Under the pieces are notes generated by a model. The model was not told the DNA's origin. It did no database searches and saw nothing but the letters and a program-made list of their open reading frames with translations. The translations under genes were made by a program, and so were the position numbers. Source: Patescibacteria group bacterium (GTDB lineage: Bacteria; Patescibacteriota; Patescibacteriia; UBA10025; JAHIVO01). Taken from it: a DNA stretch of 38,879 bases. Within the stretch, counting starts at the first letter, position 1. Each line of letters opens with the position of its first letter. This document shows positions 1 to 38,879 of the stretch, in pieces. Location: positions 1-38,879 of the forward strand of contig JAHIVO010000014.1 in assembly GCA_018816445.1 (NCBI GenBank), written 5' to 3'.

Positions 1-2
1 TT

Positions 3-434
3 ATGGCAATTATGAGATGGAGGCCAATGTGGGACATGAATGACTTTGAAAAGTTTTTTGAAGACATGCCCATGGCGCCTCAAAAAATGGCTTCGTACAC
101 ACCGGCCGTGGACGTATACCAGGATAAAAATAACGTGGTAGTGGAAACTCCTTTGGCTGGCGTTGATCCTGAAAAAGTTAATATTTCTGTAGAAAATGAC
201 ACTTTATTAATAGAAGGTAAAAGTGAGCATAAATCAGAGGTAGATGAGAAGAATTATTACCGCAAAGAAGTGCGCCAGGGCAGTTTTTACCGCGCCGTAG
301 CTCTGCCAGCCCATATAAAAGCTGACAATGCCAAGGCTACGTTTGAAAATGGTATGTTAAAGGTAGTTATTCCAAAGGTTCAAGAAGCTAAGCCAAAAAC
401 TATTAAAGTAGAAGTTAAGAAAAATTTAAAATAA
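3..434 (+). CDS. Small heat-shock protein (Hsp20/alpha-crystallin family)
   Basis: PAVDVYQD...LAGVD...RQGSFYRAVALP...ATFENGMLKVVIPK matches the alpha-crystallin domain pattern; two genes upstream of dnaK. Confidence 0.95.
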   Translation: MAIMRWRPMWDMNDFEKFFEDMPMAPQKMASYTPAVDVYQDKNNVVVETPLAGVDPEKVNISVENDTLLIEGKSEHKSEVDEKNYYRKEVRQGSFYRAVALPAHIKADNAKATFENGMLKVVIPKVQEAKPKTIKVEVKKNLK

Positions 435-536
435 TTTACATATCCGGGACACTGGCCATTTCTTATGGCCACTCGGAGCAAGAGAATTATCAGGTAAAAT
501 AGTTTTTTTACTCTGAGAAACTAAATACATAAAAAA

Positions 537-896
537 ATGAAAACTTCTAATAATTTTCCAAATAAATTCGGCGGTAATGGTTTTAAGCCTGAAAGGATCA
601 AGATTGATGCCAAGTGCCCGGTTTGCGGCAGTATGTACGACTTCGGTCATTTAGAAGTGCTGCAGGAAGAAGAAGGTGCCACTCTAATGTTTATAAAATG
701 TACAGTTTGCCAGAGTGCGGCCATGTCTTTGATAGCTTTCGGCACCTTTGGCTTAAAAGTAGCCAGCGCGGTTACGGATTTAGAACAGGACGAAGTGTTA
801 ATGTTCCAGGAATACAAGCCAATTAATAGTGAGGAAGTACTGAGCCTGCACGAAGATTTGGAAAGTACGGATAATTTTTTGAAAGAGATTATATAA
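537..896 (+). CDS. Hypothetical zinc-ribbon protein
   Basis: CPVC and CTVC pairs; acidic C-terminus; same strand between hsp20 and dnaK. Confidence 0.75.
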   Translation: MKTSNNFPNKFGGNGFKPERIKIDAKCPVCGSMYDFGHLEVLQEEEGATLMFIKCTVCQSAAMSLIAFGTFGLKVASAVTDLEQDEVLMFQEYKPINSEEVLSLHEDLESTDNFLKEII

Positions 897-927
897 ATAA
901 TAATTAATTAATAGGTTTTGAGCAGCC

Positions 928-949
928 ACCCTTCGGCTTTGCTCAGGGT
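928..949. repeat. Short REP-like element ACCCTTCGGCTTTGCTCAGGGT
   Basis: GC-rich island in an AT-rich spacer with ACCC/GGGT ends; imperfect CCAC/CTAC flanking repeat; resembles CCTTCG..GCTCAGG intergenic repeats (recalled, not searched). Confidence 0.5.
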
Positions 950-967
950 CTACGAGGATATAAAAAA

Positions 968-2920
968 ATGAGTAAGATTCTAGGAATTGACCTGGGTACA
1001 ACCAATTCAGCTATGGCCATTATTGAGGGCGGTGAACCCAAGGTATTGGAAAATAAAGAGGGTAACCGTACCACCCCTTCTATGGTGGCAATTTCCAAAA
1101 CAGGCGAACGCGTGGTTGGCCAGATTGCCAAGCGCCAGGCCGTGACTAATCCTGAAAATACAATTTTTTCCGTTAAGAGGTTAATCGGCCGCCGCTGGGG
1201 TGACGAAGAAGTACAGCGTGATGTAAAAACCATGTCGTATAAAATAGTCCAGGCGGGCGAAGGCATTAAAGTAAAAATGGACGGCAAAGAAAACACGCCG
1301 CAGGAAATTTCTGCCATGATTCTGCAGAAAATGAAAGCAGATGCCGAGGAAAAGCTGGGCGAAAAGATTGAAGAAGCGGTTATTACTGTACCGGCTTATT
1401 TTGACGATTCACAGCGCCAGGCTACCAAAGACGCCGGTGAAATTGCCGGCTTAAAAGTCAAGCGTATTATAAACGAACCGACGGCTGCAGCTTTGGCCTA
1501 TGGCTTTGAAAAGAAAAAGAACCAGCAGATTGCTGTTTATGACCTGGGCGGCGGTACTTTTGATATCTCCATTCTGGATGTAGCTACGGATACTGTTGAG
1601 GTTAAATCAACCAACGGCGATACCCATTTGGGCGGCGATGATTTTGACAAGCGGATTATTGACTGGCTGATTGACGAATTCAAGAAAGACCAGGGTATTG
1701 ACTTATCAAAAGACCAGATGGCTCTCCAGCGCCTGAAAGAAGCGGCTGAAAAAGCTAAAGTTGAATTATCAACTTCCCAGGAAACTGATATTAATCTGCC
1801 GTTTGTTACTTCAGATGCAAACGGCCCCAAACACATGAATTTGAAATTATCCAGGGCCAAACTTGAAGATTTGGTCGGCGATTTGATAGAAAAAACCATG
1901 GAGCCGGTTAACAAAGCGCTGGAAGATGCCAACCTGAAAACTTCTGAAATTGAAGAGGTTATTATGGTCGGCGGTATGACCCGTATGCCTAAGGTATTAG
2001 AAACAGTAGAAAAATTCTTTAATAAGAAACCAAACATTAGCGTTAATCCTGATGAAGTGGTAGCTATGGGCGCGGCTGTGCAAGCCGGCGTTTTGCAGGG
2101 TGATGTTAAAGATGTATTGCTATTGGATGTCACTCCGTTAACACTAGGCATTGAAACATTAGGCAGTGTGTCTACTCCGTTGATTGAAAAGAATACTACC
2201 ATCCCAACTTCCAAATCACAGATATTTTCAACTGCCGCTGATAACCAGACTACGGTTGAGATCCACGTACTGCAGGGTGAACGGCCAATGGCTGGGGATA
2301 ACAAGACTTTAGGCAAGTTCATGCTCTCCGGTATTCCACCGGCACCGCGCGGCGTACCTCAGGTTGAAGTATCATTTGATATTGACGCTAACGGAATTCT
2401 AAATGTAAAAGCTCAAGATAAAGCTACGGGCAAAGAACAATCAATTACCATTACTGCATCTTCGGGTTTATCCAAGGATGAAGTAGAAAAAATGAAGCAG
2501 GATGCTAAAGTGCATGAAGCTGAAGACCTGAAAAAGAAAGAAGTAATTGACATTCGCAATAATGCTGAGTCATTGGTCTTTACCGCAGAAAAGGCTCTGA
2601 AAGATGCTGGCAAAAAGGTTGATGATAAGACTAAAAAAGAAATTGAAGATAAGATCAAGGCAGTTAAAGACGTTAAAGATAAAGATGACGCTGAAGCTAT
2701 TAAAAAAGCAACAGAAGAATTGTCTCAAGCTATTCAGAAAATTGGCCAAGCTATGTATAAAGATCAAGGACAATCCGGAGCACAACCTGGTGCTGAAGGT
2801 AAGCCAGAAGATAAAGCTAAGGACGCAAAGGATAAAGGACCGGTAGATGCTGAATATGAGGATGTGAAGAAAGATGGGGATAAATCCGCCCAAGGCGGAT
2901 CCGCCTCGGGCGGAAAATAA
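968..2920 (+). CDS. dnaK: Molecular chaperone DnaK (Hsp70)
   Basis: [51 protein letters not shown]; DAEYEDV near the C-terminus. Confidence 0.99.
2885..2914. repeat. Tandem palindromic micro-insertion inside the dnaK 3' end (TCCGCC-NNN-GGCGGA x2)
   Basis: TCCGCC caa GGCGGA + TCCGCC tcg GGCGGA, flanked by AAAT (2882-2885 and 2915-2918); encodes [10 protein letters not shown] in frame. Confidence 0.8.
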
Positions 2921-2932
2921 CTTTTAAATAAA

Positions 2933-2971
2933 CCACAGGCCTCCCTTCGGGGGGTCTTGTGGGGTGTTTTT
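2933..2971 (+). terminator. Intrinsic terminator after dnaK
   Basis: CCACAGGCCTCCC-TTCG-GGGGGTCTTGTGG hairpin followed by GGTGTTTTT. Confidence 0.75.
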
Positions 2972-2980
2972 GATAAAAAT

Positions 2981-3144
2981 TGCGCCGCAATCGCAAATAC
3001 AACCCTAGGAGCAGCCCTCTGCGGCTGCGACTGGATATTAACCGGCGAGCACGGGCAGAGACCCGCCCGACTGCCTCCGGCATCGGAGGCGGGCGCGGCG
3101 CCCACGCTCGGAGTCGGGGAACGAGCAACGCAGAAGCAAGTACT
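2981..3144 (-). repeat. Structured repeat, copy 1 (carries a 37-nt hairpin insert at 3063-3099)
   Basis: Aligns by eye with 3631-3763; hairpins GCAGCC/GGCTGC and CGAGC..GGGC/GCCC..GCTCG, helix GACT/AGTC, closing helix 2981-2988/3125-3132. Confidence 0.85.
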
Positions 3145-3165
3145 ACAATAGGTAAATATAAAATT

Positions 3166-3648
3166 ATGATAAAAAAACACGCAGAAAAAATTAGTCAGGT
3201 GGAACTAGAGGAAAAAGCTATGCAGGCCGGTAATTCCTGGCACCATCATTGTTTACCAGTAAATTGTTTTACCAATGACACTGGTGAAGAAGTTATTGTT
3301 TTAGAAGCAGGAAATGATACTTTTTATTGTGAGACCACTAAAGAGCTGAAAAAAAAGCTGGAGGAGCACGCTTATCAATTAACTCACCCCCGAAAAGTAA
3401 AAGGCCGACATCCTAAGCACGAAGCCCTGGATAAAATTAAAGAATATGTTAAAGATGGTGTTAAGTGGCATTTTCATATCGCCATGCCGCACTGCCTGCT
3501 GAGCATGGGGGATAAATATGTGCTCATCCTTGAAAACGACGAAACGAAACAAATCCAGCAATGGGAATTTGATGAAAAACCGGTAGCGCTCGTGCGGGCA
3601 ATTGATGATAATTATTTGGGGAGAAAAAAAGTAGCACCGCCATTGTAA
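3166..3648 (+). CDS. Hypothetical protein with a duplicated WHxH-x4-C motif
   Basis: ATG at 3166 is in frame with track ORF 2980..3648; halves WHHHCLPVNC..VIVLE and WHFHIAMPHC..VLILE. Confidence 0.8.
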   Translation: MIKKHAEKISQVELEEKAMQAGNSWHHHCLPVNCFTNDTGEEVIVLEAGNDTFYCETTKELKKKLEEHAYQLTHPRKVKGRHPKHEALDKIKEYVKDGVKWHFHIAMPHCLLSMGDKYVLILENDETKQIQQWEFDEKPVALVRAIDDNYLGRKKVAPPL

Positions 3649-3763
3649 ATACCACTACAGGAGCAGGCCTCTGTGCCTGCGACTGAGTATTAACCAGGCG
3701 AGCGCGGGCAGAGACGCCCACGCTCGGAATCGGGGAATAGGCGGCGCGGAAATAGATTGTACT
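3631..3763 (-). repeat. Structured repeat, copy 2 (overlaps the last codons and stop of 3166..3648)
   Basis: GCAGGC-CTCTGT-GCCTGC, CGAGCG-C-GGGC-AGAGAC-GCCC-A-CGCTCG, closing helix 3634-3641/3740-3747. Confidence 0.85.
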
Positions 3764-3770
3764 TAAAAAT

Positions 3771-3807
3771 AAGAAAAACCCTAACTACTGGGAGATAGCT
3801 AGGGTTT
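3771..3807 (-). terminator. Intrinsic terminator of ORF 3831..4112
   Basis: Minus strand AAACCCTAGCTA-loop-TAGTTAGGGTTT followed by TTCTT. Confidence 0.7.
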
Positions 3808-3830
3808 CAAAGGTAGGTACGCATTTGGGA

Positions 3831-4112
3831 TTAGTCCTCCGGCAGTTTAAGCGCTTTTTTCATCGGGGCCATCTCTGGTCCACGTACCAGAATTAGTGTT
3901 TGCCCTCCAGCCTCTAGTTTGGTGATTCTGGCAACTTCGTCTGCTCTTGAAAGGATTACTTTACCCTCATTAACATCACTTGATGTAATAACTACAGATC
4001 CTTCTTCAGTTTGAAGAACAATAGAGCCGTCTTCAGTACCCTGACTCCAGGTAGCGAAATTTAGACCACTGATAGCCGGCAGATCGGCAACCGGAATTTT
4101 CTTTTCAATCAT
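3831..4112 (-). CDS. Orphan hypothetical protein (93 aa)
   Basis: SD AGGAGGG (4119-4125), own promoter and terminator; no recognisable motif. Confidence 0.7.
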   Translation of the reverse strand: MIEKKIPVADLPAISGLNFATWSQGTEDGSIVLQTEEGSVVITSSDVNEGKVILSRADEVARITKLEAGGQTLILVRGPEMAPMKKALKLPED

Positions 4113-4142
4113 ACAGCACCCTCCTTCCTTGGGTATTTACTA

Positions 4143-4171
4143 ATGATAATTTAAGATAAGGATATTGTCAA
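4143..4171 (-). promoter_or_regulatory. Sigma70-type promoter TTGACA-N17-TATCAT
   Basis: Near-consensus hexamers with 17-nt spacing upstream of 4112. Confidence 0.65.
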
Positions 4172-4244
4172 AATTTGAATGCAGAGGTGTGTTAATTTAT
4201 TAAAAAATAAGCTATATTAAATAGTATTAGAAAGGAATAAATTT

Positions 4245-4547
4245 ATGAATGGACAGCCAGATCAACAAAAAATAAACATTAAAATTGATGACGCCACCTT
4301 TAAAGGCGTGCATGCCAATGCCATGGGCGTATCGCATAATAAAGAAGAGTTTGTATTGGACTTTATGAATATTTATGCATGGCAAAGGTCAGGTATAGTA
4401 ACAGCCAGGGTTATTACTTCACCCGGCCATATCAAGAGGATATATAGGGCTTTGGAAGACAACCTGAAAAAATATGAGCAGAAATTTGGTAAGATTGAAG
4501 AAGCCAAGGCGCCCTCAGATCAGGATATGGGTTTTAAAACCGCATAA
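4245..4547 (+). CDS. DUF3467-like protein
   Basis: GVHANAMGVSHNKEEFVLDF...ARVITSPGHIKRIYRALEDNLKKYEQKFGKI resembles the DUF3467 pattern. Confidence 0.75.
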   Translation: MNGQPDQQKINIKIDDATFKGVHANAMGVSHNKEEFVLDFMNIYAWQRSGIVTARVITSPGHIKRIYRALEDNLKKYEQKFGKIEEAKAPSDQDMGFKTA

Positions 4548-4578
4548 AAAAAACCGTTCCTTCCATGGAAACGGTTTT
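4546..4578. terminator. Bidirectional terminator between convergent genes
   Basis: A-run + AAAACCGTT...AACGGTTTT hairpin. Confidence 0.75.
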
Positions 4579-4580
4579 AG

Positions 4581-4802
4581 CTATACTGGCAGAGCGTCTA
4601 CTTTTTTGAAGTATTTTCTTGCCTCGCTCATATCAAATGAGCGGCCGCTGCCGGATTCGCTTCTGATAAAGACTTTTGGGCCGTGACCGTAATTATGAGG
4701 ATCAGCCGAATACGTAGATCCGACAACATAGTCGCCTGGATGGCCAGGAACTTGATTAGTACATTCAAGATCGCATGGACCAGTAAGATTGATAAAGGAC
4801 AT
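4581..4802 (-). CDS. Orphan hypothetical protein (73 aa)
   Basis: SD GGAGGT (4807-4812); promoter-like TTGACT-N16-TATTAT (4834-4861); ends at a terminator. Confidence 0.65.
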   Translation of the reverse strand: MSFINLTGPCDLECTNQVPGHPGDYVVGSTYSADPHNYGHGPKVFIRSESGSGRSFDMSEARKYFKKVDALPV

Positions 4803-4876
4803 ATTTACCTCCGAAAAATGTGATGCCTAACGAATAATATCATATATTAAATCAAAGTCAATAGCAGAATAGTTTT

Positions 4877-5914
4877 ATGAGAGTTGAAAAAAAGAAAGAA
4901 CAACCAAGGCCGGAAAAATTCATTCCAGAGCAGCCAATAGGCAAGGTAGTTATTTTAATCGCTTTGACTGTGGCCAGTTCTGCGCTTTTTTGGCTGGCCT
5001 GGAATAATATTTTAACTAACGGCATTGACTGGGGCGCAGGCACCTCAAATATCCTGACAGTAGTATCAACCCTGCTGGCTTTTTGTTTAATGTTTTCGTT
5101 ACTGGCCATTTCTGAAGTGCTGATAACAAAAAAAGTTTATTTGCTGTTAATGGCCGTAGTGGCGGCTGGCACGGTGTTTATTTTTTTTATACCTTCATTA
5201 TGGAGTTTTATTGGATTCATACTGGTAGCACTGTCATTTCTTTACTGGCGTCGGGAAGTGAGGATTGACATTGAGACCCGGTCTAAATTTTTACCACACA
5301 GGACCATTGGCGCCGGCCTGAAATTTGCCGTCACATTGCTGTTATTAGCCATCTGCCTGATTTATTACAGCTTCATGGTCTGCGGCAAAGACGCCGGCGG
5401 CCGTTTATTGGACACTGCGGTTAATACTGGCACGCAAACAGTTAATAAGGTACTGAAATTCTATTATAAGGATAAATATCATTCGGATCAGGAGCTTGAT
5501 GAGTTTATTATCAGTATCAGCGGACTGGAACAAGCTAGGCTGGAATTTGAAACCGGTTTCTCAGAAATTGACTCTGCCATTACCGAGGGCATATCCAGCG
5601 CACAGGATGAGGTTGTAGCTGAAGCCAGGAATGATCTTCTGGCCACTTTTGATATTACAGCTGAAGGCAATGAAACCATGGATAATGTCATCCGCCGCAT
5701 CGTGGAAAAAAATGTGGATAAATACGTTAATCCATATAAAGAATTAATCCCCGCGCTTATTGCCCTGGCCTTATTTTTTACCCTTAATATTTTCAGTTTT
5801 ATATACCGTGAGCTGATAAAATCATTTGGCTATTTAATATTCCATATCCTCATCTGGCTGAAATTTATTAAAGTTAAAAAAGTAATGGTAGAAGCGGAGA
5901 AAATCACTTTATAA
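4877..5914 (+). CDS. Multi-pass membrane protein of unknown function
   Basis: About 5 N-terminal hydrophobic helices, an acidic soluble domain, and C-terminal TM segments; 5 nt before dnaJ. Confidence 0.8.
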   Translation: MRVEKKKEQPRPEKFIPEQPIGKVVILIALTVASSALFWLAWNNILTNGIDWGAGTSNILTVVSTLLAFCLMFSLLAISEVLITKKVYLLLMAVVAAGTVFIFFIPSLWSFIGFILVALSFLYWRREVRIDIETRSKFLPHRTIGAGLKFAVTLLLLAICLIYYSFMVCGKDAGGRLLDTAVNTGTQTVNKVLKFYYKDKYHSDQELDEFIISISGLEQARLEFETGFSEIDSAITEGISSAQDEVVAEARNDLLATFDITAEGNETMDNVIRRIVEKNVDKYVNPYKELIPALIALALFFTLNIFSFIYRELIKSFGYLIFHILIWLKFIKVKKVMVEAEKITL

Positions 5915-5919
5915 CCCTT

Positions 5920-7029
5920 ATGGCAAAAAATTATTATAATATTTTAGGGGTATCTAAAAATGCCACCCAGGATGAGATAAAAAAGGCTTTTCGAAAATTA
6001 GCCCACCAATGTCATCCGGACAAAAAAGGCGGCGATGAGGCTAAGTTCAAGGAAGTTAACGAGGCTTACCAGGCGTTAGGCAATCCGGAAAAAAGAAAAC
6101 AATATGACCAGTTCGGCCAGACCTTTGGGCAGGGAGCCAGGCCAGGCGGTTTTGGCGGTATGAACTGGGAAGATTTTGCTAGGGCTTCTGGCGGAGGCGG
6201 GCAAAGCCAGCAGAGTGCAAATTTTGATTTTGGGGATTTGGGCGACATGTTCGGTGATTTATTCGGCTTTGGTCGTTCAGGTGGTGCGCGACGTACCCGC
6301 CGTTCAACTCGTGGAAATGACATTCAGGCAGAGATGGCCATTGATTTTCGTGAAGCCGCTTTTGGCACAGAAAAATTTATTGATTTGTACAAACAAAATA
6401 CCTGTTCAAAATGTTCGGGTAATGGTGCAGAGCCGGGCACCAAGATTGATATTTGCCCGACCTGCCAGGGCAGCGGCCAGGTGCAACAGGTTCAGCGCAC
6501 CATACTGGGTTCGTTCCAGTCTGTGGGCATATGTCCTGAGTGCCATGGTGAAGGTAAAAAAGCCACAAAAAAATGCAGGCATTGCGGTGGAGACGGACGC
6601 ATTAAAGAGAATGAAAAATTTAAAGTAAAAATCCCGGCTGGCATCAATAACGGTGAAACAATCCGCTTAGCTTATAAGGGCGAAGCCGGAGCTAGGGGAG
6701 GCCAGGCTGGTGATTTATTCATCACCATGAAAGTAAAGCAGGATCCTGAATTTAAACGCGACGATGATAATATACTTTCCGAGGTTGATGTAAGTTTTTC
6801 TCAGGCAGCTCTAGGCGATAAAATTTCAGTAAATACATTAGACGGCGAGATAAAGCTGAAAATTCCCAGCGGCACGCAATCCGGCAAATTATTCAAACTT
6901 AAGGAAAAGGGCGTTCCACATTTGCGATCCAGAGGCAGGGGAGACCATTTAGTAACGGTAAATGTAATTACTCCGGATAATTTAACAAAGCAACAGAAAA
7001 AATTATTTGAGGAATTGGCTAATACATAG
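5920..7029 (+). CDS. dnaJ: Chaperone DnaJ
   Basis: J-domain with HPD, G/F-rich region, four CxxCxGxG repeats, C-terminal domain. Confidence 0.98.
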   Translation: MAKNYYNILGVSKNATQDEIKKAFRKLAHQCHPDKKGGDEAKFKEVNEAYQALGNPEKRKQYDQFGQTFGQGARPGGFGGMNWEDFARASGGGGQSQQSANFDFGDLGDMFGDLFGFGRSGGARRTRRSTRGNDIQAEMAIDFREAAFGTEKFIDLYKQNTCSKCSGNGAEPGTKIDICPTCQGSGQVQQVQRTILGSFQSVGICPECHGEGKKATKKCRHCGGDGRIKENEKFKVKIPAGINNGETIRLAYKGEAGARGGQAGDLFITMKVKQDPEFKRDDDNILSEVDVSFSQAALGDKISVNTLDGEIKLKIPSGTQSGKLFKLKEKGVPHLRSRGRGDHLVTVNVITPDNLTKQQKKLFEELANT

Positions 7030-7110
7030 CGTTAAATTCATGTGTATTTGATTTTTTGTTGATTTTGTGCTATACTGTATTTGCTAAAAAATACTTAATA
7101 AACAAAAATC

Positions 7111-7722
7111 ATGTTTCCAGTTGCATTAGCCGCTGAAACTGCAGAGGCAGCGGCTGAATCAGCAAATTTTTTACAGCATGTTGACTGGACCAGGCCTACC
7201 TGGGATCTTTTTATAGTTTTATTTTTTATCGTTGCTGCGTTTTTATACGGCTTATCATTAGGCAGGGACAGGATAATTATAATTTTGGTCAGCATTTACA
7301 TGTCGCTGGCCATTGTTGAACATGCACCAATCGTAAATAATGAGGGCTTTCAGAACATGATAAATAATATCGCTGGCCAGTTTTTTGTGTTCCAGATTTC
7401 TGCTTTTTTAGTCTTGTTTGTTGTATTCTTTTTTATAATTACACGCAGTGCGCTTGTTAAAACCATAGCCTCTTCAGATTTACCTGGCCCTTGGTGGCAG
7501 GTGCTGCTGTACAGTATTTTACACGTTGGTTTGATTGTCAGCATTGTTTTATCATACATACCAAAAGAATCAGTTGAGGGCGTGCTGGCCCCGTTAACCC
7601 AGCGCGTATTTACCACTGATTTTGCCCAGAACGTTTGGATTATAGGTCCGCTCCTGGCTATGTTTATATTTAAGGGTGGCGCTTCACAGAAAAAGACGCG
7701 TAAGGTAATAGAGGAGGAGTAA
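7111..7722 (+). CDS. Membrane protein, possibly CvpA-like
   Basis: About 5 TM helices; DLFIVLFF...YGLSLG resembles the CvpA start; upstream TG-C-TATACT extended -10. Confidence 0.6.
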   Translation: MFPVALAAETAEAAAESANFLQHVDWTRPTWDLFIVLFFIVAAFLYGLSLGRDRIIIILVSIYMSLAIVEHAPIVNNEGFQNMINNIAGQFFVFQISAFLVLFVVFFFIITRSALVKTIASSDLPGPWWQVLLYSILHVGLIVSIVLSYIPKESVEGVLAPLTQRVFTTDFAQNVWIIGPLLAMFIFKGGASQKKTRKVIEEE

Positions 7723-7724
7723 AT

Positions 7725-7815
7725 TAGTTAATAGTCAATAGTTTATAGTATATAGTTAACAGGAACAGGCCTCTGCGTCTGCCCCGTAGTACGGGGCCTG
7801 CGACTAAGTTTTTTT
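7725..7815 (+). repeat. Composite element: 5x TAGTNWA heptamers + truncated structured-repeat hairpin + CCCCGTAGTACGGGG insert + T7
   Basis: Closely similar to 36984-37067; core AGGAxCAGGxCTCTG...CCTGCGACT shared with the repeats at ~3008 and ~3659. Confidence 0.85.
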
Positions 7816-7844
7816 GTCCTCCGATTCACGAATATTTTTTTGTA

Positions 7845-7887
7845 TTGACAATATTAGTATTTGTGGTAAGTTTATTTAAATAAACTT
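7845..7887 (+). promoter_or_regulatory. Promoter TTGACA...TGG-TAAGTT overlapped by a perfect 20-bp palindrome
   Basis: TTGACA 7845-7850; AAGTTTATTTAAATAAACTT at 7868-7887 is its own reverse complement. Confidence 0.55.
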
Positions 7888-7907
7888 GATCATTTCAAGG
7901 AGGGAGT

Positions 7908-8225
7908 ATGACTCCAAGTGAGGTAAGTGAAAAGATTGCAAAAATAATGCGAGCCATGATTCATGGCCGCGCTACAAAGTCATTTGAGAATGATGGAGAA
8001 GAAAGGCAATTGTTCCGGGCAGTAGTTAGCCTGCATTCACTACTCCTGGAAAGGTTTGGCCCCAATCCGAGTGATGTTAGGGAAGCTCAAAGTGTTGATA
8101 AGGGCATAGTATCCGGGATACTTGATGGCATCAAAGCGCTGATGTCCAAAGTTGTATACCTTGACGAATCATTACTCTTGTCCGGTGTCACAGCTGGTTG
8201 GTTCTATGACTTTGAGGACCTTTGA
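7908..8225 (+). CDS. Orphan hypothetical protein (105 aa)
   Basis: SD AAGGAGG just upstream; own promoter and terminator. Confidence 0.7.
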   Translation: MTPSEVSEKIAKIMRAMIHGRATKSFENDGEERQLFRAVVSLHSLLLERFGPNPSDVREAQSVDKGIVSGILDGIKALMSKVVYLDESLLLSGVTAGWFYDFEDL

Positions 8226-8240
8226 TCCATAAGCAGAAAC

Positions 8241-8273
8241 AAAAAAGCCTACCTTTTATAGGCAGGCTTTTTT
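8241..8273. terminator. Bidirectional terminator
   Basis: AAAAAAGCCTACCT-tttat-AGGCAGGCTTTTTT between convergent ORFs. Confidence 0.8.
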
Positions 8274-8288
8274 CTTATGTTTAGGTTT

Positions 8289-9638
8289 TTATAATGAAGG
8301 TGTTGCGGGTTCCATATTTACACCTGGTGGTGTGCATTGAATGCCACCGCCGACTTTATGGCAGCACTCGTTATTATTTCTGCACCAGTAACCGTCTGGG
8401 CAGACACCGCCGCCGCAGCCGTTGGGATTAGCGTTACAGGGGATCTGGTTCTGCAGCAACATGTCTGTGTAAGGATGGCCGTTATTATCATAAAAGACTA
8501 CAAACCAGTCGCCAGGTTCTAAAACCTGTTCAGGCAGACAAAGCTTCTTAATCCCATCCATAGTGGTTACATTCAGGTCCATGGTTGCTAATGTTTTAGT
8601 TTCTTCATTAATACTGCTATTTCCCCCCAACACAAACAATGGAGCGGCATGTGAAACCGGATCAGATTCATGAGGGATAAATCCTTCAGCTGAATTATAA
8701 AATCCAAGTACGTGATTCCAGCTTTTTGCAAATACTAAGTAAGTTAAAAGGCCTAAATCAACTGTTTTGCTAGAAGTAATATTTGATATTAGGATGGGAT
8801 CAAAATTATTAGCTACCATGTCCTGGCAATCTGTTTCATTGGCTCGCTGGGTTAAGTTTGCATCATAATATGAATTGCCTTCTTCATCAATAAAATACGT
8901 ATTTTGTCCTCCTTCACAGCCAGGCCAATCATATTGATACTGCCAAAAACCGCCTACGCACAAGAAGCAACCATTAATATCTCCATCTGTGCAAAGATCA
9001 ACTTGGGCATGGGTTGTTTTGATGCCTAAAATTGGATTATTTTGTTCTGGTATCTGTCTTTCTGTAGGAAGATGGGTAACGCTGTTACTGTTTTTTTCTG
9101 GAATACATATAACCTGTTTGTCTGGAATAATTACTTGCGCATCAGCTGTTGGAATACCAAGTATTGGTTGGCGGTAATTGGATTTACTTACAGGTTGAGC
9201 GGGGGGGATAATAACATCAGTAGTTTGTAAGGTGATGTACATTGCAGGGTGAGTAACAGCTTGCACATTAATAGCTAGAGGCAGTTCTTCATCTGCTGTA
9301 TCACCATCATCAAATCCTCCGCCATATTGCGGGAATATACCAAAAAGAAGAGATTCATCAACTGATTGTAAATTTATATCACCTGAATCAAGGATTTCAC
9401 CTGACTGCGGGGGATTAAAACTAATATCAGCACTCATTACATCAACAAAGGCCATAGCATCCGGCGTTGGGGGAGTATAATTGCTGCTTTCTGCCGGCGT
9501 TGTAGAAGTTTTTATGTTTGGCAGCATAAATAAAATAGCCATCCCAGTTAGGAAGGCTCCAATCATTAGTACTGATACATAAATACCTGTTTTAGTTTTT
9601 ACTTCAACTTTTTGGGATGGGACTTGGTTGTTTTCCAT
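8289..9638 (-). CDS. Membrane-anchored, Cys-rich extracellular protein
   Basis: N-terminal TM after EVKTKT; internal repeats; Cys-rich C-terminus; promoter TTGACA-N17-TAATAT at 9709-9737. Confidence 0.8.
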   Translation of the reverse strand: MENNQVPSQKVEVKTKTGIYVSVLMIGAFLTGMAILFMLPNIKTSTTPAESSNYTPPTPDAMAFVDVMSADISFNPPQSGEILDSGDINLQSVDESLLFGIFPQYGGGFDDGDTADEELPLAINVQAVTHPAMYITLQTTDVIIPPAQPVSKSNYRQPILGIPTADAQVIIPDKQVICIPEKNSNSVTHLPTERQIPEQNNPILGIKTTHAQVDLCTDGDINGCFLCVGGFWQYQYDWPGCEGGQNTYFIDEEGNSYYDANLTQRANETDCQDMVANNFDPILISNITSSKTVDLGLLTYLVFAKSWNHVLGFYNSAEGFIPHESDPVSHAAPLFVLGGNSSINEETKTLATMDLNVTTMDGIKKLCLPEQVLEPGDWFVVFYDNNGHPYTDMLLQNQIPCNANPNGCGGGVCPDGYWCRNNNECCHKVGGGIQCTPPGVNMEPATPSL

Positions 9639-9753
9639 ATTTTTTACGTCAAAAAATTAAATGTCAAACTTATCATGGTTATGTAAGCTAGGAGGCATTA
9701 TTAGTTTAATATTAGCATATTTTATGCGATTTGTCAATAAAAAAACGTAAAAA

Positions 9754-11121
9754 TTATTTTTTTATAACCGGCCCTGCTAATGTGTCTTCAACCTTAAAGC
9801 CCGCTTTGTTAATTTCATCGCGCAGTTTGTCCGCTGTGGTAAAATCCTTAGCCTGCCTGGCTTGTTCTCTTTTATCTGCTAATTCTTTAATTTCTTTAGG
9901 CACGGCAATTGGTTTAGCTTGGCGCAGGTTTAAGCCTATAATTTTATCAAATGCTAGTAAAGAGGCTTTTTTTGCCTCGTTGGGGTAGTCTGACTTGAGT
10001 AAGTCCCAAACGATGGCCAGGGACTTGGGCGTATTTAAATCATCATTAATAGCTTCTGAAAATTTTTGTTCAAATTCTGCACAGCCGATTTTTGGTTCAC
10101 CAAGATTAGCAACAAGTGCATATAAATTATCAAGTGCGTTTTGTGCAGCTTGCAGGGCTTCCCAGGTGAAGTTTAATTTTTTTCTATAATGGGTACCCAA
10201 TACCAGGTAGCGATAAGCCAGTGGGTTAACATTTTTTTCTTTAACAGTATTTAACGTAATAAAATTGCCTTCAGACTTACCCATACGTACGTCCTTGCCA
10301 ATAACCAGGAATTCTCCGTGCAGCCAATAATTTACAAAAGGTTTTTCCGTAACCGCTTCAGCCTGGGCAATTTCATTGGTGTGATGTGTGGGGATATGGT
10401 CTATACCCCCGCAGTGCAGGTCAAAAGTTTCACCTAAATATTTTTGGGCCATGACCGAGCATTCCAGATGCCAGCCAGGGAATCCTTTGCCCCAAGGGCT
10501 GTTCCACTCCATCTGCCTTTTTGAATCTTGAGGGGAAAATTTCCACAAAGCAAAGTCAGACGGATTTTTTTTCTCAGTGTTTTTCTCTACCCGGGCCCCT
10601 TCTTTCATGTCACTGGTTTTTTGGCCGCGCAGTTTTTCATAACCTCCAAATTTGCTGGTATCAAAATACAGACCATCAGATATTTTATAGGTAAATCCTT
10701 TTTCCTCAAGTTTTTTTATCCAGGCGATCTGCTCTTGTATGTGGTCAGTGGCTTTGCACCAGATATCCGGTTCTGAAATATTTAAATCCGCCAGGCTTTG
10801 TTTAAAGCTTTTAGTATAAAATTCCGCGATTTCCCAGACAGTCTTTTTCTCTTTAAGTGCGCTGGTTTCAATTTTATCCTCGCCTTCATCTGCGTCAGAA
10901 GTTAAGTGTCCCACATCAGTAATATTCATCACATGCTTAACAGCGTATCCATTATTTATTAAAACACGCTTAAGAATGTCCTCAAAAAGATAGGTGCGCA
11001 AGTTTCCCAGATGGGCATAATTATAAACCGTTGGTCCGCAGGTATACAAACCAGCCTCTTTATCGTTTAAAGGTTTGAAGGCCTCTTTTTTTCTGGTTAA
11101 GGTGTTATAAAATGATAGCAT
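9754..11121 (-). CDS. cysS: Cysteine--tRNA ligase
   Basis: [12 protein letters not shown] (HIGH), [29 protein letters not shown] (KMSKS variant); start moved to MLSFYNTL. Confidence 0.97.
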
Positions 11122-11208
11122 AGCTGATTTTAGTTTACAGTTTTTTAAAAAAATGGGCAATATAAAAAAGCATATTCAGCCTGAATTTAGCTGTTGCTTT
11201 TATAATTA

Positions 11209-12183
11209 TTATCCGTTTTTACTTTCCATTTTTTTTATATCCAGGCCGACTTCTTTCCACTCAGACATCACTTCTTCAATATCCTTTGGCTGTACCACTT
11301 GCGATTTGGCCTGGGAACCAGCTTTTTTACTGATGCTTCTAAGCTTAACTTTAGCACATGCTTCATCCATCAGATCAATGGCTTTATCCGGGAAGACGCG
11401 GTCATTAACATATTTATTTGACAATTCAATACAGGCTTTTAGTGCGTCGTCGCTGATTTTTACCTGATGATGATTTTCATATCTGGAACGTATACCTTTG
11501 AGAATATTGAAAGTCTGCTCCTTATTTGGTTCCTCAATTAATATAGGCTGAAAGCGTCTTTCCAGGGTTAAATCATTTTCAACATATTTTTTATAATCAA
11601 TTTTTGTACTGGCTCCGATAACCTGGAGGTCTCCTCGTGCCAAGGCCGGCTTTAGAATATCTGCTGCATTTATTGCCCCTGATGCCTGACCAGCTTCTGC
11701 CAGGGTGTGCATTTCATCAATAAATAAAATGATTTTCCTTTTGGCGGCAATTATTTCATCCACCAATGCTTTGAGGCGTTTTTCAAATTCACCGCGATAT
11801 TTTGTGCCAGCTACCAAGCCGCTTAAATCTAGGGCTAATACTTTTTTATCAGTTAAAGTTGCCGTTACTTTACCAGAAGCAATCTGGTTAGCTAAACCTT
11901 CTACGATGGCAGTTTTTCCGACACCAGATTGGCCGATCAATACCGGGTTATTTTTAGTACGGCGTGAAAGTATTTGGATTAATCTTTCTATTTCATGTTC
12001 ACGGCCAATAACCGGATCCAGCTTGTCTTCCTGGGCCAGGGCAGTTAAATCCTTAGAATAAATTTTTAGCACCTGCAGGTTAGTACGGACTTTAATATTT
12101 TCCCGGTATAGCCAAAATATCACTACGCCTAGAACGGCGAGTATGAGCAACAATGAGTATGAAGTTGGTGATCCAAATTCCAT
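11209..12183 (-). CDS. Membrane-anchored ClpA/ClpB-type AAA+ protein (NBD1 only)
   Basis: N-terminal TM; [18 protein letters not shown], Walker A GQSGVGKT, pore loop GTKYRGEFE, Walker [18 protein letters not shown]; no NBD2. Confidence 0.85.
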
Positions 12184-12185
12184 AT

Positions 12186-13130
12186 TTATTCAAGCCATTT
12201 ACGGCTTTTAAAAATACTGACAACGATCATAGCTACGATCACTTCAAGCAGGATAATCAACCAGAAACCCAATGGCCAGCTAATTAATGGTGTACCAGGG
12301 GCATCCAGACCGAGTATTGTAGCCACCAGGGTTAAAACAAAGATAACCACCGAAATAATAGTAAAAGTTTTCATAATAATATTCAGCCGGAATGAGATCA
12401 GTGATTCATTGGTGTCATGCAGAGCTTCAATTGACTCCTTAAAGCTCTCAAGGGAGTCCCAAATATCCTTGGTCTTATCAGTCAGGTTATTGAAATACAC
12501 ATCGCTTTTTTGGGGGTCAAAGATTTTCAGAATACTGTTGGCGTGTCCTAGTTTTTTAAGGATATTTTTATGTGCGGACATAGTCTTCCTATAGTGGACG
12601 ATATTACGCCGTGAAGCCAGGATTTCTTTGACCATTTCCTTTTCTTTGCCTTTGAAAATATGCTTTTCAGCGCGGTTAATATCCATGCTAATATGATCCA
12701 GCATAGGGAAGCAGTGGGAGATTAATTTATTCAGCAGTTCATATAGTACAATCATCACGTTATTAGCCAGGAATTCATTTTTTTCTTTGTAATTTTTTTG
12801 TTTTTTCAGATGGTTAAAATACCTTTCAATGATGGGCAGCTTGTTGTCATGAATGGTAATAATGAAACCTTTACTGATAAAAAAATCAATTTCCCTGGCA
12901 ACAATGGCGCCAGTATTTCTGATATAGACAGGATAAAGCAAAACCAAAAACAGATTGTCATGGTAGATGTCTATCTTGGGCCGTTGGCCAATTGCTAAAC
13001 TGTCCTCCAAATTTATCCGGTGAAGACTAAAATTCTTTTTTAAAAATTTTATTTCCGGGCAGTTGGGACCTTGGAGATCAGTAAGATTTATCCAGCGCAC
13101 TTTGCTGCCTCGGATCTCTTCAATAGCCAT
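12186..13130 (-). CDS. corA: CorA-family divalent cation transporter (atypical signature)
   Basis: [28 protein letters not shown], two C-terminal TMs; GLD in the position of GMN; promoter TTGCCA-N17-TAAAAT at 13171-13199. Confidence 0.85.
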
Positions 13131-13211
13131 AATGAATTTTGGTAATTTTGTTTTTGTATTAGATGTTTATATTTTAGCATACTTTTGGCATTTTGGCAAG
13201 GGTAAAAGAAT

Positions 13212-13249
13212 AAAAAAGCGCCGCGAGATTCAGTTGAATCAAGCGGCGC
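13212..13249 (-). terminator. Intrinsic terminator of ORF 13270..13782
   Basis: GCGCCGC..GATTCA/TGAATC..GCGGCGC hairpin with a T-run on the minus strand. Confidence 0.7.
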
Positions 13250-13269
13250 GACGTCTGAAAGACGCTTTG

Positions 13270-13782
13270 TTATTTGCGACGGTAAGCATGGTGGTAAGTC
13301 TCTGACGGCAGGATTTGAATATCCCACTTTGCCGTGACAATGTAACTTGGTCCAGCCTTGATCGGAACAAGCGTTCCGTGTGATGTAAGCTTGTTGCTAT
13401 ACACCGAGTAATAAGCTACTGCTGTCAGTATTCCAGCGGAACCGTCACGTTGTACGATTTTAAAAGCGTGGTTCGGCGGGAAGGTGGTAAATGTCCGACC
13501 AAGATACTCGGTTACAATTGAGTCACAATAATTGTGCTCAATAGTCGGCGGCTGGAACCTGGCTGCAAACTCTCCCACCTGAGAGAATCCATCCAGAGCG
13601 TACATCTCATGGCCACCGATAACTAAGTGAATCGGCTGGCCTTGATCATTAAGACCAAATGCCTGTTTGAGCAGATCACCAGGCCTACCCGACGATACAG
13701 CTGCAAAGTAACAGCCGTTGAATACGACTGTCATTACCATTATCGCAATTAACATGACAAAGAGCTTGAAATGCGTTTTCAT
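13270..13782 (-). CDS. Orphan putative lipoprotein (170 aa)
   Basis: MKTHFKLFVMLIAIMVMTVVFNG-C lipobox-like signal; purine-rich SD; promoter TTGACA-N17-TAGGAT (13833-13861). Confidence 0.7.
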   Translation of the reverse strand: MKTHFKLFVMLIAIMVMTVVFNGCYFAAVSSGRPGDLLKQAFGLNDQGQPIHLVIGGHEMYALDGFSQVGEFAARFQPPTIEHNYCDSIVTEYLGRTFTTFPPNHAFKIVQRDGSAGILTAVAYYSVYSNKLTSHGTLVPIKAGPSYIVTAKWDIQILPSETYHHAYRRK

Positions 13783-13945
13783 CTTCTCTCTCTCCTCTAT
13801 ATACAATTGTTCATTATCAACAATAACATATAATCCTAGCATATATTTTTTAATTTGTCAAGGGTGGTTGTGCACATCATGATTTTACTTGATTTTTTCT
13901 TCAAAATCTGATATAATTCAAATAATAACAATACCAATACTTATT

Positions 13946-14497
13946 ATGCCTGATGCGGTAAATCCAGATCAAAAAGAGCAAGTACGCCCTCCAGTAGAGG
14001 ATATTTTTGATTTGGAAAAGGAATTAGCACCACCTCAGCCAGAGGCACAGCCGATTAGGCCTGAGGTACAGAAGGAATCCGCACCTGAAACTCAACCAGA
14101 AAAAAAGCCAGAAGTGGAAAAAGAAGATGAGTCAGCCCGCCGTAAGTATGCTCCTCCACCAACAGAGCCTGTCCAGGCTCGGCCTGTGCAGGCTCTGGTT
14201 CAAAAAACTGAAGAACAGATAAAAATTGAAAATATTTTATCAGAGCATTTAGATAATTTATTCCTGCAGATGACGCCGCAGCAGCAAATGACATTTAAAC
14301 AGAAAGGCGAAGAAACTGCAAATAAAATTGAGAAGCTATTACTGCAGGCTAAAGTCAAGGCCAAAGAAGTCCTTGGTCTGATCAGGGAATGGCTGAAGTT
14401 CTTACCTGGATTAAATAAGTTTTTTCTGGAGCAGGAAGCAAAAATAAAAACTGACCGCATTCTCAATATCCACGAGCAAAAACACAAACAGAAATAA
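13946..14497 (+). CDS. Hypothetical protein (P/E/Q-rich N-terminus, helical C-terminus)
   Basis: ATG at 13946 in frame with track ORF; 16 nt upstream of the ATPase gene. Confidence 0.75.
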   Translation: MPDAVNPDQKEQVRPPVEDIFDLEKELAPPQPEAQPIRPEVQKESAPETQPEKKPEVEKEDESARRKYAPPPTEPVQARPVQALVQKTEEQIKIENILSEHLDNLFLQMTPQQQMTFKQKGEETANKIEKLLLQAKVKAKEVLGLIREWLKFLPGLNKFFLEQEAKIKTDRILNIHEQKHKQK

Positions 14498-14513
14498 TTA
14501 TATTATCACCCTT

Positions 14514-17060
14514 ATGCCGGTGACACCTTCTCCTGATACAGGAGGAATACAAAAGATGATAACTCAACTTTTGGAAAATCCTGCTTTTCCAGTTGTCTTG
14601 GTAGCTGTTTCAGTATTAATCCTCATGGCGGGTGGATTTTTCATTTTTTTTAAATACTTAAGAAGCAATAAACATGTGCCGTTTGCACTGCGCATGACTA
14701 TGCTGCTGGTTACTGTACCCAAGGAATCAGAGATTAAAGATGAAGAGGGGCGCCAGAGTAAAACTATGGCTGAGATGCTGGCTGAAGCAGAGGCCTGGTT
14801 TACCGCCCTCGGCGGCATGAAAGCTGAGCGCGGCATGGCTTCAAATATTGCTGGCCGGCATGACCAGTTTTCTCTGGAGATAGTGGCTCATGAAGGCTTA
14901 ATTTCATTTTTTGTAGTTGTACCGAACTATCTCAGGTCGTATATGGAGCAGCATATCCATGCCCAGTATCCAAAATCCCAAATAGAGGAACTTGAGGAGT
15001 ATAATATTTTTAAGCCGAATTGCGAAGTGGTCTCAGCTGCCCTGGGTTTTAAAAAACCGTATATATTTCCTCTTCGTACTTATAAGCAGCTTGACATTGA
15101 CCCGCTTAATTCTATTACTAATGTATTGTCAAAAGTAGATAAGGATGAAGGTATAGCAGTCCAGTACATAATGCGTTCTGCCAGGCCGGAATGGCATAAT
15201 TGGGGAGCCAGGACAGCCAGAGAAATGCACCAAGGCAAAACACTAAAAGAGGCCCTGGGCCGGTCAGGCTTAAGCGGTTTTTTAATTGAACTGCTGAGGA
15301 CATTCTTACCAAAGAAAAAGGATCCCTTGGATGACAAGCAGTTCCATCAGTTATCTCCTAGAGAGGAAGAAATAGCTAAAAGTATTGAAGAAAAAACCTC
15401 AAAAGCAGGCATGGATGTGAATGTCCGGATTATTGTTTCTGCACGTGATAAACAGCGGGCCGATGCCTATCTGAAAAACGTGATTGACTCGTTCAGCCAA
15501 TATACATTGTATGAATACGGCAACGGTTTTTCCCGGCGGGATCCATTGAAAAAAAATAAGCTAATTTATGACTTTATCCACCGCCGATTTGATAACAGGC
15601 GGAAAATTATCTTAAACACAGAAGAGACAACTAGTATCTTCCATTTCCCATTACCAACTACTGAAACTCCAAATATCAGATGGCTGCAGGCACGCAAAGC
15701 GGCAGCTCCAGTAAATATCCCAAAAGAAGGTTTGGTATTAGGAAAAAATTTATATCGCAATGTAGAAACTGAGATACGAATAAAAGAAAATGACCGCCGC
15801 CGGCACGTATATGTCATAGGTAAATCAGGTGTTGGCAAGTCGGTACTTCTTTCCAATATGATTATTCAGGATATTCAAGAAGGCAAGGGCGTGGGCGTTG
15901 TTGATCCGCATGGAGATCTGATAAGCGCGGTTATGCAACATATTCCCAAGGAAAGGGCAGAGGACGTAGTCCATTTTTGCCCGTCAGATATTGAACGGCC
16001 AGTTGGCCTGAATATGCTTGAGGCGGTTACGCCGGAGGAAAAAGATTTTGCTGTACAGGAAATGATTGCCATCTTTTATAAATTATTCCCGCCTGAAATG
16101 ATCGGTCCGATGTTTGAACATAACATGAGGAATGTAATGCTGACGCTGATGGAGGATACGGAATCTCCCGGCACTATCGCTGAAATTCCGCGCATGTTCA
16201 CGGATACTGCTTTCCAAAAATACAAAGTCCAAAAGGTCAAAGATCCAATGGTCAGGTCATTCTGGGAAAAAGAAATGGCCAAGACTTCTGATTTTCATAA
16301 GTCTGAAATGCTGGGCTATTTAATTTCAAAAGTAGGACGGTTCGTGGAAAACGCCATGATACGAAACATTATTGGTCAGCCAAAATCCGGATTTAATTTT
16401 AATGACATTATGAATAATAAAAAGATTCTCCTGGTTAACCTGGCCAAGGGCACGACCGGAGAGGTTAATAGTAACCTGCTTGGTCTGATAATCGTATCCA
16501 AACTGCAGATGGCTGCTATGAGGCGAGCTGCCCTGCCAGAGGAACAGCGCAAGGATTTTTATCTCTATATTGATGAATTTCAGAATTTTGTAACTGACAG
16601 TATCGCTACCATATTATCAGAAGCCAGGAAATACAGACTGGATTTAACCATTGCTCACCAGTATGTAAGCCAGTTAGTCCGGGAAAATAACGATACACAG
16701 ATCAGGGATGCTGTATTCGGTAATGTAGGTACTTTGGTCGCTTTCCGGGTGGGGGTTGAAGATGCAGAAATATTAGCTAAGGAGTTTGAGCCAATATTTA
16801 ATGAATATGATGTTATTAACGTGGAAATGTACACTGCAAATGTAAAACTTTTAATTGATAATACCGGTTCCAAACCGTTTAATATGATAACTTATCCTCC
16901 GTTTGAAGGGGACAAGGAGCTGGCTAAGAAGATTATTGAACTGTCGCGAATGAAATTCGGACGTGATCGGGCGGCAGTAGAAGCGGAAATTATTGAAAAA
17001 ACAAAGTTGGGCGAACCGACCGCTACTCAGGGCCCGCCGGTTGGCGAGAAGAATATGTAA
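14514..17060 (+). CDS. VirD4/TrwB/HerA-like membrane-anchored ATPase (type IV coupling-protein-like)
   Basis: N-terminal TM; RRHVYVIGKSGVGKS Walker A, VDPHGD, YLYIDEFQNF Walker B, LSEARKYRL..AHQY, AVFGNVGT. Confidence 0.9.
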   Translation: MPVTPSPDTGGIQKMITQLLENPAFPVVLVAVSVLILMAGGFFIFFKYLRSNKHVPFALRMTMLLVTVPKESEIKDEEGRQSKTMAEMLAEAEAWFTALGGMKAERGMASNIAGRHDQFSLEIVAHEGLISFFVVVPNYLRSYMEQHIHAQYPKSQIEELEEYNIFKPNCEVVSAALGFKKPYIFPLRTYKQLDIDPLNSITNVLSKVDKDEGIAVQYIMRSARPEWHNWGARTAREMHQGKTLKEALGRSGLSGFLIELLRTFLPKKKDPLDDKQFHQLSPREEEIAKSIEEKTSKAGMDVNVRIIVSARDKQRADAYLKNVIDSFSQYTLYEYGNGFSRRDPLKKNKLIYDFIHRRFDNRRKIILNTEETTSIFHFPLPTTETPNIRWLQARKAAAPVNIPKEGLVLGKNLYRNVETEIRIKENDRRRHVYVIGKSGVGKSVLLSNMIIQDIQEGKGVGVVDPHGDLISAVMQHIPKERAEDVVHFCPSDIERPVGLNMLEAVTPEEKDFAVQEMIAIFYKLFPPEMIGPMFEHNMRNVMLTLMEDTESPGTIAEIPRMFTDTAFQKYKVQKVKDPMVRSFWEKEMAKTSDFHKSEMLGYLISKVGRFVENAMIRNIIGQPKSGFNFNDIMNNKKILLVNLAKGTTGEVNSNLLGLIIVSKLQMAAMRRAALPEEQRKDFYLYIDEFQNFVTDSIATILSEARKYRLDLTIAHQYVSQLVRENNDTQIRDAVFGNVGTLVAFRVGVEDAEILAKEFEPIFNEYDVINVEMYTANVKLLIDNTGSKPFNMITYPPFEGDKELAKKIIELSRMKFGRDRAAVEAEIIEKTKLGEPTATQGPPVGEKNM

Positions 17061-17070
17061 AAAGTGAATT

Positions 17071-17199
17071 ATGAAAAAACCTCAAACCGAAGTTACAATT
17101 AAAACTAAAACACCGGTAGGGGTAAAAATCAGTGCTGCGGTGGCTATTGGCGGCTTACTGGTAATCGCCGGGGTTTTAGTTTATAGTTTATTTTTATGA
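17071..17199 (+). CDS. Small single-TM protein, 42 aa (below the ORF track cutoff)
   Basis: MKKPQTEVTIKTKTPVGVKISAAVAIGGLLVIAGVLVYSLFL*; fills the gap between the ATPase and protease genes. Confidence 0.6.
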   Translation: MKKPQTEVTIKTKTPVGVKISAAVAIGGLLVIAGVLVYSLFL

Positions 17200-17212
17200 T
17201 TAACAATTAAAT

Positions 17213-20200
17213 ATGAATATTAAAAAGAATCATAAAAAGAATATGAATAATCCACCGATAGAGACTAAATCAGAGGTAAAAACAAATACTAAAGTTTTAA
17301 TAGCAGCTGCGGTGGTGGCTGGTTTGATTCTGGCGGCTGGATTATTAATCAGTTCAACTGGTACAAAGAATGATGATTCAAGTAAATCAGTGACTACTAA
17401 ACAGGTAGCTAAGGAAGTTAGTCCTGTTACAGAAGAAACAGGTGATACGGAGATTCCAACAGCTGATTTTACTCCTAATGAGATATTAGTAAAGTTCAAA
17501 ACCGGCGCAGATAAACAGCAGATAATAAATGATTTTTTTAGTCAGCCAGTTGGGCAGACATATGATACTCAAACTAATGAAGTTGTATATAATATTCTGA
17601 AAAAAGAAGCAGATACTGAAGAAGAAGAGACATATAGTGCTGAAAGGTATGAGGTTCGTGATGTAGAATTGAAAGTGCAGAACCAGTCTGCATTGTTTGA
17701 AAAACCTGAAAACCTGAGCGATGAAACAAAAGAGAGGTTAGCTAGCCGTGGCTTAAGTCAGGGTAGTCTGCTTAATTCTTTTAATTCAATTGGTTTGGGG
17801 CAATGGGAAAAGATTAAATTTAATAATGAAGAAGTAGATGTTATTAGCGTAATGAGGCAGTTAGAAGTGGTGGATGGCATTGAAATTGTTGAGCCAAATT
17901 ATATTGTTGAAGGGTTTTTAACCCCCAATGATACTTATTGGTCTACTTCAGGAGCCTGGGGCCAAGGTTATCGCGATTTGTGGGGCTTGCCTTCTATTAA
18001 TGTTGAAGACGCTTGGGATATTACAACCGGTAGTCCAAGTGTTTGGATTGCCGTGATTGATTCTGGAGTAGATTATAATCATCCGGATATTGATGATCAG
18101 GTTATTCAGGGTTATGATTATGTGAACGATGATGCTGATCCAATGGATGATTTAGGGCATGGTACTCATGTAGCAGGTACCATTGCTGCGGAATTAAACA
18201 ATAATGAAGGCATAGTAGGCGTTTGCCCGCATTGCAAGATTATGCCAATCAAATGTATTGACGAAAATAATCATGGTGTAATTGATGATATTGTTGCCGC
18301 GATAAATTTTGCTGTAATTATGCAAGCAGATGTTATTAACATGAGTTTGGGTGCAAGAGCAAGCGTGGAGGCCCTAGATGATGCCATTGAATATGCGCAT
18401 GCCCAAAATATTGTACTTATAGCTTCAGCCGGCAATGACAATAAAGATAACACACCTAATACGCCAGCTAGTAATTATAATGTAATTACCGTCGCTTCAA
18501 TTGATACTGATGATCAAAAAACGGATTTTTCCAGTTATGGAAAGATAGATGTTGCGGCCCCGGGAGGAAATAGTTATAACGAGAGTGATACAGAAAACAC
18601 TTATATAAATATTTTATCATTAAGGGCTGACAATACTGATTTGTATTTAGGATCCCCTGGCTATCCTCCAGGTAAGTTTTTTGTAGGTCCGAACGATAAT
18701 TACTACCGGGCTAGTGGTACATCAATGGCTGCTCCGCATGTAGCTGGTTTAGCAGGCTTAATATTATCCGTTCATCCAACATTTACGCCAGAACAAGTAA
18801 GGGGGGCAATTACGCAATCAGCCGTGGATATTATGAATGCAGGATGGGATATGTATTCTGGCCATGGGAAAATTGATTGTTTAGCTGCTTTACAGGTTGA
18901 TGATCCACTAGTGGCTAATATCAGCCATCCCGGCCAGCAGCTTAGCTTAATACCCGGCGAAACTAGTATTGAAATAATTGGTTCAGCTGGTGGAGGAGAT
19001 TTTAATCATTACACCCTTTCTTATTCAGTTTTTGGTGGTACAAATTTAGTTACTTTTGCCAGCTCAACTAATGAAGTTGATAATGATGTTTTGGGTACCT
19101 GGGATACTACGGGCAGAAAAGGATCTTACACTCTTTACCTTACTGTATATACTAATTCAAGCGGATCACGCTTTATGGAGAGGCATATCACGACTGGACA
19201 TGATTGGGTTTATGATATGGGTTATAATTGGTATTCTCAGGAGTTAGTAGCAGCAGATATTGATGCAAGTAGTCCAGGTAAGGAAGTGTTAGGGATTTAT
19301 GATCAATTTTATTCTGATCATAATAAAATTATTGCCCTGCGTACAGACGGCACCATGGTGCCGGGCTGGCCCATACTTTTTGATACCATAGGCAGTGAAA
19401 CAATATCCGGCTCACCAGCTATTGGTAATGTTGATGATGATAATTATCCGGAAATTGCATATTTTATCGGAAATTCCATATTTGTGTCTGAACATAATGA
19501 TGCAAATGGAAACGGAGAGATTGATTTGTATGATTACTGGCCAAATGTAGCCACCGGATATTTTATTGAATCATTAATACTGTATGATTTGGATAATGAT
19601 TCTCATTCAGAAGTAATAGGCATTAGCCGCACAGGCAGTAGTGGTTATTTGAATATTTACAATAAAGATGGTAATTCTTTCAGTCCTGGTGTCTGGCCTA
19701 AATCATACGACCTGCCAGTGACCACTCCGCCGGCCGTAGGCAATCTTGATAATGACGAAGAGGGTGAGATAGTGATTGGCGCAGGCGGATATGTTTACGC
19801 TTATAATCCAGATGGCAGTGATTTAAACAGTAATTGGCCGGTGCATATAAATAATACTTATAACTATCCTGTAAATGTCAACCTGGCTGACCTTGACCAA
19901 AACGGCAGTACGGAAGTCATTGCTTCTTTCCGAGAAAAAATTTACGTATTTGATTCTGCTACGGGGAATTTATATCCAGGAAGTTGGCCATTTGTTGTGT
20001 CTTATATCTTCCCCCCGACATTTTTAAGCGTGGTAGTTGGTGAAATTGATAGTACGGTTCCTGGCTTGGAGGTGGTAACCATACTTCAAGGTGGCACAGG
20101 CGATATGGGATTATATGTTTTAAAATCGGATGCGACTTTGCTGAATGCTAATTGGCCTTTGGGTTATCCGGTCATATCTTCTCATTTTAAACCTCCAACA

Positions 20201-21595
20201 CTAGCTGATTTAGATGGTAATGGGGAAATGGAAATATTACTTGATGATAATGTTTATGTATACGCATACAATAAAAATGCAGAAAGTTTCAGTTCTGCCT
20301 GGCCAAAAAGGTTCTCGGTTTCTGACTATGGGTTCCTTGTAGGCGGACATCCGCTGGTAGATGATTTAGACGGAAATGGTATGCAGGAAATGGTAAATTT
20401 TTCCATTCCAAATCAGGAGATTTTCCATATGAATTTAAGCACCAGCGGAAAAGCGGACTGGTCCATGTATTTCCACGACGCCCGCAGTACAGGTAATTAT
20501 AATTTCCCGAATCCGGTATATGTTGATGTAAGCAATGATGGCTATGAAGACGGAGGGTATGACAGTCCTTTTAACACAATCAGCGAGGCAGTGCAGGCGT
20601 CGCAGGAAGCCAGTACTATCTATGTGGGGCCTGGTGAATACCTGGTCCAGCCGGGAGAAGAGATAATAATGAAGGAGGGTCAGGTATTAAAAAGCAGTAA
20701 TGGATCTTTAGGTACTGTTATTCGCTGCAGTACTTCTAATGACTGTGTTAACCTGAGTAATTTTGATTCTGGTGGAGTAGAAGGGTTTACATTTATTGAC
20801 AGTACTGCCAGTAATGGGGCGATTCAAACAAATAATTCCGAGGTAGTCATTAAAAATAATGTTTTTATAAATTGCGGTGTTGGGGTATTGGTTAATAATG
20901 GAGCTGCTTTAATTGAGAACAACTCTATGTATAATCAACTATTTGGTATCGCGTTTTGGGGGCCAATTGATGCGACTGTAAGGAATAATATTTTAGTGGG
21001 CAACGGTAGTGGTGCTTCAGTAGGTTTATATCGTTTAGCCAATTTTGGTATTAATGGTGAGATTGGTTATAATAATATCTGGAATTTTAACCAGGCTTAT
21101 GCTGATTTTGATCTTGAAACTGAAGCAGATTATGATATCTCGGTTGATCCGCTATACGTAAATGCCGGCTTAAATAATCTACACCTTCAATTAGATTCCT
21201 TAAGTATTGATGCGGGTGATCCTAGCGATGATTATTCACAAGAGCCAGCACCAAATGGCAACCGGATTAACCAGGGTGCATACGGCAATACACTCGAGGC
21301 TACTACTTCAGATACGGGCGCTACTGGATGCACGGATTCGGATGGCGGGGTCAGTTATTATGTCAGCGGTACTTGCACTGATTCATCCGGCAGTTATTCA
21401 GATAATTGCATTGGCGAGGCTATTCAAGAAGCCTATTGTCCCAATGGCAGCGGCGGCGGATGTGCCTATATTGATACACCAATTACATGCGGAAACGGAT
21501 GTTCAGGCGGCGCTTGTGTACCTAGCGAAGGCGGCGGCTGTAATCCAGTCTTTGATAAAAGGTCCTGGTCCTGGATTCCCTGCGCGTCATCGTAG
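17213..21595 (+). CDS. Membrane-anchored S8 subtilase with FG-GAP-like repeats, a beta-helix region and a Cys-rich tail
   Basis: Triad IAVIDSG / HGTHVAG / GTSMAAPHVAG; DLDxNGxxE repeats; SPFNTISEAV and parallel beta-helix-like region; CTDSDGG tail; start may be 17243. Confidence 0.9.
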   Translation: MNIKKNHKKNMNNPPIETKSEVKTNTKVLIAAAVVAGLILAAGLLISSTGTKNDDSSKSVTTKQVAKEVSPVTEETGDTEIPTADFTPNEILVKFKTGADKQQIINDFFSQPVGQTYDTQTNEVVYNILKKEADTEEEETYSAERYEVRDVELKVQNQSALFEKPENLSDETKERLASRGLSQGSLLNSFNSIGLGQWEKIKFNNEEVDVISVMRQLEVVDGIEIVEPNYIVEGFLTPNDTYWSTSGAWGQGYRDLWGLPSINVEDAWDITTGSPSVWIAVIDSGVDYNHPDIDDQVIQGYDYVNDDADPMDDLGHGTHVAGTIAAELNNNEGIVGVCPHCKIMPIKCIDENNHGVIDDIVAAINFAVIMQADVINMSLGARASVEALDDAIEYAHAQNIVLIASAGNDNKDNTPNTPASNYNVITVASIDTDDQKTDFSSYGKIDVAAPGGNSYNESDTENTYINILSLRADNTDLYLGSPGYPPGKFFVGPNDNYYRASGTSMAAPHVAGLAGLILSVHPTFTPEQVRGAITQSAVDIMNAGWDMYSGHGKIDCLAALQVDDPLVANISHPGQQLSLIPGETSIEIIGSAGGGDFNHYTLSYSVFGGTNLVTFASSTNEVDNDVLGTWDTTGRKGSYTLYLTVYTNSSGSRFMERHITTGHDWVYDMGYNWYSQELVAADIDASSPGKEVLGIYDQFYSDHNKIIALRTDGTMVPGWPILFDTIGSETISGSPAIGNVDDDNYPEIAYFIGNSIFVSEHNDANGNGEIDLYDYWPNVATGYFIESLILYDLDNDSHSEVIGISRTGSSGYLNIYNKDGNSFSPGVWPKSYDLPVTTPPAVGNLDNDEEGEIVIGAGGYVYAYNPDGSDLNSNWPVHINNTYNYPVNVNLADLDQNGSTEVIASFREKIYVFDSATGNLYPGSWPFVVSYIFPPTFLSVVVGEIDSTVPGLEVVTILQGGTGDMGLYVLKSDATLLNANWPLGYPVISSHFKPPTLADLDGNGEMEILLDDNVYVYAYNKNAESFSSAWPKRFSVSDYGFLVGGHPLVDDLDGNGMQEMVNFSIPNQEIFHMNLSTSGKADWSMYFHDARSTGNYNFPNPVYVDVSNDGYEDGGYDSPFNTISEAVQASQEASTIYVGPGEYLVQPGEEIIMKEGQVLKSSNGSLGTVIRCSTSNDCVNLSNFDSGGVEGFTFIDSTASNGAIQTNNSEVVIKNNVFINCGVGVLVNNGAALIENNSMYNQLFGIAFWGPIDATVRNNILVGNGSGASVGLYRLANFGINGEIGYNNIWNFNQAYADFDLETEADYDISVDPLYVNAGLNNLHLQLDSLSIDAGDPSDDYSQEPAPNGNRINQGAYGNTLEATTSDTGATGCTDSDGGVSYYVSGTCTDSSGSYSDNCIGEAIQEAYCPNGSGGGCAYIDTPITCGNGCSGGACVPSEGGGCNPVFDKRSWSWIPCASS

Positions 21596-21639
21596 GATAA
21601 TAGGGCCGGTAATTTTAATCTCATTAAATTAATATAACT

Positions 21640-21670
21640 CCGGCCGGGATTACCCGGCCGGTTGTTGTTT
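21640..21670 (+). terminator. Intrinsic terminator after the subtilase gene
   Basis: CCGGCCGGG-ATTA-CCCGGCCGG followed by TTGTTGTTT. Confidence 0.7.
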
Positions 21671-21704
21671 GACAAAAAAACTTAAATAGACCTATTATAT
21701 GTAT

Positions 21705-22241
21705 ATGCTAGAAACAGGTATATATTTATTTTTACTATTGCTGATTTTCTTGATTTTCGGCTCAGCTGCTTATGCAGGACTGAAGGCTTCTCCCTGGCTG
21801 CCTGTCAAAGGTATTGATGTTGAACGGGTAATTAAACTGGCTGGAGTAAAGCCGGATGACGTTGTCTATGATTTAGGTTCGGGTGACGGGCGGATTATCA
21901 TTGGCATCGCAAATAATTCTGAAGCTACCATGATAGTCGGATATGAAATATCATTTATATTGTATGTCTGGTCAAAAATCCGCATCTGGTTTTTAGGTTT
22001 AAAACACCGCATTGAAATACGCGGAGTTGATTTTTTATCTCGTGACTTAAGCCAGGCCAGTGTGATTTTTGTTTTTTTAACGCCTATGGCCATGAAAAAA
22101 TTATCAACCAAATTTAAAAAAGAGTTGAGGCCGGGCACCCGGATAATTTCATACAGCTTTTCTTTGCCAGACTGGCAGCCGGTTGAAATTGACCGTCCCA
22201 ATAATAAGACCATCCCGATTTTTAAGTATGTGGTTGACTAA
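21705..22241 (+). CDS. Class I SAM-dependent methyltransferase with an N-terminal TM helix
   Basis: PWLP, VYDLGSGDGR, GYEIS, ELRPGTRIISYSF; alternative start at 21699. Confidence 0.88.
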   Translation: MLETGIYLFLLLLIFLIFGSAAYAGLKASPWLPVKGIDVERVIKLAGVKPDDVVYDLGSGDGRIIIGIANNSEATMIVGYEISFILYVWSKIRIWFLGLKHRIEIRGVDFLSRDLSQASVIFVFLTPMAMKKLSTKFKKELRPGTRIISYSFSLPDWQPVEIDRPNNKTIPIFKYVVD

Positions 22242-22338
22242 ATAGAAGTATTAGACTAAACTGGTAGTGAGAAAAATAATACAAAAATAAGCACAAATTA
22301 AATGCAAAAAATACAATAAAATAAAAGGAAATAAAATA

Positions 22339-22983
22339 ATGGCAAAACAAAATAAATTAGACCAAATACGAAAATTAATTGAAACTGCCCACGTCTCCCT
22401 GGTTAGCGCTAGGCAGCTTTTGGATCAGGTGGTTGGCAAGAAAGTAGAAAATACTGGAGGGGTGATTGAAATGGCCAAGGAACTCGGCAAGGAAGAAACT
22501 GATGGCAGTGAAAAGATTATTGAAGGTATTTTTGACGGTCAGAATATGATTGGTCCAGATGGCAAGCAATACAGTATTCCAGCCAATTATGCCTCAAAAT
22601 CAAAACTGGTGGTAGGTGATACATTGAAATTAACCATAAAAGAAGATGGCACTTTCTTGTATAAGCAGATAGGGCCCGTGGATAGGAATCGTTTGGTCGG
22701 AGTATTGGCCAAGGACGATATTACTGACGAGTATAGAGTAGTAGTCGGTGAGCAAGCTTTTAAAGTATTATTAGCAAGTGTAACTTATTTTAAAGGCGAT
22801 GCAGGCGATGAAGTAGTGATTCTAGTGCCTAAAGGCAAAGAGGTAGAATGGGCAGCCGTAGAAAATATCATCAAAACTCCGGCTGGTGCAGCTAAAGCAG
22901 CTGTCGCTGGAGAGCCGGAAGGGGAAGCTAAGGACGAGTCCCCGGCACAGGAAAAAGTTGAAGAAATTGATGATTTAACTTAA
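22339..22983 (+). CDS. Hypothetical protein (probably conserved)
   Basis: IIEGIFDGQNMIGPDGKQYSIPANYASKSKLV pattern recalled from CPR genomes; function unknown. Confidence 0.75.
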   Translation: MAKQNKLDQIRKLIETAHVSLVSARQLLDQVVGKKVENTGGVIEMAKELGKEETDGSEKIIEGIFDGQNMIGPDGKQYSIPANYASKSKLVVGDTLKLTIKEDGTFLYKQIGPVDRNRLVGVLAKDDITDEYRVVVGEQAFKVLLASVTYFKGDAGDEVVILVPKGKEVEWAAVENIIKTPAGAAKAAVAGEPEGEAKDESPAQEKVEEIDDLT

Positions 22984-23062
22984 TAGTTTGCTAGCTTTAC
23001 ACAATTTGCTTTTAGTAAATGATTATTATACAATATAATCACCAATCTTGGTGTATTTTTTT

Positions 23063-24658
23063 ATGTCTCAAGCTTTATATAGAAAATATCGGCCGCAAAC
23101 ATTTAATGATTTAGTCGGCCAAAATCCGATTAAAATTACGCTTCAGAATGAAGTTGAGCAGGATCGAGTTGCCCACGCTTATTTATTTTCCGGTCCTCGG
23201 GGTGTAGGCAAGACAACCACGGCTAGACTGCTGGCTAAGGCAGTTAACTGCCAAGACAAGAAAAGTTCTGAACCGTGTAATAAGTGTGATTTTTGTATGG
23301 AATTTTCCAGTGGCCGAGCCATGGATTTAATTGAAATTGACGCAGCTTCCCATACAGGCGTAGATAATGTGCGTGAGAATATCATAGAAAATTCACGTTT
23401 CACGCCGCAACGGACAAAGTATAAGGTGTTTATAATTGACGAAGTGCATATGCTGTCAGTTTCAGCCTTTAATGCCTTACTGAAAACACTTGAAGAACCG
23501 CCGGAGTATGTAATTTTCATTTTGGCCACTACAGAAATTCACCGCGTACCCGAAACGATTATTTCACGATGCCAGCGTTTTGATTTTAGGCGCGTATCGG
23601 TAGATGAATTAGTAAAGCGGCTCCAGCTTATCGCTAAAAAAGAAAAAATTACAATTGAGGACAGCATTCTGGAAAACATTGCTAAGCGTGCGGAAGGGTC
23701 TGTACGCGATGTGGAAGTGTTGCTTAGTCAGATAATGGCTTTAGGGGAGAAAAAAATCACTGAGGAAACAGCTTCATTGGTAATTCCCAGGTCAGATATG
23801 GCTCTGGTTATAGAATTTTTCAGGTCAATCGTCCAGCAGGACTCGCCAGCTGCCATAGCTTTAGTAAACCGCTTGGTTGAAGAAGGTGTAAATATCCAGG
23901 AGTTTACCAAGGACTTGATTGAATTTTTAAGAAAGGTATTATTATTAAAAGTATCAGATTCTTTGGATGAAATTATCAAGCTTGACTTGGACAAAAAAGT
24001 CCTGACTGATATTAAAAAATATATTTCATTAATCAGCACTGATCAGGTGATTAAAATGCTGGATACGATAATTTCCAGGTCAAGGGAAATTAAGTTTTCC
24101 AGTATTATCCAGCTTCCCCTGGAACTGGCTGCTGTGGAATTATGCGGTGTTAATAAGCCGGAAGCAGAATCAATAAAGGAAAAACAAAAGCCAGATGATG
24201 ACATGGCCAGCAGCGCTGGTCAATCTGATGAAAAAACTGCTACCAAGGGATCAGATAGTATGCTTAATAAACAAAGTAAAATACAGAATTTTTCACAAAT
24301 CGTTAAAATATGGCCTCAAATACTACAGCGTATAAAAGCGCATAATCATTCAATAAGCGTTTCTTTAAAAATTGGCACTCCGTTAAAATTAAAGGATAAT
24401 TCATTAGTGGTTGGATTTCAGCATAAGTTTCACGCTGATAGGTTGAATACCAGAAATATCAGAAAAATTATTGAGGATATTATCACGGAAATTACCGGCT
24501 TAAAAATTAAATACCAATCTTTAGTAGTAAGCGGGGATGAGCTGGAAAAATCAAAAAAAGAATTTACCAAGGCCACCCCAAAAAAAGAAAAGGACGAGGA
24601 AGTGTGGAACCAGGCTTTGCAGGTTTTTGGAGGAGAGGTAGTTGAGGAAGAAATATAG
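23063..24658 (+). CDS. dnaX: DNA polymerase III subunit gamma/tau
   Basis: LYRKYRPQTF, GPRGVGKTT, Zn module, EIDAAS, IIDEVHML, ISRCQRFDF. Confidence 0.97.
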   Translation: MSQALYRKYRPQTFNDLVGQNPIKITLQNEVEQDRVAHAYLFSGPRGVGKTTTARLLAKAVNCQDKKSSEPCNKCDFCMEFSSGRAMDLIEIDAASHTGVDNVRENIIENSRFTPQRTKYKVFIIDEVHMLSVSAFNALLKTLEEPPEYVIFILATTEIHRVPETIISRCQRFDFRRVSVDELVKRLQLIAKKEKITIEDSILENIAKRAEGSVRDVEVLLSQIMALGEKKITEETASLVIPRSDMALVIEFFRSIVQQDSPAAIALVNRLVEEGVNIQEFTKDLIEFLRKVLLLKVSDSLDEIIKLDLDKKVLTDIKKYISLISTDQVIKMLDTIISRSREIKFSSIIQLPLELAAVELCGVNKPEAESIKEKQKPDDDMASSAGQSDEKTATKGSDSMLNKQSKIQNFSQIVKIWPQILQRIKAHNHSISVSLKIGTPLKLKDNSLVVGFQHKFHADRLNTRNIRKIIEDIITEITGLKIKYQSLVVSGDELEKSKKEFTKATPKKEKDEEVWNQALQVFGGEVVEEEI

Positions 24659-24695
24659 ATTATAAAAAGATAGGCCAGGACTAAGTAGATATTAA

Positions 24696-24766
24696 TGCGG
24701 GATCGTCTAATGGTAGGACCGCGGATTCTGGATCCGCTAATCCAGGTTCGAATCCTGGTCCCGCAG
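24696..24766 (+). tRNA. tRNA-Gln (anticodon CTG)
   Basis: Acceptor TGCGGGA/TCCCGCA, anticodon arm GCGGA-TTCTGGA-TCCGC, T arm CCAGG-TTCGAAT-CCTGG; CCA not encoded. Confidence 0.95.
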
Positions 24767-24833
24767 GAAAACACATAGACATAATAGCCATACCGTTATA
24801 TAATAGTTAACGTCTATTATTGTTAATAAAAAT

Positions 24834-25214
24834 ATGGCTGATAATAAAAAAGTATTAATTATTGAAGACGAAGAATCTATCAGGATTGCCCTAAGAAAAA
24901 CATTTGCCGGGAGTGATATTTTATTGCTTGAAGCAGAGAATGGCGAAGTGGGATTAGAATTGGCTTTTAAAGAACATCCGGACCTTATAATTTTAGACAT
25001 TGTCATGCCCAAGATGCACGGCATTGATGCCCTGGATAAATTACAGGCAGATGAAAAAGGCAAAAATATTCCGATACTCATTCTTACAAACTATGCGGAT
25101 GATCCGCGCGTAAAAAAAGCAGTTGATATGGGCAGGGCAGAAATGATGAGTAAAACCGATTGTCATTTGGAAGATGTTGTTAAAAAAGTTAAAGAAAAGC
25201 TGGGTACTAGTTAA
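24834..25214 (+). CDS. Single-domain response regulator (receiver) 1
   Basis: LIIEDE, LIILDIVMPKMHG, LTN, SK. Confidence 0.92.
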   Translation: MADNKKVLIIEDEESIRIALRKTFAGSDILLLEAENGEVGLELAFKEHPDLIILDIVMPKMHGIDALDKLQADEKGKNIPILILTNYADDPRVKKAVDMGRAEMMSKTDCHLEDVVKKVKEKLGTS

Positions 25215-25411
25215 AAAATTCGCTTTGGATATAAATTATTTGAGGTGTTTTTATGATTGACAATATAAAAAAATTAGTGGTTTTATTACTCATTTTACCC
25301 TGCCACTATATTGTAAAATTATCTAATTAAAAATAGATGTACTATTAGTGTTTTTTTAAGATAATTCTGTTATAATAAATTACAGATATAAATTGAATAT
25401 TATAGAGAAGT

Positions 25412-25762
25412 ATGAATTTAATTTACGGTGTTGATTCCAGTAAAAAATTAACCCCTGAAGTCGTGCGCAATGCCATTGTCATATGTTTTGAACAGGCACA
25501 CGGAGAAGCTACAAAGTCCTCACTGGGAGATTTAGCCAAAGATCTTGGAGAGCAGGGAGTAGAAAAATTTACCAAAGCAAACATTGAAAGTATCGTGCGT
25601 AAAGCTTTTCGGGAAAGCGGTGGTGATTTTGAGTTACCTACTAAGGAATCAATTATTAAAGCCATGAACTGGCTGGCTGAATTTTCAAAAAGTTTTCGCT
25701 CTCCTGAAATTATCAAGATGCATTATAACGAAGTACTGAAATTAGTAAATAAACTCAAATAA
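25412..25762 (+). CDS. Small helical hypothetical protein in the receiver cluster
   Basis: IYGVD..TPEVVRNAIVICFEQAH..GGDFELPTKESI; upstream TG-T-TATAAT. Confidence 0.75.
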   Translation: MNLIYGVDSSKKLTPEVVRNAIVICFEQAHGEATKSSLGDLAKDLGEQGVEKFTKANIESIVRKAFRESGGDFELPTKESIIKAMNWLAEFSKSFRSPEIIKMHYNEVLKLVNKLK

Positions 25763-25767
25763 ATATT

Positions 25768-26142
25768 ATGAAAACCAAAAAAAAGACAATACTAATAGTA
25801 GAGGATGACCGGGCACAATTATGGGTAATTAAAAAAGCCCTGCAGCGGGAAAGTTATAATGTTTTAGCGGCCAGGAACGGAAAGGACGGATTATCTCTTG
25901 CGCTGAAAAAGCATCCTGATATGATATTATTAGATATTGTGATGCCTAAGATGGATGGAATTACTGTTCTTAAAAAATTGCGTGAAAATAAATGGGGGAA
26001 ACAAGTGCCAATAATTTTTTTAACAAATTGTAATTATCTTGACACCAAGGATGATATTAAGCAGAATTATGAGGATTATTTGATAAAATCCGACTGGTCT
26101 ATAGAGGCCATGGTAAAAAAAGTAAAAAAGGTGTTAAATTAA
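25768..26142 (+). CDS. Single-domain response regulator 2
   Basis: LIVEDD, ILLDIVMPKMDG, LTN, LIKSD. Confidence 0.92.
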   Translation: MKTKKKTILIVEDDRAQLWVIKKALQRESYNVLAARNGKDGLSLALKKHPDMILLDIVMPKMDGITVLKKLRENKWGKQVPIIFLTNCNYLDTKDDIKQNYEDYLIKSDWSIEAMVKKVKKVLN

Positions 26143-26146
26143 TAGT

Positions 26147-26530
26147 ATGGGAAATAATCAAAAAAAGTTATTATTAATCATAGATGACGAGGAACCAATT
26201 TGCAAAGCTATTGCAGATAGATTGGCTTTAGAAGGTTTTGAGGTGATCAAAGCTTTTGATGGTAATACAGGACTACAAATTGCGCGAGATAGGCACCCAA
26301 GTTTAATTATACTTGATATTTTAATGCCTAAAAAGCACGGCATTGAAATGCTCCGGGAATTGAGAAAAGATAAATGGGGGGAGAAAGTGCCGGTAATCAT
26401 TATTACCAATCTTCCTGAAGGTCCGGAAAAAAGGCAGGCTGAGGATGAGGGAGTTAGAGAGTTTATCGTAAAGTCTGATATAAAACTGGAAGATTTGGTA
26501 AAAAAAGTAAAACAAAATTTAAGTCTTTAA
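26147..26530 (+). CDS. Single-domain response regulator 3
   Basis: IIDDE, IILDILMPKKHG, ITN, IVKSD. Confidence 0.92.
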   Translation: MGNNQKKLLLIIDDEEPICKAIADRLALEGFEVIKAFDGNTGLQIARDRHPSLIILDILMPKKHGIEMLRELRKDKWGEKVPVIIITNLPEGPEKRQAEDEGVREFIVKSDIKLEDLVKKVKQNLSL

Positions 26531-26548
26531 TCAGTAAAAAATTATTTT

Positions 26549-26935
26549 ATGCCGGGTAGTACTCAAGTAAAAAAGATTCTTATTGTGGATGATGAGGAGC
26601 CAATTAGGGTTTTTTTACGCAGTAATTTAAAGAATGAAAATATTAATATTCTAGAGGCGTCCAATGGTGAGGATGGATTGTCGTTGGCATTAAAAGAGCG
26701 GCCTCAATTAATCCTGCTTGACGTGATCATGCCCAAAATGCACGGCATTGAAGTATTGAATAGGTTGCGGGGAGATGAATGGGGTAAAAATGTGCATGTA
26801 ATTTTGGTAACTAATTACGCCCAGGATCCCAGAGTGGTTGAAGCTATTGATAAAGATTTATGTGAGTTGCTGGAAAAAGGCAGATCAACTATTGAAGACA
26901 TTGTCAGCCGGGTAAAGGATATTTTGGAAATTTAG
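26549..26935 (+). CDS. Single-domain response regulator 4
   Basis: IVDDE, ILLDVIMPKMHG, VTN, LEKG. Confidence 0.92.
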   Translation: MPGSTQVKKILIVDDEEPIRVFLRSNLKNENINILEASNGEDGLSLALKERPQLILLDVIMPKMHGIEVLNRLRGDEWGKNVHVILVTNYAQDPRVVEAIDKDLCELLEKGRSTIEDIVSRVKDILEI

Positions 26936-27148
26936 AATGTTGGATTATTATACTTAATGACTCATATATTGAATTGAGGTTTATTAAGGGTTTCTACTTT
27001 TATGCCATAAACAGACAGTTTTTTATATATTTTTATTATTGCCGTCCCTAATGTCTTTGCTGCGTTTTTGTTTTAAAGGGTTGATTTTTAAGCTAATTTT
27101 TGCCATAATTACATTATAAGCTTAGTTTATTAGCTTATTTTGGGGGGT

Positions 27149-30100
27149 ATGCAAAACAAGAAAGTAAAATTATTATCTTTTTTATTATCTGCTCTATTTA
27201 TTGTAGTGGCTGGTTTTATTTGGTGGCAAACTTCTTTATTACTGGCTGGCGAAGTGAGAACTATGCAATTTGGCTGGGGATCCATTTGGGGCATGGATGA
27301 TATTTATCGTTTGACCATACCAGTGGATTATGGGGGATGCTCTGTCAGGGTCATTGGTCAAGAAGAATGCTATAGTAATTTAGACGGCCAGTCCGGCCCT
27401 TCAGAAGATTTAAAAACTACTGTTGACGGAAGCTGTAACAGCACTGCTTGCGAATTCAGCGTTGGCCCGGGCGAGGTGTTTGACATCACTTTTTCCAGCA
27501 CAGGTAGTTTAGACTGCAATCCTTCATATTATGATACCGTCACGGAGGAGTACCAGGTTTACAAGTTTGGTTATTGCGGTGATGGCAGATGCGGGCCAGG
27601 GCCATATGAAGTTGGAACGTGCGTTAATGGTGTAACTGTTGATGAGTCATGTTCAAATTGTTCGGAGGATTGCGGTCAGTGCACCCCAACTTTAAAAGAT
27701 GACGGTGCCAGCTGCTCGGCTGGCTCTGAATGCGCGGGGGGGTTTTGCGTACATAGTATTTGCCGGGCAGCGCCTTTTTATTTTGGTGATGGTTATTGTG
27801 ATAGTGATGAAGGCGAAGCTTGTGCAGATCCGTCTGTTCCTGATTTATGCTCACCGGATTGTGATACCTCGGGTACGCCATCTTCTGGATCAGTAGCTAA
27901 TGGTGGAAGTTGCTCTAGTGATTCTGATTGTACTTCGGGAAACTGCGGTAGTGGCGTTTGTTGCACGGATGGCACAACTTGCTGCCAAAAAGATGCTGAC
28001 TGCTGGGAAGAAGATACCTTTTGTTTATTAGAGCAGAGCAGTACTTTTGAAAAAAACGTTTGTTATTATAAATCTGATGACGGATTTTATGGATGTTCTA
28101 CGTGGCGTCAATGCAAGGGCGGTCATTGCGTACATAAGTACTGTCGCTCTGAACCTTATCATTGCGGAGATGGCTCATGCGATGCTGATTATGAAGATTG
28201 CAATTCCTGTTTAAGCGATTGCGGAGCCTACTCAGCACCAGCAGCAGAAGTGGTGCCATCAACTGAATCTGAGGAGACTACTACTGTAACAGTAACTGAG
28301 CCAGCCCCTGAGCCCGAAGCAGAGGAAGAAACAATTGATTCATCTGAATTAATTGAACTTTTAAAAGAGTATAAAGGCATTTTTAATTACTTAAATAAAA
28401 AAATTGACGTATCAGAATTAGGCCAGCTTAGTGTCAGTCCAGAGGACATGCATGAATCTATTGAATCGTTGGCTGAAGGCTATGTAGATACTGCCAATGT
28501 TAATAAAGGAGTTGAGCTGATAAAAAGTGCGATTGCGGCAGAGGAATTAGGCATTGCCGTTTATGAGGCTGAAGAGGAAATGGCCGAGATTTTAGCCGAG
28601 TCCAGCTGGGAATCATTAAGAGTTTATCTGTTTTATAAAATTAAAGCCTTAATTGCCAATCGCCTTGAGGCATTAGCTGACAATCCTGAGCTAAGCAGTT
28701 TTGTTGATGACTTTACTGAGACAGCAGAAGCAGTGTCAAAAGGTTCTGCTAGTGAAAATAAAATGAGTGATGAGGAGCTTCGGGAAATTCTGGCTAAAGT
28801 AGGGATTACAGATGAAAGTCAGGTTACGGAATTTATTAAAACTACTAATAATGCCGTTACTTATGCGGCGGGCAGCATCACACGTTTGTTAGATGAGATT
28901 GAGAGTACTGTACGCAGTAAATACATTGAGATTTACAAACAGATGTTTATCTCAAATTTTGAAGAAGCGATTTCCAGCCAGATTGTTTATTTCCAGGCTG
29001 GCTTGTGGCACCATGCAGAAAATTTAGACGATATAAAAAATGGCAGCACCCCTTACACTCAGTATGAGAATAAGATTAAGGCCATGCAGGATGAACTAGC
29101 TGTTCATAGAGATTTTGTTCTAGGCGGGGATAATGTTTTTGATAAGGTCCAGAACATGTCTGGTAAATTTATTAAAACTACTGAAGAGCTCGGCGCTTTA
29201 CTGGATCAGGCAGCTTTTGCCGGTAAGGCTGTTGATAAAGGGGCAAGTTTATTAAAAAAAGAAACCGCTTTTGAAGAAGTAGTTAATAAAGTAAAAGAAT
29301 ATAATGATGATTTGAATGATGCCTTAGAAGCTGCGACAGCGGTAATTGATGTGGCGGGCAAGTTTACTGAAAGCATGTTTGGCACTTACCAGGAAGCAAA
29401 AGTATACGGAATTTTCTTTAATGCATACAGTGACTGGTGTGATACAGTTATGGGTGATTGCGTGGCTGTATTACGGATACCAGGGACAGATTTAAAAGTA
29501 AATATTGAAGACGTTTATGAGCTGGGTAGGAAAGCAGGCACCGCGGTTGACTTAGTGGCTGTTAAAGCTGGATCCCTGGCTTATACTTTGGCGGCGGCAG
29601 CTGAAAATTTTACTAATGACGCGTTTGAAGCATTTTATGGGGTGGCAGAAACTGCCAAGGTGAAATTAGGGCAGGGCGAGAAGGTAATTAAAGAAATAAC
29701 TTATAAAGCTGTAGAAGGCGCAAGTAATCAGATAGCCGCACTATGCAAATGGGGTTCAAGCTGGTTTGGCTACAACGAGTCAGATGACTGGTTGATTCCA
29801 CGGGCTATGGCAGCTGAAAATCCCGTGATCGAATTAACATTAATTAACCCGGCTGGTGTAAGGTATCCTGGTACAATTACTTCTAATGGTTTGGGCTCAT
29901 ACGTGGTGGTTGATAATCCAAAAAGTGGTACTTGGCAAGTAGAAGTGTATGGCAAAGAGATTAGTGGAACAGAAGAAGTACAGTTAGCAGTCAATGCTGA
30001 TGAAATAAAGTCTGGCGAATCAAGATCTGGTGGAGATTTGTCAGGCAGTTTTTGGGACGGGATCGATTTTAATGATTTTCAGCAGTATCTCTGGGTCGGG

Positions 30101-30667
30101 GGAGTGGTTTTATTAATATTAATAGCTTTACTAGTTTGGAGAATTGTTAAAAGAAAGAAAAAGGGACAGTCCAGGGTAGAAAAAATAAAAGAAAAAGTCG
30201 GACCGGTTATTAATAAAATGAAATCTGATGAGCCCAGGAAAGAAGTTGATAAAGGAACGCGCCGTTTAAATTCCGTAAAATTTGTCTATTTATTTTTAAG
30301 TGGAATTGTATTTTTAATCACTGCAGTATTATTAACGTTTTTTAATATTAATTCAATTGATTATTCTTATGCCTGGGCTGGAGGTAATGCCGTGCTGGCT
30401 GCTTTATTTTTCTACTTATATTTTCTCGGACGCAAAAAAGAAGGCTTAAAAAGAAAAGTAATGCCTTTTGTTGTACTAGGAATATTTGTTGTTATAGGGG
30501 CGTTTGGAATTTTAATGCCGGATGACTTTGGCGATGAAGTGATTGACCTTTTTGACACTATGGTGCCGGCTTTTTTTACCCTATCTATTTTCATTATTTT
30601 TATTGCTGGAAAAATATTAGTTTGGCTATTACGAAAGATAATCCGTCGTTCCCCGAAAAATAAATAG
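27149..30667 (+). CDS. Large surface protein: Cys-rich repeats, acidic helical region, beta-sandwich-like domain, C-terminal TM bundle
   Basis: N-terminal signal/TM; CGDGxC..CxxCxxDCG repeats; LTLINP..DNPKSGTWQVEV; about 5 C-terminal TMs; ATG at 27149. Confidence 0.85.
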   Translation: MQNKKVKLLSFLLSALFIVVAGFIWWQTSLLLAGEVRTMQFGWGSIWGMDDIYRLTIPVDYGGCSVRVIGQEECYSNLDGQSGPSEDLKTTVDGSCNSTACEFSVGPGEVFDITFSSTGSLDCNPSYYDTVTEEYQVYKFGYCGDGRCGPGPYEVGTCVNGVTVDESCSNCSEDCGQCTPTLKDDGASCSAGSECAGGFCVHSICRAAPFYFGDGYCDSDEGEACADPSVPDLCSPDCDTSGTPSSGSVANGGSCSSDSDCTSGNCGSGVCCTDGTTCCQKDADCWEEDTFCLLEQSSTFEKNVCYYKSDDGFYGCSTWRQCKGGHCVHKYCRSEPYHCGDGSCDADYEDCNSCLSDCGAYSAPAAEVVPSTESEETTTVTVTEPAPEPEAEEETIDSSELIELLKEYKGIFNYLNKKIDVSELGQLSVSPEDMHESIESLAEGYVDTANVNKGVELIKSAIAAEELGIAVYEAEEEMAEILAESSWESLRVYLFYKIKALIANRLEALADNPELSSFVDDFTETAEAVSKGSASENKMSDEELREILAKVGITDESQVTEFIKTTNNAVTYAAGSITRLLDEIESTVRSKYIEIYKQMFISNFEEAISSQIVYFQAGLWHHAENLDDIKNGSTPYTQYENKIKAMQDELAVHRDFVLGGDNVFDKVQNMSGKFIKTTEELGALLDQAAFAGKAVDKGASLLKKETAFEEVVNKVKEYNDDLNDALEAATAVIDVAGKFTESMFGTYQEAKVYGIFFNAYSDWCDTVMGDCVAVLRIPGTDLKVNIEDVYELGRKAGTAVDLVAVKAGSLAYTLAAAAENFTNDAFEAFYGVAETAKVKLGQGEKVIKEITYKAVEGASNQIAALCKWGSSWFGYNESDDWLIPRAMAAENPVIELTLINPAGVRYPGTITSNGLGSYVVVDNPKSGTWQVEVYGKEISGTEEVQLAVNADEIKSGESRSGGDLSGSFWDGIDFNDFQQYLWVGGVVLLILIALLVWRIVKRKKKGQSRVEKIKEKVGPVINKMKSDEPRKEVDKGTRRLNSVKFVYLFLSGIVFLITAVLLTFFNINSIDYSYAWAGGNAVLAALFFYLYFLGRKKEGLKRKVMPFVVLGIFVVIGAFGILMPDDFGDEVIDLFDTMVPAFFTLSIFIIFIAGKILVWLLRKIIRRSPKNK

Positions 30668-30678
30668 TCATTCGAGAT

Positions 30679-30711
30679 CACCCCTAGTTGTCGATTAGGG
30701 GTGTTTTTGTT
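30679..30711 (+). terminator. Intrinsic terminator
   Basis: CACCCCTAGTT-gtc-GATTAGGGGTG + TTTTTGTT. Confidence 0.8.
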
Positions 30712-30722
30712 ATGTTTATTAC

Positions 30723-31361
30723 ATGAATAAAATCGTTGCCATCTACAAACCCAAGGGCCCAACTTCACATGATATCATTGATCAGTTGCGTAAAGTTACT
30801 GGCATTAAAAAGATTGGCCACGCCGGTACCTTAGACCCGCTGGCCAGCGGAGTTTTGGTAGTGGGTATTGGCCGTGAAGCTACAAAAAAGCTGGATCAAG
30901 AAGTTAAAAAAGAAAAGGAATACTTAGCTGTTGTACGGTTGGGTAGTTATAGTACTACAGATGATGAAGAGGGAGAAAAAACCCGTATTGCTGTACGAAA
31001 CATTCCAACTGCTAATGATATTAAAAAAGTATTACGTAAATTTATCGGGCAGATTAACCAAATGCCGCCGGATTACAGTTCAGTTAAAGTCAACGGCCGT
31101 CCTGCTCATCGGCGCGTGAGAAAGGGAGAAGTGGTTAAACTAGGACCGCGCCAGGTTGAAATAAAAAAAATTCAATTGTTAAAATACAATTGGCCGAATT
31201 TAGAAATAAGGGTTACTACTGGCCCTGGCGCGTATATCCGTTCTTTGGCCAGGGATATTGGCAGGGAATTAGAAGTAGGAGGTTATTTAGCCGATTTAGA
31301 AAGAGTAAGAGTTGGAGAGTTTGTAAAGGATAAAGCAAAAAGATTGAATTTAGTTGAATGA
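30723..31361 (+). CDS. truB: tRNA pseudouridine(55) synthase, short form without PUA domain
   Basis: KPKGPTSHD, KIGHAGTLDPLASGVL, QMPPDYSSVKVNG, GAYIRSLARDIG. Confidence 0.96.
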   Translation: MNKIVAIYKPKGPTSHDIIDQLRKVTGIKKIGHAGTLDPLASGVLVVGIGREATKKLDQEVKKEKEYLAVVRLGSYSTTDDEEGEKTRIAVRNIPTANDIKKVLRKFIGQINQMPPDYSSVKVNGRPAHRRVRKGEVVKLGPRQVEIKKIQLLKYNWPNLEIRVTTGPGAYIRSLARDIGRELEVGGYLADLERVRVGEFVKDKAKRLNLVE

Positions 31362-31417
31362 AATAATTTTCATGGTTTCTTTTTTCGGAGAGGCTATTTT
31401 GTAGTATAATAAACTTA

Positions 31418-32305
31418 ATGGATAATAAGTATTATTTTATTGTAAATCCCATAGCTGGCAAGGGGAAGCATTTGTCTTTTTTACCGGAGATAAGCGAGTT
31501 TTGCAACAAAAATAAAATCCAGTTTGATATTGTCATTACCAAATATCCCCGGCAGGCGATTGAATTGGCCCGGCAGGCGATAGGCAAATACCAAGTAATT
31601 GTAGCTGTAGGCGGCGATGGTACAGTTAATGAAGTGGTAAATGGCCTGGCCCAAAGCCAGGCAACTTTAGGTGTATTGCCTATTGGCTCGGGCAATGATT
31701 TTGCTTATCAGCTTGGTTATTCCAGGAATTTGAAAAAAGACCTGAAAATCCTCTTGAAGAATAAGACACGAAAAATTGATATTGGTTTGGTAAATGAACA
31801 ACATTATTTTGTTAACGGCTTCGGGGTTGGTTTTGATGGAGAGGTGGCATCTAGAGTACGCCGCTTTTTAAAATATTCCAGTGGTTTTTTTGCTTATTTA
31901 ATGGCCGTCTTAAGAACCCTAGCTACATACAAGTTTCGTCAGGTAAGGGTCAGCTTAGATGATAACCAGATAATTAATAAAAAAATATTATTAATTGCCA
32001 CCTGCAATGGCACGACCTATGGCGGGGGTTTTAATGTGGCACCTAGTGCTAAGATGGACGATGGGTTCTTTACTATTTGCTTGATAGACAAGGCAGGCCG
32101 TTTTTATGCTTTGCGTAATATCCAGAAGATAGCCAGAGGTGCGCATATTAAACTGCCTATAGTCCATATGTATACCTGCAAGAAAATAAATATAGAATCT
32201 GAACATAACTTAATAGCGCAATACGACGGGGAGGTTATCCCGGCCGGCCGGACTTTTGAAGCTAAGATTTTACCTAAACAATTAATAGTAATTTCCAACG
32301 AGTAA
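31418..32305 (+). CDS. Diacylglycerol-kinase-family lipid kinase (YegS/BmrU-like)
   Basis: NPIAG, GGDGTVNEVVNG, LPIGSGNDFA, GVGFDG, YGGG, DGE. Confidence 0.93.
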   Translation: MDNKYYFIVNPIAGKGKHLSFLPEISEFCNKNKIQFDIVITKYPRQAIELARQAIGKYQVIVAVGGDGTVNEVVNGLAQSQATLGVLPIGSGNDFAYQLGYSRNLKKDLKILLKNKTRKIDIGLVNEQHYFVNGFGVGFDGEVASRVRRFLKYSSGFFAYLMAVLRTLATYKFRQVRVSLDDNQIINKKILLIATCNGTTYGGGFNVAPSAKMDDGFFTICLIDKAGRFYALRNIQKIARGAHIKLPIVHMYTCKKINIESEHNLIAQYDGEVIPAGRTFEAKILPKQLIVISNE

Positions 32306-33276
32306 TGTCTAAAACAAGGCAGGAAAAAATATTAGAACAAGATCAGACCTTATCCTGGAATATTTTTTTAGGACTTATCCAGACTGTAGAAAGGATATTA
32401 AAACATGAACGTAAACTTGCTAAGGGCAAGATGCAAAATACTATTCCAAAAATTAAATCAAATAAGGAATTTTGTCATTTTCCATTTGTTTATTTACCCT
32501 ACCAAGGTACGGCTATATTTTTAGGAGATATTCACGGGGATTCAATGTCAATTTACCGTGTTTTAGCCCAGGAAAAATTTCTGCAAAAAGTAGAAAAAGG
32601 AGAAAAAGTATATCTCATCCTGCTGGGCGATTATGCTGACCGCGGCCAAGAAGATATTAGGACCTTGTCCTTGGTATTAAGCTTAAAATGGTATTATCGC
32701 AAGAACATCTTTTTATTGCGCGGTAATCATGAGGAATTTAACATGGGGCAGTACTACGGCTTGCTGGGGTCATGCATTAAAGAGTTTGGCTATGACAAGG
32801 GTCAGCTAGTTTTCAGTCGGCTCGTGCGCCTTTATGAAAGACTGCCTGGCATAGCCATTACCGCTAGCGGCATTGTTGCTGTACATGGCGGAGTGCCGGT
32901 TCATAACCTCCATTCATTGAGAGATTTAAATGACGAGGAAGAATTAACAGAAATGCGCTGGAATGATCCTGGCGAGGAAATTGATAGCTCAGTTTTTAAT
33001 TACAAGCGAGGGTGCTATTATTTATTTGGGAAAAATATTTTCAATAGATTTATGAAAACAATCGGCGGAAAAGTTTTAATCAGGTCGCATGAATATACCG
33101 CTGCAGGATATAAATTGATGTTTGATAAACGTTTGTTAACAATATTTTCCAACGGCGGAAAAAGTCCAGAGAGCGGATACAAGGATTTTATCCTTGAACC
33201 AAGATATGTTAAAGTTGATTTATCAAAAGAAATTAACCAATGGACATTGAGGCATTTACGAAAAATAAAATACTAA
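32305..33276 (+). CDS. PPP-family (calcineurin-like) Ser/Thr protein phosphatase
   Basis: GDIHG, GDYADRG, LRGNHE, HGG, WNDP, IRSHE, LTIFS; 1-nt overlap with the upstream gene. Confidence 0.9.
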   Translation: MSKTRQEKILEQDQTLSWNIFLGLIQTVERILKHERKLAKGKMQNTIPKIKSNKEFCHFPFVYLPYQGTAIFLGDIHGDSMSIYRVLAQEKFLQKVEKGEKVYLILLGDYADRGQEDIRTLSLVLSLKWYYRKNIFLLRGNHEEFNMGQYYGLLGSCIKEFGYDKGQLVFSRLVRLYERLPGIAITASGIVAVHGGVPVHNLHSLRDLNDEEELTEMRWNDPGEEIDSSVFNYKRGCYYLFGKNIFNRFMKTIGGKVLIRSHEYTAAGYKLMFDKRLLTIFSNGGKSPESGYKDFILEPRYVKVDLSKEINQWTLRHLRKIKY

Positions 33277-33361
33277 GATGTATAATCATGGAAATATCAG
33301 CCAAAGTGTGTTATAATAGGCAATAACAAAAATATCAGAATTATCAGTATTAAATATCAAT

Positions 33362-34423
33362 ATGCTTTCTGAAAAATTTCCTTTAGGATTAACATTTGAT
33401 GATGTTTTGCTGACACCAAGAGCTTCCTCAGTCAGGCTTCAGGAGGTTGGTTTGTCAACGTATTTAACCAAGAAAATCGTTATAAATATTCCAATTGTGG
33501 CAGCTGCTATGGACACAGTTAGTGAAGTGGCTATGGCTGTGGCTATCGGTAAGCTGGGCGGCATATCAATTCTTCACCGGAATTGCACAGTAAAGTATGA
33601 AGCGGATATGGTCAAGCAGGCAAAGAAAAGAAACGTAATAGTCGGAGCAGCGGTTGGACCGCATGATATTAAGCGGGCTATAGCACTTGATAATGCCGGA
33701 GTTGATGTATTAGTAGTTGATTGCGCGCATGCTCATAATTTGCGCGTAGTGCAGAGTGCAAAAAAAATAAAAAAATCGGTCAAGGCACAGGTAGCTGTCG
33801 GCAATATTGCTACCGCATCGGCAGCCCAGAAACTAGCTAGTTTTGCGGATGCCATAAAAGTTGGCGTTGGGCCGGGTTCAATCTGTACCACGCGAGTAGT
33901 AGCCGGGGTGGGAGTGCCTCAGCTGACAGCTATTATGGAGGTAGTTAAGGTGGCTAGGAAGTTCAAAGTACCAATTATTGCAGACGGGGGGGTACGTTTT
34001 TCAGGCGATATTGTCAAAGCTTTGGCTGCCGGCGCTCAGTGCGTTATGGTAGGATCAATGCTGGCCGGTACTAAGGAGTCACCGGGAAAATTGATTTATG
34101 TTGGCGGCAGGCAGGTAAAAATTTATCGCGGTATGGGGAGCCTAGGCGCCATGGATAAAGGCCAGTCCTCTGACCGGTATTTCCAGAAAGGGAATAAAAA
34201 GTACGTGCCAGAAGGCGTTGAGGGCGTAATTGAATATAAAGGCGGGGTAAACGAGGTAGTTTATCAGATGATTGGCGGTTTGCGCAGCGGCATGGGTTAC
34301 ATCGGCGCCCATACTATTAATGATATCCCAAAACAGGCCAAGTTTATCAGGATTACCAATGCCAGCCTTAAAGAATCTCATCCTCATACTATTACTATAA
34401 ATAAAAAAGCACCAAATTATTAA
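33362..34423 (+). CDS. guaB: IMP dehydrogenase lacking the CBS subdomain
   Basis: [34 protein letters not shown], flap SDRY, PEGVEG; 353 aa. Confidence 0.93.
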
Positions 34424-34453
34424 TTATACATTTTAAATTATAAATTAATTTAT

Positions 34454-35455
34454 ATGCCTAAAAAAACTCAAATACCACGCGCGGAATTACATGCCCATTT
34501 GGGCGGTTCAGTGGATCCGGCTATTTTGTGGTCTATTGCTCACCGTCACGGCATTAAACTGCCCAGCAAGGACTACTGGGATTTTGAGGATATGATTACC
34601 ATGACTGGCACGGAAACAAATCAGTCCCTGGATGATATGCATAATAATTTTTATTACTGGACTGAGTTAATCCAGTCATCGCCTGATACTATTGAAGAAT
34701 CAATTCGCAGTGTTATAGGGGGTGGCTACCGCAAGTGTAATTTAGTATTACAAGAGTTGCGCTATAATCCTATGTTTAGAAACCGCAGCGGTGAAAAAGA
34801 CTTGGATCATATAATTGTTGCTTCATTATGGGGATTAGACAGGGCTATGCTGGAATATCCTCAGGTAAAGGCTGGCATAATCCTAATGCTGGACAGGACC
34901 CTGACTTACAATCAAAATGCCATAATAGTTGAAAAAGCTATTCGTTATAAACCCAGTGGGATTGTAGGCATTGACCTGGCCGGTCCGCAGAGAAAATCAT
35001 TTTCCATAAAAAAACACTCCTCCCTTTTCAAGATGGCGCGCCACGCTGGTTTAGGTATAACCATCCATAGTGGGGAAGAAGGTAAGATCGATGAATTGCG
35101 CTACGTAGTCAACCACATTAAACCAGAACGCATTGGCCATGGGTTTTTATGTTATAAGGATAAGCAATTAATGAAGGATATTGTAAAAAATAATGCTACT
35201 CTGGAAATTTGTCCAACTTCAAACTTAAGGAATAATGTAATTAAGAATAAAGCTGAATTAAAAAAGATCATCCGTACTTTAATGATCAATAAGGTTAAGT
35301 TTACTATAAATACTGATGGCCCGGAAATGTACTGTACTAATTTATATGAAGAGCAGGAATTATTAAGAAAAGCGGGCATTTTAATCCAAGCTGATATCAA
35401 TCGGTGCACCAAATGGGCTTTTGAAGCATCCTTTGTTAAACAGGATAGAGTATGA
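34454..35455 (+). CDS. Adenosine/AMP deaminase family protein
   Basis: ELHAHLGGS, GIDLAG, HSGE, RIGHG, EICPTSN, NTDGP. Confidence 0.9.
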   Translation: MPKKTQIPRAELHAHLGGSVDPAILWSIAHRHGIKLPSKDYWDFEDMITMTGTETNQSLDDMHNNFYYWTELIQSSPDTIEESIRSVIGGGYRKCNLVLQELRYNPMFRNRSGEKDLDHIIVASLWGLDRAMLEYPQVKAGIILMLDRTLTYNQNAIIVEKAIRYKPSGIVGIDLAGPQRKSFSIKKHSSLFKMARHAGLGITIHSGEEGKIDELRYVVNHIKPERIGHGFLCYKDKQLMKDIVKNNATLEICPTSNLRNNVIKNKAELKKIIRTLMINKVKFTINTDGPEMYCTNLYEEQELLRKAGILIQADINRCTKWAFEASFVKQDRV

Positions 35456-36981
35456 AGGATATAATCTACGTCCTTGATTTTGGTTCTCAATATTCACATT
35501 TAATTACCCGGCGCATCAGAGAGTTGGGTATTTTTGCCGAGCTAGTTCCGGTTAATTACCCGATTAATAAATTAACGCAGGCTAAGGGTATAATTTTATC
35601 CGGGGGGCCGCGTGATATTTCTAAAAAAGACACTCTACTGGTTGGCAGGGGCCTTTTTAGTTTAGGCGTACCTATTTTAGGCATTTGCTATGGTATGCAG
35701 TTAATGGCGCACATGTTCGGCGGCAAGGTGGCCTTAGGTAAAAAACGTGAGTATGGACCGGTTGAGATTAAAATATTAAAAAGGGGCCATTTGCTTGCTG
35801 GCCTGAAAACAAAACAGCAGACCTGGATGTCGCATCGCGACCAGGTTGTGAAACTGCCCAGAGGTTTTTCAGTGCTGGCTAGCTCAAAAAACTGCCGTTA
35901 TAGCGCCATTGCCAATGAGAAAATTGGCATTTATGGCTTGCAGTTTCATCCAGAAGTGGTGCATACAGTAAATGGCATGAAAATATTAAAAAACTTCGTT
36001 AACTTAACTCAGGCTAAGTGCTCTTGGTCTATGCGAGATTTTGTTGATAATGCTATTAAAGATATTAAACAAAAAGTTGGCCAGGAAAAGGTGGTTTGCG
36101 CCTTATCCGGGGGAGTGGATTCATCCGTGGCCGCTACGATTGTTAATAAAGCTATTGGCCGGCAATTAACCTGCATCTATGTTGATACTGGATTGATGCG
36201 CCAGGGAGAAACTGAGCAGGTTAAAAAAACATTTCTATCATACCAGCGAGCTAATCTAAAAGTGATTAATGCCAAAAAGCAATTCCTAGAAGAGTTAAAG
36301 AATGTAACTGATCCGGAAAAAAAGCGAAAGATTATTGGAAATTTATTTATCAGAATTTTTGAAAAAGAAGCCAAGAAAATTGGCGGGGTAAAATGGCTAG
36401 TCCAAGGAACCCTATATACAGACGCCATTACTTCTGGCGTGAGCGTGGGTAAAACCGCCGCAGTAATAAAATCCCACCACAATGTGGGCGGCCTGCCAAA
36501 AAAATTCGGTTTTAAATTAATTGAGCCTTTCAGGGGATTATATAAAGATGAAGTGCGTAAAGTCGGCCGCTTATTAGGGTTGCCCAAAGAAGTAACAGAG
36601 CGACAGCCGTTTCCCGGTCCGGGTTTAGCCGTGCGCATTATCGGCGAGGTAACAGAGGAGAGGCTGGATATTGTGCGCCAAGCAGACTGGATTGCCAGGG
36701 AGGAGATTGAAAAAGCGAGCTGGGCGAATAAAGCACAGCAGTACTTTACAGTTTTGCCGAGCATCAGGTCGGTTGGTGTGCAGGGTGACTCGCGTACTTA
36801 TGGTTATCCGATTATTGTCCGCGCGGTAACTACCAGAGATTTTATGACAGCAGACTGGGCGCGCTTGCCGCATAATTTATTAGCTACCATTTCAGCCAGG
36901 ATAACCAATGAAGTAAAAGAAGTTAACAGGGTAATTTATGACATTACTTCCAAGCCGCCGGGGACAGTTGAGTGGGAGTAG
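35452..36981 (+). CDS. guaA: GMP synthase (glutamine-hydrolysing)
   Basis: LDFGSQY, GICYGMQ, QFHPEV, SGGVDS, IKSHHNVGGLP, PFPGPGL, KPPGTVEWE. Confidence 0.98.
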   Translation: MKDIIYVLDFGSQYSHLITRRIRELGIFAELVPVNYPINKLTQAKGIILSGGPRDISKKDTLLVGRGLFSLGVPILGICYGMQLMAHMFGGKVALGKKREYGPVEIKILKRGHLLAGLKTKQQTWMSHRDQVVKLPRGFSVLASSKNCRYSAIANEKIGIYGLQFHPEVVHTVNGMKILKNFVNLTQAKCSWSMRDFVDNAIKDIKQKVGQEKVVCALSGGVDSSVAATIVNKAIGRQLTCIYVDTGLMRQGETEQVKKTFLSYQRANLKVINAKKQFLEELKNVTDPEKKRKIIGNLFIRIFEKEAKKIGGVKWLVQGTLYTDAITSGVSVGKTAAVIKSHHNVGGLPKKFGFKLIEPFRGLYKDEVRKVGRLLGLPKEVTERQPFPGPGLAVRIIGEVTEERLDIVRQADWIAREEIEKASWANKAQQYFTVLPSIRSVGVQGDSRTYGYPIIVRAVTTRDFMTADWARLPHNLLATISARITNEVKEVNRVIYDITSKPPGTVEWE

Positions 36982-36983
36982 GT

Positions 36984-37067
36984 TGGTTTATAGTAAATAG
37001 TTTATGGTTTATAGGAGCAGGTCTCTGTGCCTGCCCCGTAGTACGGGGCCTGCGACTAGTTTTTTTT
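36984..37067 (+). repeat. Composite element: 4x TRGTWWA heptamers + truncated structured-repeat hairpin + CCCCGTAGTACGGGG insert + T8
   Basis: Second copy of 7725-7815; insert 37034-37048 flanked by a CCTG direct repeat. Confidence 0.85.
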
Positions 37068-37162
37068 ATTGACTAAAAATGGTGAAAAATGGTAAGGTGA
37101 TTTAATTAATAGAAATAAATAGCAAAGAAAGATCTTCAAAAACATAGTTAGGAGGTTTTGAG

Positions 37163-38653
37163 ATGTCTAAAGTCTCAAAAAAGATGACTCGGATTTACTC
37201 TAGATTAGAGAAAATCCTGTTACCATTTAAGACACTGGTCATAATCGGCTCCTATTGGGGAGACGAAGGCAAAGGCAAGATCATTGATTTGGTGGCGCCG
37301 TTCTATGATGCTGTTGCCCGATTTAGCGGAGGAGCTGGCGCTGGGCATACCCTGATAACCGAGCTGTTAAGGAAATTCATCGGTCATTTAATCCCTTGCG
37401 GGGTGGCGCATAAAATTATGTGTTTCCTGGCCAGGGGAGAATTCTTTGACCTAGCCAGGTTCATTGCCGAGAAAGCGGATGCTTTCCGGGCTATGGACGG
37501 TAAACTACCGCCGATCAGGATTGACCGGCAATCGCCTTTGTGGACACCATGGCACCCGATTTACGAATCGTACATTGAGTACGTCATGGGCAAGAAGAAG
37601 GTTCGGACTACTGGAAAAGCAATCGGTATTTTATCTGGTTTTGCGAAATTGCGTATCAGTTTGCTGGTTGGTCATTTGTTCATGGATGAGAAGGACCTTC
37701 GGGCTTTATTGAGGATTTTGTATAAAGTCTGCAAGCCTAACTTTGATCAGATGATAGAGGAAGGCATTATCCGCAAGAGGGATGTACCTGGTCCGGACAA
37801 GGTAGCTAAGTATCTACTCAAGATGGCCCCTGAAATCAAGGATGATGTTATTGACACATCATGGGCACTTTCCAATCTGTGGAAAAGAGGTAAGCGTATT
37901 CTGTTAGAGGGTGCGCAAGCCATCGGTCTTGATCCGCAGTGGGGTACCTACCCTTATGTAACCTCAGGAAATTGTACTGCAGCTGGTGCTGCGCTTGGTA
38001 CTGGTCTGCCACCTGAAGCGACAACAAATATTATGGCAGTATTTAAAATTCTGCCTACACGTGTTGGAGCTGGTCCGTTTCCCTCAGAAGTGTGGGATCG
38101 TGACAAAGCAGAACGGTGGGCTGAAAAGCATCCGGAGCTGTTTGAAGAAGGCAGAACGCGTAACAGGTTCCTTGAGAAGAAGCTTGCTAAGATAAATGCT
38201 GGCACAGCAACTCCTGCCGAACTTTGTCAGTACTTCATGGTCTTGGGTGATGAGCGCGGTGCAACAACCGGCCGTGGACGCAGTATCGGTTTACCGGATC
38301 TGCAGTGGTTGCGTTATATGATCCGCATAAACAAGCCGAAGTTCCTGGCACTGACGCGTTTTGACATGCTCTCGGGCGTTCGGTCAATTCAGGTTGTCAC
38401 AGGCTACAAACTTGACGGCCGCAGACTAAAACCTGACGAAATGCCGGAACCTTGGAGACTTGGTGAAGTTGAGGTTATCACTCAGACATGGCGTTGCTGG
38501 TCAGAAGATATTTCCGGCTGTGATTCATTCGATGAATTGCCGGAAGGTGCACAAAGATTCATCAAGAGATTGGAAAAAGCTCTTGGTGTGCCGATCGTAC
38601 TGGTTGGTACTGGTGCAGAGCGTGATGCTGTTATTGTCCGTCCAACAGCCTAA
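37163..38653 (+). CDS. purA: Divergent adenylosuccinate synthetase
   Basis: WGDEGKGK, GAGHT, EGAQ, GTYPYVTS, TRVGAGPFP, GATTGR; SD AGGAGG at 37150-37155. Confidence 0.88.
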   Translation: MSKVSKKMTRIYSRLEKILLPFKTLVIIGSYWGDEGKGKIIDLVAPFYDAVARFSGGAGAGHTLITELLRKFIGHLIPCGVAHKIMCFLARGEFFDLARFIAEKADAFRAMDGKLPPIRIDRQSPLWTPWHPIYESYIEYVMGKKKVRTTGKAIGILSGFAKLRISLLVGHLFMDEKDLRALLRILYKVCKPNFDQMIEEGIIRKRDVPGPDKVAKYLLKMAPEIKDDVIDTSWALSNLWKRGKRILLEGAQAIGLDPQWGTYPYVTSGNCTAAGAALGTGLPPEATTNIMAVFKILPTRVGAGPFPSEVWDRDKAERWAEKHPELFEEGRTRNRFLEKKLAKINAGTATPAELCQYFMVLGDERGATTGRGRSIGLPDLQWLRYMIRINKPKFLALTRFDMLSGVRSIQVVTGYKLDGRRLKPDEMPEPWRLGEVEVITQTWRCWSEDISGCDSFDELPEGAQRFIKRLEKALGVPIVLVGTGAERDAVIVRPTA

Positions 38654-38666
38654 AGGGGTTATACAC

Positions 38667-38753
38667 ATGGCACGATCAGACAGGCTTGGTTCCCGCCAAA
38701 ATCCACCGCCGCTCTGGCGGGGGACTAGCAGTAGGGATAGCAAAAAATCTTGA
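38667..38753 (+). CDS. Possible 28-aa peptide after purA
   Basis: SD-like AAAGGGG before the ATG, lies before the terminator; contains a CCGCC-N5-GGCGG palindrome; may be non-coding. Confidence 0.3.
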   Translation: MARSDRLGSRQNPPPLWRGTSSRDSKKS

Positions 38754-38762
38754 ACATTTATC

Positions 38763-38796
38763 AAAGCCCTGCACTAAATGCGCAGGGCTTTTTCTT
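38763..38796 (+). terminator. Intrinsic terminator after purA
   Basis: AAAGCCCTGC..GCAGGGCTTT followed by TTCTT. Confidence 0.8.
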
Positions 38797-38822
38797 GTAA
38801 ATCCGGAGTTAACCAATGGATA

Positions 38823-38879
38823 TTGTTTTTTATATTGATTTTTGGTAAGGTAATATAATTTGCTATTGATCTTTGAAAA
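38823..38879 (+). promoter_or_regulatory. Promoter (TTGTTT-N17-TAAGGT, extended TG) plus boxA-like TGATCTTTGAAAA
   Basis: Same TGGTAAGGT as upstream of purA; boxA-like motif at 38867-38879; downstream gene lies outside the window. Confidence 0.45.

Follow-up and report, generated by a model that had tools for sequence, protein, structure and literature searches.

The stretch of DNA considered here (the window: 38,879 nt of contig JAHIVO010000014.1, assembly GCA_018816445.1, read on the forward strand) comes from a groundwater member of the Patescibacteria (CPR) that is Kerfeldbacteria-like, with a genome of 1.34 Mb (92% complete). Near the start of the window, dnaK is followed by a terminator-like hairpin, which was seen by eye and is absent from the list of a simple terminator scan, and then by two GC-rich, strongly folded repeats in direct orientation on either side of a single gene, ORF160 (Table 1). 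The 3' end of dnaK itself carries small palindromes of a further family, which has 19 motif matches in the genome. The vicinity of dnaK also prompted a search for the CIRCE heat-shock operator, of which the window holds no consensus match at up to three mismatches.

Table 1. Features of the dnaK-ORF160 locus and related elements (window positions, except where a contig is named)
Feature	Position	Strand	Basis
dnaK, upstream neighbour of repeat copy 1	968-2920	+	ORF list
Two tandem short hairpins (third palindromic family), within the last 13 dnaK codons	2885-2914		inverted repeat I1
Terminator-like hairpin and T run of dnaK, just 5' of copy 1	2933-2971	+	by eye
Repeat copy 1	2975-3150	+	alignment; model R1, 109.4 bits; folds
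Copy 1, closing helix arms	~2982-2988 / 3125-3131
Copy 1, hairpin A	3011-3028
Copy 1, hairpin B arms	3047-3056 / 3100-3109
37-nt hairpin (second repeat family) nested in the loop of copy 1 hairpin B	3063-3099	+	alignment gap
ORF160 (160 aa), conserved single-copy gene	3166-3648	+
Seven-A run, then GTAG, whose TAG (3632-3634) was probably the ancestral stop	3624-3634	+
Repeat copy 2	3627-3766	+	alignment; R1, 139.6 bits; R2, 42 bits at 3694-3733; folds
Copy 2, closing helix arms	3634-3641 / 3740-3747
Copy 2, hairpin A	3663-3680
Copy 2, hairpin B	3700-3725
Terminator of the convergent 93-aa gene (3831-4112), just past copy 2	3775-3808	-	terminator scan
Hairpin-A derivative with an extra nested hairpin and T run, directly 3' of the stop of gene 7111-7722	7758-7810	+	nhmmer match, sequence
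Second hairpin-A derivative with T run, directly 3' of the stop of gene 35452-36981	37010-37060	+
Example of the Y1 gene type that carries a nested doublet	C48:7465-7620

An earlier note on this DNA had described the two repeats as homologous from end to end and as bracketing ORF160, and so they are: mean column identity is 79%, and copy 2, when BLASTed against the genome, retrieves copy 1 at E 5.5e-17. The alignment shows one extra block of 37 nt in copy 1, with separate copies of that block's family at C40:2472-2509, C42:11278-11315 and C42:12230-12275. Copy 2 folds at -54.4 kcal/mol (z -3.84) on the plus strand and at -57.8 kcal/mol (z -4.56) on the minus strand, stabilities that no shuffle out of 200 reached for either strand; the corresponding values for copy 1 are -73.7 kcal/mol (z -2.98) and -79.3 kcal/mol (z -2.39). 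The minus strand thus folds 3.4-5.6 kcal/mol lower in these two copies. The differences between them extend, by eye, beyond adenines, which disposes of a diversity-generating retroelement with its template and variable repeats.

The details of the fold that the note had proposed fare unevenly. The compensatory swap in hairpin A (GCAGCC/GGCTGC in one copy, GCAGGC/GCCTGC in the other) is confirmed, and hairpin B, with its AGAGAC loop, and the closing helix are found as described in both the alignment and the folds. The GACT/ARTC helix exists in copies 1 and 2 and does not extend further (2 of 5 full copies; it is not in the consensus fold). Likewise, the helix mismatches of copies 1 and 2 are C-A or A-C on the plus strand, as had been counted, but this is no general rule: the other three full copies have plus-strand G-U pairs, both in hairpin A and in the closing helix. 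A fold specific to the minus strand is a trait of hairpin B and not of the whole family: the wobbles of hairpin B across genomes are 7 A-C to 1 G-T on the plus strand, a bias towards the strand antisense to the mRNA. A scan of Rfam places no family at gathering score on either repeat, and nothing near threshold at E<=10; it gives no match at the three other full copies either, and in the entire window the sole passing match is a tRNA at 24696-24766.

ORF160 is found in 15 of the 22 genomes of the order, in single copy in each of them as it is here, and at 16 loci among species representatives. Its predicted structure comprises two alpha-beta3-alpha modules (pLDDT 86). It has no match in Pfam or NCBIfam and none in the PDB by Foldseek at E<=0.001, the weaker Foldseek rows being tandem double-stranded RNA-binding domains and glyoxalase-type modules; a wide structure search (VIA) reaches SRP9/SRP14 with Z of 6.5-6.3, values too low to signify more than a common arrangement, and a search of a protein atlas gave no usable match. 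Looking for ORF160 paralogues beside the other repeat copies yielded chance-level matches only, at E<=10. The gene lies directly 3' of dnaK in two Candidatus Kerfeldbacteria relatives (L067 and L069) that are free of the repeat, and a genome from a second family likewise has it next to dnaK. ORF160 is specific to this lineage and does not belong to a mobile unit.

The end of ORF160 within copy 2, which the earlier note had pointed out, turns out to have a local explanation. In every one of the 14 relatives from the order, the protein finishes in ...LG/LK/LE-R-x-x at a length of 152-155 residues, whereas the gene at this locus reads five extra codons (VAPPL) into copy 2. Nucleotide comparison shows that its poly-A run is one base longer than that of the nearest relative's gene, and the TAG that follows, now one base out of frame, is likely to have been the ancestral stop. 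The overlap of stop codon and repeat arises from this longer poly-A run, rather than from a design like that of attC sites. Taken with the repeat-free dnaK-ORF160 sites, the frameshift extension supports a secondary insertion of the repeats at this locus.

The repeat has further copies in this genome. Their census relies on covariance models (R1 and R2), generic hairpin scans of the genome being too noisy, and comes to 5 full copies at 108.7-139.6 bits plus fragments; single-hairpin matches number 14, at ~10 loci, and range from 0 to 38 per genome in the order. The core of the repeat is a doublet of two GC-rich hairpins in inverted orientation, ~10-15 AT-rich bases apart, the left one with a CTCTG-type and the right one with a CAGAG-type loop; the stems of hairpins A and B are of 6-11 bp and their loops of 6-8 nt. 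The pair is further enclosed, in this genome, by a terminal GC helix, which makes a unit of ~125 nt. Model R1 matches both strands of the same loci, which reflects the inverted-pair nature of the element, and in one genome (G019) the left hairpin is simply of the reverse complement type of the right. A doublet is matched at E<=0.1 in 13 of the 22 genomes, its architecture constant across the order while the stem sequences vary. Covariation, which the note had proposed as a check, is clear for the stems of hairpin B: across 20 sequences, pairing is kept in 88.6% of cells, a share that falls to 28-49% once the partner columns are slid, and 29 cells show double changes against a shuffle mean of 10.2 (none of 500 shuffles reaches 29).

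Pairwise identity is 76% for copies 1 and 2 and 50-71% for all other pairs, values that show no sign of recent movement; on their sequences, copies 1 and 2 are each other's nearest relatives, in favour of a local origin. The catalogued REP superfamilies are marked by a GTAG or CGTC tag, which the hairpins of this family lack, having GAGC/GCGA-type bases at their flanks; a GTAG stands before the closing helix in just 2 of the 5 full copies. All five of the copies that are informative on orientation, with co-directional genes on both sides, run in the direction of those genes, and several copies abut stop codons: that of pheS on contig C59, that of ORF160 in genomes G000, G019 and G021, and that of a gene on C47. 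The composite copies themselves lack a T run. Over the 22 genomes, the presence of ORF160 does not track that of the doublet (both in 10, ORF160 only in 5, the doublet only in 3, neither in 4). At least four genomes besides this one (G002, G018, G019 and G021) have hairpins of the family next to ORF160, which exceeds what the low density of the hairpins would lead one to expect, and could signify a host function at the locus.

The window encodes no Y1/HUH transposase, as had been noted, but there are 7-8 elsewhere in the genome (8 matches to PF01797, 7 of them at E<=0.001). Four of the proteins were scanned against the NCBIfam model for REP-associated tyrosine transposases, or RAYTs (NF047646, with a cut-off of 80 bits), and score 106.3, 104.1, 78.3 and 58.3 bits, two of them above the cut-off; the suggested likeness of the repeats to REPs and to the ends of IS200/IS605 elements survives on this ground. 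In this group, genomes of 1-1.6 Mb have as many as 7 genes of the RAYT type, alongside several palindromic repeat families distinct from one another. Doublet and Y1 genes occur together in 12 of the 22 genomes, the doublet only in 1 (a weak match), Y1 genes only in 3 and neither in 6; the counts of hairpins and of Y1 genes rise together (Spearman rho 0.76, a value inflated by kinship and by the hairpins that lie inside Y1 genes). In one Y1 subfamily the hairpins directly follow the HUH motif (12 genes of 8 genomes). They are in frame in all 5 of those 12 genes whose reading frame was read, and in these 5 the hairpin DNA is conserved and the encoded peptide is not. Three Y1 genes of the present genome contain family hairpins in this place within the reading frame; none of its Y1 genes whose flanks were read is flanked by them. 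Two RAYT genes (contigs C7 and C88) and an ORF of 222 residues (C42) are bracketed by direct copies of other hairpin repeats. Matches to tyrosine recombinases fall on contigs C95, C25, C84 and C21, away from all the repeat copies, and the three tyrosine recombinase genes are all on contigs other than that of the locus. TnpB, sought as PF07282, has no match in this 92% complete genome.

Sites without the insertion, and population variation more generally, were sought in several ways. A protein scan of metagenome contigs found no close relative in which to look for an empty site; the hairpin-A pattern matches one metagenome contig, at the same locus as this genome's own contig C59, and matches nothing among the species-representative genomes. 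Contigs of two further samples (X2 and X3) have the same arrangement and no empty-site variant, so that no insertion polymorphism appears at the locus in the contigs of three samples. An apparent joint of 2917 to 3658 in sample X1 has 26 letters on its shorter side and 85% likeness, is typical of repeats or other organisms, and carries no weight. The repeat-free dnaK-ORF160 sites have been seen only in other genera.

REPs are described, in the passages of two sources that bear on this point, as palindromes of 20-40 bp, mostly in head-to-head dimers, lying mostly downstream of genes and sometimes within them, in families of 20-100 units or fewer (PMC3733652, PMC5581495); by the figures in the first of these, the present family is at the low end of the published size range (PMC3733652). 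The resemblance to REP/REPIN-RAYT systems and to the BIMEs of enterobacteria lies in the short, GC-rich imperfect palindromes, paired in inverse orientation across a short spacer, mostly extragenic and just after genes; in the stems kept by compensatory change; in the RAYT-type Y1 genes of the same genomes, whose numbers co-vary with the hairpins; and in the mosaic nesting of other small repeats. In contrast to those systems, the hairpins lack the tag, occupy ~10 loci per genome at 50-76% identity rather than being near-identical, coexist with several RAYT-type genes per genome instead of one, and lie inside the reading frame of one RAYT subfamily instead of flanking the gene. The host, too, is unlike: it belongs to the CPR, for which a literature search found no paper on REP-RAYT systems. 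The in-frame insertions, in Y1 genes and at the dnaK C-terminus, recall the palindromic elements of Rickettsia and intragenic REPs, which add 20-30 residues in the same manner; copies 1 and 2, however, are intergenic apart from the five read-through codons.

That the direct copies might define a novel gene cassette was the earlier note's principal suggestion, and it does not stand. The arrangement does have the layout of IS200/IS605 ends, with subterminal hairpins in direct orientation and on one strand either side of a gene, and the Y1/HUH enzymes of that family read folded single strands; passenger-carrying derivatives, the PATE-type elements, belong to it. The genes on C7, C88 and C42 that lie between other direct hairpin repeats make a mobile unit carrying ORF160, whether integron-like or moved in trans by Y1, easier to imagine. 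Like attC sites, moreover, the repeats are imperfect palindromes with strand-specific folding at the 3' end of a gene, in a place where attC sometimes overlaps the stop codon. In contrast to PATE-type elements, the gene in between codes for no transposase and no TnpB, and in contrast to integron cassettes there is no integrase in the window, no array, no variable gene content and no mobility of gene position; no other gene was found between copies of this repeat. The recombinase genes lie on other contigs, three samples show no polymorphism and the unit bears no sign of moving. What weighs most is that ORF160, single-copy in 15 genomes, keeps its place beside dnaK regardless of the repeats, in repeat-free relatives and in a second family: this fixed synteny largely refutes the mobile unit, which we regard as extremely improbable. 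The note's other suggestion, an antisense or other non-coding RNA of the minus strand, is also very unlikely. It would accommodate the conversion of every helix mismatch of copies 1 and 2 to G-U on that strand, with its lower folding energies, and the same bias of hairpin B across genomes. But a simple scan of the minus strand finds nothing promoter-like next to copy 1 or copy 2, Rfam provides no family, the plus-strand G-U pairs of the other full copies go the other way and the z-scores of the two strands are alike. G-T wobbles are, besides, tolerated in folded DNA, and the bias is no proof of RNA.

A role for the repeats as host RNA structures, that is, as sense-strand hairpins, in 3'-UTRs or between genes, that stop transcription or shield the ends of mRNAs, with the Y1 connection incidental or historical, deserves more attention, though as the main explanation we consider it doubtful. 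The shared direction of copies and flanking genes, the copies abutting stop codons, the two hairpin-A derivatives with T runs right after genes in the window, the maintenance of stems by compensatory change despite 24-50% divergence and the recurrence of hairpins beside ORF160 in several genera all argue for it, and many REPs are described as plausibly transcribed and acting as RNA (PMC3733652). It leaves unexplained the hairpins after the HUH motif in Y1 genes and the joint rise of hairpin and Y1 counts, and the hairpin B bias and the missing T runs of composite copies speak against it. The orientation bias is also to be expected of transposition of single strands coupled to replication, as in IS200/IS605. 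A REP-like origin and an RNA role are in any case compatible, not mutually exclusive. A different view takes the doublet as the cognate substrate of the CPR Y1 subfamily that keeps an in-frame copy after its own HUH motif, a self-embedded REPIN; direct copies that bracket genes (ORF160, the 222-residue ORF and the two RAYT genes) could then be excisable units, and the hairpins beside ORF160 would be functional. We found no description of such a layout in the literature (existing lists of intragenic REPs may include cases), and we think this view quite unlikely.

On balance, the repeats probably constitute a low-copy, old and diverged family resembling REPs, REPINs and BIMEs in a groundwater CPR bacterium. 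Low copy number, 50-76% identity, missing tags and the lack of a flanked gene among the Y1 genes whose flanks were read count against that reading, as do the uniform arrangement in three samples and the recurrence of hairpins beside ORF160. The history that it suggests would run as follows. The hairpins are, or were, recognised as folded single-stranded DNA by Y1/HUH RAYTs encoded elsewhere in the genome, which would have spread them. One copy would have inserted between the dnaK terminator and ORF160, and its closest relative, the product of local copying or of a second insertion, immediately 3' of the ORF160 stop; the gain of one base in the poly-A run would later have extended ORF160 by five codons into copy 2. 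Given their place immediately 3' of stop codons or terminators, in the sense of the genes, the copies are likely to be transcribed as well, as part of 3' or intergenic RNA, where they might serve to stabilise transcripts or to terminate them.

As a REP-like family, the repeats make the locus a fairly ordinary one, with small palindromic repeats on both sides of a housekeeping-type gene, and a new cassette system is not needed to account for it. REP/RAYT-type systems are, however, seemingly undescribed in Patescibacteria, and a tagless family persisting at very low copy number, its stems evolving by compensatory change, bears on how such elements survive. The RAYT subfamily with the doublet inside its reading frame, present in 8 genomes or more, offers a testable handle on the linkage between RAYTs and their repeats. 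If that doublet should prove to be a self-embedded REPIN, its recurrence beside ORF160 in several genera would represent function, not accident.

The two structured repeats on either side of ORF160 are as the earlier note described them. Copy 1 and copy 2 can be aligned end to end at 79% mean column identity, a 37-nt block confined to copy 1 being the sole large difference, and chance likeness is excluded because a whole-genome search with copy 2 as query recovers copy 1 at E 5.5e-17. In 150-nt windows, copy 1 has a GC content of 0.57-0.66 and copy 2 of 0.51-0.54, with flanks at ~0.35-0.45, and both copies fold far above shuffled controls on either strand. The Rfam scan that the earlier note had called for places no family on the repeats at gathering score (the sole hit to pass is a tRNA elsewhere in the window), and a permissive scan of 2850-3900 yields nothing beyond sub-threshold noise at the adjacent terminator.

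The BLASTN and covariance-model searches proposed with it were productive. In the genome's own assembly (G000; 1.34 Mb in 97 contigs, 92% complete, the window being contig C16) there are three more full copies and several fragments, and copies 1 and 2 are, by sequence likeness, members of a dispersed family and not just a pair. With a covariance model built from the five full copies (R1), these reach 108.7-139.6 bits; the element being a quasi-palindrome, their opposite strands match too, at 25-58 bits. No pair of copies is closer than copies 1 and 2 (76% identity versus 50-71% in the remaining pairs), which suggests that the pair arose by local copying. On the five-copy alignment, RNAalifold retains three helices whichever strand is folded: the closing helix, hairpin A (left) and hairpin B (right); the GACT/ARTC helix described earlier is present in the two window copies but absent from this consensus. 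Since the loops of hairpin A (CTCTG-type) and hairpin B (CAGAG-type) are mutual reverse complements, and since the left hairpin in G019, another genome of the order, is plainly the reverse-complement type of its right hairpin, the core is two related palindromes in inverted orientation, 10-15 AT-rich bases apart. Hairpin-A derivatives at 7758-7810 and 37010-37060 of the window, each directly 3' of a gene, include an additional, nested CCCCGTAGTACGGGG hairpin plus a T run, and look like intrinsic terminators made from the repeat.

Repeats and associated features in genome G000 (C, contig; coordinates without a contig are those of the window; folding z-scores are relative to shuffled controls)
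Feature	Location	Strand	Remarks
Copy 1	2975-3150		+ strand -73.7 kcal/mol, z -2.98; - strand -79.3 kcal/mol, z -2.39
Copy 2	3627-3766		+ strand -54.4 kcal/mol, z -3.84; - strand -57.8 kcal/mol, z -4.56
ORF160	3166-3648		160 aa, between the copies; 3' end within copy 2
Full copy	C77:31475-31598	-	nhmmer/BLAST
Full copy	C59:14882-15005		nhmmer/BLAST
Full copy	C45:4342-4468		nhmmer/BLAST
Lone hairpin A	C47:1954-1991; 7758-7783; 37010-37037; C59:34768		
Lone hairpin B	C48:7435-7462		
Y1 gene with nested doublet	C48:7465-7620; C55:2192-2350; C29:4299-4367		
Second-family repeat	3063-3099; C40:2472-2509; C42:11278-11315; C42:12230-12275		
Third-family repeat	2885-2914		in frame at dnaK C-terminus

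At E<=0.1, R1 detects the doublet of hairpins A and B in 13 of the order's 22 genomes, with three other genera supplying the best matches (97, 78 and 72 bits); the architecture is constant across genomes and the stem sequences vary. The stems covary, a point on which the earlier note had wanted a check: in an alignment of 20 right-hand hairpins from 13 genomes, 88.6% of cells are in standard pairs versus 28-49% with the 3' partners slid one to three columns, and there are 29 double-change cells where shuffles average 10.2 and 0 of 500 reach 29; kinship of the sequences inflates the shuffle control and leaves the slid-column control unaffected. A single-hairpin model (R2) has at least 14 matches in G000 and 0-38 per genome of the order among the matches listed, with at least 18 of the 22 genomes having one or more at E<=0.01 (up to 150 candidates being scored in most genomes); in a run with stricter filters, 11 of 121 genomes in a sample of the class have it at E<=1e-4, or 9 of 119 without G000 and G018. 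The hairpin family is accordingly an old one, patchily distributed and with few copies per genome. Metagenome contigs, species-representative genomes and contigs of further samples yielded no close strain lacking the repeats.

Other small palindromes share the genome. The 37-nt block of copy 1, lodged within the hairpin-B loop, is a member of a different repeat family (~40-75 nt, with a GCCTTCGGCATCGAAGGC-type hairpin), of which two copies on C42 bracket a 222-aa repeat-rich ORF (L026:1402-2070) and the C40 copy lies ~80 nt from the tmRNA gene. A third family, TCCGCC-NNN-GGCGGA, often a tandem pair, has 19 matches in G000, at the dnaK site and about 14 other loci; metagenome contig depth over the dnaK site in run X1, ~14 times that of the flanks, suggests that this motif is common in that community.

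The earlier note had proposed that the repeats define a mobile gene cassette. ORF160 has no paralogue in G000, is single-copy in 15 of the 22 genomes of the order (46-72% identity) and is found at 16 loci in species-representative genomes, titled Candidatus Kerfeldbacteria, Patescibacteria group, Parcubacteria group and, for several, "uncultured Gammaproteobacteria". dnaK lies upstream of it in G003, G006 and G021, and at L067 and L069, from Candidatus Kerfeldbacteria (69% and 67% identical), dnaK is followed directly by a terminator hairpin and then by ORF160, with the repeat on neither side. These loci are empty sites for the repeats, and they show the fixed synteny that the earlier note had named among its refuting conditions. 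ORF160 is not cargo, and that the copies are cassette ends is hardly tenable. A conserved 161-aa gene separates dnaK from ORF160 in G003 (L011) and G018 (L024); tblastn does not find it in G000, where copy 1 fills that interval. The overlap of the stop codon with copy 2, correctly observed, had been likened to that of attC sites and is a small frameshift extension into a repeat immediately 3' of the original stop. All 14 relatives in the order stop at 152-155 residues with ...IDDYYLGRKK or a near variant, to which G000 adds VAPPL; the nearest relative ends AGG AAA AAG TAG, and G000 AGA AAA AAA GTA GCA CCG CCA TTG TAA, the TAG at 3632-3634 being out of frame because the A run is one base longer. 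Contigs of two further samples are identical here.

Minus-strand folding had been argued from mismatches that become G-U pairs on that strand. The rule is true of the two window copies and of hairpin B generally (right-hand hairpins across genomes have 7 A-C versus 1 G-T on the + strand), but not for the closing helix and hairpin A of the other three full copies, which bear G-U pairs on the + strand; left-hand hairpins across genomes have 2 G-T versus 1 A-C. Small as the numbers are, one polar hairpin present as two inverted copies would produce such a pattern. A minus-strand small RNA seems very improbable. Of the copies with co-directional genes on both sides (copy 1, C59, C45, and 7758 and 37010 of the window), 5 of 5 are oriented as those genes, copy 2, C77 and C47 being uninformative between convergent or divergent genes; several copies adjoin stop codons, the C59 copy starting at that of pheS. 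Read-through transcription of the + strand would account for this orientation bias. A purely host RNA structure is a reading that we consider unlikely but worth keeping in mind. The bias would also fit one-strand insertion at the replication fork, the mode of insertion of IS200/IS605 elements; GC skew is positive across the entire window.

ORF160 itself matches nothing in Pfam or NCBIfam. Its predicted structure (pLDDT 86.2, pTM 0.78) has two alpha-beta3-alpha modules, with weak matches only (SRP9/14, Z 6.5; tandem dsRNA-binding domains, Foldseek E about 0.005-0.1), and 40 columns are invariant among 15 sequences. Both internal repeats start with an invariant W-H-x-H and then a conserved Cys (WHHHC...C; WHFH...P.C). 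The protein is lineage-restricted and may bind metal or nucleic acid, though the fold matches are weak. Hairpins of the family lie upstream of ORF160 in G002 and G018 (46.3 bits, among the best in the order) and abut its stop codon in G019 and G021, and in G003 a decayed remnant can be discerned by eye downstream. With 15-38 matches listed per 1.1-1.3 Mb in G002, G018, G019 and G021, hairpins beside ORF160 are commoner than chance placement predicts; one old insertion, a preferred target or a host function may be the explanation.

The window holds no Y1/HUH gene, as noted earlier, but G000 elsewhere has tyrosine recombinase genes, on other contigs, and 8 PF01797 matches (7 at E<=0.001; ORFs of 174-210 aa), and the search for a co-occurring RAYT succeeded: four of the Y1 proteins, scanned against NCBIfam NF047646 (RAYT; cut-off 80 bits), score 106.3, 104.1, 78.3 and 58.3 bits, well above the IS200 model. 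No TnpB-type gene was found in G000. PF01797 occurs in 15 of the 22 genomes; doublet and Y1 occur together in 12, the doublet alone in 1 (G004, a weak R1 match at E 0.03), Y1 alone in 3 and neither in 6 (Fisher p 0.007), and R2 and Y1 counts correlate (Spearman rho 0.76 among the matches listed), both figures being overstated, given the kinship of the genomes and the presence of some counted hairpins within Y1 genes. That nesting is the more telling link. In 12 Y1 genes of eight genomes (three in G000, two each in G007 and G019, one each in G010, G011, G013, G018 and G021) the Pfam match ends at the HUH motif, with R2 hairpins no more than ~160 nt further on. Five whole ORFs examined are all intact, with N-terminus MTQRRIY..., MPDHxH as HUH motif and a C-terminal Y...NP motif; the doublet lies between the two halves and is translated in frame. 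Conservation is seen in the DNA of the hairpins and not in the 25-45 residues encoded there. These genes are one subfamily of RAYT-type genes. Among Y1 genes with flanks examined, none is flanked by hairpins of this family. RAYT-type genes at C7:3435-3701 and C88:5658-5984 (L028, L032) each stand between direct copies of a two-hairpin element of their own, resembling the ORF160 locus in arrangement but differing from its family in the hairpin pairs.

REPs, as portrayed in passages of two accounts (PMC3733652, PMC5581495), are 20-40 bp palindromes with a GTAG or CGTC tag, mostly paired head to head as dimers; most lie downstream of genes, some are intragenic, and families range from thousands of units down to <20-100. 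RAYT genes, typically single-copy, have REPs or terminal inverted repeats on their flanks. The likeness to REPs drawn in the earlier note extends to palindromes, dimers and the presence of RAYT genes, but the tag and the flanking of RAYT genes are missing and copy number is at the low end, for which reasons this family is not a plain REP/REPIN-RAYT member. Literature searches, short of supplementary tables, turned up nothing relevant to RAYTs of Patescibacteria or the candidate phyla radiation, to palindromic repeats or transposases in Kerfeldbacteria, or to REPs within RAYT genes. The reading that we favour, with some confidence, is of a REP/REPIN-BIME-like family whose hairpins would be, or have been, substrates of RAYT-type Y1 enzymes, and of which two copies have come to lie on either side of a conserved gene, where they may play a secondary role at the RNA level.

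Follow-up and report, generated by a model that had tools for sequence, protein, structure and literature searches.

The hairpin copies and their flanking genes

The DNA analysed here, referred to below as the window, is a stretch of 38,879 nt that corresponds to contig C16 of assembly G000 (1.34 Mb, 39% G+C, 97 contigs, 92% complete), which was obtained from an ultra-small groundwater bacterium of a small-genome Patescibacteria lineage. Two hairpin modules of the window are the main subject of this analysis. The module designated copy B (site B) starts 32 nt after the stop codon of guaA (36979-36981), with purA as the next gene at 37163. For the module designated copy C (site C) the distance is 39 nt, counted from the stop codon of ORF 7111-7722, and the next ORF is 7908-8225. 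Both are "filled", that is, they carry a block of extra bases that is absent from the "empty" copies of the same hairpin, named P2; one empty copy lies in a complete two-hairpin repeat in the same window. The positions of these features are summarized in Table 1. The intergenic stretches 36983-37012 and 7723-7760 consist of tandem heptamer-type spacers (ATAGTTT / ATGGTTW). About 40 further intergenic sites of the genome have such spacers, and GC hairpin pairs are found inside some of the heptamer arrays (C93:36909, C77:32630 and C31).

Table 1. Hairpin repeats of the P2/P3 family and the parts of the filled copies (positions without a contig name are those of the window)
Feature	Position	Strand	Sequence or remark
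Complete doublet	2977-3136	+	Downstream of dnaK; P3 bears a 37-nt insertion
Complete inverted doublet	3629-3753	+	Outer stem P1; empty P2 at 3659-3685; P3 at 3700-3725
Empty P2 copy	3659-3685	+	AGGA-GCAGGC-CTCTGT-GCCTGC-GACTG
Filled copy C (site C)	7761-7815	+	AGGA-ACAGGC-CTCTGC-GTCTGC; palindrome 7782-7796; GCCTGC 7796-7801; GACTAAG; T7
Filled copy B (site B)	37013-37058, with T-run to 37068	+	AGGA-GCAGGT-CTCTGT-GCCTGC-CCCGTAGTACGGGGCCTGC-GACTA
Copy B, P2-type REP-like hairpin	37013-37034	+	One mismatch to the 18-nt P2 consensus
Copy B, parts of the hairpin		+	Tag AGGA; 5' arm GCAGGT 37017-37022; loop CTCTGT; 3' arm GCCTGC 37029-37034
Copy B, 15-nt GC-rich palindrome CCCCGTAGTACGGGG	37034-37048	+	17 nt with the flanking G and C (37033-37049)
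Copy B, 19-nt extra block CCCGTAGTACGGGGCCTGC	37035-37053	+	Absent from empty P2 copies; right-justified placement
Copy B, tail	37054-37067	+	GACTAG, then T8
Complete doublets elsewhere in G000	C45:4344-4468; C59:14884-15005; C77:31475-31599

Comparison of the filled with the empty copies showed that B and C contain an identical set of 19 extra bases, composed of the palindrome and a second copy of the 3' arm of the P2 hairpin, and these 19 nt are the net difference in length between the two states. In copy B the last six bases of the block (GCCTGC, 37048-37053) repeat the 3' arm, and the palindrome is bounded by CCTG on both sides (37030-37033 and 37049-37052); in copy C the flanks are TCTG and CCTG. 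The direct repeat at the insert can be read as 4 nt (CCTG), 5 nt (CCTGC) or 6 nt (GCCTGC), its length being ambiguous because of the palindrome's own ends, and at site C the first copy of the 6-nt repeat is GTCTGC. The exact 15-mer occurs twice in the window, against 0.01 occurrences expected from shuffled sequences.

A preliminary description of this DNA had proposed that a palindrome is inserted into a structured hairpin repeat next to a short flanking repeat, and the sequences at 37013-37058, 7761-7806 and 3659-3685 read as proposed. It had also specified a duplication of 4 bp (possibly 5 bp) and an empty allele in the same window. A direct repeat does flank the insert, within the 4-6 nt range of readings given above; the empty copy is likewise present, but it is a paralogue inside a complete two-hairpin repeat and not an allele of B or C.

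The P2/P3 doublet

A genome search with the 18-nt hairpin yielded eight good P2 copies on five contigs, all of them intergenic. The consensus, about 28 nt long with its tags, reads AGGA-GCAGGC-CUCUGU-GCCUGC-GACUG. Five of the eight copies sit in a unit of about 125 nt, represented twice in the window and once each on C45, C59 and C77 (Table 1), in which the outer stem P1 encloses the hairpins P2 and P3 (GAGCGCGGGC-AGAGAC-GCCCACGCTC). P3 aligns to the reverse complement of P2, as an inverted relative that forms the right half of the doublet, and its loop is complementary to the loop of P2. Each doublet is identical to its own reverse complement at 62-79 of 115-125 nt, which is above the shuffled sequences, and a covariance model of the doublet scores on the opposite strand too. 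The copy on C47 has kept P2 and the bases after it without P3, and copies B and C have kept P2 only. P3-type copies and single hairpins also occur in the genome.

The covariance model was searched in 17 genomes of the family (G000 and 16 others), and the doublet was found in seven of the 16 others. These relatives show covariation in the stems. Their P2 and P3 loops have changed yet stay complementary, as in the pairs CCGCUGU/ACGGCGG of G010 and CGUUG/CAGCG of G004. No family in Rfam matched the repeat at the gathering score, nor at E values up to 10 or 1, tRNAs excepted. A riboswitch reading of the doublets was rejected, since the copies are followed by mutually unrelated genes; by their N-terminal sequences, we take these genes to resemble YchF, TrmD and a pseudouridine synthase, besides orphans. 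Several doublet copies precede terminators. Judged by its sequence and arrangement, the P2/P3 unit of this Patescibacteria genome is REP/REPIN-like, with its two hairpins in inverted orientation.

Direction of the 19-nt change

The six other P2 copies in G000 are all empty, the 3' arm being followed directly by GAC, and so are the five clean P2 copies found in four other genera (two in G004 and one each in G006, G008 and G013). About 15 doublets in seven relatives were inspected, none of which has extra bases in P2 or P3, and no filled P2 copy was found in the relatives searched. Because all 11 other clean P2 copies are empty, this comparison indicates that the empty state is ancestral and that the filled state was derived from it by insertion.

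Traits common to copies B and C

Copies B and C resemble each other outside the insert as well. Both read GACTA after the second arm, whereas the other six P2 copies read GACTG; both end in a T-run (T8 and T7, respectively), lack P1 and P3, and have a heptamer-type spacer abutting AGGA. Only these two combine the 19-nt insert with all of these traits, and the filled state is thus found in 2/2 copies in the shared context versus 0/6 others. They are in the same orientation on one contig, 29 kb apart, and are 82% identical over about 150 nt. Because of the derived traits common to both outside the insert, B and C are best read as sister copies of one filled progenitor that was copied once, which is the simplest account. 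A P2-only terminator copy lacking the insert did not turn up, which leaves the filled progenitor hypothetical.

The divergence between B and C is unequal along the module: 4 of 22 positions differ in the P2 part, and 0 of 24 in the inserted block with GACTA (one-sided Fisher test, p = 0.045). Against the consensus, the P2 parts of B and C share no substitution, and the number of mismatches in the 18-nt hairpin is three in C as compared with the one in B. Simple co-descent would predict equal divergence of the P2 part and the insert, and the observed figures are against it. Our explanation is selection that keeps the palindrome perfect, the P2 of C being predicted to fold at only -5.2 kcal/mol when the insert is left out, or else gene conversion; a younger insertion would account for them too.

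To place the two sites in their genomic history, the orthologous spacers can be consulted. Neither P2 nor the palindrome is present in the post-guaA spacers of seven other genera, or in the spacers after the homologue of ORF 7111 in three metagenome relatives (75-85% amino acid identity); several of these spacers hold ordinary terminators instead. Since the orthologous spacers lack both elements, the whole module is a lineage-specific newcomer at both sites, and the relatives' spacers, being without the whole module, did not include a true orthologous empty site. Contigs of runs X2 and X3 (groundwater, from another study) showed no indel over site C and both doublets: they cover 6051-8381 and 6714-8159 without difference, and 923-3176 and 3155-5048 without gaps. 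This comparison of polymorphism has little power because the strains of X2 and X3 are nearly clonal with the window.

Occurrence of the palindrome elsewhere

In the whole genome the exact 15-mer is confined to copies B and C. One loop variant, with A in the centre, is found at C48:53005; it has no flanking repeat and lies in a tRNA-linked hairpin array between the flanks CTTG and CTTC. Among 400 other genomes of the class, CCCCGTANTACGGGG occurs once each in two, in unrelated contexts, one match being a plain terminator and the other the tip of a longer hairpin upstream of a transketolase-like ORF. A similar hairpin lies upstream of an ORF resembling transketolase in G018. The hairpins at C48:53005 and in G018 were considered as donors of the insert and set aside, their flank likeness being too short to score. 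A search of the species representatives of all prokaryotes yielded the 17-mer GCCCCGTAGTACGGGGC 46 times, scattered over many phyla; a T-run adjoins 13 of them and a 4-nt flanking repeat only one. It appears to be a generic stable hairpin that unrelated bacteria have reached independently as a terminator hairpin. An origin of the palindrome by fold-back synthesis is unlikely, because inspection by eye showed that its arms do not match the flanking sequence.

The preliminary description had further suggested that one mechanism may insert several unrelated short hairpins, and had pointed to a genome-wide search for GC-rich palindromes flanked by 4-bp direct repeats. We counted 4-bp direct repeats at the ends of GC-rich hairpins, allowing 0-2 nt of overlap, and obtained 7 of 271 hairpins versus 3-8 in 11 shifted controls; there is no enrichment, and a narrower set of hairpins agreed. 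The arrangement CCTG-hairpin-CCTG occurs three times, within the range of 0-5 given by nine control tags. Nor was the palindrome found at several unrelated sites, as an element of the MITE or SDR type would be: both of its copies occupy one and the same position within the host repeat. The suggestion of a common mechanism is therefore not supported, the 15-mer not being dispersed and flanking repeats not being enriched. Genes for HUH, GIY-YIG and reverse transcriptase proteins, named as candidates for such a mechanism, are all present in the genome; for the ten GIY-YIG matches and the single reverse transcriptase match, no link to the palindrome was seen.

A second nested insertion and the hairpins at the end of dnaK

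The doublet behind dnaK contains another nested sequence, a 37-nt GC-rich hairpin inserted in P3 at 3063-3099. CGCCC is repeated at both ends of it, at 3064-3068 and 3099-3103, with two extra bases. Part of this insert, CGACTGCC, is found again in the C59 copy, after P2. Insertions are thus present in 3/8 copies in G000 versus 0 of about 15 in relatives, a count that is suggestive but small, B and C not being independent of each other.

The preliminary description had mentioned a 4-bp duplication at dnaK for comparison, by which the insertion at 3063-3099 may be meant, or else a double hairpin at 2885-2914. The latter is situated in the last codons of dnaK and is translated; it is a tandem pair of 15-nt hairpins, TCCGCCnnnGGCGGA twice, joined at GATC. 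At this place relative 005 carries a pair that is decayed, G004 carries one copy, and eight other relatives have none. The double hairpin is also dispersed in G000 (C41, C59 and C93) and in G003, G004, G008 and G013.

The filled copies as predicted terminators

Copies B and C each present a stable GC hairpin followed by the T-run downstream of a gene, and a simple terminator scan lists a terminator-like site at both. The predicted stability of the hairpin is -24.0 kcal/mol with the 19 nt and -12.0 kcal/mol without them at site B, and -17.3 and -5.2 kcal/mol, respectively, at site C. The best folds of the two copies differ: that of B with the insert is one long imperfect hairpin, and in that of C the flanking repeat lengthens the stem of the palindrome. 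The filled copies hold two 3' arms, either of which can pair with the 5' arm. The start of the U-tract is 5-6 nt away from the outermost predicted pair. Given the distance from the stop codons, the U-tracts, the predicted gain in stability and the scan sites, we read the filled modules behind guaA and ORF 7111-7722 as putative REP-derived terminators of the intrinsic kind, or as stabilisers of the 3' end. Downstream of site B a promoter-like sequence, TTGACT-18-TAAGGT, can be read; it is absent from the list of the scan tool, and two relatives have TTGACC or TTGACT, then TAAGGT, at the equivalent position.

RAYT-type genes and other hairpin repeats of the genome

The genome contains seven matches to Y1_Tnp (PF01797). 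Three Y1 proteins were scanned with the NCBIfam RAYT model (cut-off 80 bits); the C7 protein passes with 106 bits, and the protein of C48:7129-7656 reaches 78 bits in two stretches. The latter RAYT-like ORF, on the minus strand, contains in frame a P3-like (7437-7462) and a P2-like (7394-7411) sequence just after the HUH motif, and P2/P3-family copies are found inside this ORF with none in its flanks. An overlap of the same kind is seen at G010:C3:48174-48379, where a Y1 match and a match to the doublet model overlap. In G000 the P2/P3 family was not found on the flanks of any RAYT gene. The RAYT-type genes C7:3166-3842 and C88:5395-6082 have other hairpin doublets on both sides, whose loops are complementary (ACAAGT/ACTTGT and ACTTTAGT/ACTAAAGT) and whose families have 3-7 matches each in the genome, both strands counted.

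ORF 3166-3648, situated between the two doublets of the window, encodes 160 amino acids in two similar halves (WHHHC... and WHFH...PHC). It matches no Pfam family and no NCBIfam family significantly, and as no family was found there is no sign that it is the enzyme of the repeat. In G004 (C17) a P2 hairpin precedes its homologue. In run X1, a contig with the depth of the organism itself (114.9) connects 2917 directly with 3658, without the 740 nt that comprise the first doublet and this ORF; the shorter side of the junction is only 26 nt, and the junction may be a repeat artefact.

Another hairpin, CCGTCATnCGACGG, has ten matches in G000, two of them on opposite strands of C84 (sites at C5:4554-5208, C12:18598, C48:27969 and 52965, C84:6594-6625, C93:11256 and C40:5541). 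Several copies lie inside or beside tRNA-like sequence, e.g. between GGTTCG and AATCC of a T-loop-like stretch, and three are within about 110 nt of small stand-alone GIY-YIG genes.

Discussion

Taken together, the results are consistent with the following account, to which we assign a probability of roughly 0.55. P2 is normally the left half, and P3 the right half, of a quasi-palindromic REPIN-type doublet. Once in the lineage of this bacterium, 19 bp would have been inserted at the 3' arm of a P2 copy without P3, in the form of a GC palindrome of 13-15 nt and a second copy of the arm GCCTGC. The resulting compound hairpin, with its U-tract, would act as a Rho-independent terminator or 3'-end stabiliser, and this filled variant, copied from a single old insertion, would now stand behind guaA and ORF 7111-7722. 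The copied or mobile unit would then be the filled REP variant of about 55 nt rather than the 15-mer, and the genome's RAYT-type enzymes or recombination might have copied it. As to the first 19 bp, our guess is that they arose by microhomology-mediated template switching that returned at the arm; an event caused by a Y1 enzyme is a possible alternative.

Several other explanations have to be weighed against this account. That one gene-conversion patch spread the block is doubtful, and it is the strongest of the rivals: two P2 singlets would have existed, the block would have arisen in one of them, and short-patch conversion would have moved it to the other, or would homogenise the 3' blocks of the two. 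The unequal divergence of 0/24 versus 4/22 is what such conversion would leave, and the two sites are on one contig in the same orientation; against this, no P2-only terminator copy without the block survives as a recipient state, and a conversion tract of some 40 nt between homologies of 6 nt would in our judgement be unusual. The same unequal divergence, and the direct repeat around the insert, could also speak for a mobile 15-nt hairpin, with a 4-nt duplication or cleavage-site repeat, which entered two P2 copies independently and site-specifically through a Y1/HUH (RAYT or IS200-type) enzyme or through a process that also nests other hairpins. The Y1_Tnp matches with one clear RAYT would supply the agent, insertion of the IS200/IS605 type beside a fixed tetranucleotide could mimic a 4-nt repeat, and the doublet behind dnaK has, in its P3, another nested GC hairpin of different sequence (37 nt), with CGCCC repeated. 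We nevertheless consider this unlikely, as the two copies share one special context (GACTA, T-run and loss of P3), 0/6 other P2 targets are filled, the two class matches are in unrelated contexts, the 46 prokaryote-wide matches are scattered across phyla with a 4-nt repeat in one, neither the 271 GC hairpins nor the CCTG tag shows enrichment of flanking repeats, and the repeat around 3063-3099 is imprecise. The case for a mobile 15-mer, and for a general hairpin-inserting activity, is weak. Even less can be said for the case that the preliminary description had named against insertion, i.e. an ancestral filled form from which slippage between two CCTG(C) repeats deleted the block: direct repeats of 4-6 nt around 13-15 nt are a classical substrate of slippage, but many identical deletions would be required to produce 11 clean empty copies (six here and five in four genera), the outgroup P2 copies are all empty and no relative searched has a filled one. 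We regard it as the least probable of all.

Two further readings are broader. The doublets might be genes of structured small RNAs with kissing loops, the filled copies being terminators that resemble the hairpin by convergence; the covarying stems, the loops that stay complementary while changing in G010 and G004, and the terminators after several copies would agree with this. It is very improbable, as B and C match P2 over 22 nt and GACT, tag and loop included, with only one and three mismatches, the complementarity of the loops follows from the inverted-repeat nature of the doublet, and the downstream genes are unrelated. With no more confidence than for the mobile 15-mer, and surely as a speculation, one may think of a process of this lineage that places new GC hairpins next to the 3' arm of a REP-type hairpin, with duplication of the arm. 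It would have acted at least twice in one small repeat family (19 nt in P2 and 37 nt in P3), and could consist in template switching at stalled hairpins or in cleavage and rejoining by RAYT-type Y1 enzymes. Were it true, inert REP singlets would be turned into terminators, and the 15-nt palindrome with 4 nt would be the smallest unit known to be so inserted. Were the 15-mer itself mobile, the mobile unit would be smaller than any described and would offer a testable substrate for RAYT-like genes.

If instead a single insertion followed by copying of the filled variant is the right account, a selfish-looking palindromic repeat of the REP type has been remodelled into a predicted terminator in a genome of about 1.3 Mb, and the case adds to the evidence of REP/RAYT-like systems in Patescibacteria. 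The finding is real but modest, a structural variant of a REP-like repeat that most likely goes back to one old event; no new mechanism is opened by it, as a general hairpin-inserting activity has weak evidence in its favour.

Comparison with known systems

Among known systems, the host repeat is closest to the REP/BIME/REPIN sequences. In the portions of the literature consulted, REPs are short imperfect palindromes (about 20-40 bp) that are dispersed, mostly extragenic and often just downstream of genes, and P2 agrees with this in size and location. REPINs are two REP hairpins in inverted arrangement, with single REPs as remnants (Bertels & Rainey 2011, PMC3116915), and here 5/8 P2 copies are paired with an inverted P3, in doublets foldable into a larger hairpin, beside single hairpins. 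REPs nested in other small palindromes, REPs in frame within genes and a role in termination have been described (Di Nocera et al. 2013, PMC3733652), REPs being thought to act in termination or mRNA stabilisation; the REP GTAG or CGTC super-families have an unpaired tag at one end (PMC3733652). The portions consulted of PMC3116915 and PMC3733652 hold no case of a foreign 15-nt palindrome inside a REP with a duplicated arm. Like genomes with REP/BIME sequences, G000 encodes Y1/HUH RAYT-type proteins. The differences are that eight P2 copies and five doublets are present in this 92% complete genome, versus hundreds of classical REPs; that the tags are AGGA and GACTG in P2 and CGA and TCG in P3 instead of GTAG or CGTC, GTAG being found only within the nested palindrome; and that, unlike in a REPtron, the P2- and P3-like hairpins are found inside a RAYT-like ORF instead of flanking a RAYT gene. 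No paper was found in the literature on REP/RAYT-type repeats or palindrome insertions in Patescibacteria.

The IS200/IS605 elements, with the miniature hairpin-bearing forms derived from them, also invite comparison. Their Y1/HUH enzymes recognise DNA hairpins and cut at a short adjoining sequence, and the elements make no target duplication and have distinct left- and right-end hairpins. G000 encodes Y1/HUH enzymes too, but no dispersal of the palindrome is seen here, and to our knowledge a 15-nt unit is far smaller than any described member. The small dispersed repeats (SDR) of Nostoc and its relatives are reportedly structured repeats of 21-27 nt, nested in each other and in tandem heptamers, and are said to have been proposed to be mobile. 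The filled copies are similar to them in abutting heptamer-type spacers, and unlike them in that SDR have many copies and contexts, whereas the palindrome is present as two sister copies, without insertions at independent sites, and in that the host is a Patescibacterium and not a cyanobacterium.

The filled modules finally resemble intrinsic terminators, in that a GC hairpin is followed by a U-tract a few tens of nucleotides after a stop codon and lies ahead of the promoter-like site of the next gene. They depart from the usual form in the offset of the U-tract from the outermost predicted pair, and in the hairpin itself, which is a compound of a REP-derived stem and a nested palindrome.
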